Assembly: GCA_020437365.1 (NCBI GenBank)
Contig: JAGQWM010000004.1
Location: forward strand, 3,568-67,567
DNA from: Chitinophagaceae bacterium
Lineage (GTDB): Bacteria; Bacteroidota; Bacteroidia; Chitinophagales; Chitinophagaceae
DNA: 64,000 bases
Reading direction: 5' to 3'
Shown here: positions 1 through 64,000 of the stretch, in pieces
How positions within the stretch are numbered: position 1 is the first letter of the stretch
Layout: every line of letters starts with the position of its first letter
The notes under the pieces: generated by a model
Database searches by the model: none
Told to the model about the DNA's origin: nothing
What the model saw: the letters and a program-made list of their open reading frames with translations, nothing else
Translations under genes and position numbers: made by a program

Positions 1-482
1 ACCGGCGCATAATTGACGTGTACACCTAACCGTTTGCACTGTGCACCTACAGCCAATCCCATATTGTATGCCAGTTCTTCATTGTCCAACGCACCCATTG
101 TAAGCTGATACGGAAATTTAATAACACTATCCAATCGCATGCCCAGGCCATATTCTGCATCCTGTGTTATCATCAAAGGCGTTTTGGCTATACGTTGATA
201 ATAGTTAGTGAGTTTGGCTTGCCGCAATGGGCCACCCTGGAAAAAACACAACGCACCTACATTGTATTTTTTGATTTCATTCGTTACCTGTGCCACATGT
301 GCTGCTCCCAAATTGGAATGTGCCCGCACTACTATCAATTGCGCAATGCGCTGGTCTTTTGTCAAACTATTCAATACACTATCTGCCCAGGCCTCAGCCG
401 ATAAATGGCTCCGATATTGTGCCTGTACCATAAAAGGCAGAAAAACAAATAGATAGACAATGCGCTTATATTTTATCATCAT
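1..482 (-). CDS. Glycoside hydrolase family 3 (beta-N-acetylhexosaminidase-like), N-terminal part; runs off the left edge
   Basis: Not in the ORF track. Manual minus-strand translation from ATG at 482: MMIKYKRIVYLFVFLPFMVQAQ...WADSVLNSLTKDQRIAQL...QGGP...PLMITQDAEYGLGMRLD...FPYQLTMGA...LGVHVNYAPV, which is a signal peptide plus GH3 N-terminal motifs. Confidence 0.9.
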   Translation of the reverse strand, partial: MMIKYKRIVYLFVFLPFMVQAQYRSHLSAEAWADSVLNSLTKDQRIAQLIVVRAHSNLGAAHVAQVTNEIKKYNVGALCFFQGGPLRQAKLTNYYQRIAKTPLMITQDAEYGLGMRLDSVIKFPYQLTMGALDNEELAYNMGLAVGAQCKRLGVHVNYAP

Positions 483-620
483 TCTTTTTAATTTTTTTAT
501 CAATAGCGTTAAAATTAAGTCATTCTAACCGTACATTTTCTTATAAAAATTGTAACTTACTTATAATTCTTTCCCACTGAAATTTTCCTGAATCAATTTA
601 TAACTTCTAAACCTAAAGCT

Positions 621-3600
621 ATGAAGCAATTCAGTAAATTTTGCCTGTTGATTTTTTCAATAGGTTTTTTCAATTCATCAATTGTGCAGGCACAAAAATC
701 TTCTGCCAAAAAATATATACAGGAAGATTTTCACCTCAACGAAGGAACACTATCTGTGTTCTTACCTTCAGATCTTCGTGCCGGAGATGTTATTTCCGGA
801 ACCGTAGTTGTATGGCCCGACGGGAATAATGAAAAACAAAAAAACAGAAATGCCAAGTCATTAAAAAAATATTCCTTAGCCGTTGGTGGTATTCCAATTC
901 AGTTTGAAAAATCTTCTACCAACAATATTCATTTTTCCGGAAAATTAACAAAATTGAATATGCAGGTTGAGAACGAAAAAATCGGTTCCTTTTCTTCAAA
1001 AGCAATTCCGGCATTGCCAATTCCTCAACAACCTGTAGGCTTTGGTATGCCCACACATGCTTTGACTGATGCACCATTCAGCATTTCCGGGGCTTTCGAT
1101 GGCGAAGCGGCGAATACTGTTTGCCGTCTCGATGGAAAAACAATTGAAGTATTGGCCGAATCACCGCGACAAACAATTTGCCAGATGCCGGCAGCTACCA
1201 GCGGTGCACATGAATTGTCGGTAGAAGAAAACGGGCAATCAACAACCAAAAATATTGCCGCCGTGAATATGAATCTCAGTACCGGCAAATTGAATTTACA
1301 AAAAGGTGAAAGCACATTTGTGAATGTAGCGATTTCGGGTTTGCAAAATTTACCCGGCGATGCTACACTAACGGTAACCAATACCTCCACCGGAACGGTA
1401 ACCATGCAAGGAGGCAATGCACAAATAATTCCTATCACGCCGGCGGCCGCGGAATCAACCGGTAATTTTTCGCGACGCTTCAACCTGCAAAGTATTAAAA
1501 CAGGAAGTTTTACTGTAAGTGTTGATCTCGATCTTCCTGCTTCAGACAATACATCTCATATCGGTACCGCTTCAGCCGCTTTGTGCAATTGTTATATCAA
1601 CGAGCATAGTTATTTATTACCACCATCTATTTGTGCTTCACTCGGTGGAAGTGTAAACACTCCAGCAGAAAATACAAATACCACGGCTCCCATTGAATCG
1701 GTGAATCCGCCGGTCGTACAATTTTCTCAGCCGGAAGAAATAAATGCCGAAACAGGTCCCGTGAATTTACAATTGTTGGCTCCTGACAATGATATAGCTG
1801 CAGTTATTTTTTCGGACCGGCATGTTGCCGATAAAGACTGGACACCTATTGGTACAGCTACGCAAGATGGTAACAATTGGCGTTATGATTGGTTGGCTCC
1901 GGTAGGCAATGATGGAGAACATATTGTAAGAGCCAGAATTGTCAGTAAGAATAATGTAGTAACAGAAAGATTTATTAATAAAAATATTCAACTCAATCCA
2001 TCTTCTATCAATCCCTTGCCCGGTGAAAATATTGCATTGACCATTACCAGTAGTCAAATACGAGATGCCGATTGGAAAGTAAAAGGATTGGCCGAGAAAC
2101 TACGTCAATTACAGGAAAAACTGGATAAGCTGCAAAAAGAATATAATGACCTGAAAAACCAGCAAGCAGAAAATACAAATATGGCCAACGAGTTGGAGGA
2201 AATTGATAAAGTCATTGAAAAAATTCCGGGTTTGTATAAAGACTCTTTACAAAAACTAACCGATTCGTTAAATAATCTCAAGAAAAAGCTACCCAAAAAA
2301 GTAGATACAGATGCCTTGCAAAAAGCGGCTAATGATGCAGCACAAAGAGCAAAAGATTGTAAAGACAGGTTGGATAAACTGAAACAAGACAGGGATAAAG
2401 CCAAAAAAGATTTAGACGACCTCAATAAAAAAATTGAAGACTTACTGAACCAAATGGATCAATTGCACTTGGGAAATAATTGGGTAGGCGGACATGGTTA
2501 TCATGCCGATGGAGGATTCTGGTATGGCTATGTGGGCGATGAGCGGTCCAATACAAATATTTCGCCGCAGGCAAATAATCTCGCCAACCAACTCAGGGCA
2601 TTGAAGCGGCCACAAAACGAAGCCAATAACAGGTTGAACAATCTCAATAATGATATTAAAAACGCTGAAAATGATTGTGATAAACTGCAAAAAGAAAAAG
2701 AAAAAGCAGATGAAGCTTTAAAAAACGGGAAACAACATGATGCCGTTGAAACACAAATCAATGAACTGGACAGGCAGATAAAAGATTTGATGTCGTCATT
2801 AGAAAAATGGTGCGCTGCACATCCCGGCGTTTGCAATTTCGATCCTGCACTACCGGAAAGCCCTACTTCACCCCAAGCATTGCAGGCTTATCTTAATAAA
2901 CTCAATGAAATAATCGAAAAGAAAAAACAGAAAGAAAAAGATCTGAAAAATGATGCTGCACAAAATGCAACAGATGCTGCCGGAAAAAAAGACAATATAG
3001 ATAATGCAAATGGTGATAAAGAAAAACTGGAAGGTGATAAAGCCAAAGCACAGGAAGAAGCTGATAAATTGAAAGCGGCCAGAGAAAAACAATTGGAAGA
3101 AGAAAGAGAAAAACGCCGCAAAAAACAAGAAGAAGAAAAAATTAAAAGAAATGCGCCCAAGCCTGCGCCTACTTTGCCTGAACCCATCAACCCCAGTGAA
3201 AAACAAATTAAATACCAGGCCATTAGTTTATTCCGCGGTTTATACCGTGATTCATGGGTGAAAAACGGCCCTTGCCATTGTACAACAAAAGCATTGGCAC
3301 TATCCAATAATACCAACCAGGCTGCTACGCAACTTGTATTCAATATTGGGCTGGGTGTCATTTTTGCTCCGCTGGAAGCTTTTCCGGGATTATCGTTGGC
3401 TACCAAATTGGGCTTAGGTGCTGTCAAAGCATTGGGCAGTGCTTTATATGGCGGCGAAGATTTTACTAATGAACTGGCCAAAAATTTATTCAACGTCATC
3501 GGTGGTGAAATTTTTCCCAAGCTGACCGGAAGTGATATAGCCGGCAAGAATATTAACAAATTTGCCGGAAAAGGATTGGATGCCTTATTGAAAGACGAAG

Positions 3601-3812
3601 GTGTCAAATCTTTTAGTTGGGAAGGTGAAACGACTTTGCGTAATTGCGGAAAAGTAAAAGGAAAAACAACAACACTTTTTAATGCCAACACCGGTTGGGT
3701 AACCATGCTTATCAAAATAGAAGGATGTCCACTGGTTGTGGTAAAATATAAAGTCAATAAAGATGGCGTTCCTTTATCGAATCCTACACCTGTAGTCAAA
3801 CAAATCAGGTAA
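621..3812 (+). CDS. Large secreted hypothetical protein (1063 aa): signal peptide, IPT/TIG- and Ig-like domains, long coiled coil, hydrophobic C-terminal domain
   Basis: Long uninterrupted ORF. Sec signal ending VQA|Q; TIG-like segment (PFSISGAF...VLAESPRQTICQMP...G.HELSV); Ig-like segment (WTPIGTATQDGNNWRYDW...GEHIVRAR); K/E/D/Q-rich heptads from about aa 480 to 850. Confidence 0.85.
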   Translation: MKQFSKFCLLIFSIGFFNSSIVQAQKSSAKKYIQEDFHLNEGTLSVFLPSDLRAGDVISGTVVVWPDGNNEKQKNRNAKSLKKYSLAVGGIPIQFEKSSTNNIHFSGKLTKLNMQVENEKIGSFSSKAIPALPIPQQPVGFGMPTHALTDAPFSISGAFDGEAANTVCRLDGKTIEVLAESPRQTICQMPAATSGAHELSVEENGQSTTKNIAAVNMNLSTGKLNLQKGESTFVNVAISGLQNLPGDATLTVTNTSTGTVTMQGGNAQIIPITPAAAESTGNFSRRFNLQSIKTGSFTVSVDLDLPASDNTSHIGTASAALCNCYINEHSYLLPPSICASLGGSVNTPAENTNTTAPIESVNPPVVQFSQPEEINAETGPVNLQLLAPDNDIAAVIFSDRHVADKDWTPIGTATQDGNNWRYDWLAPVGNDGEHIVRARIVSKNNVVTERFINKNIQLNPSSINPLPGENIALTITSSQIRDADWKVKGLAEKLRQLQEKLDKLQKEYNDLKNQQAENTNMANELEEIDKVIEKIPGLYKDSLQKLTDSLNNLKKKLPKKVDTDALQKAANDAAQRAKDCKDRLDKLKQDRDKAKKDLDDLNKKIEDLLNQMDQLHLGNNWVGGHGYHADGGFWYGYVGDERSNTNISPQANNLANQLRALKRPQNEANNRLNNLNNDIKNAENDCDKLQKEKEKADEALKNGKQHDAVETQINELDRQIKDLMSSLEKWCAAHPGVCNFDPALPESPTSPQALQAYLNKLNEIIEKKKQKEKDLKNDAAQNATDAAGKKDNIDNANGDKEKLEGDKAKAQEEADKLKAAREKQLEEEREKRRKKQEEEKIKRNAPKPAPTLPEPINPSEKQIKYQAISLFRGLYRDSWVKNGPCHCTTKALALSNNTNQAATQLVFNIGLGVIFAPLEAFPGLSLATKLGLGAVKALGSALYGGEDFTNELAKNLFNVIGGEIFPKLTGSDIAGKNINKFAGKGLDALLKDEGVKSFSWEGETTLRNCGKVKGKTTTLFNANTGWVTMLIKIEGCPLVVVKYKVNKDGVPLSNPTPVVKQIR

Positions 3813-3841
3813 ATAAGAACTAGCTCAACTGCTTCTATACT

Positions 3842-3866
3842 GAAGGCTTCATTTTTTGAAGCCTTC
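3842..3866. terminator. Perfect 10-bp hairpin after the 1063-aa gene, probable terminator
   Basis: GAAGGCTTCA-TTTTT-TGAAGCCTTC; the U-tail is poor. Confidence 0.55.
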
Positions 3867-3891
3867 TCCATTTGGGCTCAGAGCAATTGCT

Positions 3892-3899
3892 TACATTTG
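3892..3899 (+). promoter_or_regulatory. Bacteroidota sigma70 -7 element for mutL
   Basis: TACATTTG matches TAnnTTTG; 23 nt lie between it and the GTG start. Confidence 0.7.
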
Positions 3900-3922
3900 T
3901 CAGTTCAGTAAAGAAACAGAGA

Positions 3923-5758
3923 GTGCCAGATAAAGTAACCTTATTACCCGACAATATCGCCAACCAGATTGCAGCCGGAGAAGTCATACAGCGGCCTGCC
4001 AGTGCTGTCAAAGAGTTACTCGAAAATGCAGTAGATGCCGGAGCCACATATATACAATTAATTGTTGCCGATGCCGGTAAATCTTTAATTCGGGTGATTG
4101 ATAACGGCAGCGGCATGTCGGAAACTGATGCCAGGATGTGTTTCGAACGACACGCCACATCCAAGATAAAAGATATTGAAGACTTATTTCATATCCGCAC
4201 TATGGGCTTTCGTGGCGAAGCCTTGGCTTCCATTGCTGCCGTGGCGCAGGTAGAAATAAAAACCAAAAGAGAAGAAGACGAAACAGGTGTTTGTATTGAA
4301 ATAGAAAATAGTGTTGTAAAAAAACAAGAACCTGTAGCTACACCAACCGGCACCAACCTGGCCATGAAAAATTTATTTTTTAATGTGCCGGCCCGAAGAA
4401 ATTTTTTGAAAAGTAATGCAGCCGAAATGCGACATATCGTTGAGGAATTTACACGGGTAGCCATGGCATTTCCTGAAATACTTTTTACGCTGACACATAA
4501 TGATCAGCAGCTTTTTCATTTAGAACCGGGCAATTTAAAACAACGGATTATTCAATTGTTGGGCAATGCATACAAAACAAAATTAGTAGCGGTAAAAGAA
4601 GACACCGACTACATGAATATTTACGGTTTTGCAGGCAAGCCTGATGCGGCTAAAAAAACCCGGGGCGACCAGTATTTTTTTGTCAACAATCGTTATATCC
4701 GCAGTGCTTATCTGAACCATGCGGTGATGAATGCTTTTCAGGATACCATTCCCAAAGATGTTTTTCCGGCTTATGTTTTATTCATCGACCTCGACCCGAC
4801 TGTCGTTGATGTCAATGTGCATCCCACCAAACAGGAAATAAAATTTGAAGACGAAAAAATTATTTATGCATTTGTACAGGCTGCTGTAAAACATGCTTTG
4901 GCACAATTCAGCGTTACGCCCACTTTAGATTTCGACCTTGATGCTACGATTCAACAATTACCATCCGTATCGCAGCCTTTTACCGAAGAAAAAAAATCGG
5001 CAGCAGCTGCCAGTTCTATTTTTAAAGGATTTAGCCAAAAGCATCAGGCACATTTTATTGAGAAAACTGAAAATACTGACCCGAAAGCTATCGGATTGAA
5101 GCACTGGAAAAGTTTTTATGATGATTCGTATGCCGATAACCTGGCGTCAAATCCCGAAAAACCAATTCAACATTTACCTTTCGCTCATCGCTCTGCTGCT
5201 GATTGTAAACAATTGTTGAATACGTATATAACTGTTCCTTCAGCCGATGGGTTTCTACTCATTCACCAACAGGCGGCACATGAAAGAGTTTTGTATGAAA
5301 AATATTTAATGGCCAATAAAATCCATCCTATTGCTTCGCAAAAAACGATGTTTCCCACGACAGTGGAATTGCCTCCGGCCGATGCAGCCATCATGCAGGA
5401 AATAACCGACGACCTTCATTTATTGGGATTCATCATTGAGCCATTTGGCAGAAATGCATTTGTGGTTCAAGGCTCACCAGCCGATGTAGCACAAGGCAGT
5501 GAAAAACAAACGATAGAAGATTTATTGGAACAATATAAAAATTTCAGTAGCGAAGTAAAATTTTCATCTCGTGAAAAAATTATCCGTAGCCTGGCCAAAC
5601 AACAAGCCATTAAACCGGGGACTTCGCTTTCTGTTACTGAAATGCATCAATTGATTGCTGATTTATTCGATTGTGAAATGCCTAACAGCACTGCCGATGG
5701 CCAACCCACTTATTTATCTTTTAGCAAAGAACAACTGGAAAGGATGTTTGGTAAATAA
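3923..5758 (+). CDS. mutL: DNA mismatch repair endonuclease MutL
   Basis: IAAGEVIQRPASAVKELLENAVDAGA, DNGSGM, RHATSKI, GFRGEALASI, DVNVHPTKQE, HQQAAHERVLYE. Likely GTG start at 3923 (ORF track starts 3872). Confidence 0.97.
   Translation: MPDKVTLLPDNIANQIAAGEVIQRPASAVKELLENAVDAGATYIQLIVADAGKSLIRVIDNGSGMSETDARMCFERHATSKIKDIEDLFHIRTMGFRGEALASIAAVAQVEIKTKREEDETGVCIEIENSVVKKQEPVATPTGTNLAMKNLFFNVPARRNFLKSNAAEMRHIVEEFTRVAMAFPEILFTLTHNDQQLFHLEPGNLKQRIIQLLGNAYKTKLVAVKEDTDYMNIYGFAGKPDAAKKTRGDQYFFVNNRYIRSAYLNHAVMNAFQDTIPKDVFPAYVLFIDLDPTVVDVNVHPTKQEIKFEDEKIIYAFVQAAVKHALAQFSVTPTLDFDLDATIQQLPSVSQPFTEEKKSAAAASSIFKGFSQKHQAHFIEKTENTDPKAIGLKHWKSFYDDSYADNLASNPEKPIQHLPFAHRSAADCKQLLNTYITVPSADGFLLIHQQAAHERVLYEKYLMANKIHPIASQKTMFPTTVELPPADAAIMQEITDDLHLLGFIIEPFGRNAFVVQGSPADVAQGSEKQTIEDLLEQYKNFSSEVKFSSREKIIRSLAKQQAIKPGTSLSVTEMHQLIADLFDCEMPNSTADGQPTYLSFSKEQLERMFGK
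5080..5094. repeat. 15-nt near-perfect palindrome apparently inserted in-frame in the mutL linker
   Basis: CCCGAAAGCTATCGG; its core CCGAAAGCTATCGG is one mismatch from the perfect palindrome CCGATAGCTATCGG. Removing it converts T-D-P-K-A-I-G-L-K-H-W to T-E-L-K-H-W. Confidence 0.7.
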
Positions 5759-5774
5759 ATGCAATTTATTGCAA

Positions 5775-5806
5775 GTCATTCCGGCATTGCGCCGGAATCT
5801 TTTTTT
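5775..5806. terminator. REP-like palindrome/terminator between convergent mutL and lipoprotein genes
   Basis: GTC-ATTCCGGC-ATTGC-GCCGGAAT-C followed by T7. Confidence 0.7.
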
Positions 5807-7535
5807 ATCTTGTACGTCGTATTCTAAATGCCCCGTTAATAGACTCAACAATGTTGGGATTATATGTTTCTTCTATATACTTACCTGAATATGTGCCTTC
5901 AAAAAATTCTCCTATTTGATTTGGAAAACGTGAAAGAGTTACATTAAAAGGAGGAACAATTGTATAATGAGCAAACTCCCTTTCAAGACGCATATACGTT
6001 ACAGGATAAATACCTGTTGGGTTTAACTGAAAAACCAAAGTTAGGCCATCAGCTAGACTGGCTATACCAGAAACTCCAGCAAAATCTGCGTTGAAAATAT
6101 CTCCTTCAAACCTAATAAACGGCCATTGATCATTTAAAACTGTATTGTTATATGAAATAAACTGAAAGGTTGTATCGCCACAAGCTGCAATATTTCCGGT
6201 GTTTGTAATGGGTGAAACAATTGTAAATGATTGAGGCAAACTTTGTCTTGAATCTTCTTCATCAACAGCAATTACAGTACAAATAGTTGGAACAGGAGTT
6301 ACACATTCCGATAGCCCTAAACTAAATTCACCATTCGAATTAACTTGAGCTGTCTGACTTTTATTGCCATAATTGATTATTGCATATCCATTTGTAACTT
6401 TTTGTCCCGAACATTTTATTAATTTGCCTTGCACTGTAGCAATGACAGGGTTATTTGCAGCTATTGTACCCAAATTAATGTCGCCACTGAAAGGACCAAA
6501 ATTCTCTGAATAAATCACGTTTCCACATACATTCAAAGCTTCAATTAATAATGGTTTATTCATAGGATAGTATAAATTTACTTGACCCAAAGAGTCTGTA
6601 AATCCCCAAACTGTTGTTTGCTCTCCCACAACGCTTATCCTAACATAATTATAACTAAGCGGTCCTCCAAATTGATCAATAAATGTCGCAGATAAAACTC
6701 CAGCTACTAATGGAGTATCACAATTCCAAGTTGTAAAATGTGACACTGCTCCTACATATTTATCTCCATTTTTTATAGCTGTTCCTTCTTCTTGCCAGAT
6801 TCCGGTTACTTCATCCACATACCACATACTTATTGTTGCAGGAGCCGATGATTGCACTGCAGATGGAATGGCTGTTGTTAGTGTTGCTGATTTGCTTTTT
6901 GCAATTTGCAATTTTTCACCTGATGGTGATTCCAGCTCTACCGCTAACATGCCATAAGACGCAAGTACAACCTTGTTTCCGTTTTTATCTTTGGCTAAAA
7001 AAGAACCCGGTATTGTTTTTGAAATATCAGGTCTTGTCGGATCTATGTATGCTGCATATACATTCACATCTCCATTATACACACCACCACCCGATTCTAA
7101 CGCCACTCCATTTGCAGGAAATTCAATCTTAGTTCCATTCGAAAGTGAAATTATTCCACCTGAACTATTTGTAATAGTTCCTGCAAGTTGTTTATTGACA
7201 AGTATGATTTCAATATTATTAACGCTGGTTGTCGCATTAAACACCCGATAAGTTTTAAAATATCCTTGCCTCTCGGCTGAAACAACTGTTTCTTTTTCAT
7301 TGAGCGTTGCGTCATTAATTCTAAAAAAACCTTTTACATCAGTCAAAGCAGATTTTATTCCAATAGTTATTTTAACATCAACAATTGGATTACCAGCTCC
7401 ATCCGTTACTTTACCTTTTACCACGCCATTAAATGTATTGGAACCATATACTCCAACTCCGGGTACATCGTACTTATGGCAATTCAATGCCAGTAATGCA
7501 ATTAAAATTATTAAAAAAGAATAACGTTTGCACAT
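5805..7535 (-). CDS. AT-rich putative lipoprotein with a carboxypeptidase-regulatory-like N-terminal domain and a CILP/astroprincin-like central domain
   Basis: Probable start MCKRYSFLIILIALLALN|C (lipobox); VKGKVTDGAGNPIVDVKI domain; LASYGMLAVELESPSGEKLQI...W..DE.TGIWQEEG...VSHFTTWNCD motif. Sampled 60-nt lines give 27-35% GC versus about 43% in mutL. Confidence 0.75.
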   Translation of the reverse strand: MCKRYSFLIILIALLALNCHKYDVPGVGVYGSNTFNGVVKGKVTDGAGNPIVDVKITIGIKSALTDVKGFFRINDATLNEKETVVSAERQGYFKTYRVFNATTSVNNIEIILVNKQLAGTITNSSGGIISLSNGTKIEFPANGVALESGGGVYNGDVNVYAAYIDPTRPDISKTIPGSFLAKDKNGNKVVLASYGMLAVELESPSGEKLQIAKSKSATLTTAIPSAVQSSAPATISMWYVDEVTGIWQEEGTAIKNGDKYVGAVSHFTTWNCDTPLVAGVLSATFIDQFGGPLSYNYVRISVVGEQTTVWGFTDSLGQVNLYYPMNKPLLIEALNVCGNVIYSENFGPFSGDINLGTIAANNPVIATVQGKLIKCSGQKVTNGYAIINYGNKSQTAQVNSNGEFSLGLSECVTPVPTICTVIAVDEEDSRQSLPQSFTIVSPITNTGNIAACGDTTFQFISYNNTVLNDQWPFIRFEGDIFNADFAGVSGIASLADGLTLVFQLNPTGIYPVTYMRLEREFAHYTIVPPFNVTLSRFPNQIGEFFEGTYSGKYIEETYNPNIVESINGAFRIRRTR

Positions 7536-7703
7536 ATTAGTCTCGGTTGTGGTTTTTGCCTTTAAAGTTAACTTTAAAAACAATTATCGGCAATTCATAA
7601 GACAGTTTATATTTTATAATTGCTGCTTTTGTATATCTTTTTGAAAACCAATACGATTATTTGATTTTTATTTTTTTACTCCTAGAAAATATCAGGTATA
7701 TCA

Positions 7704-9041
7704 TTAGTAATCATTCCTGATTGTACGCAAAAATTTTTCTACAGCTTTTCTTACATCTGTTGTAGAAGCATTGTGATTATTGACCAGCGTTGAAAATATC
7801 AGGTGTTTCCCTTTCTTCGTTGTTAAAAAACCACTGAAAGCAACGACACCATTCAGCGTTCCGGTTTTGGCATAGATAAATCCTTTTTCTTCTTTATAAT
7901 AATTACGAATAGTGCCTTCGCCGCCGGTTTCAAAAATCGTTTGAATGCGTGGCATACCAAATTCATCTTTCATTTTTTGTAAAATGGCAACAATATCCTG
8001 TGGTGTAAATAAATTATAACGGCTCAATCCGGAACCATCGGCCCAACTCGGCCTTTGTGGTAAATCTTTAAAATCTGTTTGTAAAATATGTTGAATGATT
8101 TTCCGGTCGTTCATTACACCGAGTAATTTCTGGCTCACCATCATCAATGATTGTTCGGCATAAAAATTATCGCTGCGATGCATCAATGGTTTCAACATAG
8201 CATCCGTTGGCTGCGAATAAATCATTACCGGGTTTGATATTGCAGGCAAATTGCCCTGCACGGGAACAAAATCTAAGGCCTTGTGCAACGTATCCGGCAA
8301 TAAAGATAACGTAGTAGAAAAACCATCGGTTACAAAAGGCATTTCCGATTTTTCAAATGGCTCATTCCCTTTTGTGATGGTAAATGTATTGTCATCTAAC
8401 CTTCGGTTGATGATTGCATTTTTTGCCTCGGCACCGGGAGCAAATTTTACATCTCTTTCAAAGAAAGAAGGAATGGTCTTTATCGATTCGCCTTGACGAT
8501 ACAAGGACATCATATTTCCATAGATAGGAAAAGGGCTTCTTTCTGCCATATAATATTCAGTATAATCGCCCCATGACCAACCCGCACCCCAATGCGTATC
8601 CTGCCAATTATCAGTTGCATATTTTACAATGGCGCCATCGGGTAGGTTTTTAAAAAAATCAAATACAGGTTGATAGCTGAACTCCTGTGTCATAAAAGTC
8701 GGGTCGCCGGTAGCTTGAATAAAATATTGATTATCCTTCACACTGTATTGCAAACCGGGTAAACTATCACCCAAATATTTCATGGCGACATAACAGGTAG
8801 AGATCTTTGTATTACTTGCCGGAATAAAATATTTATCGCTCTGAAAATTGTATAAATATTTTTGTGTAGCCGGATCGTAAATACAAATACCGACATGTGC
8901 ATTTTTTAAAGCCGGCGTTTCCAATACATCTTTTTGGGCCAGCCCGGAAATTTGTTTGCTGACGGAACAAGAAGATGTAAAAAAAATAATTAAAATAAAA
9001 ATCCAAATTGCGTTATCCTTTTGTAATACGTTTTTTTTCAT
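7704..9041 (-). CDS. dacB: D-alanyl-D-alanine carboxypeptidase/endopeptidase (PBP4, peptidase S13)
   Basis: PASNTK (SxxK), HRSDNFYAE (SxN), DGSGLSRYN, AKTGTL (KTG). Confidence 0.93.
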   Translation of the reverse strand: MKKNVLQKDNAIWIFILIIFFTSSCSVSKQISGLAQKDVLETPALKNAHVGICIYDPATQKYLYNFQSDKYFIPASNTKISTCYVAMKYLGDSLPGLQYSVKDNQYFIQATGDPTFMTQEFSYQPVFDFFKNLPDGAIVKYATDNWQDTHWGAGWSWGDYTEYYMAERSPFPIYGNMMSLYRQGESIKTIPSFFERDVKFAPGAEAKNAIINRRLDDNTFTITKGNEPFEKSEMPFVTDGFSTTLSLLPDTLHKALDFVPVQGNLPAISNPVMIYSQPTDAMLKPLMHRSDNFYAEQSLMMVSQKLLGVMNDRKIIQHILQTDFKDLPQRPSWADGSGLSRYNLFTPQDIVAILQKMKDEFGMPRIQTIFETGGEGTIRNYYKEEKGFIYAKTGTLNGVVAFSGFLTTKKGKHLIFSTLVNNHNASTTDVRKAVEKFLRTIRNDY

Positions 9042-9062
9042 TGCATATTTTTTTGAAATGTA

Positions 9063-10196
9063 TCAACCTCTCTCCTGTGCCCGCAACCATCTTTCCGGAA
9101 TTTCATTACTGCTCGCCAGCAAATAATCTTTGTAACTACAGGCTATAAATTTTTTATCAGGTAACTGCATCCACCAGCGGCCTGTTTTTTTACTTTGAAT
9201 AAAAGTAGTTTCCACTTCTACAAACATCGTATTATATTCTGTAAACGAATCTCTTTCATCGAGTGCTGCTTCTTTTTTGCCCCGGCTTCTGCCATCCAGT
9301 AAATACCAAATCATTTGACTGATTTGTTTGGCCGTCAGGTCGTCTTTGTCGTGCTGTGCATCGTAGCCGTAAATTCCCACTGTATTGATATTAGGGCTCA
9401 TACCGGCATAACGGAATAACACACAAGCTTCTTCACCGTACAATCCGTTCGGCGAAAAAGTATTGGCTGGCGCAAATGCACTGGCCATGGCAGTCATATC
9501 GAAACTAAACAGGTGGCTGTTGCGAATAACCGGTTCCATTTCATCTATCGATTCTTTGACGCTGCCCACCCGGAAACAATCGAAACGTAATTTATCAAGT
9601 GTTTCTAACATGCGGGGATGTACGTAATAACTTTGAAATGCAAGGTGATTATAATGGCGGATAAAATTGGGTTCGCCGGTGAGCATTTCCATTAAAAAAT
9701 TTTCGTGGCGGAAGGAAGACTCCAAGTTCAAATCTATCAGTGCATCAACACAAGTGGCTTCTATGAGTTTTTTGGCATCGGCATACGCATTGTATTGTGA
9801 CAGTGTCAGGTCATGTGAGCCGCCGAGTATTATGACTGTTTTACCATCCTGTATAAGGTCTTGTACAACGGTTTTCAAGGCAGCATAAGAATCGGTAAAC
9901 AAAGAGCCGGTTTTGATATTGCCGACGTCGGCCATTCTTATATCAGTATGCCAAAAATATAATTCGTAAAAATGTCGGCGGATAATATTAGGAGCTTCAC
10001 TCTGTCCGTGTATCAAACCACTGCCTCTTTGTTCGCCACAGCCCACTATCACAATTTGTACTTCGTCGAGGTCGGGAAAATCTTCATCAAACACAGCTAT
10101 TGTATTTCCTATCTGGCCTTCTTTATATCCTTCATCAAAAGAAAGGCCGGCGAGGCTAACCGGTTCCAGGAAATCGGAAATATTGAGGTGGTCCAT
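9063..10196 (-). CDS. Arginase/formimidoylglutamase-family protein with degenerate metal ligands
   Basis: ADVGNI, ILGGSHDLT, DALID, SFDMTA, SPNGLYGEEAC. Likely start MDHLNIS at 10196. Confidence 0.85.
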   Translation of the reverse strand: MDHLNISDFLEPVSLAGLSFDEGYKEGQIGNTIAVFDEDFPDLDEVQIVIVGCGEQRGSGLIHGQSEAPNIIRRHFYELYFWHTDIRMADVGNIKTGSLFTDSYAALKTVVQDLIQDGKTVIILGGSHDLTLSQYNAYADAKKLIEATCVDALIDLNLESSFRHENFLMEMLTGEPNFIRHYNHLAFQSYYVHPRMLETLDKLRFDCFRVGSVKESIDEMEPVIRNSHLFSFDMTAMASAFAPANTFSPNGLYGEEACVLFRYAGMSPNINTVGIYGYDAQHDKDDLTAKQISQMIWYLLDGRSRGKKEAALDERDSFTEYNTMFVEVETTFIQSKKTGRWWMQLPDKKFIACSYKDYLLASSNEIPERWLRAQERG

Positions 10197-10284
10197 AATC
10201 ACAAAGCTAAGGAGTAAAAGAGATAAACGATGATGTGCTGAAAGATTATTTAGCAGGGAGGCAAACTGCATTCTTTTCAAATCT

Positions 10285-10292
10285 TATCTTTG
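10285..10292 (+). promoter_or_regulatory. -7 promoter element for pheS
   Basis: TATCTTTG, 7 nt upstream of the ATG. Confidence 0.7.
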
Positions 10293-10299
10293 CGAACAC

Positions 10300-11361
10300 A
10301 TGAAAACATTACAGGAAAAAATCGAAGCATACAAAAAGGAAATTTCGGCATTTACCGCCGCTGATGAAAATGAAATTGAATCATTTCGTATCAAATATCT
10401 CGGCTCCAAAGGTTTGGTAAAATCCATTATGAGCGAAATGAAAAATGTATCACCGGACAATAAAAAAGAAGCCGGTTTGCTGCTCAATGAATTCAAAACC
10501 TTTGTAGAAGAAAAATTTGCGTCATTAAAATCGGCAACTGCTACGGTTGATACTACCGGTGATGGCAAATCTTCTTCGATAGATTTTAGTTTACCCGGCG
10601 ACCCCATGCCGGTAGGGGCCCGCCACCCTGTCGTATTGATGCGCAATAGGATTGTTTCTATTTTCCAACGGTTAGGATTCGCAGTAGCAGAAGGACCGGA
10701 GATTGAAGACGATTGGCACAATTTCGGCGCCTTGAATTTACCCGAACACCATCCGGCCCGCGACATGCAGGATACTTTTTATATTCAACAAAATCCTGAT
10801 TGGGTTTTGCGTACACACACAAGCAATGTGCAAATCCGGGAAATGGAAAAAGCCAGCCTACCGGACAGACAGGGAAAACTGCCTATTCGCATGATTATGC
10901 CGGGCAGGGTGTATAGAAATGAAACTGTGAGTGCAAGAAGCCATTGTTTTTTTCACCAGATAGAAGGGTTGTATGTAGATGAAAATGTTTCTTTCGCCGA
11001 CCTCAAACAAACTTTGTATTTTTTTGTAAAAGAAATGTATGGCCAAGATGTAAAAGTTCGCTTCAGGCCTTCATATTTTCCTTTTACCGAACCCAGTGCC
11101 GAAATGGATGTCAGTTGTTTTATCTGTGGCGGTAGTGGTTGTAATATTTGCAAAAAAACAGGATGGGTAGAAATCCTGGGCTGTGGTATGGTGCATCCGA
11201 ATGTTCTTAGCAATTGCAAGATAGACCCCAATAAATACACAGGATTTGCGTTTGGCATGGGCATTGAACGACCTGCCATGTTGAAATACGGCATCAATGA
11301 TATTCGGTTGTTCAGTGAAAATGATATTCGATTTTTACAACAGTTTACCGCTGCGATATAA
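10300..11361 (+). CDS. pheS: Phenylalanine--tRNA ligase alpha subunit
   Basis: HPARDMQDTFY, LRTHTSNVQIR, PGRVYRNE, FHQIEGL, RFRPSYFPFTEPSAEMD, WVEILGCGMVHPNV, GFAFGMGIER. Confidence 0.98.
   Translation: MKTLQEKIEAYKKEISAFTAADENEIESFRIKYLGSKGLVKSIMSEMKNVSPDNKKEAGLLLNEFKTFVEEKFASLKSATATVDTTGDGKSSSIDFSLPGDPMPVGARHPVVLMRNRIVSIFQRLGFAVAEGPEIEDDWHNFGALNLPEHHPARDMQDTFYIQQNPDWVLRTHTSNVQIREMEKASLPDRQGKLPIRMIMPGRVYRNETVSARSHCFFHQIEGLYVDENVSFADLKQTLYFFVKEMYGQDVKVRFRPSYFPFTEPSAEMDVSCFICGGSGCNICKKTGWVEILGCGMVHPNVLSNCKIDPNKYTGFAFGMGIERPAMLKYGINDIRLFSENDIRFLQQFTAAI
10853..10873. repeat. 21-nt degenerate palindrome apparently inserted in-frame in pheS
   Basis: CCAGCCTACCGGACAGACAGG. Removing it converts EMEK-ASLPDRQ-GKLPIR to EMEKGKLPIR; 5 of 8 stem pairs remain. 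Confidence 0.75.
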
Positions 11362-11362
11362 A

Positions 11363-11397
11363 AAAGGCTGCCAAACAACTGACAGCCTTTCTCTTTT
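11363..11397. terminator. Bidirectional terminator between convergent pheS and membrane-protein gene
   Basis: AAAGGCTG-N12-CAGCCTTT followed by CTCTTTT. Confidence 0.75.
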
Positions 11398-11408
11398 ATA
11401 TTTTTTAC

Positions 11409-11804
11409 TTAACGAGCCTTAGGTCGGTAAAAAGCCACGACAATAGAAGCAACGATAGCTATCCACATACCGATACCGTAACCTTTTCCAATGGCTTTAA
11501 AAATATCGCCAAATGCTGCGCCATCTATGAGCGGCTTGACAATAATAATGTAAAGCACTGTCAAAAATGGCAGCCAGGTAACGATGCTTCTCGGTAAAAC
11601 AGTGTTGTCGTTATTAAATTCGCCGAGCAACAACAGCAAGCCGCAAATCGGAATAAGCAGAATCAGGTATTTCTGCCAGTCGCCACCTTTGGCAGTTACC
11701 ATGTCTAAACCTGTGATACTTGCTCCAAAAAAGCTGTAAAAAGCTAAGAAGAAACTCGCTACCAGTGCAGCGCCGAATACAATGTTGAAGATTTTTTTGT
11801 CCAT
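11409..11804 (-). CDS. Small hypothetical multi-pass membrane protein
   Basis: 131 aa with about 4 hydrophobic segments. Confidence 0.75.
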   Translation of the reverse strand: MDKKIFNIVFGAALVASFFLAFYSFFGASITGLDMVTAKGGDWQKYLILLIPICGLLLLLGEFNNDNTVLPRSIVTWLPFLTVLYIIIVKPLIDGAAFGDIFKAIGKGYGIGMWIAIVASIVVAFYRPKAR

Positions 11805-11837
11805 GTTGGTTGGTTTAATTGGTGATAAATAAAAAAT

Positions 11838-12461
11838 TTATTGAGGTGCAGACATTCGTTTATAACAAAAATAGGCAGCCGTTAAAAAAGCAAGAACGGC
11901 TATATAAAACCAAGGTGTAAAATCTACCGTAATGCGTAAGCCTTTCGTCATTGTATCACCCAAATCGCCTACATCGCTGCCGGGCATACTTGTTTTTACA
12001 TTTTTTTTGATGTCAATAAATAATCCAATCATAGCAGCTGCGCCTGCTACGCCGGTTGCTACTGCCGCAGCCATTGCCGTTTTTCCTTTGGCAAATGATA
12101 ATGCAATGCCAATGACACCGAGGCCTAAAGCAATCATGGCAAACAAATTAGGATCTTTCTTATCTGATTTAGTGGTTGATTTTGTAATGGTTTCATCCAT
12201 ACTTTTTGTTTTCAACTGATTCATCATTGAATTGCCACTACTATTATTTTTCATTTTGAAACCAGTAGCAAGTTGAATCCCATTGACAGTTTGCAAAGAA
12301 GTACCATTACACTTAATATCAATAAACGGAAGAAAAAAAAGTAATACTACCACAATAAATGCAATATTCGATGGCATCTTCGTTTGTAATACACTACTTG
12401 TTGAAGACACTGCTGTTGTTGATGCAGCTACCGCCTGGTCTGTTGATGAATTGGTATCCAT
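11838..12461 (-). CDS. Hypothetical multi-pass membrane protein
   Basis: ATG at 12461; about 4 hydrophobic segments; FFLPF motif followed by a short loop. Confidence 0.75.
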   Translation of the reverse strand: MDTNSSTDQAVAASTTAVSSTSSVLQTKMPSNIAFIVVVLLFFLPFIDIKCNGTSLQTVNGIQLATGFKMKNNSSGNSMMNQLKTKSMDETITKSTTKSDKKDPNLFAMIALGLGVIGIALSFAKGKTAMAAAVATGVAGAAAMIGLFIDIKKNVKTSMPGSDVGDLGDTMTKGLRITVDFTPWFYIAVLAFLTAAYFCYKRMSAPQ

Positions 12462-12553
12462 TATCAAAATTTTTATTAAGATAAGAGAAAACTTGCAAAA
12501 AGAAGAAGTATAAATTCCACATCCAATATCTTTACCTTACTAAATTAGGCAGC

Positions 12554-13399
12554 ATGGAAATCAATAAGATTTGCGTATGTGGTTCAGGTACAATGGGAAA
12601 TGGCATTGCACAAGCAGCAGCACAGGCCGGATTGTCCGCTATTTTATATGATATTAATCAGCCAATACTGGACAAAGCCAGGCAATCTACCGACAAAAAC
12701 CTGCAAAAACTAGTGGATAAACAAAAGATTTCCCTTTCGGAAAAACAGGAAATCATACAACGTATTCAATATACAACGGATATAAATAATTGCCTTGCAC
12801 CAGTCATCATCGAAGCGATTGTAGAAAACCTTGCCATTAAAATTTCGTTGTTGAATCAGTTGTCGGATATAAATGCAACCGAAACCATACTGGCCACCAA
12901 TACTTCTTCTTTATCTGTTACTTCCATTGCTGAAAAAATCAAATATCCTGAAAGAGTGATTGGGATGCATTTTTTCAATCCGGCCACCATTATGAAATTG
13001 GTGGAGATTGTAAAAACAAAATTTACAAATGAAAAAACTTCGGCTACGGTTCTTGCATTAGCCCAACAAATGAATAAAGTGGCTGTTCTCTGTAAAGATG
13101 CTCCGGGTTTTATTGTCAACCGTGTGGCCCGTTCTTTTTATACTGAAACATTGCGTTTGGTAGAAGAAGGGTTAGTCAGCACTACTGTGGCTGATAAATT
13201 ATTAGAAGCATCGGGTTTTAAAATGGGGCCTTTCAAATTGATGGACCTTATCGGCAATGATGTGAATTACGAAGTCAGTTGCTCTGTGTATGAACAAATG
13301 AATCGAAACGAACGTTTCAAACCCTCATATATTCAGAAAGAAAAAGTGCAACAGGGAAAACTCGGCAAAAAAACAGGAGAAGGTTTTTATACTTATTAA
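12554..13399 (+). CDS. 3-hydroxyacyl-CoA (3-hydroxybutyryl-CoA) dehydrogenase
   Basis: VCGSGTMGNGIA Rossmann motif, IEAIVENL, LATNTSSL, GMHFFNPA, PGFIVNR, GFKMGPF. Confidence 0.93.
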   Translation: MEINKICVCGSGTMGNGIAQAAAQAGLSAILYDINQPILDKARQSTDKNLQKLVDKQKISLSEKQEIIQRIQYTTDINNCLAPVIIEAIVENLAIKISLLNQLSDINATETILATNTSSLSVTSIAEKIKYPERVIGMHFFNPATIMKLVEIVKTKFTNEKTSATVLALAQQMNKVAVLCKDAPGFIVNRVARSFYTETLRLVEEGLVSTTVADKLLEASGFKMGPFKLMDLIGNDVNYEVSCSVYEQMNRNERFKPSYIQKEKVQQGKLGKKTGEGFYTY

Positions 13400-13442
13400 T
13401 ATGTAAAACAAAAGCAAATTCAATTTTCATCAATATTTTTTC

Positions 13443-14474
13443 ATGCCCGACAATTCAACGACAACTAATAATAACCCGACAAAAAAAATACTTGTTACCG
13501 GCGGAACCGGTTTCCTGGGTTCTTATATCATCAAGTCATTGATAGAAGAGGGCTATACTGTGCGTGCCATCCGGCGGACTGATAAAATTCCTTTTTGGAT
13601 TTCGCCAGCAATCATTGCCAAAATAGAATGGGTGGAAGGCGATGTATTGGACATCGTTTCATTAGAAGATGCCATGGATGGAATGGATGCCATCATTCAT
13701 GCGGCAGCTATCGTTTCTTTTTCGAAAAAAGACAGAAAAGAAATGTATAAAATAAATGTGGAAGGCACTGCCAATGTGGTGAATGTGGCCTTGGAAAAAA
13801 ACATCCACCGTTTCATTCACATTAGTTCGGTAGCGGCATTGGGAAGAACGGTTGGCGGCGGCCATGTGGATGAAGAAAAAAAATGGGAGCGGTCGAAAGC
13901 CAATACACATTATGCTCAAAGCAAATTCAAAGCAGAGTTACAAGTTTGGCGGGCCTTCCAGGAAGGACTCGAAGGAATCATACTGAACCCCAGCACTGTT
14001 TTAGGTTTTGGCGATTGGAACAGTAGCAGTTGTGCCTTATTTAAAAATGTTTTTAAAGGTGTAAAATGGTTTACCGATGGTATCAATGGTTTTGTAGCTG
14101 TAGAAGATGTGGCATTGGCTACCAGTTCTGCACTTGCATCTGATATAACGGAACAACGATATATTGTCAATGGTGAAAATCTGGGTTTTAAAGAAATACA
14201 GGAAAATATGTGTGCTGCCTTCGGCAAAAAGAAACCTTTTAAACAAGCCACCCCGTTTTTATTGGGCATTGCCTGGCGTATCGAAAAAATAAAATCTTTC
14301 TTTACAAAACAAAAGCCTTTGATTACAAAAGAAAGCGTAAGAATTGCACAAAGCAAAACTTATTTTGATAATACGAAAATTAAAAATGCATTTCCAGCAA
14401 TAAAATTTACACCGCTCAAAAAAACAATTGACGAAGCCTGTAAAAAATATTTGGCACAGCAAGAAGTCCAATAG
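13443..14474 (+). CDS. NAD-dependent epimerase/dehydratase (extended SDR)
   Basis: LVTGGTGFLG, IHAAA, NVEGTANV, HISSVA, YAQSK (YxxxK). Confidence 0.9.
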   Translation: MPDNSTTTNNNPTKKILVTGGTGFLGSYIIKSLIEEGYTVRAIRRTDKIPFWISPAIIAKIEWVEGDVLDIVSLEDAMDGMDAIIHAAAIVSFSKKDRKEMYKINVEGTANVVNVALEKNIHRFIHISSVAALGRTVGGGHVDEEKKWERSKANTHYAQSKFKAELQVWRAFQEGLEGIILNPSTVLGFGDWNSSSCALFKNVFKGVKWFTDGINGFVAVEDVALATSSALASDITEQRYIVNGENLGFKEIQENMCAAFGKKKPFKQATPFLLGIAWRIEKIKSFFTKQKPLITKESVRIAQSKTYFDNTKIKNAFPAIKFTPLKKTIDEACKKYLAQQEVQ

Positions 14475-14579
14475 AAAGTTTACTGTATTTACAACGGATA
14501 TTTTACGATACCGGTCTTTCTCAGTAGCGTATCGTTACTCATTAATTAAAAATCATTTTTTATCTTTATTGCCCAATCA

Positions 14580-15656
14580 ATGTCTATGAAAAAAGCCGGA
14601 TTCATTTATTTATTATTTTTTGTTTTTCCTTTTTTTGCTGCAGCCCAATTTACCATCAAAGGGAAAGTATTGGATGCGACTACCTGCGAACCACTTTCTG
14701 AAGCTTCGGTATTTTGTCAAAACACAACCTTGGGCACCACTACCAACAACGATGGCATGTTTTCCCTACAATTACCCGGCGGCGGTTACGATCTTATTTT
14801 CAGTTATACCGGCTATTTTACCAAAACAGTTCGGGCCACCAAAAACGAAACACTGGAAATCCTGTTGGTCAAACAAGAAAAAAGTATGGAAGAAGTCATC
14901 CTGACCAATTCATTCGAAGTAAAAGACGGCTGGGAAAAATACGGCCAGTTTTTTACTGACCTTTTTATTGGTAGCACACCCAATGCACAACAGTGCCATT
15001 TGGTAAACCCCGAAGTCTTAAAATTTTATTTTTATAAAAGAAGTCAACGATTAAAAATTCGGGCTACAGAACCGGTCTTAATTGCCAACTATGCACTTGG
15101 TTATCGTTTAAGCTATCAGCTCGATTCTTTTGTACATTATTACAAAACAAATAACAGTGTGTATAGCGGTTATTGTTTATTCACCGAAATTGATGATTGC
15201 GACAGCCTGAAAAAAATATGGAAAGCCAACCGGGCCATGGCGTATGAAGGTTCCAAGTTACAATTCATGCGCAGCTACTATGACAGTTCTGTATATGAAG
15301 ATGGCTGGGTGATAGATATGTTAGACAAAAAAGGCGGTAAAAAATTCTATCGGGTTACCAACCCTTATGATTCTTTGTATTATGCAGGCTTGGATAGTAC
15401 GGGACAAATAGCCTTTTGGTATCCCCGCAAATTGAGTATTGCTTATACAAATAAAAAACCCGAACCCGAGTATTTAGAAAAAATGAATTTGCCGGAAGAT
15501 GTGGAATATCCTATTTCTTATATTGACGTTACAGATGAGATTTCAGTAATGGCTAACGGTTATTATTATCCGCAACAAAACTGGCTGAGCCAGGGATATT
15601 GGAGTTGGAAAAATGTAGGCGACCAGTTGCCTTTTGATTATTGGCCGGATGAATAA
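14580..15656 (+). CDS. Secreted protein with carboxypeptidase-like regulatory (CarbopepD_reg_2-type) N-terminal domain
   Basis: Signal peptide then IKGKVLDATTCEPLSEASVF...GTTTNNDGMFSL...YDLIFSYTGY. Confidence 0.8.
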   Translation: MSMKKAGFIYLLFFVFPFFAAAQFTIKGKVLDATTCEPLSEASVFCQNTTLGTTTNNDGMFSLQLPGGGYDLIFSYTGYFTKTVRATKNETLEILLVKQEKSMEEVILTNSFEVKDGWEKYGQFFTDLFIGSTPNAQQCHLVNPEVLKFYFYKRSQRLKIRATEPVLIANYALGYRLSYQLDSFVHYYKTNNSVYSGYCLFTEIDDCDSLKKIWKANRAMAYEGSKLQFMRSYYDSSVYEDGWVIDMLDKKGGKKFYRVTNPYDSLYYAGLDSTGQIAFWYPRKLSIAYTNKKPEPEYLEKMNLPEDVEYPISYIDVTDEISVMANGYYYPQQNWLSQGYWSWKNVGDQLPFDYWPDE

Positions 15657-15661
15657 ATAGT

Positions 15662-16609
15662 TTATTTCTTTCCCATTACTTTTTCCCAGAGTTCAGGAAT
15701 TCTTTTGATCCATATCCGTTCTTTCATTTTTTCCCGTGCATCTTCTACCGGTGACCCAAAATAAACTTTGCCGCCGGCAATGGAATCTTTTACGCCACTT
15801 TGTGCATATACAGTCGCATCTTTTCCAATCGTCAATGTTTTACTGACACCTACTTGTCCCCAAAGTGTTACGTTATCTTCAATAGTTGTGGCCCCGGCAA
15901 TGCCAACTTGCCCGGCTAGTAAGCAATTTTTTCCAATAACCGTATCGTGGCCGATATGCACCAGGTTATCAATTTTGGTACCGGCTCCAATTATTGTATC
16001 GCCGGAAACACCACGGTCAATTGTACAGTTGGCACCTATTTCTACCGCATCTTCAATAAGTACACGACCGCAACTATTCATTTTTTTATAGTATAAAGCC
16101 CGGTCAGTTTTTTTATTATAATAAAATGCATCGCTGCCAATGACCGTTCCAGACTGTATCACTACATTATCGCCAATACTGCAATGATCCATAATCGTAA
16201 CATTGGCATGTAGAATACAACCCTTGCCAATCACAACATGGTGGCCGATATATGTTCCGGGCAATACAGCCGTTCCTTCACCAATGCGGGCCGTTTCGCT
16301 AATCATTTGCATAGAAGGTGCAAATGGCCGGTAAAAATTTACAATCTTTTGATATGCTTCAAATGGCTCTTTCACAATCAACAAAGCTTTCCCGTCAGGA
16401 AATGACGTTTCTTTATCAATGATGATAAAAGAAGCTGCCGATTGAATACATTTTTCATAATATTTGGGATGGTCCACAAAAACCAAATCACCTTTTTCTA
16501 CTTTATGAATTTCATTGATGCCGGTAGCCATTGCATTGGCATCGCCAACCAACCGGGCGCCAATCATTTCAGCAATAAACGTCAAAGAAACAGGAGTGTT
16601 GAATCGCAT
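15662..16609 (-). CDS. lpxD: UDP-3-O-acylglucosamine N-acyltransferase (LpxD family)
   Basis: Hexapeptide repeats, IGSDAFYY, EIGANCTIDRG, GTKIDNLVHIGHD, GQVGIAG. Confidence 0.88.
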   Translation of the reverse strand: MRFNTPVSLTFIAEMIGARLVGDANAMATGINEIHKVEKGDLVFVDHPKYYEKCIQSAASFIIIDKETSFPDGKALLIVKEPFEAYQKIVNFYRPFAPSMQMISETARIGEGTAVLPGTYIGHHVVIGKGCILHANVTIMDHCSIGDNVVIQSGTVIGSDAFYYNKKTDRALYYKKMNSCGRVLIEDAVEIGANCTIDRGVSGDTIIGAGTKIDNLVHIGHDTVIGKNCLLAGQVGIAGATTIEDNVTLWGQVGVSKTLTIGKDATVYAQSGVKDSIAGGKVYFGSPVEDAREKMKERIWIKRIPELWEKVMGKK

Positions 16610-16651
16610 AATTTACATTTTAAAAATTGGCAAACAAGAACTGTTATTGGG

Positions 16652-16659
16652 CAAAGGTA
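16652..16659 (-). promoter_or_regulatory. -7 promoter element for lpxD-like gene
   Basis: Minus strand TACCTTTG, about 43 nt upstream of the ATG. Confidence 0.7.
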
Positions 16660-16783
16660 GGAATGCAAAAAGTGTAAATAAGTTTTAAATCAGTTCATGC
16701 AAACCGACTATCAACACCTTTTAAACTTCTACAATTACCTTACAAAATAATGGTTTAATAAAGACATAAAATGGAACTGAATG

Positions 16784-16813
16784 TTGACTATTTTTAAAAG
16801 CGTATTACCTTTA
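16784..16813 (+). promoter_or_regulatory. Candidate promoter with no annotated downstream gene
   Basis: TTG-N19-TACCTTTA fits the Bacteroidota -33/-7 spacing; the last base of the -7 box deviates from G. Confidence 0.4.
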
Positions 16814-16944
16814 GTTAACCATCCCGGAAAATAATTGTCAACGTTTTTTATTTTAAAATACATTAAAAAACAACCTTTGTTCTTTCGTTTTTACAAAAAA
16901 ATATTTCCCAAAACAGTTGTTTGCACCATGAAAAAAAAGGCGGC

Positions 16945-16953
16945 TTATCCACA
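16945..16953 (+). promoter_or_regulatory. Perfect DnaA box
   Basis: TTATCCACA in a 600-nt AT-rich intergenic region. Confidence 0.5.
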
Positions 16954-17070
16954 GCAAGATTCGAAATGTTAATAAAATAAATTAAAAATTTCTTTTGGTT
17001 ACTAATTTTTATTTATAATATTGTGTAAGGAAAATTTTTTTCCTGTACTTACTAACCCGTATATATAAAT

Positions 17071-17100
17071 AAATCCCTCTGGTTTTCCGGAGGGATTTTT
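17071..17100 (+). terminator. Strong intrinsic terminator with no annotated gene upstream
   Basis: AAATCCCTCTGG-TTTT-CCGGAGGGATTT followed by TT. Confidence 0.75.
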
Positions 17101-17214
17101 AGTTTCAAGACAATTGTTTGTAACAACTGCAACACAAAAACAAGTCGGACGGTTGATGTAAAATTACTCGGGGAATTAATTAATTAAGATACCTTTACAA
17201 AAATCAATCAGGAT

Positions 17215-18090
17215 ATGCTAAAGTCAATGACAGGGTTTGGAAGAGCAGAGAAATCAGTGGGTGAAAAAACTTTTCAGATCGACATCAAGTCGCTGAACAA
17301 TAAACAATTTGAATTACAACTGCGGTTGCCGGCCTTGTTAAAACCATTTGAATTTGACATTCGCAAAATTCTTGCTTCCCATTTAAAAAGAGGAAGTGTC
17401 GATTGCAATATCAGCCTGAAAGATACCGGCAATTCCAAACCCGTAACTATCAATACCGATTTGGCCAAAGCGTATTATAAACCTTTAGCTGAATTATCCA
17501 CTTCATTGGGGCTCGACACATCCAGGATTCTAAATACGCTGGTCAAACTGCCGGAAGTCATTACACCCAGTAGCGAAACTTTATCAGATACAGAATGGAA
17601 TGATTTTACATCGGTCTTGGAAGAAGCCATTCATGCCATCAATGAACATCGGCAAAATGAAGGACAAATGATTGAAAAAGACCTGCTCACCCGCATTACC
17701 AATATTGAAAACCTGCAAACCGAAGTGTTGAAACAGGAACCATTGCGCAAGCAAAAAATCAAAGAAAATATTACCAAATTGCTGGAAGAACATGTAGGTA
17801 AAGAACATTATGATGAAAACCGGCTTGAACAGGAGCTCATTTACTATATCGAGAAAATCGACATTACTGAAGAGCAAGTCAGGCTGAAAAACCATTGTAG
17901 TTATTTCAAATCACTGTTGGAAGAACAGGAAGAATGTAAAGGCAAAAAACTGTCTTTCGTCTTACAGGAAATCGGCCGTGAAATCAATACCACCGGCGCC
18001 AAAGCCTACCATGCAGATATGCAAAAAACCGTTGTGATGATGAAAGATGAATTGGAAAAAGCTAAAGAACAGGTTTTAAATTCGCTGTAA
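17215..18090 (+). CDS. yicC: YicC/YloC family endoribonuclease
   Basis: MLKSMTGFGRAE, IDITEEQVRL, GKKLSFVLQEIGREINTTGAKA. Confidence 0.95.
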   Translation: MLKSMTGFGRAEKSVGEKTFQIDIKSLNNKQFELQLRLPALLKPFEFDIRKILASHLKRGSVDCNISLKDTGNSKPVTINTDLAKAYYKPLAELSTSLGLDTSRILNTLVKLPEVITPSSETLSDTEWNDFTSVLEEAIHAINEHRQNEGQMIEKDLLTRITNIENLQTEVLKQEPLRKQKIKENITKLLEEHVGKEHYDENRLEQELIYYIEKIDITEEQVRLKNHCSYFKSLLEEQEECKGKKLSFVLQEIGREINTTGAKAYHADMQKTVVMMKDELEKAKEQVLNSL

Positions 18091-18146
18091 CAGATATGAA
18101 AGGCATTTATTTTTTTACTGATTACATTTGTCCCAAATTGACTTGG

Positions 18147-18641
18147 GTGAAACGATTCCGGCATCTTGATTTATATAGCATTGCAGCGTTGAGTTTGCTG
18201 TTGAGCATAACATCCTGCTCCACGAATGACTTGTACGAAAAAACAGTCACCTTATCGCATCATGAATGGAACAATGTGTATAAACCTTCCTTTACATTCA
18301 ATATCAAAGACACGGCTGCTGCGTACGATATTTTTTTTATTATCCGACATACAGATCGGTATAATTACAATAATATTTATATCAACCTCATCACCAAACA
18401 ACCCGGCGCAGACAGTACACAAAAAGCGAGGTACGACCTGACCCTCGCTACCGATGATGAAGGATGGCGAGGAACCGGTATGGACGATATTTATGAACAC
18501 CGTATCAGGCTGACACCTGCCAACCTCGAATTTCATTTCCGTAAAGCTGGAACATATACATTTCAACTGGAGCAAATCATGCGGGAAAATCCATTGAAAA
18601 ATGTTTTAAATGTAGGGTTGAGAGTAGAAAAGAAACAATAA
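18147..18641 (+). CDS. gldH: Gliding motility lipoprotein GldH
   Basis: Lipobox ITSC; LYEKTV...HEW, IRHTDRYNYNNIY, GTGMDDIYE, YTFQLEQIMRENPL...VGLRVEK. Likely GTG start at 18147, downstream of TACATTTG at 18123-18130. Confidence 0.9.
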   Translation: MKRFRHLDLYSIAALSLLLSITSCSTNDLYEKTVTLSHHEWNNVYKPSFTFNIKDTAAAYDIFFIIRHTDRYNYNNIYINLITKQPGADSTQKARYDLTLATDDEGWRGTGMDDIYEHRIRLTPANLEFHFRKAGTYTFQLEQIMRENPLKNVLNVGLRVEKKQ

Positions 18642-18656
18642 TTGCATCTTTGCATT

Positions 18657-19646
18657 ATGCCCGACGCCAGCCGACAAAGAATCCGACGCACTACTTTCAT
18701 TTACTGGATGCTGCTGACCTATATCATTGCCGCATTGGTTTGGTGGTTTATTTCGCTGGAGCGACAAAACAGTAAGATTACACAACTGCAATATAAAATT
18801 GCAAGGATTGAAAACATTCATGCCGATCCGGGTGTTGCTGCTAAAAATGCGACAAGCATTCAAAAAGACCAACAAAAAAACAACGAAAAATATATTGGTG
18901 AAGGCCTTACTTTCCTGGCTTTGATTCTCATTGGCGCCGTATTTGTTTACCGCTCCATCAGCCGGCAATTAAAACTACAACAACAGCAACAAAATTTTAT
19001 GATGGCCATTACACATGAATTGAAAACACCTATTTCTGTTGCCCGCCTCAATTTAGAAACTTTATTAAAATACGACCTCTCAGAAGAAAAAAAACAAAAA
19101 CTGCTCGACATAGCATTGGATGAAACCCTGCGATTGGATTTTCTGACATCCAATATACTTTTGGCAGCACAACTGGACAATAAGAATTTTAATGCCACCA
19201 AAGAAGAATTAAGCCTGACAGATTTGGTAAAAGAAACCATACATCAGTTTCGCAAAAGATTTCCCGACAGGGAATTTCCAACAACTATAAATGTAGATGC
19301 CGATATGAAAGGTGATGCTTTTTTATTGCAAATGCTCATCAATAATCTTGTGCAAAATGCTATCAAATATTCGCCCAGGGAAATACCGATAGTAACGAGT
19401 TTGCAACAAAATAAATCAGGTATTATTTTGCAAATAGCGGATGGTGGCGATGGCATTGCCAACAGCGAAAAAGCAAAAATATTCAGTAAATTTTATCGTA
19501 TCGGTAATGAATCAACACGCAAAACCAAAGGAACGGGTTTGGGTCTTTATCTTTGCCGTAAAATTGCCAAAGCACATAATGGCGACATTTCTGTGACGGA
19601 TAACGAACCAAAGGGCAGTATTTTTATCGTCCGATTTAAATCATGA
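18657..19646 (+). CDS. Sensor histidine kinase (HisKA/HATPase_c)
   Basis: Two TM segments, ITHELKTPIS, NNLVQNAIKYS, DGGDGI, FYRIG, GTGLGLYLC. Confidence 0.95.
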   Translation: MPDASRQRIRRTTFIYWMLLTYIIAALVWWFISLERQNSKITQLQYKIARIENIHADPGVAAKNATSIQKDQQKNNEKYIGEGLTFLALILIGAVFVYRSISRQLKLQQQQQNFMMAITHELKTPISVARLNLETLLKYDLSEEKKQKLLDIALDETLRLDFLTSNILLAAQLDNKNFNATKEELSLTDLVKETIHQFRKRFPDREFPTTINVDADMKGDAFLLQMLINNLVQNAIKYSPREIPIVTSLQQNKSGIILQIADGGDGIANSEKAKIFSKFYRIGNESTRKTKGTGLGLYLCRKIAKAHNGDISVTDNEPKGSIFIVRFKS

Positions 19647-20350
19647 AAACAAAGCAACATACATCCATTTTACTTGTAGAAGATGAAGAAAATCTTCATG
19701 AAGCCTTAAAGCTCAACCTCGAATTGGAAGGCTATGAAGTAACTTCTGCCTATGATGGAGCCGCCGCATTAAAAACTTTGCAAGGCGAATATTTCGACCT
19801 CATTATACTCGATGTGATGTTACCTGAAATGGATGGCATCAGCCTGACCGAAACTGTTCGCATTAGTAATAACGAAGTGCCGATTTTAATCCTGAGTGCA
19901 AAAAACAGTAGTGCCGATAGGGTGTTGGGGTTAAAAAAAGGCGCCGATGACTACCTGACAAAACCTTTCAACTTAGAAGAACTTTTATTGCGGGTGCAAA
20001 AGCTCATCGATAAAAACAAACAACTACAAGATAAATCTTCCATTGATGACAGTTATCAATTTGGCGGCAATACAATAGATTTTAAAGCACAGGAAGCCGT
20101 GAAAGCCAATGGCGAAAAAATACAACTCAGCAAGAAAGAAACGATGTTATTGAAACTGTTGATTGAAAATAAAAATGACGTTGTGCCGAGAGAAAAAATT
20201 TTACAATCCGTGTGGGGTTACAATGTTTATCCGACTACACGCACCATCGATAATTTCATTCTCAGCTTCCGGAAATATTTTGAAAAAGACAGCCGCAATC
20301 CAAAATATTTTCATTCTGTAAGAGGTGTAGGTTATAAGTATTCCGAATAA
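19643..20350 (+). CDS. OmpR/PhoB-family response regulator
   Basis: LLVEDE, LDVMLP, GADDYLTKPF, TRTIDNFI, SVRGVGY; overlaps the kinase stop (ATGA). Confidence 0.95.
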   Translation: MKTKQHTSILLVEDEENLHEALKLNLELEGYEVTSAYDGAAALKTLQGEYFDLIILDVMLPEMDGISLTETVRISNNEVPILILSAKNSSADRVLGLKKGADDYLTKPFNLEELLLRVQKLIDKNKQLQDKSSIDDSYQFGGNTIDFKAQEAVKANGEKIQLSKKETMLLKLLIENKNDVVPREKILQSVWGYNVYPTTRTIDNFILSFRKYFEKDSRNPKYFHSVRGVGYKYSE

Positions 20351-22122
20351 TGCTTTTCTAATGCTGTAATAATATCATTGGCAGTTTGTAACAAGGCTTC
20401 CCGGTTTTCTGCCAATGGTACTTCCGTAAACTGTGCTGTTTCGCAAATTGTCAATACTTGTATCATCTTCTGTAAAATATCTTCCGGCATTTTCTTTTGG
20501 CGGGCAGTTTCCAACAATTTATTTTTATTGATGGCAGTTCCTTCCAACTGAAATTTTTCTGCTAAATATTGCCATAAAACCTGGTACAGGCTCATAAAAA
20601 ATGAGGGTCCGTGCCGGTGAATTTTTGTAGCAGCCGGTTGCAGCAAAGCAGCCGCATCTTTTTGGGGTACAGTTGCAATTGTAACGTCGGTTGGCCCTTC
20701 TCTTTTCCGAAAAATCCAATACAGTAAAACCATACCTGCCAATACGCTAACAATAATAGCGGCCAGTTGTCCGGATCGTTTGTTCAGCGCTTCGATAGAA
20801 GGCTGCCGGATTAATTTCGTTTTGGCCGAAGGCAATTTGCCTTTTACTGCTACGGTCATTGATGGCGTCGAAATGGTTTGATAAAGATTACTGTCTATAT
20901 CAAAATACGACAGGCTGACTGCCGGCAATTGAAAAGCACCTTCTTGCGTTGCCACAAAAGGAAAAACAAATGTGCGGCTACCGGATAAAGGCATTGCCGT
21001 TTTTTCAAAATGATCTTCAATAGTTGGCGCAAAAGCTTCTATGCCTTCGGGCCATTGCACCGTAGGAGCTGTCAATTGAATAAAATTGCCGGCGCCACTG
21101 ACCATAATTTTCAAAAAACTTTGTTCACCTTTTGCCAGTGTTTTTTTCTCCAGTGAAGAAGCCAGGAAAAACTTACCAACGGCGCCACTGAAACTAACCG
21201 GCTTGTTTGTGCCGGGCAACGGTTTTACGTTGATGGTAACAGGTGAAGTTTCTATTTCATTTTCATAATACACTGCATCTGACGGGCGACTGATTGGTTG
21301 TTGTCCGTACATTCCTTCAATTATTTCCTGTTCAGTTTTTTTATGCACCAATGACCGGGAAAATGCCACACTGTTTTTTATTTTCATGGCATCAATGGTA
21401 AACTGCCCGGCTCGCAACGGAAACAATTGTAGTTGTCGAATTGTATGTACATCAAAAAGTTTTCCATGGATTTTTTGTGTGGTTTGCACTTTATCAGCCA
21501 GGCTTATCATGTCGAAAACCGAAAATCCATAAAACCCGGGGTTTTTGATGATATCAGATCGGGATTGCAAACAGGAATAGAGTTTGTAGGTTACAAGTAT
21601 AGGTTCGCCCATAATACAAGTTTTTTTATCGACTTCTACTCGCACAAAAAGATTATTTTTTATTTTTTGATAAGGGTCTTCGCCCGGTTGCAAATAATAA
21701 TCGTTGGCTGAATATTTTTTAGCCGCTTTTTCTTTGGCTTCCGCTTCTTGTTTGGAAATGATGGTGATGGGGGCGTTATTACTTGTCCATGGTTTTTGAT
21801 CAATCAAAGCGGAAGCACCTTGAATCAAAAAATGGCCCGGGCGTATGGCTTCCAACGTATAGACAATATTGCGAACCGGTTTTTCGCCTAGTAAAGTTGC
21901 TGCACTTCCCATATATAAACTAGGGCCTGCCACCACCCGAAAATCAGGAAAGCCTGTAGTTTTGAATCCATCAACTTTCTGTGCCCCTTCAATTACAAAT
22001 TGTACACGAAATGAAGAACCCACTGTAATTTTTTCGGGTGGCACAATGGTTTTGAAAACTACCTGTGCGGGTAAACACAGTGGCAGGCAAAAAAACAAGG
22101 CTATGGCAAATCTTTTTTTCAT
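20332..22122 (-). CDS. BatD family protein
   Basis: Signal peptide, repeated beta-sandwich units (VEVDKKTCIMGEPILVTYKL; FSGAVGKF; SYFD), single C-terminal TM and a helical tail. Confidence 0.8.
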   Translation of the reverse strand: MKKRFAIALFFCLPLCLPAQVVFKTIVPPEKITVGSSFRVQFVIEGAQKVDGFKTTGFPDFRVVAGPSLYMGSAATLLGEKPVRNIVYTLEAIRPGHFLIQGASALIDQKPWTSNNAPITIISKQEAEAKEKAAKKYSANDYYLQPGEDPYQKIKNNLFVRVEVDKKTCIMGEPILVTYKLYSCLQSRSDIIKNPGFYGFSVFDMISLADKVQTTQKIHGKLFDVHTIRQLQLFPLRAGQFTIDAMKIKNSVAFSRSLVHKKTEQEIIEGMYGQQPISRPSDAVYYENEIETSPVTINVKPLPGTNKPVSFSGAVGKFFLASSLEKKTLAKGEQSFLKIMVSGAGNFIQLTAPTVQWPEGIEAFAPTIEDHFEKTAMPLSGSRTFVFPFVATQEGAFQLPAVSLSYFDIDSNLYQTISTPSMTVAVKGKLPSAKTKLIRQPSIEALNKRSGQLAAIIVSVLAGMVLLYWIFRKREGPTDVTIATVPQKDAAALLQPAATKIHRHGPSFFMSLYQVLWQYLAEKFQLEGTAINKNKLLETARQKKMPEDILQKMIQVLTICETAQFTEVPLAENREALLQTANDIITALEKHYSEYL

Positions 22123-22202
22123 GGCACAACTACTAAAATAATAGAGATACCGGAAAGTAAAATGATAATCTATACCAATGGAAGAATGCTTAGGTCAGTG
22201 GT

Positions 22203-22901
22203 TTATAAATCGCCCAGTTGCGGCCGAATGACGAGTTCTTCTACACAGGCTTGTGGCGATAATGTTGTACAAGCCACAATCATTTTAGCTACATCATCGG
22301 CTTCCATGATGCGTTTTTCTGTATTATCAAAACCTTTCCATGAATCTGTCATTGCCGAACCGGGATACAGGGCTGTTACTTTTATACCATAAGGTTTTAA
22401 TTCTTCCCGCAAATTCATGGTGAAGCCACGCAATGCAAATTTGCTGATGCTATAAGCACCGCCATTATGATAGGCTTTCAAAGAAGCTACAGAGCACAAT
22501 GTAAAAATATGTCCCGATTTTTTTTCTTTCATCTTGGGTAACAATGTCCGGGTAAAATGATAAGCACTGTATAAATTGGTTTGTATCTGGCTTTCCAGGT
22601 TACCATCAGCTTCATCGGCAACGCTGCCCGGTTCGAACAAACCGGCATTGTTGACAACAATATCCGGTACCGCTGTGGCCAGGCACCATTCTGCAAATGC
22701 AATGGCTTCTTTTTTTTGGCTCATGTCAACCGGTTTCGCTTTTATTTGCACGGCAGGAAATCTTGTTTGCAATGCTTCCATTGTTTTATACAATGCCATT
22801 TCTCCCCTGGCACAAAGAAAAATATCATGGCCTTGAGCAGCAAAAAGTTCTGCGGTGGCTTTACCAATTCCTTTTGATCCTCCTGTTATAATTACCTGCA
22901 T
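22203..22901 (-). CDS. Short-chain dehydrogenase/reductase
   Basis: ITGGSKGIG, VNNAG, YSISKF. Likely start MQVII at 22901; TAGCTTTG at 22944-22951 on the minus strand. Confidence 0.9.
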   Translation of the reverse strand: MQVIITGGSKGIGKATAELFAAQGHDIFLCARGEMALYKTMEALQTRFPAVQIKAKPVDMSQKKEAIAFAEWCLATAVPDIVVNNAGLFEPGSVADEADGNLESQIQTNLYSAYHFTRTLLPKMKEKKSGHIFTLCSVASLKAYHNGGAYSISKFALRGFTMNLREELKPYGIKVTALYPGSAMTDSWKGFDNTEKRIMEADDVAKMIVACTTLSPQACVEELVIRPQLGDL

Positions 22902-22960
22902 GATATAAAGATTATTGATTGTAAAATTTTTCCGGTTTCTTTGCAAAGCTACAATCTGTT

Positions 22961-23668
22961 ATGAAGTATCAACATCTCCTTTTCGACCTCGATCATACCC
23001 TTTGGGATTTTGCCTCCAATTGCCGTGTTACACTGGCCGAAATTTATGAAGAAATGGCCTTAGAACAAAAAGGCATTCACAGTTTTGACTTGTTTTATAC
23101 CAACTACCAGGTGCACAATGAAAAATTATGGGAACGCTATCGCAATGGATTTATCAAACAGGAAGAACTCCGGGTAAAAAGAATGCGACTGGCATTACTC
23201 GATTTCAAAATTGCCGATGAAAAACTGGCCATCGCCATGGGCGAAAGGTTTTTAGAATTATTACCAACTCGAACTATTTTATTTCCACATACAATAGAAT
23301 TGTTAGCCTATCTTTCAGACAAAGGCTATCAATTACATCTTGTAACAAATGGTTTTGAAAAAACGCAACACAGCAAATTGAAATATTCGGGACTGAGTGA
23401 ATATTTTGAAGAAGTCATTACGTCGGAAAGCAGTAACAGCCTAAAACCTAATAAAGAAATTTTTGAATTCGCTTTTCAAAAAATTGGCACTGACCCTTCT
23501 GCTACTATTATGATTGGCGATACCTTGGCCGTGGATATTCTCGGTGCCATGAATGCCGGAATCGACCAGATTTATGTGAATCATATTTCGAAAGAAAAAG
23601 AAAGTATCAACGGGCAATTTCCAACTCACACGGTTTATTCATTAAAAGAAATTGAGGGTATTTTATAA
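22961..23668 (+). CDS. yjjG: YjjG-family HAD pyrimidine nucleotidase
   Basis: FDLDHTLWDF, VTNGF, KPNKEIF, MIGDTLAVDILGA. Confidence 0.9.
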   Translation: MKYQHLLFDLDHTLWDFASNCRVTLAEIYEEMALEQKGIHSFDLFYTNYQVHNEKLWERYRNGFIKQEELRVKRMRLALLDFKIADEKLAIAMGERFLELLPTRTILFPHTIELLAYLSDKGYQLHLVTNGFEKTQHSKLKYSGLSEYFEEVITSESSNSLKPNKEIFEFAFQKIGTDPSATIMIGDTLAVDILGAMNAGIDQIYVNHISKEKESINGQFPTHTVYSLKEIEGIL

Positions 23669-23671
23669 TCC

Positions 23672-24328
23672 TTACCAATTGGCGATAACAGTTACACCAC
23701 CTTTTGTTTTGTCGCCTATTTTCACTTGCAGATTTGTACCCAACGGCAACAATAAATCGACACGGGAACCAAATTTAATAAAGCCCATTTCTTCCGTTTG
23801 ATTAGCAGCTTGCCCCACTTGCAAATAATTACAAATTCTTCTGGCCATAGCACCGGCAATTTGTTTGACCAATAATTCTTTTCCATCATGTTGATAAACG
23901 ACGGTATGCCGTTCATTTGCGGATGATGATTTCGGATGCCAGGCTACAAGATATTTTCCTTTATGATATTCGCTGTACACAACTTCGCCACTTACCGGAT
24001 TGCGATTGACATGCACATTGGCGGGACTCATAAAAATTGAAACCTGGATTCTTTTATCTGAAAAATATTCATCGGCCTGCATTTCCTCAATCGTCACAAC
24101 TTTTCCATCTGCGGGAGCAATAATAGCCTTTTCATCAATCGTCAACTTACGGCTCGGAATTCTGAAAAACGAAATCATAAATAATAACAAGCACAATGTT
24201 ACAATAAATAGCAGCAGGCTAAGAATGGGAACATAAGGACTCACAAAATAAAAAGACAATACATTGATCAGTCCGAATACAATAACGCTAATCGCAATAG
24301 ACTTATATCCTTCTTTGTGTATAATCAT
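23672..24328 (-). CDS. psd: Phosphatidylserine decarboxylase proenzyme
   Basis: FFRIPSR, APADGKV, SIFMSPANVHVNR, QIAG, GFIKFGSRVD cleavage motif. Likely start 24328. Confidence 0.93.
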   Translation of the reverse strand: MIIHKEGYKSIAISVIVFGLINVLSFYFVSPYVPILSLLLFIVTLCLLLFMISFFRIPSRKLTIDEKAIIAPADGKVVTIEEMQADEYFSDKRIQVSIFMSPANVHVNRNPVSGEVVYSEYHKGKYLVAWHPKSSSANERHTVVYQHDGKELLVKQIAGAMARRICNYLQVGQAANQTEEMGFIKFGSRVDLLLPLGTNLQVKIGDKTKGGVTVIANW

Positions 24329-24375
24329 GTCAAAACGGTTCTTTACAAATATAACAAAAGCCCATGCTTTATATT

Positions 24376-25257
24376 TTAATGCAAAAACTGAAGGAAAATC
24401 CAAACTACAGGTGTAGCCAATAAAAGAGAATCGAACCGATCGAGAAAACCACCATGGCCGGGTAAAAACTGGCCACTGTCTTTAACCCCTGCCATTCTTT
24501 TTAGTTTCGACTGAAACAAATCGCCCCATACGCCAGCCAGCGCCGCTACAAAACTTAATACAACCCAATTGAAAAAAGATTTTTGCAATATTTCATGTTC
24601 ATCGAAATAATATGCAGCATAACCAACTATGCAAGCGGCACAAATCATTCCACCCAATGTACCTTCCCATGTTTTTTTAGGCGAAATTTTTGTCAGCGGT
24701 GTTTTGCCAATCAGCGACCCAACTATATAAGCCATGGTATCATTGACCCACATACAGGCAATGATAAACAAAGGAAGGAAAACAACTTGCCAGGAAAATA
24801 AAGAGGTACTATCAGTTGCATACAATCCATATAAATGAATAAGGAAGCCCAATGAAACAGAAATATAAATCAAACCCAACAAAGCCATACCGAAAGCTTT
24901 TAATTGAATCTGCTTTTGTTGAAAAATACCCACAATTAATATGGCAAATCCTGCCGCCGAAACGGGCAGTGAAAAATTATCTTTCAATCCATAGCCATTA
25001 ATTTGAAAAACTGAACGACAAAAACAAAGCATTATACCATAACCCATCACCATCAAACCCAATTGTGTATAGGCTTGAAATTTTGTAGTAAAAATTTTTT
25101 TACTCAATTGCAAATATTCCCACCAACAACCAAAATGGATGATGGTCAATAAAACCAGGAAACTCCATTTATTCCAAAGCATGCCGACAAGCATTACCAT
25201 TGCAAAAACAATTGCTGTCAGACTGCGGGTTTTAAAACTGGAAAATTGTAAAGCCAT
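24376..25257 (-). CDS. cdsA: Phosphatidate cytidylyltransferase
   Basis: NDTMAY, ISPKKTWEG, KDSGQFLPGHGGFLDRFDS. Confidence 0.95.
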   Translation of the reverse strand: MALQFSSFKTRSLTAIVFAMVMLVGMLWNKWSFLVLLTIIHFGCWWEYLQLSKKIFTTKFQAYTQLGLMVMGYGIMLCFCRSVFQINGYGLKDNFSLPVSAAGFAILIVGIFQQKQIQLKAFGMALLGLIYISVSLGFLIHLYGLYATDSTSLFSWQVVFLPLFIIACMWVNDTMAYIVGSLIGKTPLTKISPKKTWEGTLGGMICAACIVGYAAYYFDEHEILQKSFFNWVVLSFVAALAGVWGDLFQSKLKRMAGVKDSGQFLPGHGGFLDRFDSLLLATPVVWIFLQFLH

Positions 25258-25271
25258 TATCAATTTGAAAG

Positions 25272-26225
25272 TTAAATTTGCGAAGCGTCCTGCGATTCTT
25301 CATCAACGGCAACCGGTAAATTTTGCTCTTGCTCTTTCTTTGTAATTTTTATGAAATAATAAAAAACCAGAATCAAAATGGGCAGTACAAAAACGCCGGC
25401 CCAGGTTTCGCCACTGGTATCGCTCAGCGTAGTATCAATAGATTTCCCTTGTGTCATACTGATATATACCATTGTAATGGCGATGGCATTATTGATAAAA
25501 TGCCCTATAATGGAAAGCCACAATTTGCCCGAATAATAAAATATGGCTCCTAAAATAATTCCTAAAAACAACCTCGATAAGAAACCATAATAAGAAAGAT
25601 GTGCCAGGCTAAATAAAATACTAACTACAATAATGGCTGCCCAGGGTTTTTTGGTAGATCTGGCCAGGAAGTTTTGTAAGCCACCACGGAATAAAGTTTC
25701 TTCGCATAGTGCCGGTAAAAACGCCATCACAAAAAGAGCAATGAGATAATCGCCAAAATTTTTCATTGTTAATATAGCAGCTGCCTGGTTATTATAATCC
25801 GCTTCCATTTTATCAAACTGTTCTTTTAGCGAAGCGGCTATTTGTATATGATCATTGAAATAAGCCAGCGCAGATGAGAAAAACAAAGCTGTTAACATAA
25901 TAACGGCTACCAAAACAATTTCATTCCTGTTGATGCTTTTTTTATACCCTAATAAATGCATCGGCCGGCGGTTCAATAAATAAGCTGTAACAATGGCCGG
26001 TAGCAGAAAGCCGACAATTGTCGTTACCACCTGTATCATTTTTACAGCATTGGCATTGGCCGGATTGCTCATACCATCAGCCATTGAGGAAAAAGGCAAT
26101 CCTGTCAAGGCCTGCCAAATGGGAATACTCAACAGGCCTGCCATGATAACACCTACAATTACAAAAGCTATCAGGATAAAAAAACCGGCGATATAGGAAA
26201 TACCCTTCGAATGGTTGTCGTACAT
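25272..26225 (-). CDS. CPBP/Abi-family intramembrane glutamic endopeptidase
   Basis: PALCEETLFRG, FSLAH, GHFINN; multiple TM segments. Confidence 0.9.
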   Translation of the reverse strand: MYDNHSKGISYIAGFFILIAFVIVGVIMAGLLSIPIWQALTGLPFSSMADGMSNPANANAVKMIQVVTTIVGFLLPAIVTAYLLNRRPMHLLGYKKSINRNEIVLVAVIMLTALFFSSALAYFNDHIQIAASLKEQFDKMEADYNNQAAAILTMKNFGDYLIALFVMAFLPALCEETLFRGGLQNFLARSTKKPWAAIIVVSILFSLAHLSYYGFLSRLFLGIILGAIFYYSGKLWLSIIGHFINNAIAITMVYISMTQGKSIDTTLSDTSGETWAGVFVLPILILVFYYFIKITKKEQEQNLPVAVDEESQDASQI

Positions 26226-26341
26226 ATTTTTGGCAATTAAAATGTAAATTTGCAGCTTAATTTTTAAAACAGGATTGAGTTGGATACTCTTCCTGCAGTT
26301 GCCTTAAGGCAGCTAAACAAAAATAAGTAATTGCAAATTGA

Positions 26342-27379
26342 ATGGTAAAAATTGGCCACATAACGCTTTCAGATTTTCCTTTGTTCTTGGCACCGATGGA
26401 AGACGTCAGTGATCCGCCGTTTCGTGCAGTTTGTAAAGATCATGGTGCCGATATGATGTACACCGAATTTATTTCCAGCGAAGGATTAATCCGGGATGCC
26501 ATTAAAAGCCGTAAGAAACTCGATATTTTCGATTATGAAAGGCCGGTTGGTATTCAGATTTTCGGTGGCGATGAAGAAAGCCTCGGCCTGGCGGCCAAAA
26601 TAGTAGAAGTTACCAACCCGGATGTGTTGGATATTAATTTCGGATGCCCGGTCAAAAAAGTAGCTATGCGTGGCGCCGGCGCCGGTGTGTTGAAAGATAT
26701 AGACCTGATGGTTCGATTGACCGAAGCCGTTGTAAAATCCACTTCGTTGCCAGTAACCGTCAAAACCCGTTTGGGATGGGATGAAAACACAAAAAACATT
26801 GAAGAAGTAGCTGAGCGGTTGCAAGACGTAGGAATACAGGCATTGGCTATTCATGGACGAACCAGGACACAGATGTACAAAGGTGAAGCTGACTGGACAC
26901 TCATTGGAAAAGTAAAAAACAATCCCAGGATACAGATTCCCATCATTGGCAATGGCGATATCGAATCGCCGGAAAAAGCATTGGCATATAAAAACAGATA
27001 TGGTGTAGATGGCGTTATGATTGGCCGTGCAGCTATTGGTTATCCCTGGATTTTTGATGAAATAAAACATTTTGTAAAAACCGGTGAGCATTTACCATCG
27101 CCTTCCATTACAGACAGGATTGCTGTTTGCAGAAAACATTTAAAACTCTCTGTTGAATGGAAAGGGCCCATTGTAGGTATCAATGAAATGCGTCGTCATT
27201 ATACCAATTATCTGAAAGGCCTACCTAATATCAAAGCTTTTCGTCAGCGCCTCGTTACGCTTCCTACCGAAGCTGACATCAACGAAGTGTTGGACGAAAT
27301 AGCAGCTACTTACCAAGGATATGAATTTGAAAAAACAGCGATTGAATTAATCAATTACCACGAAAAATGTGCAGTATAA
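26342..27379 (+). CDS. dusB: tRNA dihydrouridine synthase DusB
   Basis: LAPMEDVSD, QIFGG, DINFGCP, VKTRLGW, IHGRTR, GNGDI, VMIGRAA; TAAATTTG at 26246-26253. Confidence 0.95.
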   Translation: MVKIGHITLSDFPLFLAPMEDVSDPPFRAVCKDHGADMMYTEFISSEGLIRDAIKSRKKLDIFDYERPVGIQIFGGDEESLGLAAKIVEVTNPDVLDINFGCPVKKVAMRGAGAGVLKDIDLMVRLTEAVVKSTSLPVTVKTRLGWDENTKNIEEVAERLQDVGIQALAIHGRTRTQMYKGEADWTLIGKVKNNPRIQIPIIGNGDIESPEKALAYKNRYGVDGVMIGRAAIGYPWIFDEIKHFVKTGEHLPSPSITDRIAVCRKHLKLSVEWKGPIVGINEMRRHYTNYLKGLPNIKAFRQRLVTLPTEADINEVLDEIAATYQGYEFEKTAIELINYHEKCAV

Positions 27380-27381
27380 AA

Positions 27382-27840
27382 CTATTGCCAGTATTGTTTC
27401 ATTAATTCTTCACTCCAGGCTGGTTGTACAATTTTCTTTTGCGGCAAAAATTCTTTCAGCACAGGTTTAATATCTAATACAGGTGTTCCATCAATGGCAT
27501 CCAAATATTTTACCCATATTTTATTGCCTTCTCTTTTTATCAATTCTACAATGGTAAGCCCCAAAGCGTTTGGCCTGTTTTTTTTACGTTGTGCGAAAAT
27601 GCCAACTTCCGGCCAGTTTTTATTGCCTCGTGGGTAACTATTATATAGAACAGTAGATGAATCAGTTTGATTGAAATAAAAAATGATTTCCAGGTGCGAA
27701 AATGTATCAATGCCATTGAAAGCAGTTGCAGGTATTTTTTCTACCAATTCTATTTCACTGATAATGCTGCCCCAGAAATCATCAGACAAATCATTCCTGC
27801 TATTCTTTACAAAAGCCACCGGGTTCATATTTATTTCCAT
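27382..27840 (-). CDS. TsaA/TrmO (YaeB)-like SAM-binding domain protein
   Basis: FSHLEIIFYF, GIFAQRKKNRPNALGL, LDAIDGTPVLDIKP. Confidence 0.88.
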   Translation of the reverse strand: MEINMNPVAFVKNSRNDLSDDFWGSIISEIELVEKIPATAFNGIDTFSHLEIIFYFNQTDSSTVLYNSYPRGNKNWPEVGIFAQRKKNRPNALGLTIVELIKREGNKIWVKYLDAIDGTPVLDIKPVLKEFLPQKKIVQPAWSEELMKQYWQ

Positions 27841-27849
27841 AAAATATTT

Positions 27850-28095
27850 TTAAGTCATTTTAATTTTCATTGCCTTCATCAAACCATAAACCGACACCAA
27901 AAACCATGTGCCTTCTAAAATAACAAACGGCCAGTAATCAATTAATAGAGAGGCATAACAAGCCAATCCTGCACCAACGGCATTCAATACAAAATAAAGT
28001 TTGCCGTCATTTTGAATAAATTTTTCAGTAGAAAGAAAAAAGGCCACTAAAATCAGGCCGACACCAATGGTGCCAATTATGTCATTATACACCAT
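27850..28095 (-). CDS. Small membrane protein (CBU_0592-like)
   Basis: 81 aa, 3 TM; IGTIGVGLILVAF...YFVLNAVGA...PFVILEGTW. Confidence 0.75.
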   Translation of the reverse strand: MVYNDIIGTIGVGLILVAFFLSTEKFIQNDGKLYFVLNAVGAGLACYASLLIDYWPFVILEGTWFLVSVYGLMKAMKIKMT

Positions 28096-28098
28096 GAT

Positions 28099-28614
28099 TT
28101 ATGATTTTTGAGTGAAAGAAGTCAATCCTTTAAAATATATTTTTCCTCTTTGCTCCGCAAAATAATCCACTACCAAGGCAATCAGTGCCATTGCCGAAAG
28201 GCCAATGCCAAATCCTTTCCAAAAAACATTTTTTGCATCAGCATAAAAAAAGAGGAGCAGAAAAATACCTATAAGCAAGAATATGATTTCGAGATAACGA
28301 TAAAGTTTAAAATTTTGCATAACCGTTTGCATTCTCGGCCATTCTACATTTTTCAATTCCGATGGATTCATATCGTAAGCATATACATTCCGTTTTCTGT
28401 CTTCATCACTTCTTTTATACACGGTATAACCTACAATACCCAAAATACTTCCAATCATAAAAATGGGAATGGCAGCACCTGTAAAACAGGTCGAATGCAG
28501 AAAAAAGAAAAATACCAAGGCTGTTAATTCAGACAAGATGCCGATAATAACAAACCAATAGCTTTCTTTCTTTTCTGCCAGAAAATAGGTTTCAATATCT
28601 TTTTTTTCAAACAT
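28099..28614 (-). CDS. Hypothetical membrane protein
   Basis: 171 aa with 4 hydrophobic segments; overlaps the gpx stop. Confidence 0.75.
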   Translation of the reverse strand: MFEKKDIETYFLAEKKESYWFVIIGILSELTALVFFFFLHSTCFTGAAIPIFMIGSILGIVGYTVYKRSDEDRKRNVYAYDMNPSELKNVEWPRMQTVMQNFKLYRYLEIIFLLIGIFLLLFFYADAKNVFWKGFGIGLSAMALIALVVDYFAEQRGKIYFKGLTSFTQKS

Positions 28615-29203
28615 GGTTTTGGTTTTTAATAATTGAAATTACATCAGGATCCAAAGGCGATATGGCAGGCCCGAAATAATGCGTCAGTTCGCCTTTTTCA
28701 TTGACAAGGTATTTTGTAAAATTCCAGGAAGGCGGTTTATCATTCCAACCATTTTGCTCTTTGTGTGTCAGCCATTGAAAAATTTTATTTTGCGAAGGAG
28801 ATTTTCGCACAGAAGATTTTTGCATCAACGGAAACCGAATGCCATAATTTTTTTCACAAAAATTGGCAATGTCTTTATCTGTTCCTTTTTCCTGGTCTTT
28901 AAAATCGTTTGACGGAAATGCCAAAACGACTAATTCATTTGTGTACTGATCAGCCAATTGTTGCAAATCTTTGTATTGATGTGTATAACCACAATCGCTG
29001 GCCGTATTGACAAGCAACACTTTTTTCCCTCGTAAATCATCAAAATTGAATGCTTCGCCGTTATTCAACTTGTTATGGAGCCCATAAAAAGATTGTTGTG
29101 GTGTTGCCTTGCCATTTAAAATTGAATTTCGTTTTTGAAATTTTTTTGAAGCCCACATAAAAAGCGGATAGATTTTTTTTAATATCGTTTGCCGAAGTGT
29201 CAT
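28607..29203 (-). CDS. Glutathione peroxidase family protein (Cys type)
   Basis: LVNTASDCGYTHQY, LAFPSNDF, WNFTKYLVNEKG. Confidence 0.93.
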   Translation of the reverse strand: MTLRQTILKKIYPLFMWASKKFQKRNSILNGKATPQQSFYGLHNKLNNGEAFNFDDLRGKKVLLVNTASDCGYTHQYKDLQQLADQYTNELVVLAFPSNDFKDQEKGTDKDIANFCEKNYGIRFPLMQKSSVRKSPSQNKIFQWLTHKEQNGWNDKPPSWNFTKYLVNEKGELTHYFGPAISPLDPDVISIIKNQNHV

Positions 29204-29216
29204 TTCTCAAATCTTG

Positions 29217-30590
29217 TCATTTGATAATTTTTTTAAAGAGTTTTAATTTTCCTTTAAATGGTGGATATTTTATTGCCGGGTCAAACCAGGTTGGCGTTTT
29301 CATAACGGCCTTTCGATGGCTGAACGTATCAAATGAAAAACGTCCATGATATTGCCCGATGCCACTATTACCACGTCCGCCAAAAGGTAAATGATGATTG
29401 GTTATATGCCAGCTTGAATTATTGACACATACACCACCTGCGGGAATATTTTGCAACCAGTAATGAATTGTATTGCTGCCGGAAGCATAAATATAAAGTG
29501 AAAGTGGGTTTGGGTTTTGTTGTATTATGTTTAAAGCTTCCTCTTTATCCTGGAAACCAATCACCGGTAAAACGGGGCCAAAAATTTCTTCCTGCATCAC
29601 CGGATCGCTGATTTTTACACCTGTTAATATCGTCGGTTCAATATATAATTTTTCTTTGTCGTATCGGCCACCATGCACAACTGTTCCGGATGCTACATAT
29701 TGTTGAATACGATTGAATTGCTTTTCATTGATAATTTTTCCATAGTTATAACTGTGCAACGGATCTTTGGTAAAAAATTTTTCAATTACAATTTTTAATT
29801 GTTGCAAAAATTCCTCTTTCACCGATTCATGAATCAATACATAATCCGGCGCCACACACATTTGTCCGGCATTGGAAAATTTTGCGATAGCTATTCTTCT
29901 CGCAGCAACTTTTAGATTGGCATCGGCTTCTATGATGCAAGGACTTTTGCCACCCAATTCCAACGTAACAGGCACTAATTTATCGGCGGCCATTTTATAA
30001 ATATGCCTGCCTACTGTAGTGCTACCGGTATAAAAAATATGATCGAATCGAAAATCCTGCATCATCGGTTGTAGGACCGCAGCACCTTCGCCTTGTATAT
30101 ATAAAATATATTCCTCCGGGAAAATTTCAGTGATAATTTTTTCCATGACTGATGCAGTAGCGGGTGCAAATTCACTGGGTTTCAGCACAACAACATTTCC
30201 GGCAGCAATGGCGCCAACAAGTGGATTTAGTAAAAGCTGAAATGGATAATTCCAGGGTGCAATAATTAAAACCACACCCAACGGTTCCGCATAGATGCGG
30301 CTTTTAGAAGGAAAATTCACCAGGTTTGTTTTCACTTTTTCGGGTTGCATCCATGTATGTAAATGCCGGATAGCAGTATTCAATTCTGCTATTACCAGTC
30401 CGATTTCTGTTACCCAGCTTTCCTCTTTACTCTTTTTCAAGTCTTTCGCCAATGCCTCATAAATTTCTTCTTCGTGTTGAAGAATAGCGGATTTTAATTG
30501 GCGTAGCTGTGCTTTTCTGAAAGAAACCGAACGAGTGGCTCCACTCCTGAAATATTTTTGTAATTGTATAAGACGGGAAATGTCTGTCAT
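29217..30590 (-). CDS. Aldehyde dehydrogenase (ALDH3-like)
   Basis: PWNYP, LKPSE, YTGSTTVG, LELGGKSP, AGQMCVAPDY, EEIFGP; TATCTTTG at 30617-30624 on the minus strand. Confidence 0.95.
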   Translation of the reverse strand: MTDISRLIQLQKYFRSGATRSVSFRKAQLRQLKSAILQHEEEIYEALAKDLKKSKEESWVTEIGLVIAELNTAIRHLHTWMQPEKVKTNLVNFPSKSRIYAEPLGVVLIIAPWNYPFQLLLNPLVGAIAAGNVVVLKPSEFAPATASVMEKIITEIFPEEYILYIQGEGAAVLQPMMQDFRFDHIFYTGSTTVGRHIYKMAADKLVPVTLELGGKSPCIIEADANLKVAARRIAIAKFSNAGQMCVAPDYVLIHESVKEEFLQQLKIVIEKFFTKDPLHSYNYGKIINEKQFNRIQQYVASGTVVHGGRYDKEKLYIEPTILTGVKISDPVMQEEIFGPVLPVIGFQDKEEALNIIQQNPNPLSLYIYASGSNTIHYWLQNIPAGGVCVNNSSWHITNHHLPFGGRGNSGIGQYHGRFSFDTFSHRKAVMKTPTWFDPAIKYPPFKGKLKLFKKIIK

Positions 30591-30632
30591 TAATTTTAAT
30601 TTTATACCAAGGTAATCAAAGATAATTTTTTA

Positions 30633-31070
30633 ATGACGAATGAATATTTCATGATGCAGGCTTTGAAAGAAGCCCGAAAAGCATTGGCCGAAGATGAAGT
30701 ACCTATTGGTGCTGTTGTTGTCATTGATGAAAAAATTATTGCCCGTGGGCATAATATGACCGAACGATTAAAAGACCCAACGGCACATGCCGAAATGATT
30801 GCTTTAACAACAGCCTTCAATACTTTGGGGTCAAAATATTTACCGGAGGCAACATTATTTGTAACCATTGAACCTTGTACCATGTGTGCCGGTGCTATTT
30901 ACTGGAGCCAGGTAAGGAAAATCGTTTATGGTGCCGATGATACAAAAAACGGTTATAAAAAAATTGCGACGACAAATTGGCCCTTTCATCCAAAAGCTGA
31001 ATTAATCAGGGGCGTATTGCAAGAGGAATGTGCCCGGTTAATGAAAACATTTTTTCAGCAAAAAAGATAA
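30633..31070 (+). CDS. tadA: tRNA adenosine deaminase TadA / nucleoside deaminase
   Basis: EVPIGAV, TAHAEM, TIEPCTMCAGA. Confidence 0.9.
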   Translation: MTNEYFMMQALKEARKALAEDEVPIGAVVVIDEKIIARGHNMTERLKDPTAHAEMIALTTAFNTLGSKYLPEATLFVTIEPCTMCAGAIYWSQVRKIVYGADDTKNGYKKIATTNWPFHPKAELIRGVLQEECARLMKTFFQQKR

Positions 31071-31074
31071 ATAA

Positions 31075-31102
31075 AAAAGGCCGTCAATACTGACAGCCTT
31101 TT
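31075..31102. terminator. Bidirectional terminator between tadA and susD
   Basis: AAAAGGCCGTCA-ATAC-TGACAGCCTTTT. Confidence 0.8.
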
Positions 31103-31126
31103 GAATCTTTCAAGCAAGTAAAGTTT

Positions 31127-32533
31127 TTACTGATCCCACCAAAACTTCTGATCCAGTCCACTAATAGTAGGTACGTTACTACCATTTCTTGACGTTTCGA
31201 CAGAAGGGTAATCCAAACGGCGGATATAAGTACTCAAAACTGCATTGGCAGGCAATGAGAAACCGGAATAATTATAATTTGTTCTTCTGGCATCATTCCA
31301 GGTTTCAGAACTCAGGAACAGCGCCTTGTATTTTTCTTTAAAGATTAACGCTAAAGTAAGATTAGCTGAGCCAACAGACACAATAGGAGAATTGACATAA
31401 GCATCTCTATCAACTGCACTCACACCCATCTTATTCATATTGGCACGAATACCATCTAAATAAGCATTGTATGCACCCGTCATATCCGTTCCTTTTCTGA
31501 ATTTAGCTTCCGCTTCAAGGAATTTTGTTTCGGCATAAGAAATAATAATCAACGGTGAATTGGTGCTGCTGTAATACCCATCTACTTTCAAATAAGATTC
31601 TTCATCGTCAATACCGGTACCGATTCTTCCTACACCATTGGGCGTACCACGGTAATCGCTGTACTGTGTCAGTGTGGCAATCATAGGCAAACGAGGGTCG
31701 AAATTGCCGTAAATCGTACCATCCATCATGTCGATATACTGTGTACTTAAGAAACCATCTAATAGTAAAGCAGCATTATTCAATGCCACCTGTGCCCAAG
31801 GATTACGACTACTGAAAGTGGTAATTTGTGCATCATCACTGTTGGAGGTATAAGCATTATTCAATGCTGTTAGTACTGCATCAGGATTATAAGAAGGTAA
31901 TTTTGATACCAGACTTAAAAAACGGGCTTTGAGTGCATAGGCTGTTTTAATCCAGGCCGATTTACTTCCGTGATGTATAAAATCCAATGATGGATCTAAG
32001 TTAAAAGCAGAAGTAGGTTGTTGCAATAAAGCAATTCCTTCATCCAATAAACTCAGGCATTTGGCGTAAATCGCTTGTGCGCCGTCGTAAGAAGGTGTAA
32101 TTGTTTCGCTGGTAAATGCTTCTGTAAAAGGTGCATCGCCCCAGATGTCATGTACAAATTTTAAATTCAATGCCATCAATATTTTGGCCACGCCTTCATG
32201 TTCGGAAGAACCACTATTGGCACCCAACTGTTGCATGTCATAAATATCTGTCATGGTGTTGTACAAACTGGTCCAGGTACCGCTGGCATCGATAGATTCA
32301 TAAATATCAGATGCTGATGCCGGGTTTGGCGAAGCAAAATACTGAACATAATTAGTCGTTAAATAAGCGATTCGATACTCATCTAAAGCCGACTGGTATG
32401 TAACCTGTCCCAACAATCCATTGATTGGTGCCGTTGTAGGCGAGTTGGGATTTTCATTCACATCTAAATACTTCTTACAAGAAGGGAAAATGAATGCGGC
32501 CAACAGGATATATAAACTAAATTTTTTCATCAT
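31127..32533 (-). CDS. susD: SusD/RagB-family outer membrane lipoprotein
   Basis: Lipobox FPSC, KKYLDVNENPNSP, WGDAPFTEA, W.K.AYALKAR, EAEAKFR, EKYKALF, ETWNDARR, RRLDYP. Confidence 0.93.
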   Translation of the reverse strand: MMKKFSLYILLAAFIFPSCKKYLDVNENPNSPTTAPINGLLGQVTYQSALDEYRIAYLTTNYVQYFASPNPASASDIYESIDASGTWTSLYNTMTDIYDMQQLGANSGSSEHEGVAKILMALNLKFVHDIWGDAPFTEAFTSETITPSYDGAQAIYAKCLSLLDEGIALLQQPTSAFNLDPSLDFIHHGSKSAWIKTAYALKARFLSLVSKLPSYNPDAVLTALNNAYTSNSDDAQITTFSSRNPWAQVALNNAALLLDGFLSTQYIDMMDGTIYGNFDPRLPMIATLTQYSDYRGTPNGVGRIGTGIDDEESYLKVDGYYSSTNSPLIIISYAETKFLEAEAKFRKGTDMTGAYNAYLDGIRANMNKMGVSAVDRDAYVNSPIVSVGSANLTLALIFKEKYKALFLSSETWNDARRTNYNYSGFSLPANAVLSTYIRRLDYPSVETSRNGSNVPTISGLDQKFWWDQ

Positions 32534-32565
32534 TTATAATTTTTCATTTATTAATTAAAATGCAT

Positions 32566-35500
32566 TTAGAAAGTAAGGTTAAGTGTCAGCATATAACTCC
32601 GTAAAGCAGGATAAGTAAATCCGGCAAAGCCTGCTGCATTACTACCAGAATTAAAACTGGAACTTTCGGGATCATAACCCGTGAAATCCGTACTCAACCA
32701 TAAGTTATTGCCTGTAAAGCTGACTGTTGTTGATTTAATAAATGTTTTTCTTAAAACTGATTCAGGAATAGTATAACTGAAAGTCAGGTTTCTTAATCGA
32801 ACCCATGATGCATCTTCCACAAAATTTTCTGATACACCTCTATAAACATTTCTATAATAACCTGCACCATAATTTCTACCATCGGGTTTTAAGCCCTGGC
32901 CTGTATAAACAATCATGGTATTTTGTGTGCCATCAGAATATACGCCATCAAATGTTTGCGGCGTATCCCTGTCTTCTGTGTATTTAGCAATACCAAAAGC
33001 GGCCATGAAATTGCCTAACTGGTTGTAGCGGTATAATCCCTGTTGTGTATCGAACTGGAATGATAAACCAAATTGTTTGTATCGGAAAGTATTGACAATA
33101 CCACCCATCCACTTCGGATATACATTTCCCAAAATTCTTTGTGTGGCATCCCTTACAGGGAAACCACGGTTGCTTCCTGTTTGCGCAATGATTAAAGGCA
33201 AATCTTTTTGCACTGTCAATCCATCATCCACTTTTCCATTATAATACCTCATGTAAGAAGTTCCGAATAATGTGCCCGCAGAATGTCCTGGTAAATATTT
33301 TAAAGTAACCGTAGAGCCGGCATAACCATATTGGCTGGCCAAAACAATTTCTGTTAATTCAGGAGTAATGCTGAGGACATCATTTTTATTGGAAGTGAAA
33401 TTCAGGCTTACATCCCATCCGAAATTCTTATTCGTAATCGGCTTTCCTGATAAGGCAATTTCAATACCTTTATTTTGAATTTCACCGGCATTGATAACTG
33501 TAGTAGTATAACCTGCTGTTGGTGAAATAGCAACCGGAATAATCTGGTCGCGGCTGTTCAGTTTGTACCAGGTAAAATCAAAGTTAATCCTGTTTTTCAG
33601 GAAGCCTAATTCTGTACCAATTTCAAGTGTTGTTGTTCTTTCAGGTCTCAAACTTTTATCTCCCTTCTGATCACTTCTTGTCCATAATACCTGGCCGGTA
33701 GAACTTAATACATAAGAGCCATAATAGGTATTTAAACTATAGGGGTCATAGTCTTTACCAATCTGTGCCCAGGAAGCTCTTAGTTTTCCATAATTCCACC
33801 ATTTGGGTAGTTTTATTTTATCGGAGAATACACCTGACAAACTCACTGAAGGATAATAATAAGAATTATTACCAGGCGCCAAAGCTGAAGTTCTGTCGTT
33901 TCTACCTGTTACAGATAAGAATAAAAAATTATCGTAATCAAAAGTCAAATCACCATAAAAACTTACTATTCTATATTTTTCAATATACTCTGAATTGTAT
34001 CTGATTTTTGTATTATTCAACGAAAGCAAGGTGGGGATGTCAAGTTCATCGCCTTCGGCCGTAACACGGTTATAGTATTGATCTCTGGCACTGGTACCCA
34101 AACGCAAAGATGTATTGAATTTTTTGCTCCAGTCATGTTTTAATAATGCCCATAAATTAGAGTTCAAAATCCGATTCCTGATTCTGTATTCATACACAAA
34201 ACCAAGGCCATTGTCTTCATACGTTCTCTCTCCTGCTAAACCTAAAGGACCGGGTGCTGTATAAGTTCTTAAATCATTGGATTGATCAATACCAAGGCGA
34301 TAATTAAAATCGAGCCATTTGAATGGTGAATATACCCAGTACATACTGGCAATCACCCGATTCACATTATCTTTAAACCGGTTAGTAGCTGCACCATACA
34401 CCGGGTTATTATTACCATAGGTTTTCATGGTGCCATCGGGTTTAATGTAGTCCATTACATCCCACCTGGGTGCCCAGTAAGTCAAACTTTCATTGTACCT
34501 GTCGGCATTATACCGGTAACCGCCGGAACTGATATAATAAATAGATGGATTGAATTTTAGTTTATCGCTGATTGTGATAGTACTGTTTATTCTTGCAGAA
34601 ATATTTCTGTAATCAGTAAAAGGAATAGTTCCTTCTTGTTTGAAATAGGAGAGTGAACTATTGAAAACAGCATTTTCTGAACCGCCGCTCATGCTTACAT
34701 TGGTACGAAAACGATTTCCGTTTTGATAGCCTCTTGCATATTGATTAAATAAATGGTCGGGGTGAGAAGGGTCAATTGCTTTTGCTTCTGCAATAGTTGG
34801 TCCCCAATCAGGCCAGAAACTGGTACTATCATAACTACCGGAATAACCCATTGTGTATTTATCCTGTACTTCGGGGAATTTATTCACTTGGTCAATTCCG
34901 TAAGTGGCATCTACGCCCACTTGTATTTTACCGGCTCTTCCGGATTTAGTTGTAATTACCACAACACCATTCGAACCGGCTTGTCCGTACAATGCTGTAG
35001 CTGCACCACCTTTCAGGATGGATACATTTTCTATATCATTAGGATTTAAATCGGCAGCCCGATTACTCATGCCTCTTAGTTCGGCTTGTGCTCCAACAAG
35101 ACTAGTGCTATTGTCCATAATCACACCATCGATTACAAACAAAGGCTGATTGTTTTTGCCCGGGTCAAGTGATTTTACACCCCGAATTAAGATAGAGGCT
35201 CCTTGTCCGGGTGCACCGCCGGTGCTATTGATTTGTACACCGGCAACTTTTCCCTGGAGTGCATTAATGATATTGGGTTGTTTAGCCACTTCAAGATCTT
35301 TGGCACCAACCTCCTGGGTCGAATAACCCAAAGAACGTTTTTGCTTTTTAATACCGAAGGCTGTAACAACGACTTCGTTCAAATTTCCGGAACGAACCAT
35401 TTTTACATTGACTGAAGTTTTTTCGCCTACATTTACTTCCTGTGTTGTAAAGTTGACACTGCTGATAACTAATACAGCATTATCGTCTTGTACCTTGATG

Positions 35501-35670
35501 CTGAAATTTCCTCCGGCATCCGTTACAACTGTGTTTAACTTTCCCTTTTCCTGTACATTGGCAGAAACAAGCGGTGCACCGTTTTCATCCGATACATAAC
35601 CGGTTATTTTCTTCTGCGCTAACAATGTAAGTGGGAGCATAAGCAGCATGCTAAAAAAAAGTTTTCTCAT
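32566..35670 (-). CDS. susC: SusC/RagA-family TonB-dependent transporter
   Basis: N-terminal CarbopepD_reg-like domain, LNEVVVTAFG, LQGKVAGV, PLFVIDG, ILKGGAATALYG...NGVVVITTK, NGRNDRTS, LRPERT; C-terminal F. Confidence 0.96.
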   Translation of the reverse strand: MRKLFFSMLLMLPLTLLAQKKITGYVSDENGAPLVSANVQEKGKLNTVVTDAGGNFSIKVQDDNAVLVISSVNFTTQEVNVGEKTSVNVKMVRSGNLNEVVVTAFGIKKQKRSLGYSTQEVGAKDLEVAKQPNIINALQGKVAGVQINSTGGAPGQGASILIRGVKSLDPGKNNQPLFVIDGVIMDNSTSLVGAQAELRGMSNRAADLNPNDIENVSILKGGAATALYGQAGSNGVVVITTKSGRAGKIQVGVDATYGIDQVNKFPEVQDKYTMGYSGSYDSTSFWPDWGPTIAEAKAIDPSHPDHLFNQYARGYQNGNRFRTNVSMSGGSENAVFNSSLSYFKQEGTIPFTDYRNISARINSTITISDKLKFNPSIYYISSGGYRYNADRYNESLTYWAPRWDVMDYIKPDGTMKTYGNNNPVYGAATNRFKDNVNRVIASMYWVYSPFKWLDFNYRLGIDQSNDLRTYTAPGPLGLAGERTYEDNGLGFVYEYRIRNRILNSNLWALLKHDWSKKFNTSLRLGTSARDQYYNRVTAEGDELDIPTLLSLNNTKIRYNSEYIEKYRIVSFYGDLTFDYDNFLFLSVTGRNDRTSALAPGNNSYYYPSVSLSGVFSDKIKLPKWWNYGKLRASWAQIGKDYDPYSLNTYYGSYVLSSTGQVLWTRSDQKGDKSLRPERTTTLEIGTELGFLKNRINFDFTWYKLNSRDQIIPVAISPTAGYTTTVINAGEIQNKGIEIALSGKPITNKNFGWDVSLNFTSNKNDVLSITPELTEIVLASQYGYAGSTVTLKYLPGHSAGTLFGTSYMRYYNGKVDDGLTVQKDLPLIIAQTGSNRGFPVRDATQRILGNVYPKWMGGIVNTFRYKQFGLSFQFDTQQGLYRYNQLGNFMAAFGIAKYTEDRDTPQTFDGVYSDGTQNTMIVYTGQGLKPDGRNYGAGYYRNVYRGVSENFVEDASWVRLRNLTFSYTIPESVLRKTFIKSTTVSFTGNNLWLSTDFTGYDPESSSFNSGSNAAGFAGFTYPALRSYMLTLNLTF

Positions 35671-36281
35671 TGTTATATCTTGTTTTAGTTTAAGATTAAG
35701 CTTTTAAAATATGTTTTGATTCTTGCAGTTACCTTCTGGTAATTCTCAAATTTATAGGAATTTTTCAGCAAAACCATTCGATTTGTCGCAAAATACTGCA
35801 TTTTTTTTGCACAAAAGCCGCAAAAACTTGCAATTTTTGACTCCATTTATTAAAACTCTATTGGCACAGCCGGAAATCTTCAATTCCTGATAAAATTTTA
35901 TTCCCGGCATCATTGCTTTCGATTGGCTTTCTTGACAATGCATTTAATTGTTGCAATCTACTTTAAAAACATATAGCTTGTCAATGTTGTAATACATTTT
36001 TTTTAAACGGTTGGTTCATAGTAATAATTTCTTTCAATCAAAAATTGTTGTAACGACATTCATACCTTGTGCCAGTCAATTTTTAATTTTTAAGTTATTT
36101 TCGGTTATACTTTACCGTTGTAATAAATGATATTCCAAGCGAAAATACATTTAGGTTCATTTTTTTTATGCATAAAAGGTTCAAAGTAAGCCTCACCCAA
36201 CTTTTCTTTCCTGCAACCTGCAAGCAGAAAACAATTCCCGATACCGAAAGAGGGGCACAAGGTTTTTCAACCGATAAGAAT

Positions 36282-36289
36282 TAAATTTG
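36282..36289 (+). promoter_or_regulatory. -7 promoter element for the sod gene
   Basis: TAAATTTG, 44 nt upstream of the ATG. Confidence 0.65.
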
Positions 36290-36333
36290 TCCACCTGATA
36301 AAAAACTATTTTTTCACACTAAAAAAATACATT

Positions 36334-36930
36334 ATGGCATTTACATTAGCAGCACTTCCTTATGCAGAAGATGCATTAGAACCACATATTGATAAAGAGA
36401 CGATGCAAATTCACTATGGCAAACATCACCAGGCGTATGTCAATAACCTGAACAAGGCCATTGCCGGAACGGATAATGAGAATAAATCGCTGGAGGATTT
36501 AGTAGCCCATGCAGGCGCTATTTCTCCTGCCGTTAGGAATAATGGTGGCGGACACTGGAACCACAGTTTTTTCTGGGAAAGCCTGGCGCCCGGCAAAGGT
36601 GGTTCACCTTCCGGAAAACTGGCAGATGCCATCAAGGAAGCCTTTGGTTCTTTCGATACATTTAAAGAACAATTTGCTGCGGCCGGTATGACAAGATTTG
36701 GTAGTGGCTGGGCCTGGCTCATCAAAAAAGCCGATGGTAAATTGGCTGTTTGCTCTACACCCAACCAGGACAATCCGTTGATGGACGTTGCCGAAGAAAA
36801 AGGGACTCCTTTGCTCGGTTGCGATGTTTGGGAACATGCATATTATTTAAAATACCAAAACAGAAGAGCCGATTATCTCGCCGCATTTTGGAATGTTGTA
36901 AACTGGGATAAAGTAGCAGAAAGATTGTAA
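36334..36930 (+). CDS. sodA: Fe/Mn superoxide dismutase
   Basis: [34 protein letters not shown]. Metal specificity not determined. Confidence 0.95.
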
Positions 36931-36950
36931 AGGTTATAGCTACAATAAGG

Positions 36951-36982
36951 AAAGCCGTTTCAACAATTGGAACGGTTTTTTT
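36951..36982. terminator. Terminator between convergent sod and yidD
   Basis: GCCGTTTCAA-CAA-TTGGAACGGT followed by a T-run; A-run upstream. Confidence 0.7.
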
Positions 36983-36994
36983 ATTCAAAAAATT

Positions 36995-37225
36995 TTAAGG
37001 CACCGGGTCATAGCCACTGCCGCCCCAGGGATGACAACGGCTGATTCTTTTCACCGCCAACCAGAAACCTTTGAATACGCCGTATTTTTTAAAAGCCTGC
37101 ATGGCATAATGAGAACAAGTGGGTGTGTAACGGCATTTTGGCCCCAGCCAGGGTGAAATAATTAACTGGTAAATTTTTATCAGCAGGATAAAAGGTAGGC
37201 TTAGTATTTTAAGAATGATCTTCAC
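36995..37225 (-). CDS. yidD: Membrane protein insertion efficiency factor YidD
   Basis: [35 protein letters not shown]. Confidence 0.95.
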
Positions 37226-37598
37226 GTAAATTTTTTATCAGTGTGATCAAAATTTTTTTAACTGATTTATAAAAAACCGGGTAGTCAGCAATGTCTTGTT
37301 GAATATACACCAGGAAAAGATGCATTCCCTTTTTTTGTTGCTCTAAAACTTCCTGCAATTCATTTTTTTGTAAACGATAGGCTTCTCGCACCAATCGTTT
37401 TATCTTATTGCGATCAACAGCTTTTTTAAAATTTTTGTTGCTGACACTTACACCAAATTGTAAACCCGGCGTATTTTTTATGGCATAAAAAACCCGAAAC
37501 GGCTGTTGTGTAAATCGCCGGCCGCTTTGAAACAAAGCATCCAAAGCTTTGCGACTTTTCAGTCTTTCTGATTTCCTGAATGTAAATTGTTTGGGCAA
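37209..37598 (-). CDS. rnpA: Ribonuclease P protein component
   Basis: [38 protein letters not shown]. Likely TTG start at 37598. Confidence 0.93.
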
Positions 37599-37610
37599 TG
37601 ATATACAAAT

Positions 37611-37643
37611 AAAAAACTCCGTCTCGCATACAACGCGACGGAG
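37611..37643 (-). terminator. Intrinsic terminator-like hairpin between rpmH and rnpA
   Basis: Minus strand CTCCGTCGCG-TTGTATG-CGAGACGGAG followed by TTTTTT. Confidence 0.7.
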
Positions 37644-37692
37644 CGATAAAAAATTCAGTTGTTGTCCGGTTTTACATCTTATGGACAAGAAA

Positions 37693-37848
37693 TTATTTCA
37701 ATTTGCTTTCATCGGAAACCGTCAGCTTTACACGGCCCTTTGCACGGCGACTTGCCAATACTTTGCGTCCATTTGCAGTGGACATTCTTTTTCTGAAGCC
37801 ATGTACTGTTTTACGACGTTTGCGATGAGGTTGATATGTACGTTTCAT
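37693..37848 (-). CDS. rpmH: 50S ribosomal protein L34 (51 aa)
   Basis: Below the ORF-track cutoff. Manual translation: [51 protein letters not shown]. Confidence 0.97.
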
Positions 37849-37995
37849 TTTTTTTTATTTTTCACGATGTAAACTTCTTCGGCTTTGTGCCGGCAAAGTC
37901 TTGAAATTCGGTTGGCCCAATTCGGACTCCTTTCGGAGGAGAACAACCAGTTTTCTGTTTTTCTGCGAGTCACCACACTCACAGATTTGTGAAAG
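37849..37995 (-). ncRNA. Candidate structured 5' leader of rpmH
   Basis: Hairpins CTGTGAGT/ACTCGCAG, CTCC-GAAA-GGAG inside GGTTG/CAACC, and CTTTG/CAAAG, lying between the -7 box and the ATG. Confidence 0.45.
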
Positions 37996-38000
37996 GACGG

Positions 38001-38008
38001 CAAAGGTA
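38001..38008 (-). promoter_or_regulatory. -7 promoter element for rpmH-rnpA-yidD
   Basis: Minus strand TACCTTTG. Confidence 0.7.
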
Positions 38009-38048
38009 GGGTTTTACACGCAAAGATGAAAAGTAATTCACTCGTTTT

Positions 38049-38882
38049 TCAAGGCGTTTTTAAATCGGTATGTGCTGATTGAACCGGCTGTCCATAAAAC
38101 TTTTCGGCATGGCGGTCAAAATTCTCACAATCATCGGTTGTAAAAAATAAACTGCGGCTTTGGCGACTGCAGAGATTGGCCATTTCCGGATGCCTTTCCA
38201 GGTAATTGACAAGGCTTTTGGCTACAATTTCGCCTTGCGAAAGTAGTTTGGCGGCCACCGGAAGGTACTCTTTAATTTTTGGTATCAGCAATGGATAATG
38301 CGTACAACCCAACAAAACAGCATCAATATTTTTGCCTTTTTCGAATAATGATTCGAGGTTTTTGCGGATAAAATAATCGGCACCTTGACTTTCGGCTTCG
38401 CCATTTTCGACCAAAGGGACCCACATCGGGCAGGCTTCCTGGTACACCTTCACCTCTGGGAAAAATTTTTTGATTTCCATGGGATAGGAATCGGAAGCTA
38501 CCGTTCCCGCCGTCGCCAGGATACCGATACTTTGATTTTCTGTCAGGTGGCCAATCATTTCTGCCGTTGGCCGAATGACGCCTAAAACTCTTTTTTGCGG
38601 CGCCATTACCGGCAGGTCTTTTTGCTGAATCGTTCGAAGAGCTTTTGCCGAAGCTGTATTACACGCCAGGATGACCAACGAACAGTTTTGCCGGAATAAC
38701 CAACTGACGGCTTCTTTGGTATATTGATACACCGTATCGAAGGAACGAATGCCATAGGGCGAACGGGCATTATCGCCCAGGTATAGATAATCGTATTGCG
38801 GCAACTGTGCCACCATTTCTTTTAAGACGGTCAATCCACCGTAGCCGGAATCGAAAACACCTATTGGACCTGCTTGTGCCAT
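38049..38882 (-). CDS. murI: Glutamate racemase
   Basis: IGVFDSGYGGLTV, GDNARSPYG, ILACNTAS, LLGCTHYP. Confidence 0.97.
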   Translation of the reverse strand: MAQAGPIGVFDSGYGGLTVLKEMVAQLPQYDYLYLGDNARSPYGIRSFDTVYQYTKEAVSWLFRQNCSLVILACNTASAKALRTIQQKDLPVMAPQKRVLGVIRPTAEMIGHLTENQSIGILATAGTVASDSYPMEIKKFFPEVKVYQEACPMWVPLVENGEAESQGADYFIRKNLESLFEKGKNIDAVLLGCTHYPLLIPKIKEYLPVAAKLLSQGEIVAKSLVNYLERHPEMANLCSRQSRSLFFTTDDCENFDRHAEKFYGQPVQSAHTDLKTP

Positions 38883-38908
38883 TGTGTAAAATTAAAAAAG
38901 GCAGAAAT

Positions 38909-38946
38909 GAAAAATGCCCTGCGGTATAAAACTACAACAGGGCATT
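38909..38946 (-). terminator. Terminator after the ompH genes
   Basis: Minus strand AATGCCCTG-N16-CAGGGCATT followed by TTT. Confidence 0.65.
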
Positions 38947-38966
38947 CAATCTTTTTAAAAATTTAT

Positions 38967-39494
38967 TTAATTATCTGAATCCGATTTCGGAATTTTTAAA
39001 TTGAGTTTATTGGCCACCAATAGTGAAATATCATCAGCATCGGGTGCCACCAGCAGTGTTTCTTTATTGAGGATATAGGTATATTTTTTCTCTTTGGCTA
39101 TATCTTGTATGGCTTTATAAACTTTGCGGTACAAAGGTGCCAGGTATTCATCCTGTTTATTCTGCAACGCTTGGTTTACAATTTGCTGCCAGTTCTGAAT
39201 TTGATATAACAACTGGGGCAATTCTTTTGAGATTTGCTGTCTTACTGAAGCCGGCGTTTTTACTGAATCTTTAAACACACTATCCTTGTAATTGTACAAT
39301 TCGATTATTTGCGCATACTGTGGATTGATAGAATCTTTTTGATATGTCTGCAACACAGAATCTAATTTTGCCGTTTCGGGCATCAGGCCAACCATATCAT
39401 CTACACGGATGTAGCCAATTTTCACTTGTGCTGCTGCATTGTTCGAAAAGATAAGACCTGCAGCCAACACGATGACGGTAAGAAGTTTTTTCAT
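38967..39494 (-). CDS. OmpH/Skp periplasmic chaperone (copy 2)
   Basis: Signal peptide, KIGYIRVD, YRKVYKAIQDIAKEKKYTYIL, DDISLLV. Confidence 0.9.
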   Translation of the reverse strand: MKKLLTVIVLAAGLIFSNNAAAQVKIGYIRVDDMVGLMPETAKLDSVLQTYQKDSINPQYAQIIELYNYKDSVFKDSVKTPASVRQQISKELPQLLYQIQNWQQIVNQALQNKQDEYLAPLYRKVYKAIQDIAKEKKYTYILNKETLLVAPDADDISLLVANKLNLKIPKSDSDN

Positions 39495-39586
39495 TTAGTT
39501 TTATTTTTGCTTTAAAGAGTTATTCAGCCCTCAATACGTTGCTTGAAGCTTCCCAAATCAGGCTTTTTTTATTTATTTTTTACAAA

Positions 39587-40099
39587 TTATCTGACCCCAA
39601 GGCTTTTGAGCACATCTTCACTCTTGTCCAATTTTGGGTCGGCAAAGATAACGGTAATTCCTTCACTTTTATCCAATACAAAATCATATCCTCGCTGAAC
39701 GGCCATTTTTTGTACGGCATTGTACACTTTATCCTGAATCGGCTTGATGAGTTGTTGTCTTTTTTGGAATAAATCGCCTTCATAGCCAAAGCGTTTCCGC
39801 TGTAAATCACGAAGTTCTTTTTCTTTATTGTACAGTTGGTCTTCCCGTTTTTTGCTCAATTCCTCAGTGAGCATTACTTTTTCTGCGTCAAAATTTTTGT
39901 ACATCTGGTCCAAATCGGCTTGCATACCATCAATTTCATGCTGCCAGCTTTCTGCAGTAGCATCCAATTGTTTTTGGGCTGTTTTATATTCAGGCATATT
40001 GTCCAGAATATAACGAGTGTCGATGATGGCATATCGTTGTGCTTTTACACTGACCGATAATAACATCAAACTAAAGAATGCAATTACTATTTTTTTCAT
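39587..40099 (-). CDS. OmpH/Skp periplasmic chaperone (copy 1)
   Basis: QRYAIIDTRYIL, RQQLIKPIQDKVYNAV, GYDFVLDK, DKSEDVL. Confidence 0.92.
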   Translation of the reverse strand: MKKIVIAFFSLMLLSVSVKAQRYAIIDTRYILDNMPEYKTAQKQLDATAESWQHEIDGMQADLDQMYKNFDAEKVMLTEELSKKREDQLYNKEKELRDLQRKRFGYEGDLFQKRQQLIKPIQDKVYNAVQKMAVQRGYDFVLDKSEGITVIFADPKLDKSEDVLKSLGVR

Positions 40100-40130
40100 C
40101 GGTTTATTTTTTATCGTTTTTCAGGAAAAT

Positions 40131-42869
40131 TTATTCAGGTTCAACACCGAGCATAAAGGTAAACCGGGATGCATTTTTTAATCCCTGTCCGGGTATCAGC
40201 CTGTCGATGCCAATACCATAATCAAATCCAAGCAGGCCAAACATAGGTAAATAAAACCGCATACCTACACCCACACTTCTACGCAGTTTGAATGGATTAT
40301 AATCTTTATAGTTATACCATCCATTGGCCGCTTCGAAGAAACCGAGAGCATAGATGGTGCTACTCGGGCTTGTTACCAACGGGAAACGCAACTCCAATGT
40401 ATATTTATTGAAAATGGTAAAGAATTGTGTAGCATTCTGCTGGTCGGGATTGATAGTCGGATCGGAATTTTGATATACCGGATAACCTCTTTGCGCTACA
40501 ATATCGTAGCCCAGTAAACCAAAATTATTGGTCAGGCCGGCATCACCCAACTGGAATCTTTCGAATGGAGAATAAGCCAGGTTTTTATTATAACGGCCCA
40601 TAAAGCCATATTTGGCGGCAATTTTCAAAACAAACTGTCTTGTTTTATCGGCACCCAATGCTTTTCCGATTGGAACAAACCATTCAGCCTTGAATTTCCA
40701 TTTATGGTATTCAGGATTTTTGAATTTATTGGCCGGTTCGCTTTTATTTTTATTGAATAATGAATACGGTGGCGTTAATTGTACACTGGCCAAAAAGTTG
40801 GAACCGCTGACCGGATATATCGGGTTAAATACGGATGAACGTTGCAATGCCAAAGTAAAACTCACATTGGTAGATGTTCCGTTTCTAAAATCCTGGTCGA
40901 AAATGGGATAATTGCGCAGCTTATATTGGGTCAAATTCAAAGAATACACCAGGCTGAAATAATCATCAGGCCATTTTAATTGTTTGCCAAGCGAAACGGA
41001 AATGCCATTTACTTTCAGGTAATTGGTATCTGATTTTGCCCGGTCGATACGTCCGGTATAAGGGTCAAAGGCATTGGAATACTTACTGCTATTCAAACCG
41101 ATGGTAAGCGAATTTCTTTTTTTGCCACCCAACCAGGGTTCGGTAAAGGCAAAACTATATGACCTGAATGCCCGTCCGTTGGATTGTACCCGCAAGCTGA
41201 GTTTTTGTCCGTCGCCCATGGGAAGTGGATCCCAGGCAGATTTTTTCCAGATATTGCGGATTGAAAAATTATTGAAGGTAACACCCAGTGTTCCTGTCAG
41301 CCCGATGCCGCCACCCCAACCGGCAGAAAGTTCCAATTTATCAGAAGATTTTTCTTCGAGTTTCCAGTTGATATCTACCGTACCGTCATCAGCATTGGGA
41401 ACGACGCCGGGATTTATGGTTTCCTGGTTAAAGAAATCAAGATTGGCCAACTCCCGCTGTGAACGAATCAAATCGGCACGGCTGAATAATTCGCCGGGAA
41501 TTGTTCGGAGTTCACGCCTGATAACATGGTCTTTCGTTTTCTCGTTACCGGCAATAGTTACATTTTTCAACCTGGCCTGCGGCCCTTCTATCAATCGTAT
41601 TTCGTAATCAATGGTATCATTGTAAACGGCCATTTCTACCGGCTCGGCTCTGAAGAATAAATACCCTTGGTCCATGTACAATCCGGTAATATCGCCACCT
41701 TCCTGCGATGCTTCCAATCCCAAGCCTTTATTCAGGAGGCTCATATTGTAAATATCTCCTTTATTGATGCCAAGAATTACATTCAATACAGAGTCAGAAT
41801 ATTTTGTATTGCCCTTCCAGGAAATATTGCCAAAATAATATTGTTTGCCTTCGTTGACTTTCAGGTCAATGTCTAAATTGCCCCGCTTAGTCAGGTAATT
41901 GGTATCTTCTACAATTTGTGCATCACGAAAACCTTGTGCGTTATAATAATCGAGGATGCTGTTTTTATCTTCTGCAAATTTTTTCTGGCTGAATTTTGAA
42001 CTACCAAACAAACGAAGTTTGAACCAAGGTGAAATTAATTTTTTGGTTTTACTCAATGACAAGAAACCCCAATCTTTCATGTAGTTTTTAAACGTATAAG
42101 GTTTGTCTTCTCCATAAGGGCTTTTCGCATAATCACGGCGGAACGACATTTTACTCATTTCCTTATTGCCTTTCATTTGTTTTTTCAGCCGTATATCGTC
42201 AATATTGGTATTGCCATAAAAACGGATTTCATTGATACGGACTTTATTGCCTTTCACAATATGAATCGTCAGTTGATTGGAATTGACATAGGCCGGGTCG
42301 GGTTTTTCTTCTAAAGAAACTTCGACGTTCAGGTAGGCTTTATCTTTAAAATATTTGGTAACAACTTCTACAACATTGCGGCGGGTATTTTCTGTAATGA
42401 TGGTTTGTTTGGTAAGGCCGGTTTTGGTGGTCAATTCTTCTGCTTCGGTTTTGCTAACGCCCTCAAATTTAAAATTGCCGAGCCGGGCTCTTTCCTGCAC
42501 ATTCACTTCGAGCCACACTTTGTTGCCATCGAGCCGGGTGATATAAATGCCTACATTGGAAAATAATTTCTGTCGCCACAAGTTGGCAATAGTTTTTGAA
42601 AAAATATCGGTACCCGGATACATAAAAGTTTGTCCCGGCACCAGGTTCGCAATGGAATAAACGATGGATGTATCTAAATGTTTAATACCTGTAATCTGCA
42701 CATCGGCAATGGTATATTCTTTGGGTACCCTCGATTGTTGCCATTCGATCAATTTAGGGTCCAAAGAAGTGGGTTTTGTAGTATCGCCGGCCTCTTGTGC
42801 AAAGGAGCTGAATACGGAAATTGCCACCATCAACATTGTACCACTGAGCCTGGAAAAAATTCTTTGCAT
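40131..42869 (-). CDS. bamA: Outer membrane protein assembly factor BamA
   Basis: POTRA repeats, KTKDHVIRRELRT, LEEKSSDKLELSAGWGG, RGY motif, GVGMRFYLPMFGLLGFDYG. Confidence 0.96.
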   Translation of the reverse strand: MQRIFSRLSGTMLMVAISVFSSFAQEAGDTTKPTSLDPKLIEWQQSRVPKEYTIADVQITGIKHLDTSIVYSIANLVPGQTFMYPGTDIFSKTIANLWRQKLFSNVGIYITRLDGNKVWLEVNVQERARLGNFKFEGVSKTEAEELTTKTGLTKQTIITENTRRNVVEVVTKYFKDKAYLNVEVSLEEKPDPAYVNSNQLTIHIVKGNKVRINEIRFYGNTNIDDIRLKKQMKGNKEMSKMSFRRDYAKSPYGEDKPYTFKNYMKDWGFLSLSKTKKLISPWFKLRLFGSSKFSQKKFAEDKNSILDYYNAQGFRDAQIVEDTNYLTKRGNLDIDLKVNEGKQYYFGNISWKGNTKYSDSVLNVILGINKGDIYNMSLLNKGLGLEASQEGGDITGLYMDQGYLFFRAEPVEMAVYNDTIDYEIRLIEGPQARLKNVTIAGNEKTKDHVIRRELRTIPGELFSRADLIRSQRELANLDFFNQETINPGVVPNADDGTVDINWKLEEKSSDKLELSAGWGGGIGLTGTLGVTFNNFSIRNIWKKSAWDPLPMGDGQKLSLRVQSNGRAFRSYSFAFTEPWLGGKKRNSLTIGLNSSKYSNAFDPYTGRIDRAKSDTNYLKVNGISVSLGKQLKWPDDYFSLVYSLNLTQYKLRNYPIFDQDFRNGTSTNVSFTLALQRSSVFNPIYPVSGSNFLASVQLTPPYSLFNKNKSEPANKFKNPEYHKWKFKAEWFVPIGKALGADKTRQFVLKIAAKYGFMGRYNKNLAYSPFERFQLGDAGLTNNFGLLGYDIVAQRGYPVYQNSDPTINPDQQNATQFFTIFNKYTLELRFPLVTSPSSTIYALGFFEAANGWYNYKDYNPFKLRRSVGVGMRFYLPMFGLLGFDYGIGIDRLIPGQGLKNASRFTFMLGVEPE

Positions 42870-42928
42870 AAGTTATCTGCTGTATTCAATCCCTTTCGGG
42901 AGTTAAAATGTTAGTTTTCTGCGATTTA

Positions 42929-42957
42929 TAAAATGGCCGCCTTTTTGGTCAGGCGGC
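42929..42957 (-). terminator. Hairpin between uppS and bamA, possible terminator
   Basis: GCCGCCT-N8-AGGCGGC stem; weak U-tail. Confidence 0.5.
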
Positions 42958-43019
42958 AAATTAAAGTTAAAAATCGAAAGTCTTTGTTAAATAAATCATT
43001 GCGACAAAGACTTACAAAA

Positions 43020-43781
43020 TTATTGTGTTTTTATCGATTTGGTGACCTGTTCCCCGGTTTTTCCAAAACGCCTTTCTCTACCCTGAAAATCAACGATTGC
43101 TTCGTATAAATTTTCTTTACGGAAATCGGGCCAACGCACTTGTGTAAAATACAATTCGGCATAGGCCAATTGGTACAATAAAAAATTACTGATACGGCTT
43201 TCACCTCCTGTACGAATCATAATTTCCGGGTCGGGAAAATCTTTGGTACACAAAAATGATTCAATCATTTTTTCGTTTATGTCCCGTACTTCTATTTTTC
43301 CTTCCTTTACCTGTATGGCAATTTCTTTGGCGGCATTTCCCAGTTCCCAGCGGCCGCTATAGCTCAATGCCATTATTAAATTCAACCCCTTATTTTCCTT
43401 GGTTATTTCCAATGCTTCTTTCAATTCTTTTTGGGCAAAGCCGGGCAGCATTTTCATATCGCCGATGACATGAAGGCGAATATTGTTTTTATTCAGTGTA
43501 GCCACTTCCTTTCGGATGGTAGAAACCAGCAATTCCATCAGCCCGGTAACTTCCTGCTCGGGCCGCTCCCAGTTTTCGGTAGAAAATGCGTATAAGGTCA
43601 AATATTCAATCCCCATCTCGGCACAGCCTTCCACAATGTTTCTTACACTTTCCACACCATGAAAATGGCCATAAAGCCTGTCTTCGCCTTTTTCTTTGGC
43701 CCACCGGCCATTGCCGTCCATTATAATGGCAATATGACGGGGCAGCAATTCTTTGTCTATCTGATTGAGCAATGTTGACAT
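43020..43781 (-). CDS. uppS: Undecaprenyl diphosphate synthase (isoprenyl transferase)
   Basis: HIAIIMDGNGRWA, YAFSTENWERP, IRTGGESRISNFLLYQLAYAELYF. Start MSTLL at 43781; TACCTTTG at 43793-43800 on the minus strand. Confidence 0.97.
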   Translation of the reverse strand: MSTLLNQIDKELLPRHIAIIMDGNGRWAKEKGEDRLYGHFHGVESVRNIVEGCAEMGIEYLTLYAFSTENWERPEQEVTGLMELLVSTIRKEVATLNKNNIRLHVIGDMKMLPGFAQKELKEALEITKENKGLNLIMALSYSGRWELGNAAKEIAIQVKEGKIEVRDINEKMIESFLCTKDFPDPEIMIRTGGESRISNFLLYQLAYAELYFTQVRWPDFRKENLYEAIVDFQGRERRFGKTGEQVTKSIKTQ

Positions 43782-44049
43782 AAAAAGGGGCACAAAGGTA
43801 AGGCTGAATAGAGGTAAAACAGCCTTTTTTTCAAAAAATATACAGGAGTTGTAACCAGTGTCAAAAATGCTGTTGCTCTATGGTAAAACAACAACACAGT
43901 CTTACGGCACTACTTAGTATGACGGTCAAATGAATTAAATAATTCTTTCTGTAAAAAATTGCCTAATAAAATAAATAAAGGAATCTTTAGTATGATGTTT
44001 TATGGTTGTTAGTAAAACCGTTAACAATCCGGTACAGAACTCTTTCGAT

Positions 44050-44910
44050 TTAGTTGGATGTTGGGCATTTGTATGACTGCAAATTGAAAGTAACATGAAA
44101 CATGGCGGTTACAAACTGGTCTTTCTGTTTACTATTGCCTCGCTGTCTTCCCGGAATACCAATGGGTGTGCCCAGTTCATAAGAACGGTCGCTAAGCAAT
44201 AACGCATTGGAAGTACTGCCGTCGGGATTGGAAGGAAAAACTGCAGGATCTACATAGGTTTTACTGACGTCGTCGAGATAATCCGTATTGGTAAATCGGT
44301 GAAGCACTTCGAAACCAATATTGATTCTGTCGTTCAATGCATATTTTATACCGCCGCCAAAAGGAATACAAATAGCGATGGAACTGTAGGGTTTCCGGTC
44401 TGGGTACAAACTGCTGCCTTGCCCTTCGGTATTCAACGGACGCAGCTGAATTTTTTCGCCTTGCAAATAAGCATAAGGGTCATAAGAAAAAACGCCGCCG
44501 CCAAGAGTGATATATGGCGTAAAGCTATATTGCGGATCGCCGGGCATGAAGCGGAAAAAATTGAAATCGCCCTGTAAAGTCAACTCCCACACACGGCTGT
44601 TGAAACTTAGGTTGCGGGTAAACATTTGCTTATTGAAAGAATTGTATTTATCGGAATACCCTAATTGCGCAAAGCTGGCTCCCAGCCGAACGGCTATGTA
44701 ATTGCCAAGGTTTTTACGAAAGAAAACGGTTGCTGCTATTTTGGGGCGGTTCAGCTTGGCTCTTGTGTTCAAATCGCCAAAATAATGACCGGCACCAATG
44801 CCAATACCAAATTCGCCTTCCTGCACAATGGCATCCTGGGCTTGTACGGATAAAATGCCTGTAATAAACGCTGCCAATACAAGTGAAATCCTGATTGCTT
44901 TCTTCATCAT
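44050..44910 (-). CDS. DUF6089 / PorG-like outer membrane beta-barrel protein
   Basis: G.G.G.GHYFGDLN, NLSFNS, IPFGGGIKY, EVLHRFTNTDYLDDVS, RGNSKQKD; conserved position upstream of uppS-bamA-ompH. Confidence 0.8.
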   Translation of the reverse strand: MMKKAIRISLVLAAFITGILSVQAQDAIVQEGEFGIGIGAGHYFGDLNTRAKLNRPKIAATVFFRKNLGNYIAVRLGASFAQLGYSDKYNSFNKQMFTRNLSFNSRVWELTLQGDFNFFRFMPGDPQYSFTPYITLGGGVFSYDPYAYLQGEKIQLRPLNTEGQGSSLYPDRKPYSSIAICIPFGGGIKYALNDRINIGFEVLHRFTNTDYLDDVSKTYVDPAVFPSNPDGSTSNALLLSDRSYELGTPIGIPGRQRGNSKQKDQFVTAMFHVTFNLQSYKCPTSN

Positions 44911-44983
44911 AACTGTTTAAATAGTAGTCTTTGCGTTGATTAGAACGTTAAAAGTACTCAATTTCTTATTTAAGTGGAAGTAT

Positions 44984-45862
44984 TTAGTTTCTTTTATCGA
45001 GTCCCCAAGTCAATTTATTGCGTAAGGTTTGCAAAAAATTATTTTCGTGCAGGCGTACCAGGTGTACATCAAACACTTCTCTTTTAACGGCTAATTCAAT
45101 GTTTTTATCGACAAGTTCCCTGCGAGAGTCAATTGAGCAGATCACCTGTTCGGCCCTACACTCTATTTCGAATGAAATAATAGTATTGTCAGGAACTACG
45201 ATAGGCCTTACATTTAAATTGTGTGGCGCAACGGGTGTAATGATAAAATTGCCTGCATCCGGAAAAACTACCGGCCCGTTGCAACTCAATGAATAACCGG
45301 TAGAACCGGTTGGCGTAGCTACAATCAGGCCATCGGCCCAATAATTATTCAAAAACTCACCATTGAGATATGTATGTATTCGAATCATAGAATCGATATC
45401 TCTTTTGTGAATCGAAAATTCATTGAGCCCATAAGGTACATCGCCAAACAGGGGAATATTTGCATCCACATGAATTAACGAACGGGTGTCTTTGACAAAG
45501 GTCCGGTTGGCTACAGCTTTTACCGCCATTTGCAATTCTTCGCGGCGAATACTGGCCAAAAATCCAAGGCGGCCAAAATTAATGCCCATTATGGCAATGG
45601 GTTTATTCTTGATGTACGTAATGGTATCGAGCAAAGTGCCATCGCCACCAAGACTAATGATGCATTCAATTTCCTGCGTCAGGTCATCCGCTTTGACAAA
45701 TGGAATTGTATTTTCCGGCAGTTGAATGATGGATGTAATTTGTTCCAAAAAATCACGAAAAACGACAGGCTGAATTTTCTGTTTTGCCAATTCATCAAAA
45801 AAAAGTTGTACGTCTTTTTCCTGTTCCTGAACCATGCCTCTGCTATACACCGCTGCTTTCAT
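44984..45862 (-). CDS. nadK: NAD kinase
   Basis: SLGGDGTLL, GINFGRLGFL, LNEF, ADGLIVATPTGSTGYSLSCNGP. Confidence 0.97.
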   Translation of the reverse strand: MKAAVYSRGMVQEQEKDVQLFFDELAKQKIQPVVFRDFLEQITSIIQLPENTIPFVKADDLTQEIECIISLGGDGTLLDTITYIKNKPIAIMGINFGRLGFLASIRREELQMAVKAVANRTFVKDTRSLIHVDANIPLFGDVPYGLNEFSIHKRDIDSMIRIHTYLNGEFLNNYWADGLIVATPTGSTGYSLSCNGPVVFPDAGNFIITPVAPHNLNVRPIVVPDNTIISFEIECRAEQVICSIDSRRELVDKNIELAVKREVFDVHLVRLHENNFLQTLRNKLTWGLDKRN

Positions 45863-45898
45863 CCGATTTGATTTTGGTTAATAAAAATTCACCTTGTA

Positions 45899-47329
45899 TT
45901 AGAAAAACGAATTTTGGTGCAAAAATAATCCGTTTTCACCGATTGCGTTGAAGCTGTACTCCAACTTGAAAGTTACGTCATACAAAGTCAATATATCAAT
46001 ACCGAATCCTCCGGAGTACAACATTTTATTGGTTAAGGAATTATTGTTGGGTTGTGGATTGTGCACATAGCCTGTATTGCCATATATTTTTCCAAAAATC
46101 CGAAAGGGAATACGAATTCCTTTCTTACCGTTTTTGCCAAATAAGTTGATCGAAAAATTAGCCAGTTCACGGGATAAAGTAGTTTTAGCAATGCCGCCGG
46201 CAACGCCATCTACCACATAATATTCATAGCCTTGCAGGTATGAATCGCCATAACCCAATACTCTTTTGTTGTAATAAGGTTGATGAAAAGGTAATTTCAA
46301 TTGTCCAATTAAAGTGAGGGTTAAAAATGTTTTGGGGGCAACCGGCCAGTAAGCGGAGCCTTTGGCTTGCCACTCCCAACTGTTCATATTTTTATTAACG
46401 CCTTTTTTGAAAAAATTTAATTGAACAATATATCCTTTGGTTGGATAGGGAATATAATTAACGTCAAAATAATCCATCGTATAGCGCAATTCAGGAAAAG
46501 ACAACCGGTTTTTTCCATTCGAAAAATAATCAGGATTGAGCTTGTTGATGGTGTCTGCTACGATTTCCTGCGTAAAGCCGATACCAAAACTATGTCTTGC
46601 TTTTATCGCTCTGCGATAAGAAACTTCGAGATAGGTTTTTAAAAATTTTCGGGTAAAAACATTTTCATCTTTGTAAAACGCTTGTTTATTATTTTCGGTA
46701 GCATAGTTTACTTCTTTGTTTTTGCCGGCATCCATAAAAAACTTTCCACCCCATTTCATTTTTTTATCGAAATACAAACGGTCATAGCTTAGCGAAAGTT
46801 GTTTCGTATAGCCATTCGTAACTTTTAGTTTCAGGTTATCATTGCGGCCTGTTGTATTGTTGTAATACAGTTTGGCGCCGTAATTCACTCTTTTCAAACT
46901 GGCATGATGCTCTACCAACCATTGGTTGAGATTGCGGTCAACAAAACTAAAATAGGGCACCGGAAAAAAATACCATCTTTCCCTGACGATTATTTTTACA
47001 TGGACAACCTGGCCTTCAAAATGATCGGCAGCAACAATGACGGCATTAAAAAGTCTCGTATTCAGCAATTGTTTTTTTCCATCGGCAAATTTTTCTAGTA
47101 GTACTTTCATCGGAAATTGGTCGCCGGTTTTAAATGGAATTTCTCTTAAAATAATAACGTCTTTGGTTTTTTTATTGCCGGCAATGTCAATGTTACCAAT
47201 GGTTATTTTATCGGTTATGGTGTCTGTCGGAATTTTTTGTTGAAAACTACTATCGGTTTGGGCAGTAGCTGTAACAGCCTGGCAAAGCAGGGCCAAAAAC
47301 AAAAAAAAATATTTTCTTCCCTGTTTCAT
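45899..47329 (-). CDS. POTRA-domain Omp85-superfamily outer membrane protein
   Basis: Signal peptide, one POTRA (IDIAGNKKTKDVIILREIPF), VRERWYFFPVP, beta-strand-rich C-terminus with GYGDSYLQGYEYYVVDG; terminal F. Confidence 0.8.
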   Translation of the reverse strand: MKQGRKYFFLFLALLCQAVTATAQTDSSFQQKIPTDTITDKITIGNIDIAGNKKTKDVIILREIPFKTGDQFPMKVLLEKFADGKKQLLNTRLFNAVIVAADHFEGQVVHVKIIVRERWYFFPVPYFSFVDRNLNQWLVEHHASLKRVNYGAKLYYNNTTGRNDNLKLKVTNGYTKQLSLSYDRLYFDKKMKWGGKFFMDAGKNKEVNYATENNKQAFYKDENVFTRKFLKTYLEVSYRRAIKARHSFGIGFTQEIVADTINKLNPDYFSNGKNRLSFPELRYTMDYFDVNYIPYPTKGYIVQLNFFKKGVNKNMNSWEWQAKGSAYWPVAPKTFLTLTLIGQLKLPFHQPYYNKRVLGYGDSYLQGYEYYVVDGVAGGIAKTTLSRELANFSINLFGKNGKKGIRIPFRIFGKIYGNTGYVHNPQPNNNSLTNKMLYSGGFGIDILTLYDVTFKLEYSFNAIGENGLFLHQNSFF

Positions 47330-47390
47330 ATCATATTATGGATCCAGGTAAATACGTTGCCGGATTTTTGTTTTGAAAAAAGATTGGCAC

Positions 47391-48053
47391 TTAAATTTTG
47401 AGGTAACTCATCAGGTTATCAAAATTTGTTTTTAATTCATTTTCATACATTTCTTCGCCGAGGAAATATTTTACTGAATATTCGTATCGTTGAAAGCTGG
47501 CCACTAAATCTGATACTTCGGCTTTATTGATGCGAATAGTAACCGTCATAATACCGGTTTCAATATTATTGGATGTATTGAGTTGGGTGATTTGTGCATC
47601 ATTCGATTCTACGATTTGGCTTATTTCATTGAATGAATAACTATTGCTTTCAATTTCGAGAACAATCAATCCGCCGGGTTCGTTCAGGCTCATAAATGAA
47701 GAAGCTTCTTTGAGCAAAGTTTCGTAAGACACTACGCCGGTCAGAATATTTTCCTCATTGACAATGGGCACTATGCTGAGTCCGTTTTCGCCGGCCAGTT
47801 GTACGGCTTTCAAAAAATGTTCGTCTTCTTTGACTGAAAATTCGGCAAATGATTGTTGTAATTCACGCAAAACTGCATGGTCGTTATCGGCTTGTAATAA
47901 ATCATTTTCGCTAATAATACCTACGAAAGTTTCGCCTTCAATAATAGGTAAATGTGTTACCTGGTTGTCATTCATCAATTGTAGTACCTGGTACACTTTG
48001 TCGGTCAGGTGTACCGCCGGAATGGATTGAGATTTTATTTCACGTGTCAACAT
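47391..48053 (-). CDS. CBS domain-containing protein
   Basis: Two CBS repeats (HLPIIEGETFVGIISENDL; VPIVNEENILTGVV) plus an ACT-like tail. Probable ATG at 48053. Confidence 0.9.
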   Translation of the reverse strand: MLTREIKSQSIPAVHLTDKVYQVLQLMNDNQVTHLPIIEGETFVGIISENDLLQADNDHAVLRELQQSFAEFSVKEDEHFLKAVQLAGENGLSIVPIVNEENILTGVVSYETLLKEASSFMSLNEPGGLIVLEIESNSYSFNEISQIVESNDAQITQLNTSNNIETGIMTVTIRINKAEVSDLVASFQRYEYSVKYFLGEEMYENELKTNFDNLMSYLKI

Positions 48054-48121
48054 GGATAGCGGCTTTGTTTTCTTTTCGGCGAGCAATAATCAATTGCCTT
48101 ACAATAAACAGACAACAATTA

Positions 48122-48898
48122 TCAGGCAATTGATGCAGGTTCATTTTGTTTTTTCAAAAATTTATGCAGAATAGCATTAAATTCTTCAGGAACTTCCATC
48201 ATAGGTGCATGACCACATTTATCTATAAATTGTAATTCGCTGTTCGGGATGAGTTTATTAAATTCTTTGGCAACAAAAGGTGGCGTAATAGTGTCATTAT
48301 TGCCCCATACCAGTAAAGTGGGTTGTTGTATTTGGTTCAGTTCTTCACCGAGGTTATTGCGAATAGCACTTTTGGCTAGTGCAATAATCTTGATGGCTTT
48401 AATTCGGTTATTGGTAATACTGTACACTTCATCTACCAATTCCTTAGTAGCAATGGCCGGGTCATAAAAAGTAAGTTCTGTTTTTTTCTTGATATATTCG
48501 TAATCTCCTCTTTTGGGATAACTGTCGCCCATACCATTTTCGAATAATCCGGAACTACCGGTAAGTATCAATGATTTGATTCGTTCAGGATGTTTGAGTG
48601 TATGAATTAAAGCTACATGCCCGCCCAATGAATTGCCCAGTAAGTGCACCCCATTGTAATCTTTTTTTTCGAGGAACTTATGGACATATTTGGCCAGGCC
48701 ACCTACGGTTGTATTCAGAATATCCATATCGAGCAATGGTAACAAAGGCACAATTACTTTATTGTATTGTTTAAAATATTCTACCAATGAATGAAAATTA
48801 CTCAAGGCACCAAACAATCCATGTAGCAATACTAAAGGTTCCCCTTCGCCTTCTTCTACATAACTGAATTTATCGTATTTCTTTATTTCGTATTCCAT
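48122..48898 (-). CDS. Alpha/beta fold hydrolase
   Basis: LVLLHGLFG, LGNSLGG nucleophile elbow, WGNNDTITP, CGHAPMME; TATCTTTG at 49000-49007 on the minus strand. Confidence 0.93.
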   Translation of the reverse strand: MEYEIKKYDKFSYVEEGEGEPLVLLHGLFGALSNFHSLVEYFKQYNKVIVPLLPLLDMDILNTTVGGLAKYVHKFLEKKDYNGVHLLGNSLGGHVALIHTLKHPERIKSLILTGSSGLFENGMGDSYPKRGDYEYIKKKTELTFYDPAIATKELVDEVYSITNNRIKAIKIIALAKSAIRNNLGEELNQIQQPTLLVWGNNDTITPPFVAKEFNKLIPNSELQFIDKCGHAPMMEVPEEFNAILHKFLKKQNEPASIA

Positions 48899-49082
48899 GT
48901 TTTCTGTTCCCGGACGGAAAAGTTTTTTAAATCTTTTTTAACGATATACAATAATAAATGATTTATCATAAAAAACACAGTTCCTTTCCTTCTACCTTAC
49001 AAAGATAAGTGTCAAAGGGGTTCTTTTGAAAGTAGATTTCAACGCTTTGTATATCCGGGAAAATAATATACTTGAAATCGGG

Positions 49083-49637
49083 CTAAATAAAAAATAGAAT
49101 CACAGACATCCTGGTAGCCAATCCGCCAAAAAATTCTTTCAACTCGCCGAACATATTTTTAAATATCGGGATAATAACACCCATACCGTCCATTACTGAC
49201 GGTCCCCAGGGTTGAATAAAGGAATAGATTTTTGACGTGGCAATGGTGTCGGCCGGCAAAAGTTTGGATTGTTCGGCATAGAACAAAACAATGCTAAACC
49301 CAATGGAATATATTATAGCAAAAAATAAGATACCACCCAATTTGTTCAACCATCCCAACATAGCGAATTGAATGGTTTTCTCTATGGCTTTGGCCCCAAT
49401 CCGGATTAGCAAAACCACTACAATAAATACGAGGATAAAGGATAAAACCGGCAGCCATTCACCATCGAGGTGTAACTGATGATGTAAAAAACCTGCCATA
49501 ACAACCGATAATTTCATGGCGGCTGCCAAACCAATGATACCCGCCAGTAATGAAAATAATCCGACAATAAGGCCTCGTCGGTAACCTCTCCAAACGGCGT
49601 AAAAAAGATTTAAAATAAAGAGGGCGTCTAAAATCAT
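49083..49637 (-). CDS. cvpA: CvpA family membrane protein
   Basis: GYRRGLI, GIIGLAAA, LGWLNKLGGILF, SKIY. Confidence 0.88.
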   Translation of the reverse strand: MILDALFILNLFYAVWRGYRRGLIVGLFSLLAGIIGLAAAMKLSVVMAGFLHHQLHLDGEWLPVLSFILVFIVVVLLIRIGAKAIEKTIQFAMLGWLNKLGGILFFAIIYSIGFSIVLFYAEQSKLLPADTIATSKIYSFIQPWGPSVMDGMGVIIPIFKNMFGELKEFFGGLATRMSVILFFI

Positions 49638-49688
49638 TTATTATATGATAGTTAACGAATGTTTGTACTAAGAAGTATCAACATGCTG

Positions 49689-50147
49689 TTAATCCTGTCC
49701 GGATAATAAGGTTCTGACTTGCGTAGAAATTTCTTTTCCATCGGCTTTGCCGAGCAATTGCTTAGTGGCAATACCCATCACTTTTCCCATATCGGCCATT
49801 GACGACGCACCCAAGTCGTTGATAATTTTTTGTACTACAGTTTTTATTTCTTCGGCAGTCATTTGTTGCGGCAGAAATTTTTCAATCACTTCAATTTCTT
49901 CTTTTTCTTTGGTAGCCAGGTCATCTCTTTTTTGCTCGGTATAAATGGACAAAGAATCTTTTCTTTGCTTAACCAGCTTTTGCAGAATCTTCATTTCATC
50001 ATCTGCACTCAATTGGCCTTTGGCACCGGCCGCAGTTTTGGCTTCCATAAAAGCCGCTTTGATGGCTCTCAAGCTACGCAAGGATGCTTCGTCTTTAGCA
50101 ATCATGGCCTCTTTCAGGGCTTTGACAATTTGGGGTTCAACACTCAT
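49689..50147 (-). CDS. GatB/YqeY domain protein
   Basis: KEAMIAKD, KLVKQRKDSL, E.EVIEKFLPQQM, DMGKVMG, GKADG. Confidence 0.93.
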   Translation of the reverse strand: MSVEPQIVKALKEAMIAKDEASLRSLRAIKAAFMEAKTAAGAKGQLSADDEMKILQKLVKQRKDSLSIYTEQKRDDLATKEKEEIEVIEKFLPQQMTAEEIKTVVQKIINDLGASSMADMGKVMGIATKQLLGKADGKEISTQVRTLLSGQD

Positions 50148-50157
50148 CTTTATTTTT

Positions 50158-50508
50158 TTAATTGGCTTTGTTGTCTTTCAATTGGCGGGATTTGAATTTT
50201 TCATAAAAATCTTTGGCAAAAGATTTCATTTCTTCTCCCTGGTCTTCATATTTTGTAGCACGGCTGTAGGTATCAGCCATGGTCATCATTGTTTGATAAA
50301 AAAAATCGGCCATTTCATCAACCATCATGTCTTTGGTCCAAAGGTCGATGCGCAGTGCTGCTTTTTCAGCTCCATCCCAAAAAGATACCATCATGGCTTT
50401 CGCTTGTTGCTCTTTGGCCGAGCCGGTATCTGTTGCCTGCCAGGAAATGCTTTGCGGCACCCGGTTTTCATCTGTTGTAACCTGAATATTGATTGAAGAT
50501 TTTTTCAT
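50158..50508 (-). CDS. gldC: Gliding motility protein GldC
   Basis: INIQVTTDENRVPQSISWQATD, AKAMMVSFWD, ALRIDLWTKDMMVDEM; TACCTTTG at 50532-50539 on the minus strand. Confidence 0.9.
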   Translation of the reverse strand: MKKSSINIQVTTDENRVPQSISWQATDTGSAKEQQAKAMMVSFWDGAEKAALRIDLWTKDMMVDEMADFFYQTMMTMADTYSRATKYEDQGEEMKSFAKDFYEKFKSRQLKDNKAN

Positions 50509-50546
50509 AATGCTTTTCTGTAAATTGTGTGCAAAGGTAGTTGAAA

Positions 50547-51671
50547 TTAACCGACCGCATGTTGTAGCAATCCCCATAGATTCGACAAGTCCGCCTCGGC
50601 TTGTCGCTTGTGTAGCTGCTCCAATCCTTTTTGCACTTGTACTGCCTTCAGCGATTCATCTTTATAAAGCAACATCATTTTATCAGCCAAAGCCGTATAT
50701 GCCATCTCATCGGCATATAATGCAGCAGCGCCGGCCAATTCTTTGTTTATGGTTGTTGGATAAGCCATCAGCGGCACTGCCATTTGCATAGCTTCGAGTA
50801 GAAAAGGAGAATGTATTTCGGCCTGCACAGGATATACAATTCCATAGGCGGCACTTATCCATTTTTGCATGTCACCAACGGATGGATTTATTTTCAGCAA
50901 TACATCATTTCTATATTTATAAGTACTAAAAATTTTTTTGAAGGACTGTATTGTTTCGCAGTTTTGCAAAACCAACAGTAATTTCATGCCAGATAATTGA
51001 CGTTTTTTAAAAACTGAATAGGTTTTCAGGATGTCAATCAGTAATGCGTCATTGTAATAAGCAGCCACGACCATAAAATATTCTTTATGCTGTGTCAACT
51101 CATTTTTAATTTTCATTTTTTCATTAATGTCCACCGGAGAAAAAGAAGCATCAACCAAGGGTTGAATGACATGAATTTTCGAAGTTGGAATCTGCATTTG
51201 TTGTTCGAGCACCGATTGTAAGTAATGCGTCGTAACAATAATTGCGTTGGCTTTTGCAAGATTTTTTTGCAGCAGTTTTTTACTGCCGGAAATTTTCCTT
51301 TTTTTAACTCCCAATTCTTTTTCAAGAAAAGATAAATCATTCAACCAGAGTAAAAGCGGAATGGCAAAACGATAATAAAATCCATCGAATGACGCCAACA
51401 TTATATCCGGTTTTTCCCGGCGAATAATTTGTTGTACCGCACGGTGGTGCCAATTTTTTTTTGACAAAACAAAACGGGGCGGCTTGTTCAATTCAATTAC
51501 TGTACAGTTGCCTGGCCATTCAAATTGATGCATTGTCAACGCCTCGCCAATCAATATAAATTGATGATTCGTTTCTTTCCCGGCCAGCATCTTTATTTGC
51601 TGACAGATGGTATGTAGCGGCACCCGGAATTTTTCCGATAAATATCCTCCTGTATAAATAGCCAGTTTCAT
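50547..51671 (-). CDS. Divergent GT-B (family 4-like) glycosyltransferase
   Basis: ANAIIVTT..., VYPVQAE...PFLLEAMQMAVP...ELAGAAALY. Start MKLAIY at 51671; TACCTTTG at 51681-51688 on the minus strand. Confidence 0.75.
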   Translation of the reverse strand: MKLAIYTGGYLSEKFRVPLHTICQQIKMLAGKETNHQFILIGEALTMHQFEWPGNCTVIELNKPPRFVLSKKNWHHRAVQQIIRREKPDIMLASFDGFYYRFAIPLLLWLNDLSFLEKELGVKKRKISGSKKLLQKNLAKANAIIVTTHYLQSVLEQQMQIPTSKIHVIQPLVDASFSPVDINEKMKIKNELTQHKEYFMVVAAYYNDALLIDILKTYSVFKKRQLSGMKLLLVLQNCETIQSFKKIFSTYKYRNDVLLKINPSVGDMQKWISAAYGIVYPVQAEIHSPFLLEAMQMAVPLMAYPTTINKELAGAAALYADEMAYTALADKMMLLYKDESLKAVQVQKGLEQLHKRQAEADLSNLWGLLQHAVG

Positions 51672-51926
51672 ATTCGTGTGCAAAGGTATTGTTTGCATCA
51701 AATACTTAGTAAATCGGCGCAGCCCAAAAAAAATATGCTTGTGATAAATTCAAGAACTACGACTACAAATTACGGTACAATAAAAGTAGTCTGACTTGCA
51801 TAACTACTGTGGATAAAAACCAAAATCAACGTAATAAATTCTGGCATTTTTACAATTGTTTTCGATGTATTGATGTATTACATTTATACAGTGAAAACAT
51901 TACCCTAACGTTTAAAATGCAACCCT

Positions 51927-53129
51927 ATGAAACAACTATACAACCGCATTTTGCCCGGTGTATTCATTTGCATTTTCCTAATAGCTGCCGGGCAAAAAAC
52001 TTTAGCGCAATGTCCCTATGGTTTTCCTTCGGGACAAGTAGCGTATGATACCAGTATTGCAACGCCGCCGGGGATTAATACTTTATATGTCAAATTTCCG
52101 CAGGCCGACCCGGCTGATGGTTACCTCACATGTTTGCAAATATGTATTTCTATTACCGGCGTTGTAGATTCTGTGAGTGTTGAAAACAATTCAGCGACTT
52201 CTCAAACTGCAAATATTTATTACACTCGTTCTGACCAAATCAGTGGGCCGGGATTGAGTAGCCCCTTGACCAATAGCATCAATCATCATTACGGACCGTA
52301 CAACCTGGGTGGCACAGCTCCGCCGTTGGGCGCCGGGCCCGATTTTATTGCCATTTCGCATGATACTTTGCTGAATGCCGTTACAACTTGTGCTTTGATT
52401 AATAACCCGGATTCTTTATTCCAGTTTTATGGTACGGACAGCGTCACTTATTTGTATGATATTTCTGCATTTACAAATGTTACTTGCACCGGAGGCAATT
52501 ATAATAGTACCGTGGCCACTTCGGCTGTTGTACGATTTCAATTTAAATATTGTACTTGCCCGGGATTGATTTTGCCCTTGACAATAGGCAGTTTTAAAGT
52601 AGATAAAATAGCTGATAACAAAGCGAATCTCAGCTGGACCGACCAGCAAAATGCAGAGCAATCACCGGTACGATACGAAGTAGAAATGAGCCGCAATGCT
52701 ATTAATTTTACTTCTGTCGGGGAAGTACTGGCAAATCAACAGGCAGGCACACCTTATCAATTTCCGTTTACAACTTCGGTTCATGAATCCGGTATATTTT
52801 ATTTTAGAATTCGCCAGGTGTATGCCAATGGATACAGTCGATTTTCGGCCATACGGAGTGTTACTTTGAAAAATTCCGATGCACCTGCTTTTATTTTATT
52901 CCCTAACCCCTCCAGCGGCGAAATTGGAATCAAATTTGCATATCCACAAAATGACCGAAAGCGAATAACCATATTCAACGCACAATCACAAAAAGTTTTG
53001 GACAAAACTTATTTAACAACAGGCACCGTCTTAAAAATACCCACAAATTTACCGGGCGGCATTTATTGGATTCGGATAAGCGATGAAGGTCAAAAATATA
53101 GTAGCGTCAATCAACTTTATATTCAATGA
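51927..53129 (+). CDS. T9SS type A sorting domain protein (Cys-rich N-terminal domain, Ig-like domain, CTD)
   Basis: Signal peptide; LPLTIGSF...NLSW...YEVEMS...YYFRIRQV.ANG..RFS Ig domain; CTD LFPNPSSG...LPGGIYWIRI...QLYIQ. Confidence 0.9.
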   Translation: MKQLYNRILPGVFICIFLIAAGQKTLAQCPYGFPSGQVAYDTSIATPPGINTLYVKFPQADPADGYLTCLQICISITGVVDSVSVENNSATSQTANIYYTRSDQISGPGLSSPLTNSINHHYGPYNLGGTAPPLGAGPDFIAISHDTLLNAVTTCALINNPDSLFQFYGTDSVTYLYDISAFTNVTCTGGNYNSTVATSAVVRFQFKYCTCPGLILPLTIGSFKVDKIADNKANLSWTDQQNAEQSPVRYEVEMSRNAINFTSVGEVLANQQAGTPYQFPFTTSVHESGIFYFRIRQVYANGYSRFSAIRSVTLKNSDAPAFILFPNPSSGEIGIKFAYPQNDRKRITIFNAQSQKVLDKTYLTTGTVLKIPTNLPGGIYWIRISDEGQKYSSVNQLYIQ

Positions 53130-53160
53130 CCTCTTGGTGGAAGAGGATGGTGGCTTGTAA

Positions 53161-53192
53161 AAGGGGGTCTATTCTTAGGCCCCTTTCTTTTT
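53161..53192 (+). terminator. Terminator after the T9SS cargo gene
   Basis: AAGGGGGTCT-ATTCTT-AGGCCCCTTT followed by CTTTTT. Confidence 0.75.
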
Positions 53193-53266
53193 GTGAAAGC
53201 TTCATGGCAAACTTGTAAACTCGTCAACTCTTCATTACATTTGCTCTTTACGAACGAAACATCACA

Positions 53267-53923
53267 ATGGAATATAATACAACCAGGAATCATCTTACCA
53301 TGCGGGAATATGGCCGTCATGTACAAAAGATGGTTGAACATATCTTAAAAATTGAAGATCCCGAACGCCGGCAAAGAAATGCACAAGCCGTCATTGAACT
53401 CATGGGTTTTTTGAATCCACATTTGAAAAATGTAGAAGATTTTAAACATAAACTTTGGGACCATCTTTTTTTAATCGCCGATTTTTCACTTGACGTAGAT
53501 TCTCCTTATCCGATTCCGACAAAAGAAACCCTGAAAGCAAAACCAGCACCTTTGCCTTACCCCAATTCCAATCCTAAATATTTACACCTCGGTAAAAATT
53601 TAGAAAAAATAATTGACAAGGCCTTGCAAGAAGAAGATGCCGATAAAAAACTTGGCCTTTCCAATTCCATCGCTTACTATATGAAACTGGCGTATAACAA
53701 CTGGCACAAAGAACTGGTACATGATGAAGCCATTCAAAGCGAAATGAATACATTGACTGACGGTCAACTCACATTCACCAACACGCCTTATGTAAAAGCG
53801 TATCGTTCACAACAGGACAATAACAGAAACGGAAGAAGAGATAACCGCTCTAATAACAGGCGTGATAATCGTGGCGGCCGCCGTGGCAAAACCGGAAACA
53901 ACTATAAGAAAAAAAGATATTAA
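53267..53923 (+). CDS. DUF4290 domain protein
   Basis: MEYNTTR.HL..REYGRHVQKMV, KLWDHLF, YMKLAY..W; basic R/N tail; TACATTTG at 53236-53243. Confidence 0.88.
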   Translation: MEYNTTRNHLTMREYGRHVQKMVEHILKIEDPERRQRNAQAVIELMGFLNPHLKNVEDFKHKLWDHLFLIADFSLDVDSPYPIPTKETLKAKPAPLPYPNSNPKYLHLGKNLEKIIDKALQEEDADKKLGLSNSIAYYMKLAYNNWHKELVHDEAIQSEMNTLTDGQLTFTNTPYVKAYRSQQDNNRNGRRDNRSNNRRDNRGGRRGKTGNNYKKKRY

Positions 53924-54064
53924 TTGTCTTTGCATTTACATTGATTCTTTCTATTGTAGAACAAGGTTTTCCGTATCGATGTTGTCAGTCTTTTTTAATT
54001 TTTCATCAATCTGTTTATCTTTCAACACCATAATATCATCCGGTTTTAAAAAAATCAATTTATC

Positions 54065-55372
54065 ATGCATTCATTTGAAGTAAATGGTGGTAAAAAATTA
54101 AAGGGAACAATCACTCCGCAAGGTGCCAAAAACGAAGCCTTACAGGTTATCAGTGCCATATTATTGACACCGGAAGAAATAACCATTCACAATATTCCGG
54201 ATATTTTGGATGTAAACCTGCTCATCGACATTCTGAAAGACATGTCCGTGAAAGTAGAACGGCTGAGCCGAAATAGTTGTCGCTTCCAAGCCGATGATAT
54301 CAATATTGATTACCTCCATAGTGATGCATTTAAAAAAAAGAGTAGCAAACTGCGAGGCGTTGTCATGTTTGCCGGCCCTACATTGGCAAGATTCAAAAAA
54401 GCATTTATTCCCAAACCCGGTGGCGATAAAATTGGCCGCCGAAGATTGGATACACATATTGTCGGTTTTGAAAAACTCGGTGCCCGCATCGATAATTTAC
54501 AAGATGGGTTTATGCAACTCTCGGCATCGGAATTAACAGGCGTGGATTTGATGCTGGACGAACCCTCTGTAACCGGTACAGCTAATATGATTATGGCGGC
54601 TTCGCTGGCCAAAGGGAAAACGACAATTTACAATGCGGCTTGCGAACCGTATGTACAACAACTTTGCCTGCTTATCAATAATATGGGTGGAAAAATTTCC
54701 GGGATTGGCAGCAATTTACTGACCATTGAAGGTGTAAATAACTTAAAAAGTACAACGCATCATATTTTACCCGATATGATTGAAGTAGGTTCTTTCATCG
54801 GGCTGGCAGCCATGACGCAAAGTGAATTAACCATTCAACATGCAGGCGTGCAACATCTCGGTATCATTCCGCAAAAATTTCAACAATTAGGAATCGAACT
54901 CACAATCAAAGACGATTCAATTTATATACCGGCACAGGAGCACTATGAAATTCAAACTTTCATGGACGGTTCCGTTATGACCATTTACGACCATCCCTGG
55001 CCGGGTTTTACACCCGATTTATTGAGTATTGTTTTGGTGACCGCCATCCAGGCCAAAGGCTCCATCCTGGTGCACCAGAAAATGTTTGAAAGCCGATTGT
55101 TTTTTGTCGATAAACTCATCGATATGGGAGCACAAATTGTCCTTTGCGATCCCCATCGAGCCGTTGTTATCGGGCTGGATAGAAAACAAAAACTAAGAAA
55201 TATTTCTATGACATCGCCTGACATAAGAGCCGGAGTAGCTTTATTGATTGCGGCATTGAGTGCCGAAGGCAAAAGCATTATTCAAAATATTGAACAAATA
55301 GACAGGGGTTATCAAAATATAGATGAACGATTGAATAAATTAGGTGCCGACATTAAAAGGATTGAAGCATGA
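54065..55372 (+). CDS. murA: UDP-N-acetylglucosamine 1-carboxyvinyltransferase
   Basis: GAKNEAL, PGGDKIGRRRLDTH (Asp-type active site), SVTGTAN, WPGFTPD, MFESR, PDIRAG, IDRGY. Confidence 0.97.
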   Translation: MHSFEVNGGKKLKGTITPQGAKNEALQVISAILLTPEEITIHNIPDILDVNLLIDILKDMSVKVERLSRNSCRFQADDINIDYLHSDAFKKKSSKLRGVVMFAGPTLARFKKAFIPKPGGDKIGRRRLDTHIVGFEKLGARIDNLQDGFMQLSASELTGVDLMLDEPSVTGTANMIMAASLAKGKTTIYNAACEPYVQQLCLLINNMGGKISGIGSNLLTIEGVNNLKSTTHHILPDMIEVGSFIGLAAMTQSELTIQHAGVQHLGIIPQKFQQLGIELTIKDDSIYIPAQEHYEIQTFMDGSVMTIYDHPWPGFTPDLLSIVLVTAIQAKGSILVHQKMFESRLFFVDKLIDMGAQIVLCDPHRAVVIGLDRKQKLRNISMTSPDIRAGVALLIAALSAEGKSIIQNIEQIDRGYQNIDERLNKLGADIKRIEA

Positions 55373-55509
55373 TAAAAAATTCTTGAAAGCTATACCTTGA
55401 ATAAATAGCTTCTACTACATTATAAAAAGTTTACTTCCATTTCAAATATAGATAATGTCCTTCTTACTCGGAGTAGTACTGATAATTGGCTACATTTGCC
55501 CACATAAAA

Positions 55510-56100
55510 ATGGAATCTAATTTAAATAAAAAACTGGTTATTATTGCTGCGCCTTCCGGTGCTGGCAAAACTTCCGTTACCCGTCATTTATTGAAATCGC
55601 TTCCGGAAAAATTGGCATTTTCTATTTCCTGTGCTACCCGTCCACCCCGCAACAATGAAAAAGATAAAGTAGATTATTATTTTATTTCGGCCGATGAATT
55701 CAAAGAAAAAATTGACCGGGATGAATTTGTGGAATGGGAAATGGTGTATGAAGGAAAATACTATGGCACTTTGAAATGGGAATTGGAACGAATCTGGCAA
55801 TTACAAAAATCGCCTTTGCTGGATGTTGATGTGCAAGGTGGCATTCATATTCAACGTTTGTATCCCAAAAACTCTATGTCGCTGTTTATAGAACCTCCTT
55901 CAATTACAGAACTCGAACGCCGATTGAGAAAGAGAGGTTCAGAATCGGCAACTTCTTTACAGGCAAGAATTAACAAAGCCAGTTATGAACTCACATTCAA
56001 AGAACAATTCGACCACCACATCCTGAATGACGATTTGGCCACTGCCTGCGCCGAAGCGGAAGAAAAAGTACGTTCCTTCCTGCAGGCAAATGTATCTTAA
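55510..56100 (+). CDS. gmk: Guanylate kinase
   Basis: AAPSGAGKT, SCATRPPR, DYYF, FVEWEMVYEGKYYGT, DVDVQG. ATG at 55510, downstream of TACATTTG at 55491-55498. Confidence 0.97.
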   Translation: MESNLNKKLVIIAAPSGAGKTSVTRHLLKSLPEKLAFSISCATRPPRNNEKDKVDYYFISADEFKEKIDRDEFVEWEMVYEGKYYGTLKWELERIWQLQKSPLLDVDVQGGIHIQRLYPKNSMSLFIEPPSITELERRLRKRGSESATSLQARINKASYELTFKEQFDHHILNDDLATACAEAEEKVRSFLQANVS

Positions 56101-56142
56101 CTCCTTTTCCAATGTAAAAAACTTCTTATCTATCTTCGCAGT

Positions 56143-57408
56143 ATGGCTGAATGGGTTACGATTGTACTATTATTGCTGTCCTTAATTTTTATGGCATTTT
56201 TTGCAGGTATAGAAATGGCGTATTACAGTGCCAACCGTTTGCAAATTGAAATTAAAAAGAAACAGGAAGGTGTTACCGCAAAACTGCTACATAAATTTTT
56301 GTCGGCGCCGGCCAAATTTATTGGCACTACTCTGATTGGCTATACTTTATTTTTTGTACTCTTTGGATTGCAGACCGGCAACCTGATGTTGAGCCTGGGC
56401 CGGGATTGGCATATTGCTTCTGCCGGTTTGTTGTTGGTCATTGAAATTATACTCGCCACATTTTTTATTTTAATTTTTGCCGATTTGATTCCCAGGGCTT
56501 TTTTCAGAGCCAACAGCAATAGTTGGTTGGAAAAACTATCGCCGGTTACTAATTTCTTTTATCAAATTTTTTATCCCTTGGCCAACGGTTGTATCCTGCT
56601 GGCATCCTGGATTTTAAAATATATTTTCAATATCCGTTTAGATAAAAATAAAGAGCCCATTACCCGCAGCGACCTCAAACATTTATTTCAAATGACAGAG
56701 GAAGACGAACGCCAGGAACGGAATACGCAGCTCATGGAAAATGCACAAGAGTTGCCCAATATCAAAATCAGGCAATGCCTGGTACCGAGAAAAGAAATCG
56801 TTGGTATCGAAGCCGGGGCTACTATGGAAGAGCTGACACAAAAATTTATTACCACCAAACTCAGCAAACTCATTGTCTATAAAGAAAACATTGACCAGAT
56901 AATCGGTTACGTTCACCAGTTAGCCATGTTCAAAAAACCAACAGATATTCAATCTATTCTTTTACCTATTCCGGCCGTTCCGGAAAGTATGACCGCCACC
57001 AGCCTGATCAATAAATTTACCCGCAATAGAAAAAGTATTGCCTGGGTTGTAGATGAATTTGGCGGCACTGCCGGCATCATCACATTGGAAGACGTATTGG
57101 AAGAACTCTTTGGCGAAATACAGGATGAATATGATACCGAAGAATTTATTGACAAACAAATTGCCGCCAATGAATTTATGTTTTCGGGCCGATTAGAACT
57201 CGATTTCCTCAGTGAAAAATATGGTTTCGAATTTGACACCGATACATCGGAAACTCTTTCCGGCTATATCATCAATCATCATGAAAAAATCCCCAGTAAT
57301 AAAGAACGTATTATTATTGATGATTTTGAATTTGATATTTTGCATGTCAGCGATACAAGAATAGAAATGGTAAAAATGAAATGGCTGAACCAAAAAAATA
57401 AATCTTAA
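56143..57408 (+). CDS. HlyC/CorC (CNNM, hemolysin-family) transporter
   Basis: FFAGIEMA, DUF21 TM region, CBS pair (VDEFGGTAGIITLEDVLEELFGEIQDEYD), CorC-type tail. Confidence 0.93.
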   Translation: MAEWVTIVLLLLSLIFMAFFAGIEMAYYSANRLQIEIKKKQEGVTAKLLHKFLSAPAKFIGTTLIGYTLFFVLFGLQTGNLMLSLGRDWHIASAGLLLVIEIILATFFILIFADLIPRAFFRANSNSWLEKLSPVTNFFYQIFYPLANGCILLASWILKYIFNIRLDKNKEPITRSDLKHLFQMTEEDERQERNTQLMENAQELPNIKIRQCLVPRKEIVGIEAGATMEELTQKFITTKLSKLIVYKENIDQIIGYVHQLAMFKKPTDIQSILLPIPAVPESMTATSLINKFTRNRKSIAWVVDEFGGTAGIITLEDVLEELFGEIQDEYDTEEFIDKQIAANEFMFSGRLELDFLSEKYGFEFDTDTSETLSGYIINHHEKIPSNKERIIIDDFEFDILHVSDTRIEMVKMKWLNQKNKS

Positions 57409-57449
57409 AAAAGCCAATCTCCTACCTTTACGAAACTGTAATAACGAAC

Positions 57450-58304
57450 ATGGCATTACTCGATTTTTTTAATAAACGCAATAAGAATCCGGAAGCGGAA
57501 ATGTCGTTTATCGATCACCTGGAAGATTTGCGTTGGCATATCATCCGGTCGGTCATTGCCGTAGTGATAGGTGCAATCATTGTTTTTTGTTTTGCCAATT
57601 TCGTGGTTGATAAAATTTTATTTGCACCCACCCGAACTGATTTTATTTCTGCCCGCTGGCTGTGTTTGCTGGGACATAAGATCGGCATTGGCGATACCCT
57701 ATGTTTTCAACAAGTTGATGTCAAATTTTTGGAAACAACTATGACCGGGCAATTCATTGCATCATTTACCCTGGCGTTTATCGGTGGTTTTATCATAGCT
57801 TTTCCGTATGTATTTTGGGAGTTCTGGCGATTTTTGCGGCCTGCTTTATCCGAAAAAGAATTGAAACGAACCCGGGGCATCATTTTTTGGGTATCGGCAT
57901 TGTTTTTTCTCGGCGTGGCATTCGGTTATTTTATCCTGACACCGTTTATGGTTAATTTTTATTTTAACTATAAACTGAGTTCGCAGATTACTATCATGCC
58001 TACTTTTTCAGATTATTTAGAAAATTTGATTTATACCACTGTAGGAATCGGCGTTTTATTTCAAATGCCATTGTTGGTTATGTTGCTTGCAAAGATTGGT
58101 ATCATCACGGCAAAATTCCTGAAGAAATACCGGCGGCATGCATTTGTTATTATATTGATTGCTGCGGCTATCATTACACCTTCTACCGATCCATTTAGCT
58201 TGACCATCGTCACCATACCTTTATACTTATTGTATGAAGCGAGTATAATGATTGCTTCCCGTATCAATAAAAATCAAAAAAAGGAAGAAGAAGAATGGAG
58301 TTAA
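57450..58304 (+). CDS. tatC: Twin-arginine translocase subunit TatC
   Basis: EMSFIDHLEDLRW, FWRFLRPAL, FQMP, RRHA, ITPSTDP, LYEASI. Confidence 0.96.
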   Translation: MALLDFFNKRNKNPEAEMSFIDHLEDLRWHIIRSVIAVVIGAIIVFCFANFVVDKILFAPTRTDFISARWLCLLGHKIGIGDTLCFQQVDVKFLETTMTGQFIASFTLAFIGGFIIAFPYVFWEFWRFLRPALSEKELKRTRGIIFWVSALFFLGVAFGYFILTPFMVNFYFNYKLSSQITIMPTFSDYLENLIYTTVGIGVLFQMPLLVMLLAKIGIITAKFLKKYRRHAFVIILIAAAIITPSTDPFSLTIVTIPLYLLYEASIMIASRINKNQKKEEEEWS

Positions 58305-58411
58305 TAAACCGTAAGTTGACGAAACGGTAATTAATCGTCAGAAGTTTTGTAACTTTAGAATAACTATTTCAAAAAACTAATCTTGTTTCTTAAACTTTAA
58401 TGAATGTAATT

Positions 58412-58867
58412 ATGCAATCGCCTTTTGACCTCAGTAAACCCATCGCCATCGGCAGTGACCATGCAGGATTTGATTACAAAGAAGCGTTGATTTCTTTTTT
58501 GGAAGGCAAAGGACTGTCGTTCGAAGATTTCGGCACTCACAGTAAAGACTCAACTGATTATCCGGATTATGCGCATCCCGTAGCTACAGCCGTAGCTGAA
58601 GGAAAAGCCGCCATGGGTATTTTAATTTGCGGCAGCGCCAATGGTGTGGCTATGACGGCCAATAAACACCAAAGTATCAGGGCGGCAATTTGTTGGGGCG
58701 AAGAACTGGCCCAACTGGCAAGAGAACATAACAATGCAAATATTATTTGCATTCCCGCCAGGTTTGTAACAGAAAGCGACGCAGAAAAAATGGTGGCACA
58801 ATTTATTACAACTAATTTCGAAGGTGGCCGGCATGAAAGAAGAGTTGAAAAAATTGCCTGCGCTTAA
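58412..58867 (+). CDS. rpiB: Ribose-5-phosphate isomerase B
   Basis: IGSDHAGF, DYPDYA, ILICGSANG, AREHNNAN, FEGGRHERRV. Start could also be 58400. Confidence 0.95.
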   Translation: MQSPFDLSKPIAIGSDHAGFDYKEALISFLEGKGLSFEDFGTHSKDSTDYPDYAHPVATAVAEGKAAMGILICGSANGVAMTANKHQSIRAAICWGEELAQLAREHNNANIICIPARFVTESDAEKMVAQFITTNFEGGRHERRVEKIACA

Positions 58868-58954
58868 AAGACAGTTTCCATTTATCAATTTTTTCTTTTT
58901 TGTTTTTCTTTTTCCTTTATTTTTAAGGCTTTCAACAAGAAAAACAATCAATCA

Positions 58955-60493
58955 ATGCTTAAAAAATTAATCTTTTACTTTTTTCTTTTTGTTCCGGTTT
59001 TTTCTATCGCACAAAAAAAAGATAAACAGGCAAAAAAGGCAGCTGCAACCATTACCATCGACGATTTAAAATCACGTCTTGCCATCATTGCCAGTCCCGA
59101 AATGGAAGGAAGAAATACCCCTTCTGCCGGATTGGAAAAAGCAGCCGATTATATTTCATCGCAATTCAAATCTTTTGGCTTATTGCCCGGCAATAACGGT
59201 AGTTACCGACAAACCTATCCTTTGTACCAGGACGAAGTCATCAGTTCTGCAATGCAAGTCAATGAGGAAGCCATGGTAGAACAACAAGATTTTACACCTT
59301 TTTCAAGAAATTATGCCGCCGATATGTATTTTTCGCAAGCAGTTTTTGCCGGCTATGGCATTGTAGATGAAGGCAAGCGAAATGATTATAAAGGGCTCGA
59401 TGTAACCGGCAAACTGGTAGTAATTCTGAATGGTACCCCCGACGATTACACAACTGCCAGCCGGAGCTTTCGTTCACCTTCCAGTGTATATGGAAAAATG
59501 CAAGCTGCCGCTAAAGAAGGAGCCGCTGCATTATTCATTGTTTTTCCAAAACTGTCAAAAGGATTTTCCGGTTTCTCAGATTCATGGACACGGCAAATCT
59601 ATAAATCATCGCAAACTATTTTCAGCTTTTTTATTTCAGAAGATGCCGCTGCAAAAATTATTGGTACCGATGGCAATAGTGTGTTGACGCAACTAAAAAC
59701 CGGTAGCCTGACATCAAAAACCTGCGAAGCTGATATTCATTTGGCTTACAATAAAAAAACAAAAACCTCATCTGCTTCAAACATTATTGGCGTACTCGAA
59801 GGTTCAGATTTAAAAGATGAATATGTTTTTATTACTGCCCATTACGATCATCTTGGCAAAAGAGGAGAAGCCATTTATTATGGTGCCGATGATGATGGCT
59901 CGGGTACCACTGCCGTTTTGGAAATGGCCGAAGCATTTGCCAAAGCCAAAGCCGATGGGCACGGGCCACGCCGGAGTATCGTTTTCATGACAGTAAGCGG
60001 CGAAGAAAAAGGATTGTGGGGCTCAGCTTATTATACAGATCATCCCATTTTTCCATTGGATAAAACAACTGTAGATCTGAATATTGATATGATTGGCAGA
60101 ACTGATTCCAGCCGGCATTATGGCGATTCACTAAACTATGTATATGTGGTAGGCGATGATAAACTCAGTACCGATTTAAAACCCATTAGCGAAAAGATTA
60201 ATCAATTATATACCAAATTGGAATTGGATTATAAATTCAATGACCCGAACGATAAAAATCGCATTTACTTCCGTAGCGATCATTATAATTTTGCCGATAA
60301 AGGTGTTCCCATTATTTTTTATTACGATGGAATGTTAGGAGCCGATTATCATAAACCTACTGATACACCCGATAAAATAAATTATGCTTTGTATCAAAAA
60401 AGAGCCCAGCTCGTTTTTTATACCGCCTGGGAAATGGCTAACAGGGATGAAATGCTAAAAAGAGATTTGAAATTATCTGTTCCGTCTCGCTAA
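58955..60493 (+). CDS. M28 family metallopeptidase with PA domain
   Basis: Signal peptide, MEGRNT, ITAHYDHLG, GADDDGSG, SGEEKGLWGS, NIDMIGR, RSDHYNF, DYHKPTD. Confidence 0.93.
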   Translation: MLKKLIFYFFLFVPVFSIAQKKDKQAKKAAATITIDDLKSRLAIIASPEMEGRNTPSAGLEKAADYISSQFKSFGLLPGNNGSYRQTYPLYQDEVISSAMQVNEEAMVEQQDFTPFSRNYAADMYFSQAVFAGYGIVDEGKRNDYKGLDVTGKLVVILNGTPDDYTTASRSFRSPSSVYGKMQAAAKEGAAALFIVFPKLSKGFSGFSDSWTRQIYKSSQTIFSFFISEDAAAKIIGTDGNSVLTQLKTGSLTSKTCEADIHLAYNKKTKTSSASNIIGVLEGSDLKDEYVFITAHYDHLGKRGEAIYYGADDDGSGTTAVLEMAEAFAKAKADGHGPRRSIVFMTVSGEEKGLWGSAYYTDHPIFPLDKTTVDLNIDMIGRTDSSRHYGDSLNYVYVVGDDKLSTDLKPISEKINQLYTKLELDYKFNDPNDKNRIYFRSDHYNFADKGVPIIFYYDGMLGADYHKPTDTPDKINYALYQKRAQLVFYTAWEMANRDEMLKRDLKLSVPSR

Positions 60494-60515
60494 GTAATTC
60501 TAAAAATTTTGTTAT

Positions 60516-60545
60516 AAAAGCCTTCTTCAAACGGAAGGCTTTTTT
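60516..60545 (+). terminator. Terminator after the M28 peptidase
   Basis: AAAAGCCTTC-N8-GAAGGCTTTT followed by TT. Confidence 0.8.
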
Positions 60546-60641
60546 CTTTTATCTTTTTTCATGCATCGCTTCAGGATGAAATGGCGTTACTAAATAGTGT
60601 AACCGCTTTTCTATGAAATCTGAATCCTGACCTTTCTTCAT

Positions 60642-60674
60642 AAAAAAATTCCCGGCCAGTGGTCGGGAGTTTTC
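60642..60674 (-). terminator. Terminator after the deoxyhypusine-synthase-like gene
   Basis: TTCCCGGCC-AGT-GGTCGGGAG flanked by an A-run and a T-run. Confidence 0.7.
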
Positions 60675-60675
60675 T

Positions 60676-61650
60676 TTACCATCCTAATATCCAGGCAAAA
60701 ATTAATGGAGCGACAATGGTAGCATCACTTTCCACAATAAATTTGGGTGTATCGATATCCAGTTTGCCCCAAGTGATTTTTTCATTGGGAACGGCACCGG
60801 AATACGAACCGAATGAAGTTGTAGAATCGCTGATCTGGCAAAAATATTTCCAGAATGGAACGTCATGCCATTCCAAATCCTGGTACATCATGGGCACTAC
60901 ACAAATAGGAAAATCGCCGGCTATACCGCCACCGATTTGAAAAAATCCAACTCCTTTATCACCGGCATTCTTTTTATACCAATCGGTCAACCACACCATA
61001 TATTCAATTCCACTTTTAACAGTTGATGCCTGTAATTCACCTTTTACCACATAACTGGCAAAAATATTTCCGGTGGTACTGTCTTCCCAGCCCGGTACTA
61101 CAATGGGAATATTCTTTTTTGCTGCCGCTACGACCCAACTGTCTTTTTCATCTATTTCATAATACTGCTCCAATTCGCCACTCAAAATTGTTTTATATAA
61201 AAATTCATGCGGAAAAAATCTTTCACCGTTTTCTTCAGCCAGGTTCCATTGCTTGAGCAAATGTTTTTGTAAACGTCGGAAAGCTTCTTCTTCCGGAATG
61301 CAAGTATCGGTTACCCTGTTATAATGATTTTCCAGTAAATCCCATTCCTGTTGCGGCGTCAAGTCGCGGTATTCCGGTATGCGTTTATAGTGAGAATGGG
61401 CTACAAGGTTCATAATATCTTCTTCTAAATTGGCACCTGTGCAGGAAATGATGTCCACTTTATCTTGTCGAATCATTTCAGCTAATGAGATGCCTAATTC
61501 GCCGGTACTCATGGCGCCGGCAAGGGTAACCATCATTTTGCCGCCTTCGTTTTTCAGTTTTTCATACCCTTTAGCAGCATCAACGAGAGCTGCAGCATTA
61601 AAATGTCTGTAATGATGTTCAATAAATCCGGAAACAGGTCCTTTTTTCAT
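60676..61650 (-). CDS. Deoxyhypusine synthase family protein (probable homospermidine synthase)
   Basis: FNAAAL, TLAGAM, TGANLEED, DSTTG, GGGIAGD, SYSGAVPNEKITWGK with the catalytic-Lys-equivalent motif intact. Confidence 0.9.
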   Translation of the reverse strand: MKKGPVSGFIEHHYRHFNAAALVDAAKGYEKLKNEGGKMMVTLAGAMSTGELGISLAEMIRQDKVDIISCTGANLEEDIMNLVAHSHYKRIPEYRDLTPQQEWDLLENHYNRVTDTCIPEEEAFRRLQKHLLKQWNLAEENGERFFPHEFLYKTILSGELEQYYEIDEKDSWVVAAAKKNIPIVVPGWEDSTTGNIFASYVVKGELQASTVKSGIEYMVWLTDWYKKNAGDKGVGFFQIGGGIAGDFPICVVPMMYQDLEWHDVPFWKYFCQISDSTTSFGSYSGAVPNEKITWGKLDIDTPKFIVESDATIVAPLIFAWILGW

Positions 61651-61759
61651 GTTGGTTCTAATTTTTAGCCGCCTTCATATCACAATACTGTGAGACCCTG
61701 CGGAAGATTTTTGCAAATCGCAAAATATTATTGACACAAAAATACAGGTTTGTATAATA

Positions 61760-61794
61760 AAAATTCCGCTCCGTACATGGCGAAGCGGAATTTT
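61760..61794 (-). terminator. Terminator after the PepSY-like gene
   Basis: 11-bp stem AAAATTCCGCT/AGCGGAATTTT. Confidence 0.75.
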
Positions 61795-61833
61795 ATGTCA
61801 GTAAAATCTTTCGTTGTTGATAGAACAGGTTAT

Positions 61834-62274
61834 TTAGATTTTGCTGATTGTTTGATAAACACGCCATTGGTTACTGCCGCTTGATTGTAAAACCAGTTGC
61901 TTGTCGGCATTTTCCAATGTGATGTAGTATTGAATTGTATTATTTTTTGACACTTCTATCAAATCACTTATCCAGTAATTTTTATAATACTTATTTTTCA
62001 AAGTAGCTTGTAAACTAATGGGCAGGTTTTCCAACCTGATGTGACGAGAAACGCCGAGCAGGTCACCGCCTTCATTATAATAGGCATACACATATTTATC
62101 ATTGTAAAAAAATGTTGCCATGTAATAATTTTGTGCCACCGTCCAGTTTACATCCTTGGCGGTAGTAAACTCCGTTTTAAAGGCATTCAATACTTGTTGG
62201 TTTACATTTTCTTCCCCGGCAAAAGCATTCACTGTGCTTATCGTAATGGCCAGCATAATAATCATCTTCTTCAT
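61834..62274 (-). CDS. Secreted PepSY-like (beta-lactamase-inhibitor-like) domain protein
   Basis: Signal peptide; VLNAFKTEF..AKDVNW...Y.A.F...AYYN..G.LLG...LP..LQ..LK.KY...WI repeats. Confidence 0.75.
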   Translation of the reverse strand: MKKMIIMLAITISTVNAFAGEENVNQQVLNAFKTEFTTAKDVNWTVAQNYYMATFFYNDKYVYAYYNEGGDLLGVSRHIRLENLPISLQATLKNKYYKNYWISDLIEVSKNNTIQYYITLENADKQLVLQSSGSNQWRVYQTISKI

Positions 62275-62357
62275 TGTCTAAAATTTTAATGATGTTGGTT
62301 TAACGGTTCAAAACTACTATCTGTTACACCTTGCTTCAAGCCAAATATGACCATTGG

Positions 62358-62380
62358 TAAGGAGTGTTAAGGAGTCTTAA
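62358..62380. promoter_or_regulatory. Tandem 10-bp direct repeats, candidate response-regulator binding site
   Basis: TAAGGAGTGT-TAAGGAGTCT-TAA. Confidence 0.5.
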
Positions 62381-62432
62381 CAGATAGTATTAAATGGGCC
62401 GATGTAAAAATAAATTTGGTAGATACAGAAAG

Positions 62433-62454
62433 TATTTAGATATTTGTCTAATTA
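62433..62454. promoter_or_regulatory. Palindromic operator candidate upstream of the ArsR/SdpR repressor
   Basis: TAT-TTAGA-TATTTG-TCTAA-TTA. Confidence 0.55.
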
Positions 62455-62473
62455 TATAATTGTACAAATAAAG

Positions 62474-62737
62474 ATGAATTTAGTTTTCAAAGCCTTAAAC
62501 GATCCGACCCGCAGGGAAATATTGGAATTGCTTCAAAAAAAAGACATGACAGCCGGTGAAATCGCCGAGCAATTTGATATTTCGTTTCCCAGCATTTCGC
62601 ATCACCTGGATTTGCTGCGGCAGGCCAAACTGGTATTGAGTGAAAAAGAAGGACAATTTGTGTATTACTCCTTAAACACTACGGTTGTAGATGATATATT
62701 AAAATGGTTGATTCAATTCAAAACGAAAAAAAAATAA
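62474..62737 (+). CDS. ArsR/SdpR-family autorepressor
   Basis: VFKALNDPTRREILELL, MTAGEIA, SISHHLDLL, EKEGQFVYYSLNTTV. Confidence 0.92.
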   Translation: MNLVFKALNDPTRREILELLQKKDMTAGEIAEQFDISFPSISHHLDLLRQAKLVLSEKEGQFVYYSLNTTVVDDILKWLIQFKTKKK

Positions 62738-62738
62738 T

Positions 62739-63401
62739 ATGAATAAAGTATTCAATAAACTTATTGGTTTGGTCATCATTATTCCCGGTATTTACCTCGC
62801 AATTGTTTGGCCCCATATTGCCGATGCCATTCCCATTCATTTCAATATAGAAGGTCAGCCTGACAAAATGGGCAATAAGAATGATTTATTGCTTTTGGTT
62901 ATCATACTTTCCGTATTCAGCCTCTTGCTATTTTTATTATTAAAAAACATTTACAAACTGGATCCTAAAAAAAATGCAGCGGCTAATAAAGATCGCCTCA
63001 TAAAAATTGGATTTGCCGTAGCAGTTTTTATTATGTGTATCAATTGTTTTTTCATTTACAATGCCAAAGCCGGTACCAATAGTTTTAAAGTAGGCATTCT
63101 ATTAAGTGTTGTCGGATTGTTTTTTGCCATTCTTGGTAATTATATGCCAAACCTAAAACCTAATTATTTTGCCGGTTTTCGTTTGCCATGGACACTCGAA
63201 AATCCGGAGAATTGGAAAAAAACACATGCCCTTGCCGGTAAACTCTGGGTTGGAGGCGGTATGTTCCTGGCCATTATTTGCCTGTTCATTCCATCCGTAA
63301 TAGCCATTATCGTATTTTTTACAGTACTGATCATTATTACTATCATTCCTTGTTATTATTCATATAAGATGTTTCGCAAGAAAAAAACTGTCAATTCATA
63401 A
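62739..63401 (+). CDS. SdpI-family membrane protein (DUF1648 + SdpI)
   Basis: IPIHFNIEGQPD, GNYMP.LKPNYFAGFRLPWTL...NWKKTH..AGKLW. Confidence 0.92.
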   Translation: MNKVFNKLIGLVIIIPGIYLAIVWPHIADAIPIHFNIEGQPDKMGNKNDLLLLVIILSVFSLLLFLLLKNIYKLDPKKNAAANKDRLIKIGFAVAVFIMCINCFFIYNAKAGTNSFKVGILLSVVGLFFAILGNYMPNLKPNYFAGFRLPWTLENPENWKKTHALAGKLWVGGGMFLAIICLFIPSVIAIIVFFTVLIIITIIPCYYSYKMFRKKKTVNS

Positions 63402-63427
63402 ATCAAAATCATCTCAAAAAATAAATT

Positions 63428-64000
63428 ATCAATTACTTAGCCCACGCATATTTATCATTTCATCGTCCCGAAATCCTAGTGGGCAACATGATTAGTGATT
63501 TTGTAAAAGGCAAAAAGAAAAATACCTACCCTGTTAATATACAGCGGGGAATTTTATTGCATCGCCTGATAGACCGGTTTACAGATATACACGAAGCTAC
63601 AAAAGAGGCCAAACTGATTTTTCAACCCAAATACAGATTGTACAGTGGTGCTTTTGTAGATGTTGTGTATGATTATTACCTGGCCAATGATGCCAGCTAT
63701 TTTACCGAAAATTCTCTTTTTCAATTTTCGCAAGAAGTATATCAATCTATCGATACCTACGAAAAATGGCTGGAGCCAAAATTTGCTTCCTTCTATCCAT
63801 ATATGAAAAAACAAAATTGGCTGTATGCTTACCGAACGCCTGTTGGGATTCAAAAAAGTATGGCAGGTCTGGCTCGCCGTGCAAAATATATAGATGACAG
63901 CCAGCCTGCTTTTCAACTATTTGAAAAAAATAATCAACTATTAGAGGATTGTTCTCGTCATTTCCTCGCTGACGTAGTACCTTTTGCTTTTAAAAAACTG
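63428..64000 (+). CDS. acpH: ACP phosphodiesterase (AcpH family); runs off the right edge, apparent ATC start
   Basis: Not in the ORF track. Translation (I)NYLAHAYLSFHRPEILVGNMISDFVKG...GILLHRLIDRFTD.H...YSGAFVDVVYDYYLAN is open to the window end; in-frame TAA at 63422-63424. Confidence 0.9.
   Translation, partial: MNYLAHAYLSFHRPEILVGNMISDFVKGKKKNTYPVNIQRGILLHRLIDRFTDIHEATKEAKLIFQPKYRLYSGAFVDVVYDYYLANDASYFTENSLFQFSQEVYQSIDTYEKWLEPKFASFYPYMKKQNWLYAYRTPVGIQKSMAGLARRAKYIDDSQPAFQLFEKNNQLLEDCSRHFLADVVPFAFKKL

Follow-up and report, generated by a model that had tools for sequence, protein, structure and literature searches.

A decayed copy of a very small palindromic repeat as a probable neutral passenger in pheS of a Chitinophagaceae bacterium

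The pheS gene of this Chitinophagaceae bacterium carries seven additional in-frame codons, and the 21 nt that supply them are very probably a solo copy, no longer active, of a tiny palindromic repeat rich in GC that was inserted precisely and is retained as a neutral passenger. The features concerned are listed in Table 1 with their positions in the window, the whole stretch of 64,000 nt of DNA that was analysed. As an earlier note on this DNA had claimed, the added residues (ASLPDRQ) stand between EMEK and GKLPIR within an intact 353-aa ORF, and exact excision of the seven codons restores EMEK-GKLPIR, the short spacing found in the orthologues. The added codons are offset by one base from the 21-nt element itself. 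The element CCAGCCTACCGGACAGACAGG has a single match in the window and none in 100 shuffles, indicating that the match is not due to chance.

Table 1. Positions of the insert and of the surrounding pheS features in the window
Feature	Position	Strand	Basis
Decayed palindromic repeat copy, 21 nt, CCAGCCTACCGGACAGACAGG = CCAGCCTA-CCGGA-CAGACAGG	10853-10873	+	One exact gap of 21 nt in the alignment with 28 orthologues
Seven added codons, GCC AGC CTA CCG GAC AGA CAG, = A185-Q191 (ASLPDRQ)	10852-10872	+	
pheS, phenylalanyl-tRNA synthetase alpha subunit, 353 aa, intact	10300-11361	+	Pfam PF02912 and PF01409; E 1e-105 to PheS of PDB 4p71
Codons of predicted helix 177-186 (VQIREMEK-AS), after the THTS active-site motif	10828-10857	+	AF2 model, DSSP
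Codons of predicted strand 196-204 (IRMIMPGRV), into class II motif 2 (GRVYRNE...FHQIEG)	10885-10911	+	AF2 model

A DNA alignment with 28 pheS orthologues, 23 of them from the same genus, revealed one clean 21-nt gap and nothing else, and the short PheS spacing was present in all 54 further orthologues examined from the Chitinophagaceae and Sphingobacteriales. The ASLPDRQ insert was absent from all of these 82 orthologues, including those of 23 species of the same uncultured Chitinophagaceae genus, and the same gap of seven residues was seen against the solved PheS structures 4p71 and 3pco. The seven residues therefore form the lineage-specific gap that had been predicted, in every orthologue examined (28 plus 54); they are not conserved across the family, and further copies of the element are present in the host genome and in related genomes. 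Together, the alignments show that a repeat copy entered pheS as a precise insertion, in the lineage of this one species. The description of the insertion as old holds in a relative sense only: the event postdates the divergence from all other species of the genus that were sampled. It is not an assembly artefact, because the identical insert-bearing PheS protein was found on at least 24 contigs and the three such contigs compared, from two NCBI assemblies and one Logan run assembly, were base-for-base identical over 3-4 kb. The insert is present in every assembly of the species; all of these assemblies represent one clone and are therefore uninformative on the age of the insert within the species. 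A difference of +4 residues in the PheS of another genome, G013 (HPPAGGI), stems from a different, shorter palindrome and was excluded as a copy of the family.

In the AF2 model of the protein, the insert starts in the last turn of the helix that follows the active-site motif, continues as coil and ends four residues short of the strand running into motif 2. The pLDDT of the block 181-190 was 79; since the value at the insert is moderate (about 80) and not low, the model does not mark the insert as floppy. Among 50 PheS orthologues, P195, R197, P201 and G202 were invariant, and the PheS of Staphylococcus is two residues longer at the very same site. The mapping agrees with the loop position that had been foreseen, placing the insert between helix and strand in a loop that varies in length and sequence. 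As modelled, the segment reads as a neutral, dead passenger in this helix-to-strand loop, one that would make no contribution to PheRS and would simply be tolerated. A tolerated seven-residue insert in an essential enzyme would also mark the loop as a safe insertion place in bacterial PheRS.

The repeat to which the earlier note had likened the element exists: the host genome contains six perfect copies of CCTGCCTGCCGGCAGGCAGG and about 35 variants. In this family, complementary arms of 8 nt, CCTGCCTG and CAGGCAGG, enclose CCGG with or without one further nucleotide, which gives two lengths, a 20-nt form with a 4-nt loop in spacers and a 21-nt form with a 5-nt loop mostly in genes. In the 2.6 Mb of the host genome, 43 family matches were obtained, compared with none for the reversed pattern at the same stringency. 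The genome-wide pattern search proposed earlier thus recovered the family, and it did so in relatives as well: the 20-mer was present in 40 of 61 genomes of the genus, and the canonical 21-mer occurred about 119 times in 31 of the 61, the control being zero in both cases. Beyond the genus, the exact 20-mer was detected in 36 of 401 Bacteroidota genomes (32 of 179 genera) and in 35 IMG/VR stretches; the reversed-pattern control was zero in each of more than 450 genomes. One apparent in-gene copy in the host genome (C111, DACLAVRTQ) proved to be native sequence of an adenylate-cyclase-type domain protein and was discarded as a chance match; matches with four or more arm mismatches were regarded as noise. 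In-frame insertion of a palindrome is a known kind of event, and the repeat family itself was found in no paper when the literature was searched for the 20-mer, its core and its peptides.

The pheS copy corresponds to the commonest 21-mer, CCTGCCTGCCGGACAGGCAGG (CCTGCCTG-CCGGA-CAGGCAGG), with the substitutions T3A, G8A and G17A, two of which are synonymous while one changes Cys to Ser. It is translated in the rare frame x-C-L-P-D-R-Q, with the Cys replaced by Ser. The earlier count of five intact pairs in the 8-bp stem was correct. RNA folding gave a predicted hairpin energy of -13.8 kcal/mol for the canonical 21-mer and of -0.4 kcal/mol for the pheS copy, the latter no better than shuffles, and the lack of a stable hairpin indicates that this copy is a decayed and not an active member of the family. 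Its description as a degenerate palindrome is apt as regards the decay, and needs amending as regards the parent, which is the 21-nt form with the 5-nt loop rather than a 20-mer plus an accident. Both altered arms of the pheS copy and its CCGGA loop occur in other family copies. Sites with the CCAGCCTA arm number 16, of which 13 are 21-mers; they come from 13 genomes and represent both reading frames. The arm is present in a 20-nt spacer copy of the host genome (C152) and in G013, G055 and G076; two of the three "decay" changes may thus have arrived with the copy and not after it. At least part of the decay is patterned, to judge from the two synonymous changes and from a Cys-to-Ser change seen again in other copies.

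When the flanks of 113 copies were pooled, they proved A-rich (A making up 57, 54 and 41% of positions -1 to -3), and direct repeats across the insert were fewer than expected. These flanks show that copies of the family, as compared here, are inserted without target-site duplication and with a preference for A-rich edges. The pheS copy has no target-site duplication, and its flanks (AAAAAG/GAAAAC) are A-rich, with G or C at position -1, where the family prefers A.

By position, the repeat is coupled to a gene for a small GIY-YIG nuclease. In 12 of 15 close-clade loci, the perfect 20-mer precedes the GIY-YIG start codon by 18-48 nt, the close clade comprising GIY-YIG proteins at least 49% identical to the C95 protein of the host genome; it does so in none of 17 loci of more distant GIY-YIG paralogues. 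The linked gene encodes approximately 78 aa, adjoins tRNA-Leu/Arg genes and sits inside a duplicated tRNA loop. The 20-mers of this cassette split the duplicated tRNA piece in the D-loop or the anticodon loop, and their flanks are tRNA sequence (GGCGAA/PAL/ATTGG and GAATA/PAL/GAGCA around the palindrome). The protein matched Pfam PF01541 with 62.7 bits and no NCBIfam family above the cut-off; its nearest relatives in the PDB were the UPF0213 proteins 1zg2 and 1ywl, matched weakly (E about 2e-3). Several genomes of the genus (G002, G060, G063 and G070), most of them fragmented MAGs, contained 15-33 repeat copies without a close nuclease homologue.

A comparable pairing is known from the Ssn nucleases (Chenal et al. 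2025, PMC11893778), small single-domain GIY-YIG proteins defined as CDD cd10448 (GIY-YIG_unchar_3) with an adjacent NTS/SRM hairpin repeat, many copies of which are dispersed in numbers that vary strongly between related species. The SRM motif (HGTCWY N0-2 YYVSBRH N0-5 WNVSBRG N0-2 RNCYNB) is about 30 nt long and has a (C)GTC tag (PMC11893778). The present family resembles Ssn/SRM in the hairpin beside the GIY-YIG gene (in the 12 of 15 close-clade loci), in its dispersed copies and in their variable number. It differs in that neither the cassettes nor the pooled flanks show a GTC-type tag beside the 20-mer, and in that the gene stands at tRNA genes, within a duplicated stretch of tRNA sequence, and has no known link to transformation. 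The protein may also differ from Ssn, its closest matches in the PDB being, weakly, UPF0213 proteins.

In the preferred reading, the Ssn nucleases and their hairpins serve as the model: copies of the repeat would arise through a single-stranded hairpin intermediate handled by the linked nuclease. We regard it as possible, though doubtful, that the palindrome is moreover the mobile "seed" of a hitherto undescribed type of nuclease-coupled mini-element, in which the tRNA-docked 78-aa GIY-YIG protein would copy the 20/21-nt hairpin into loops of single-stranded DNA. The targets would be heavily transcribed DNA, namely tRNA D-, anticodon and T-loops and housekeeping genes such as those of aminoacyl-tRNA synthetases, and no target duplication would be formed. 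If true, such a mini-element would explain the identical 20-mer across the phylum and in phages, the five synthetase genes of one genome that carry copies, and the same-site AlaRS and GlyRS copies common to different relatives. A nuclease that really copies the hairpin would add to RAYTs and Ssn a further, new way of mobilising REP-like DNA, and would be a possible source of compact sequence-specific single-strand nucleases.

It is unlikely that the repeat is instead of REP/REPIN type and moved by a RAYT, an IS200-like Y1/HUH transposase, with the pheS copy as a stray insertion. In the REPIN/RAYT system (Bertels & Rainey 2011, PMC3116915), a single-copy enzyme gene, itself flanked by the repeat, is proposed to mobilise hairpin DNA in trans, and REPINs are inverted doublets of REPs whose singlets are considered immobile. 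Our family shares with it the miniature non-autonomous hairpin, the partner gene flanked by the repeat and insertion without target-site duplication, the last also a trait of the IS200/IS605 family and one suggested for REPINs (PMC3116915), but its unit is a singlet and its partner a GIY-YIG protein, not a Y1 transposase. The host genome does contain three or four Y1_Tnp genes, and the CCAGCCTA-arm variant copy on C152 precedes one of them, at 46 nt from the Pfam match and about 37 nt from the start codon. However, this variant copy is upstream of only one of the four Y1 matches, the remaining Y1 genes being flanked by unrelated hairpins, and no Y1 gene is found near the identical CCAGCCTA copy of G013. 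Neither a GTAG nor a CGTC tag was present in the pooled flanks of the 113 copies, which showed A-richness only and no conserved tetranucleotide, or in the cassettes, and it is the GIY-YIG gene to which the repeat is coupled tightly and in a clade-specific manner (12/15 versus 0/17). With Y1 adjacency confined to the C152 copy and missing for the G013 copy, a RAYT was rejected as the general link.

The two length forms are divided between genes and spacers. Among sampled copies, 34 of 70 21-mers but 0 of 20 20-mers lay well inside long ORFs (Fisher p = 1.7e-5), and in the host genome all six copies of 21 nt and none of about 30 copies of 19-20 nt were in genes. The frame tally was 29/3/2 in genes versus 13/12/11 outside genes, the dominant in-gene frame (29/34) being the Cys-free L-P-x-x-Q-A-G. 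We infer that both lengths would be made everywhere and that selection would purge frame-breaking 20-mers and Cys-containing frames from genes. In this genus, the filtering of very small selfish DNA by selection can be followed as in a clean natural experiment: only the length divisible by three survives in genes, one frame dominates, the Cys codon has repeatedly been lost by mutation, and the hairpin degenerates although the peptide persists.

Of the six in-frame copies of the host genome, five are in aminoacyl-tRNA synthetase genes (pheS and those of AlaRS, LysRS, MetRS and GlyRS), and in the other four, as in pheS, the protein is retained. Copies at the same AlaRS and GlyRS sites are common to different relatives. 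An enrichment in synthetase genes was not found in the relatives, where 2 of the 40 host genes in an unbiased sample were of this kind (p = 0.14), indicating that the five-of-six pattern is specific to the host genome or to old copies.

RPE-1 of the Rickettsiales is an element of roughly 100-150 bp. The Rickettsia palindromic elements resemble the pheS case in the in-frame palindromic insertion with retention of the protein, pheS being intact, and differ from it in host and size, the insert here being 21 nt long and its host a member of the Chitinophagaceae. Such elements (RPEs of Ogata et al.) are cited as in-gene palindromic elements in a study of intragenic REPs (Di Nocera et al. 2013, PMC3733652), mostly extragenic palindromes of which some stand in-frame in genes including uvrA and tRNA synthetase genes, as inserts regarded as tolerated rather than functional. 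The 20/21-nt family likewise has in-frame copies in genes, with UvrA, ArgRS and CysRS among its hosts too, and the stem of 8-9 bp and loop of 4-5 nt of the CGTC families (PMC3733652) are similar to its own. It differs from intragenic REPs in having neither a GTAG/CGTC tag nor a tail, in its two length forms split between spacers and genes, in one identical 20-mer found phylum-wide and in viral contigs, and in its partner, a GIY-YIG gene rather than a RAYT or none. Its copies are single units that add seven residues, whereas more than half of the intragenic REPs are dimers or groups that add 20-30 residues (PMC3733652).

Small mobile repeats have also been noted in another phylum. The small dispersed repeats (SDRs) of cyanobacteria are reportedly about 20-30 nt long, are built around a palindromic core and lack their own transposase, and are said to occur in spacers, RNA genes and protein genes. 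To our knowledge, neither a nuclease partner nor a division into 20- and 21-nt forms has been described for them, and their sequences differ from those of the 20/21-nt family.

A selected, functional role of the seven residues in PheRS, for example in contact with tRNA-Phe, the beta subunit or another partner, with the repeat origin as incidental raw material, is very improbable. Two synonymous changes and one conservative change have kept the peptide while the DNA hairpin was lost, the insert is fixed across all assemblies of the species, and five synthetase genes of the host genome have copies. Three substitutions are nevertheless too few to show purifying selection, and the assemblies all represent a single clone. 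Peptides of the same types are found in about 40 unrelated enzymes, the two copies at one AlaRS site, both of which have lost the Cys codon, have freely diverged (PARPAGG versus PVQPEAG), and 82 orthologues work without the seven residues. Hardly credible at all is a local origin of the 21 nt by slippage, duplication or repair with a chance likeness to the repeat: the copy is imperfect (17/20 positions and one extra base) and its flanks AAG/GAA are not of the commonest type, but the neighbouring sequence contains no source, the reversed pattern gave no match in 2.6 Mb at the same stringency, each arm, like the CCGGA loop, is known as a variant from existing copies of the family, and undisputed copies elsewhere yield the same peptide ASLPDRQG.

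Insertion of a family copy thus remains the preferred reading, and its peptides recur beyond pheS: ASLPDRQG is present in identical form in genes of G056 and G071, and [A/T]SLSGRQA in G076 and G072. For annotation, the peptides LPAGQAG, LPDRQAG and (C/S)LPDRQ in Bacteroidota proteins are best read as scars of the repeat and not as motifs.

Comparison with 28 PheS orthologues (23 from further species of the genus and five from other families of the order) revealed that EMEK-G(K/N/T..)LPIR or an equivalent was present in all 28, with a seven-residue gap facing the insert. At the DNA level, a gap of exactly 21 nt separated ...GAAAAAG from G(N)AAA..., and no other indels lay nearby. The window contained a single occurrence of the inserted 21-mer and 100 shuffles contained none; the codon register was offset by one base from the element. 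A scan of species-representative genomes yielded 80 further pheS loci from sources named Chitinophagaceae, Chitinophaga, Ferruginibacter, Sediminibacterium, Mucilaginibacter, Pedobacter and others; the short spacing was found in all 54 that were pattern-readable, and the names among the matching loci place the host organism as an uncultured Chitinophagaceae. HMMER alignments showed the same gap against the solved PheS of Pseudomonas (4p71) and E. coli (3pco); Staphylococcus PheS (2rhq) was two residues longer at the insert site, indicating that loop length is naturally variable. Since at least 24 independently assembled contigs encoded an identical 353-aa PheS, the insert is not an assembly artefact. 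The three compared contigs carrying it were identical base for base over 3–4 kb, and all sampled insert-bearing assemblies are one clone, uninformative on polymorphism. The in-frame 21-nt insertion and lineage-specific gap that the earlier note had proposed were thus found against every orthologue read.

Next to this, we modeled PheS with AlphaFold2 (50 orthologues in the alignment; mean pLDDT 74, about 80 across residues 181–200). In the model, the insert is predicted to extend the connection between the post-THTS helix and the strand entering motif 2, a helix-to-strand loop that is likely surface-exposed, in agreement with the loop location put forward in the earlier note. Four to five junction residues vary among orthologues (EKGKL, ENQKP, QSTKP, ENTDP), and the neighboring residues are invariant. 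These results establish that a member of the repeat family was inserted precisely and in frame into a variable loop, an event specific to this species.

Coordinates of the pheS insert, the in-frame copies and associated features (unprefixed positions, window; C-numbers, contigs of the window's own genome)
Feature	Location	Strand	Details
pheS ORF	10300-11361	+	353 codons; Pfam Phe_tRNA-synt_N and tRNA-synt_2d; match to Pseudomonas PheS 4p71, E = 1e-105
PheS copy, CCAGCCTACCGGACAGACAGG	10853-10873	+	ASLPDRQ
Added residues A185-S-L-P-D-R-Q191	10852-10872	+	flanked by ...RTHTSNVQIREMEK and GKLPIRMIMPGRVYR
PheS helix	residues 177-186		AlphaFold2 model; follows THTS motif
PheS short turn and coil	residues 187-195		AlphaFold2 model
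PheS strand	residues 196-204		AlphaFold2 model; leads into class II motif 2 (GRVYRNE...FHQIEG)
AlaRS (alaS) copy	C117:34647-34667		SFGD-PARPAGG-YFK
LysRS (lysS) copy	C102:6876-6896		EE-SLPAEQA-GK
MetRS (metG) copy	C74:19995-20015		KKDN-LPNGQAG-GGDQ
GlyRS (glyQS) copy	C78:21971-21991	-	DLS-LPAGEAG-TEEK
Hypothetical protein copy	C114:3921-3941		own genome
GIY-YIG/tRNA cassette	C95:32551-32914	-	own genome
Second small GIY-YIG locus	C77:37385-37872		own genome; at tRNA-Asp
CCTGTCTGCCGACAGGCAGG arrays	C41:281-545, C116:10599-13386, C143:1910-2437, C148:4625-4742		own genome
15-nt palindrome CCCGAAAGCTATCGG	5080-5094		in frame in mutL

The family consists of two 8-nt complementary arms around CCGG (20-mer) or CCGG plus one nucleotide (21-mer). 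In the window's own genome (2.63 Mb, 38% G+C), the pattern suggested by the earlier note found CCTGCCTGCCGGCAGGCAGG in perfect form six times and CCAGCCTACCGGCAGGCAGG once, and 43 sites with four edits allowed; the reversed control (the pattern read backwards at the same stringency) matched none in either search. Across the genus, the 20-mer with its Y/R variants was present in 40 of 61 genomes (291 copies in total, 0 to 33 per genome), and the exact 20-mer was present in 36 of 401 genomes and 32 of 179 genera of the phylum Bacteroidota, again with no reversed matches. It also occurred in 35 stretches of IMG/VR viral contigs. The family to which the earlier note had likened the insert is therefore real, standing far above the reversed control in the own genome, the genus and the phylum, and the pheS locus is a decayed member of it, an ordinary consequence of an unusual repeat family. 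Full-text literature searches on the 20-mer, its core and its encoded peptides found no description, and the family is apparently undescribed. Solo copies were also found in tRNA-like D-loop and T-loop fragments. Among 113 pooled copies, the flanks next to the element were A-rich (57, 54 and 41% A at positions -1 to -3), and direct repeats across the insert were rarer than expected, showing that there is no target-site duplication.

The two lengths occupied different habitats. In the own genome, all copies of 21 nt, in which an additional base makes a 5-nt loop, lay within a long ORF, and none of the approximately 30 copies of 19–20 nt did. The pattern CCTGYCTG-N5-CAGRCAGG had about 119 matches, spread over 31 of the 61 genus genomes (reversed control 0). 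Its extra base adjoins CCGG, the commonest loop being CCGGA (TCCGG on the other strand), as in the pheS copy. Outside the own genome, 34 of 70 sites of the 21-mer lay well within open frames of 150 aa or more, versus 0 of 20 sites of the 20-mer (Fisher p = 1.7e-5). Among the Pfam-confirmed host genes were those encoding UvrA, MutL, PurH, RsgA, ArgRS, CysRS, an ABC-F protein, E1 dehydrogenases, anthranilate synthase, ComEC, Omp85 and histidine kinases. As about half of the 21-mers were in spacers, the length variant appears to arise whatever the context, and frame-breaking 20-mers would be purged from genes by selection. An earlier companion hypothesis, that the system "writes 3n-length palindromes", is answered by this, the multiple of three being better explained as a survivor effect. 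Some host genes recurred in different species: the rsgA genes of two genomes (L142 in G060 and L286 in G043) carried a copy at the same position (DLP-LPAGQAG-FGGR), those for E1 dehydrogenase (L290 in G013 and L295 in G048) at similar positions, and purH (L140 in G016 and L160 in G007) at different positions. Such recurrence may reflect common descent or a preference for certain sites.

The reading frame of the copies was strongly biased. Among 34 in-gene and 36 spacer or edge copies, the frame x-L-P-x-x-Q-A-G was represented 29 and 13 times, respectively, x-C-L-P-D-R-Q-x 3 and 11 times, and P-A-C-R-... 2 and 12 times (chi-square p = 1e-9 for the in-gene counts). Both rare frames encode cysteine. 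The pheS copy is read in the second frame and differs from the canonical 21-mer CC TGC CTG CCG GAC AGG CAG G by TGC to AGC (Cys to Ser) and by two synonymous changes, CTG to CTA (Leu) and AGG to AGA (Arg). The same Cys to Ser replacement was seen in undisputed copies, H-ASLPDRQG-K and A-ASLPDRQG-M, in two other genomes (G056 and G071), with ASLSGRQA and TSLSGRQA in a further two (G076 and G072). The AlaRS copies, in the third frame, had also lost the Cys codon, to Arg in the own genome and to Gln in a relative (G011). The stem of the pheS copy retained five of eight possible pairs, the number counted in the earlier note, and its RNA fold (-0.4 kcal/mol) was equal to or worse than those of shuffles. 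From the sequences compared, the "decay" of this copy is at least partly patterned, combining loss of the hairpin with loss of the cysteine. Spacer copies on C152 of the own genome and in G013, G055 and G076 share its arm CCAGCCTA, which may therefore be a variant copied as such. The earlier interpretation, an old repeat insertion in a surface loop, was supported, with its age, parent form and exposure needing refinement.

Synthetase genes held five of the six in-frame copies in the own genome (p = 7e-9, taking their share of coding DNA as about 1.6% by gene length), and each copy was an exact 21-nt insertion relative to 13–16 genus orthologues. This excess was not repeated when young copies in relatives were sampled without bias (2 of 40 host genes, p = 0.14). 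Targeted examination of these synthetase genes in relatives revealed further events. One PheS (L027 in G023) carried an independent family copy, CCTAACTGACCGGCAGGCAGG, translated as LTDRQAG within the linker that precedes the catalytic domain, and another (L021 in G013) showed a 12-nt difference, HPPAGGI instead of QNP, from a shorter, different palindrome. The AlaRS insert was common only to the own genome and G011 (L212), at the same site in diverged form (PARPAGG versus PVQPEAG), and the GlyRS insert only to the own genome and G012 (L259), at the same site and identical (LPAGEAG). These two distributions, each shared with a different relative, conflict, which implies that alleles were transferred, that sorting was incomplete or that one site was hit more than once. 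The synthetase cluster may have arisen because old copies persist in long essential proteins whose loops tolerate them, because heavily transcribed DNA is preferred, or through a tie to tRNA biology.

Besides UvrC, the own genome encoded five small proteins with the Pfam GIY-YIG domain, four of them adjoining tRNA genes. The C95 cassette consisted of the first 14 nt of tRNA-Leu(CAG), a perfect 20-mer, the next 10 nt of the tRNA, an 8-nt spacer, a 78-codon GIY-YIG ORF, a 6-nt spacer (from the ORF match) and a complete tRNA-Leu(CAG). When genus loci were grouped by identity to the C95 protein, those with at least 49% identity had a perfect 20-mer 18–48 nt before the start codon in 12 of 15 cases and tRNA-Leu or tRNA-Arg 3–53 nt beyond the gene in 14 of 15. 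The more distant small GIY-YIG genes of the genus, mostly at tRNA genes too but of other types, had a 20-mer at 0 of 17 loci. In ten genus cassettes (L182–L193 in relatives), the palindrome split a duplicated 5′ piece of the following tRNA, in the D-loop of Leu-CAG and Arg tRNAs and in the anticodon loop of Leu-CAA. At least three 20-mer copies were present in all 13 genus genomes with a close nuclease homologue and in 16 of the 48 without one, some of which had 15–33. The nuclease–repeat link is therefore strong by position but not obligatory in the assemblies examined. The nearest solved proteins to the C95 nuclease were UPF0213 members, with weak matches. On C77, a different small GIY-YIG gene follows tRNA-Asp and precedes a broken second copy of that tRNA; in place of its anticodon region the broken copy has another 20-nt palindrome, GTCTCTAC-GGCC-GTAGAGAC, of the same geometry as the family and with a single occurrence in the own genome.

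In-frame palindromic repeats in essential genes are already known as Rickettsia palindromic elements and intragenic GTAG/CGTC REPs (PMC3733652); hosts of the latter include uvrA and tRNA synthetase genes, synthetases being among the frequent hosts of in-frame repeats (Di Nocera et al., PMC3733652). The CGTC REP families share the geometry of the present family (8-bp stem, 4–5-nt loop). The present family differs from what is known: it lacks a tag, consists of single 20/21-nt units, is identical across the phylum and in viral contigs, and has as its partner a mini GIY-YIG gene docked at tRNA genes. Ssn nucleases act on single-stranded DNA, cutting it next to hairpin repeats of their own (PMC11893778), and by analogy copies would arise from a single-stranded hairpin intermediate with help from the GIY-YIG nuclease linked to the family. 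A further difference is that the family does not fit the Ssn system's SRM motif. Movement by a RAYT-type mechanism would be consistent with the missing target duplication, but the gene neighborhoods give it no support. The pheS copy itself is probably a neutral passenger.

The mutL palindrome, flagged in another sequence-only note, showed no sign of forming a family at two or fewer mismatches in the own genome (8 matches versus 7 for the reversed sequence). A further variant, CCTGTCTGCCGACAGGCAGG, has a G-U wobble on one strand and a C-A mismatch on the other, and is loosely arrayed on small contigs of the own genome, where its flanks recur (...GTGGC / TTCGTGGC...). The assembly is broken in these repeat-rich regions, and the arrays on C116 lie around a 464-aa ORF that contains a GIY-YIG domain.

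Follow-up and report, generated by a model that had tools for sequence, protein, structure and literature searches.

In this Chitinophagaceae genome, the gene for ribosomal protein L34 (rpmH) is preceded by a 200-nt spacer, which raises the question of whether the spacer carries a regulatory RNA and what that RNA might respond to. Within the window (the whole 64,000-nt stretch of DNA that was analyzed), rpmH is a translated ORF of 51 aa at 37693..37848 on the minus strand, and a murI-like gene on the same strand, ending at 38049, is the 5' neighbor of the spacer. The leader RNA, approximately 150 nt long (37849..37998, minus strand), is predicted by its minimum free energy (MFE) fold and by covariance models to form a three-way junction of helices P0, P1, and P2, supplemented by variable hairpins. 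On the 3' side of rpmH, a terminator-like hairpin trailed by six consecutive U can be read from the sequence at 37611..37643, followed by rnpA, putatively encoding the RNase P protein (approximately 37209..37598 in the ORF listing, with a predicted TTG start), and by a yidD-like gene, all on the minus strand. The leader is probably a new feedback switch for ribosomal protein L34. The reading developed below, to which we give an even chance, is that of an undescribed cis-regulatory leader of the rpmH(-rnpA) transcript in which excess L34 stabilizes P0 and lowers translation.

The spacer folds better than its shuffled counterparts (MFE z-score -3.06), and folding sequences one at a time to their MFE gives the same P0/P1/P2 junction for the window and for six other species, three of them cultured (Terrimonas ferruginea, Niabella defluvii, and Flavisolibacter longurius). 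An earlier note on this DNA had described a structured, minus-strand rpmH leader downstream of the box TACCTTTG (38008-38001), and all of its hairpins are present where it had placed them: an 8-bp hairpin CTGTGAGT-GTGGTG-ACTCGCAG at 37984-37963, a GGTTG/CAACC helix (37948-37944 with 37914-37910) around CTCC-GAAA-GGAG at 37938-37927, and CTTTG-CCGGCA-CAAAG at 37898-37883. That the leader is structured is borne out by the z-score and by the recurrence of hairpins in 29/36 genomes of the same genus and 56/150 genera of the family. However, the GNRA and CTTTG/CAAAG hairpins, though present in the window, are lineage-specific variable insertions outside the conserved core. Likewise, the alternative pairing TCACA-AATC-TGTGA exists in the window, but GUG followed by A or G occurs in the P1 5' strand of only 12/98 non-redundant homologues, which alone could form it; the suggested switch between this pairing and the 8-bp hairpin is thus not conserved, and RNAalifold finds no conserved alternative fold. 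The long-range P0 helix, which joins the 5' end to the region just before the start codon, was absent from that account. Its view of the leader as free of ORFs agrees with the homologues, in which no ORF is conserved and leader lengths differ by non-multiples of three; a 52-codon TTG ORF at 38003-37845 was rejected as a small leader ORF on these same grounds.

Evidence for an RNA element comes from compensatory change in P1 and P2, which the earlier note had proposed to seek in rpmH leaders. P1 (37963..37984, minus strand) is the 8-bp hairpin CUGUGAGU-GUGGUG-ACUCGCAG, with its hexaloop at 37976-37971. P2 consists of P2a, in which GAAA (37952..37955) pairs with UUUC (37903..37906) in the MFE fold, and P2b (37910..37948), a GGUUG/CAACC helix whose loop opens with UUCUCC (37943-37938), all on the minus strand. 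Across 98 non-redundant sequences, changes on both sides were found at all 7 modeled pairs of P1, at 6/7 pairs of P2b, and at 5/5 pairs of P2a, with a covariation score of 0.41 versus at most 0.105 for slid controls and 0/500 shuffles reaching 0.41. This alignment was fitted to the covariance model and hence leans toward its structure, a bias from which the structure-blind MAFFT alignment of 29 same-genus sequences is free: there, 89% of cells were paired versus at most 49% with slid partners, and 12 pairs changed on both sides. The RNAalifold consensus contains P1 and P2 only. Covariation thus shows that P1 and P2 are conserved RNA helices.

While the stems of these helices drift, their loops are invariant. 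P2a has been rewritten by lineage, to CGAUC/GAUCG (L005, L008, and L009), AGGAAA/UUUUCU (L027), or AUUAAA/UUAAU (Niabella), and the closing pair of the P1 hexaloop may be U-A, C-G, A-U, or G-C around a loop constant at RUGGUG. The P2b loop retains UUCUCC in approximately 110/121 non-redundant leaders, 32 of which have one extra C in front. Invariant loops on drifting stems are typical of protein-contact or tertiary-contact sites.

Could P2 instead be part of a transcription attenuator, in which P2 and a U-rich tract form an intrinsic terminator governed by an upstream alternative fold? P2 is GC-rich, with the A tract GAAA on one side and the U tract UUUC on the other, and six U follow it in L014 and L015. 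We nevertheless regard attenuation as having only a very slim chance: the longest U run after P2 is at most 3 in 85/98 sequences, too short for a terminator in most of them, and no anti-terminator pairing is conserved, the alternative hairpin described above occurring in only the same 12/98.

The element is closely tied to rpmH and confined within one family, the Chitinophagaceae, whose members live in soil and water. A BLAST search with the spacer gave matches in the 29 same-genus genomes mentioned above, and the leader lies directly 5' of the L34 gene in 29/29 same-genus loci, leaving aside one locus cut off at a contig end. A covariance model built from these 29 sequences (R1) and a broader model (R2) match the window leader with E values of 8e-14 and 2e-11, respectively, and covariance-model matches occur exactly once per genome in the 56 positive genera among the 150 Chitinophagaceae genera sampled. 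R1 had no match among 140 genomes drawn from 25 other families of the order, nor did R2 among 147 drawn from other families in the class. When 185,579 species genomes were scanned for the exact pattern, at least 119 stretches emerged, nearly all labeled Chitinophagaceae, with labeled carriers including Terrimonas, Niabella, Flavisolibacter, Agriterribacter, Paracnuella, and many MAGs; 79 of the first 80 matches lie directly before rpmH. The remaining one of these 80, in Stappia and not at rpmH, was dismissed as a chance match. Two contigs with other labels, L080 (VHAT01000009.1, a Sphingomonadales MAG) and L089 (a Spirosoma MAG), carry a Chitinophagaceae rpmH leader together with rpmH and are probably mis-binned or mislabeled. 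Among the genomes sampled, the structured leader is restricted to part of the Chitinophagaceae. In other families of the order, rpmH leaders extend only 20-50 nt past a TAnnTTTG box and are A/U-rich and unstructured, in line with the earlier remark that other leaders are short and AT-rich, which marks the long leader as an innovation within the Chitinophagaceae.

Around the conserved core, the leader varies considerably in size. Its length ranges from approximately 100 to 170 nt across species, and minimal forms of approximately 105 nt share a common layout, which runs in the 5' part as (G)UCCUUUCAC-AAA-P1 (7-9 bp, hexaloop RUGGUG)-linker-UGAAAC and in the 3' part as P2b (6-7 bp, loop UUCUCC)-NN-AUUUCA-(variable hairpin)-GUGAAAAAG-N10-12-AUG. 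Junction linkers vary as well. The hairpin CUCC-GAAA-GGAG inserted in the P2 loop of the window (37927..37938, minus strand) is found only in L001, L004, and L014 among the 29 same-genus sequences, and most homologues have a plain P2 loop of 6-7 nt. Between P2 and the P0 3' strand, the window carries the hairpin P3, CUUUG-CCGGCA-CAAAG (37883..37898, minus strand); many homologues have hairpins of unrelated sequence and length at this position, and the shortest leaders have none.

Two further variants were seen within the family. In several genera, a reduced leader keeps the 5' segment and P1 but has lost P2 (L201, L202, L206, L207, L209, L214, and L065); these leaders combine UCCUUUCAC and a P1 with an AUGGUG loop with another conserved stretch, ending in GUUGAAAnnAAnAUUGUUGGGUnAGUAAAAA, in place of P2. 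P2 is hence not essential. Furthermore, L34 has an N-terminal extension (MPGKKRTYQP or MAQKRTYQP) in L192, L194, L195, L204, L208, and L063, and in these genera the leader ends in AAAGGAAAAA rather than GUGAAAAAG and the hexaloop is closed by A-U or G-C.

The 5' limit of the leader can be placed by its promoter. A Bacteroidota-type -7 box, TACCTTTG, lies at 38001..38008 on the minus strand, recurs in every homologue at a constant distance, and is directly followed in the window by GCCGTCC. The same box precedes rpmH in other families of the order, and TAnnTTTG with GCCnTCC also occurs 5' of rplS, groES, pckA, and other genes of the same genome, each with a short leader. From these parallels, we infer that transcription starts near 37998-37994, a few bases past the box, which would place UUUCAC at the extreme 5' end of the transcript. 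The promoter signal seems to include GCCnTCC, with which transcription begins. Sequence 5' of the box is unrelated between genomes, indicating that it is rpmH, rather than the gene upstream, that the leader element accompanies.

This 5' end is complementary to the region just before the rpmH start codon, and together they may form P0, the closing helix of the junction. The 5' strand, UUUCAC (37989..37994, minus strand), is conserved and pairs in the MFE folds of the window and the six other species with GUGAAA (37860..37865, minus strand), which lies at -19 to -14 from the A of AUG; CCUUUCA is present in 29/29 same-genus leaders. Between the 3' strand and the start codon, an A-rich initiation region lacking a Shine-Dalgarno (SD) sequence can be read at 37849..37859 (minus strand), consistent with a published table in which rpmH of Bacteroidetes has no strong SD (PMC7797042). 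GUGAA is found in 76/121 non-redundant leaders, 57 of which have it beginning at -19 or -20. The exact motif is missing from the other 45/121; in about a dozen of these, AAAGGA stands at an equal distance and is complementary to UCCUUU, shifted 5' by three bases. The two P0 strands hardly vary, with covariation confined to a single pair (C-G 68, U-G 10, and U-A 7), so P0 is supported but not proven, mainly by conserved complementarity. The duplex averages -4.5 kcal/mol, with at least 4 expected pairs forming in 59% of leaders; such weakness would fit a helix that needs a ligand.

Alternatively, the structure could work without a ligand, shielding the short rpmH mRNA from 5'-end-dependent decay or fixing its translation rate. 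A helix that pairs the extreme 5' end of the transcript, as P0 would, is common among stabilizing 5' structures, and P1 alone suffices in some genera. However, a ligand-independent element would leave the invariant RUGGUG and UUCUCC loops on drifting stems unexplained, and sister families manage with short unstructured rpmH leaders. We therefore consider this explanation unlikely.

We favor instead a ribosomal-protein leader that responds to L34. The defining context of ribosomal leaders is their gene association with a ribosomal protein (PMC7247131), and the present element lies in the same-strand 5' UTR of a ribosomal protein gene and has a structure with compensatory changes. Such an assignment fits its association with a single ribosomal protein gene, its one copy per genome, its invariant loops on drifting stems, and the marginal helix by the start codon. 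Gene context suggests L34 as the candidate ligand, and the leader would act on translation. Points against this reading are that L34 is a tiny, very basic protein and that we know of no L34 autoregulation in any organism. The protein is among the smallest and earliest-assembling of the 50S subunit. When made in excess of free 23S rRNA, it might bind the conserved loops or the junction and thereby stabilize the otherwise marginal P0. P0, formed by UUUCAC or UCCUUU with GUGAAA or AAAGGA, would then close positions -19 to -11, beside the A-rich, SD-less start, locking the initiation region against 30S loading and lowering rpmH translation. Expression of rnpA, as a read-through gene, could be lowered as well, through coupling or mRNA decay.

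This proposed logic resembles that of well-studied operators. In the E. coli rpmI-rplT (L20) and rpsO (S15) systems, pseudoknots act as operators that trap or block the 30S subunit via long-range pairing near the start, and the rpmH leader would similarly have a ribosomal protein stabilize a weak long-range helix by the start, lowering translation. Unlike these operators, it has no SD to hide, forms a three-way junction rather than a pseudoknot, joins the extreme 5' end to an A-rich segment at -19 to -11, and is known from sequence comparison. Within the Bacteroidetes, SD-based autoregulation has been described for bS21 and bS18 (Jha et al. 2021, PMC7797042), which, like the mechanism proposed here, entails ribosomal-protein feedback at initiation in a phylum that otherwise ignores the SD. 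The two differ in that bS21/bS18 regulation uses a strong SD that pairs with a normally sequestered anti-SD (PMC7797042), whereas in the rpmH leader a folded element is conserved instead.

The gene order raises a second candidate ligand. Across 171/181 loci, rnpA lies 3' of rpmH on the same strand, usually 60-120 nt away, which makes RnpA as well placed as L34 to be the ligand. In the E. coli rpmH-rnpA operon, a partial terminator separates the two genes, and the window has the same order with a terminator-like hairpin between them. For the E. coli operon, neither a conserved, structured 5' leader nor feedback by L34 is known to us, and literature searches turned up none. The apparent TTG start of rnpA in the window is only approximately 13 nt past the U run of the hairpin, suggesting that the gene is expressed through read-through, as in E. 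coli, and rnpA is probably co-transcribed with rpmH in this way. The hairpin itself (37611-37643) contains a G-A mismatch.

RnpA might accordingly bind the leader, or the RNase P holoenzyme might cut it, so that operon feedback would follow RNase P or tRNA status. The 171 loci and an intervening terminator that looks leaky speak for such a connection, as does the complementarity of the invariant loop core UGGU(G) to the tRNA 3' end (C)ACCA, a kind of pairing by which this end is recognized in T-box leaders and by the L15 loop of RNase P RNA. Nevertheless, the motif is always beside rpmH, even in two loci where rnpA lies approximately 1.4 kb off; it has no Rfam resemblance, to either T-box or RNase P, and contains no acceptor-stem-like or specifier-like element; and in the window most transcripts probably stop at the terminator-like hairpin before reaching rnpA. 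Overall, we judge a role for RnpA or RNase P distinctly improbable. Smaller still is the chance we assign to the leader reading tRNA or RNase P status instead of L34, whether through UGGU(G) pairing with 3'-(C)ACCA or as an RNase P substrate or decoy; if true, this would couple the output of the rpmH-rnpA operon to the tRNA-processing load.

A further explanation is that the leader is a riboswitch or a sensor of some other trans factor (a small molecule, a metal or polyamine, an alarmone, an sRNA, or another protein) that tunes L34 to growth state. The conserved junction of several helices, with its invariant unpaired nucleotides and its place in a 5' UTR, would suit a riboswitch, and loss of L34 is reportedly linked to Mg2+ homeostasis in B. 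subtilis. Yet a riboswitch class usually governs several genes of metabolism or transport, while this element accompanies a single gene class, rpmH, once per genome; its conservation falls on bases of the terminal loops rather than of a junction pocket, and the linkers of the junction vary. We think it improbable that the leader senses a factor of this kind.

Ribosomal-protein leaders often, though not necessarily, mimic the rRNA site of their protein, and several 23S matches were examined. Together, the P2 loop and its closing pair (CGUUCUCCC) exactly match positions 834-842 in the 23S rRNA of a family member (G163), a segment that, in E. coli numbering, we take to lie immediately 3' of H32 and to run into H36. 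bL34 is described as the H26-binding protein, which contacts domain II through H32 (PMC12274283, PMC11100757), and among the rRNA matches only CGUUCUCCC falls in a region that these papers link to bL34, making it a lead and not evidence: exact 23S matches of 9-10 nt arise in 17-77% of shuffled leaders, so the CGUUCUCCC match is not statistically significant, and in rRNA the segment is a junction or helix strand rather than a hairpin loop, a context that differs from P2. Other matches connect GGUGUGGU to the tip of H34 and AUGGUGG to the 23S 5' end. As signs of rRNA mimicry by sequence, none of the three (GGUGUGGU, AUGGUGG, and CGUUCUCCC) is significant versus shuffles.

Several other pairings and roles for the loops were considered and set aside. 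Pairing of the hexaloop with rpmH codons 6-8 (CAA CCA CAU, offering ACCAC) would use a Pro codon that is CCA in only 10/121 leaders and CCT in 61, CCG in 30, and CCC in 19. In a pseudoknot of the 5' UCAC with the P1 loop, leaders with an AUGGUG loop keep UCAC and would form a C-A mismatch in the only sterically plausible register. By inspection, loop-loop pairing between GUGGUG and UUCUCC has no register with more than 2 contiguous pairs, and TGTGGTGA was discounted as a DnaA box, having no ATAA half and lying among stems that covary as RNA.

The rpmH leader appears to be without precedent, in keeping with the earlier note, which knew of no described L34 leader family. At gathering thresholds, no Rfam 15 family matched anywhere in the window (the L10, L13, L19, L20, L21, L25, L31, S4, and S15 leaders and the T-box included), and at E values up to 10 only two spurious matches arose, one of them a snoRNA on the other strand. 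A match to L10_leader was discarded, as it scored 14.5 bits versus a gathering threshold of 44 and covered only the terminator part, on the hairpin downstream of rpmH. Full-text searches of the accessible ribosomal-leader literature retrieved no rpmH or L34 leader, and neither L34 nor rpmH is mentioned in a 50-genome ncRNA survey or in the survey of 20 new ribosomal leaders by Eckert and Weinberg 2020 (PMC7247131). The candidate leaders of the latter, such as the Bacteroidetes L13 leader, are presumed to bind the encoded protein for feedback, some without clear rRNA mimicry, and like them the rpmH leader is a lineage-restricted, covarying structure in the 5' UTR of a ribosomal protein gene. 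It differs in the protein concerned, in its unrelated fold, in its confinement to one family, and in matching no Rfam 15 family at E ≤ 10.

The leader is a new RNA family, a candidate for a well-known regulatory class and the first one for L34, for which no regulatory RNA has been described before. Its worth lies in extending that class by a well-supported member, not in a new principle. Few ribosomal-protein leaders are known in the Bacteroidota, a phylum that starts translation without SD pairing. If the L34 operator were confirmed, it would bring a new pair of RNA and recognizing protein, would show how a folded leader shuts an SD-less, A-rich start site, and would offer a way into how the cell balances production of L34 and, possibly, the RNase P protein. 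Cultured strains (Terrimonas ferruginea DSM 30193, Niabella, and Flavisolibacter) carry the motif, which is therefore directly testable.

The promoter of the leader has counterparts elsewhere in the genome. An extended consensus, CCnTTAnCTTTGCCnTCC, recurs before highly expressed genes (rplS, groES, and pckA), with sites at 38001-38010 in the window and on contigs C66, C71, C76, C77, C115, C126, and C149 of the same genome (G000). On the minus strand of C76, near 22227, the promoter box stands before AAAACGGAGGUGAGAACCAAUCCCGUUUUUU, a small hairpin and U run located approximately 95 nt 5' of an ORF beginning MAQVKEFSVEEKL, which could be an attenuator or a small RNA.
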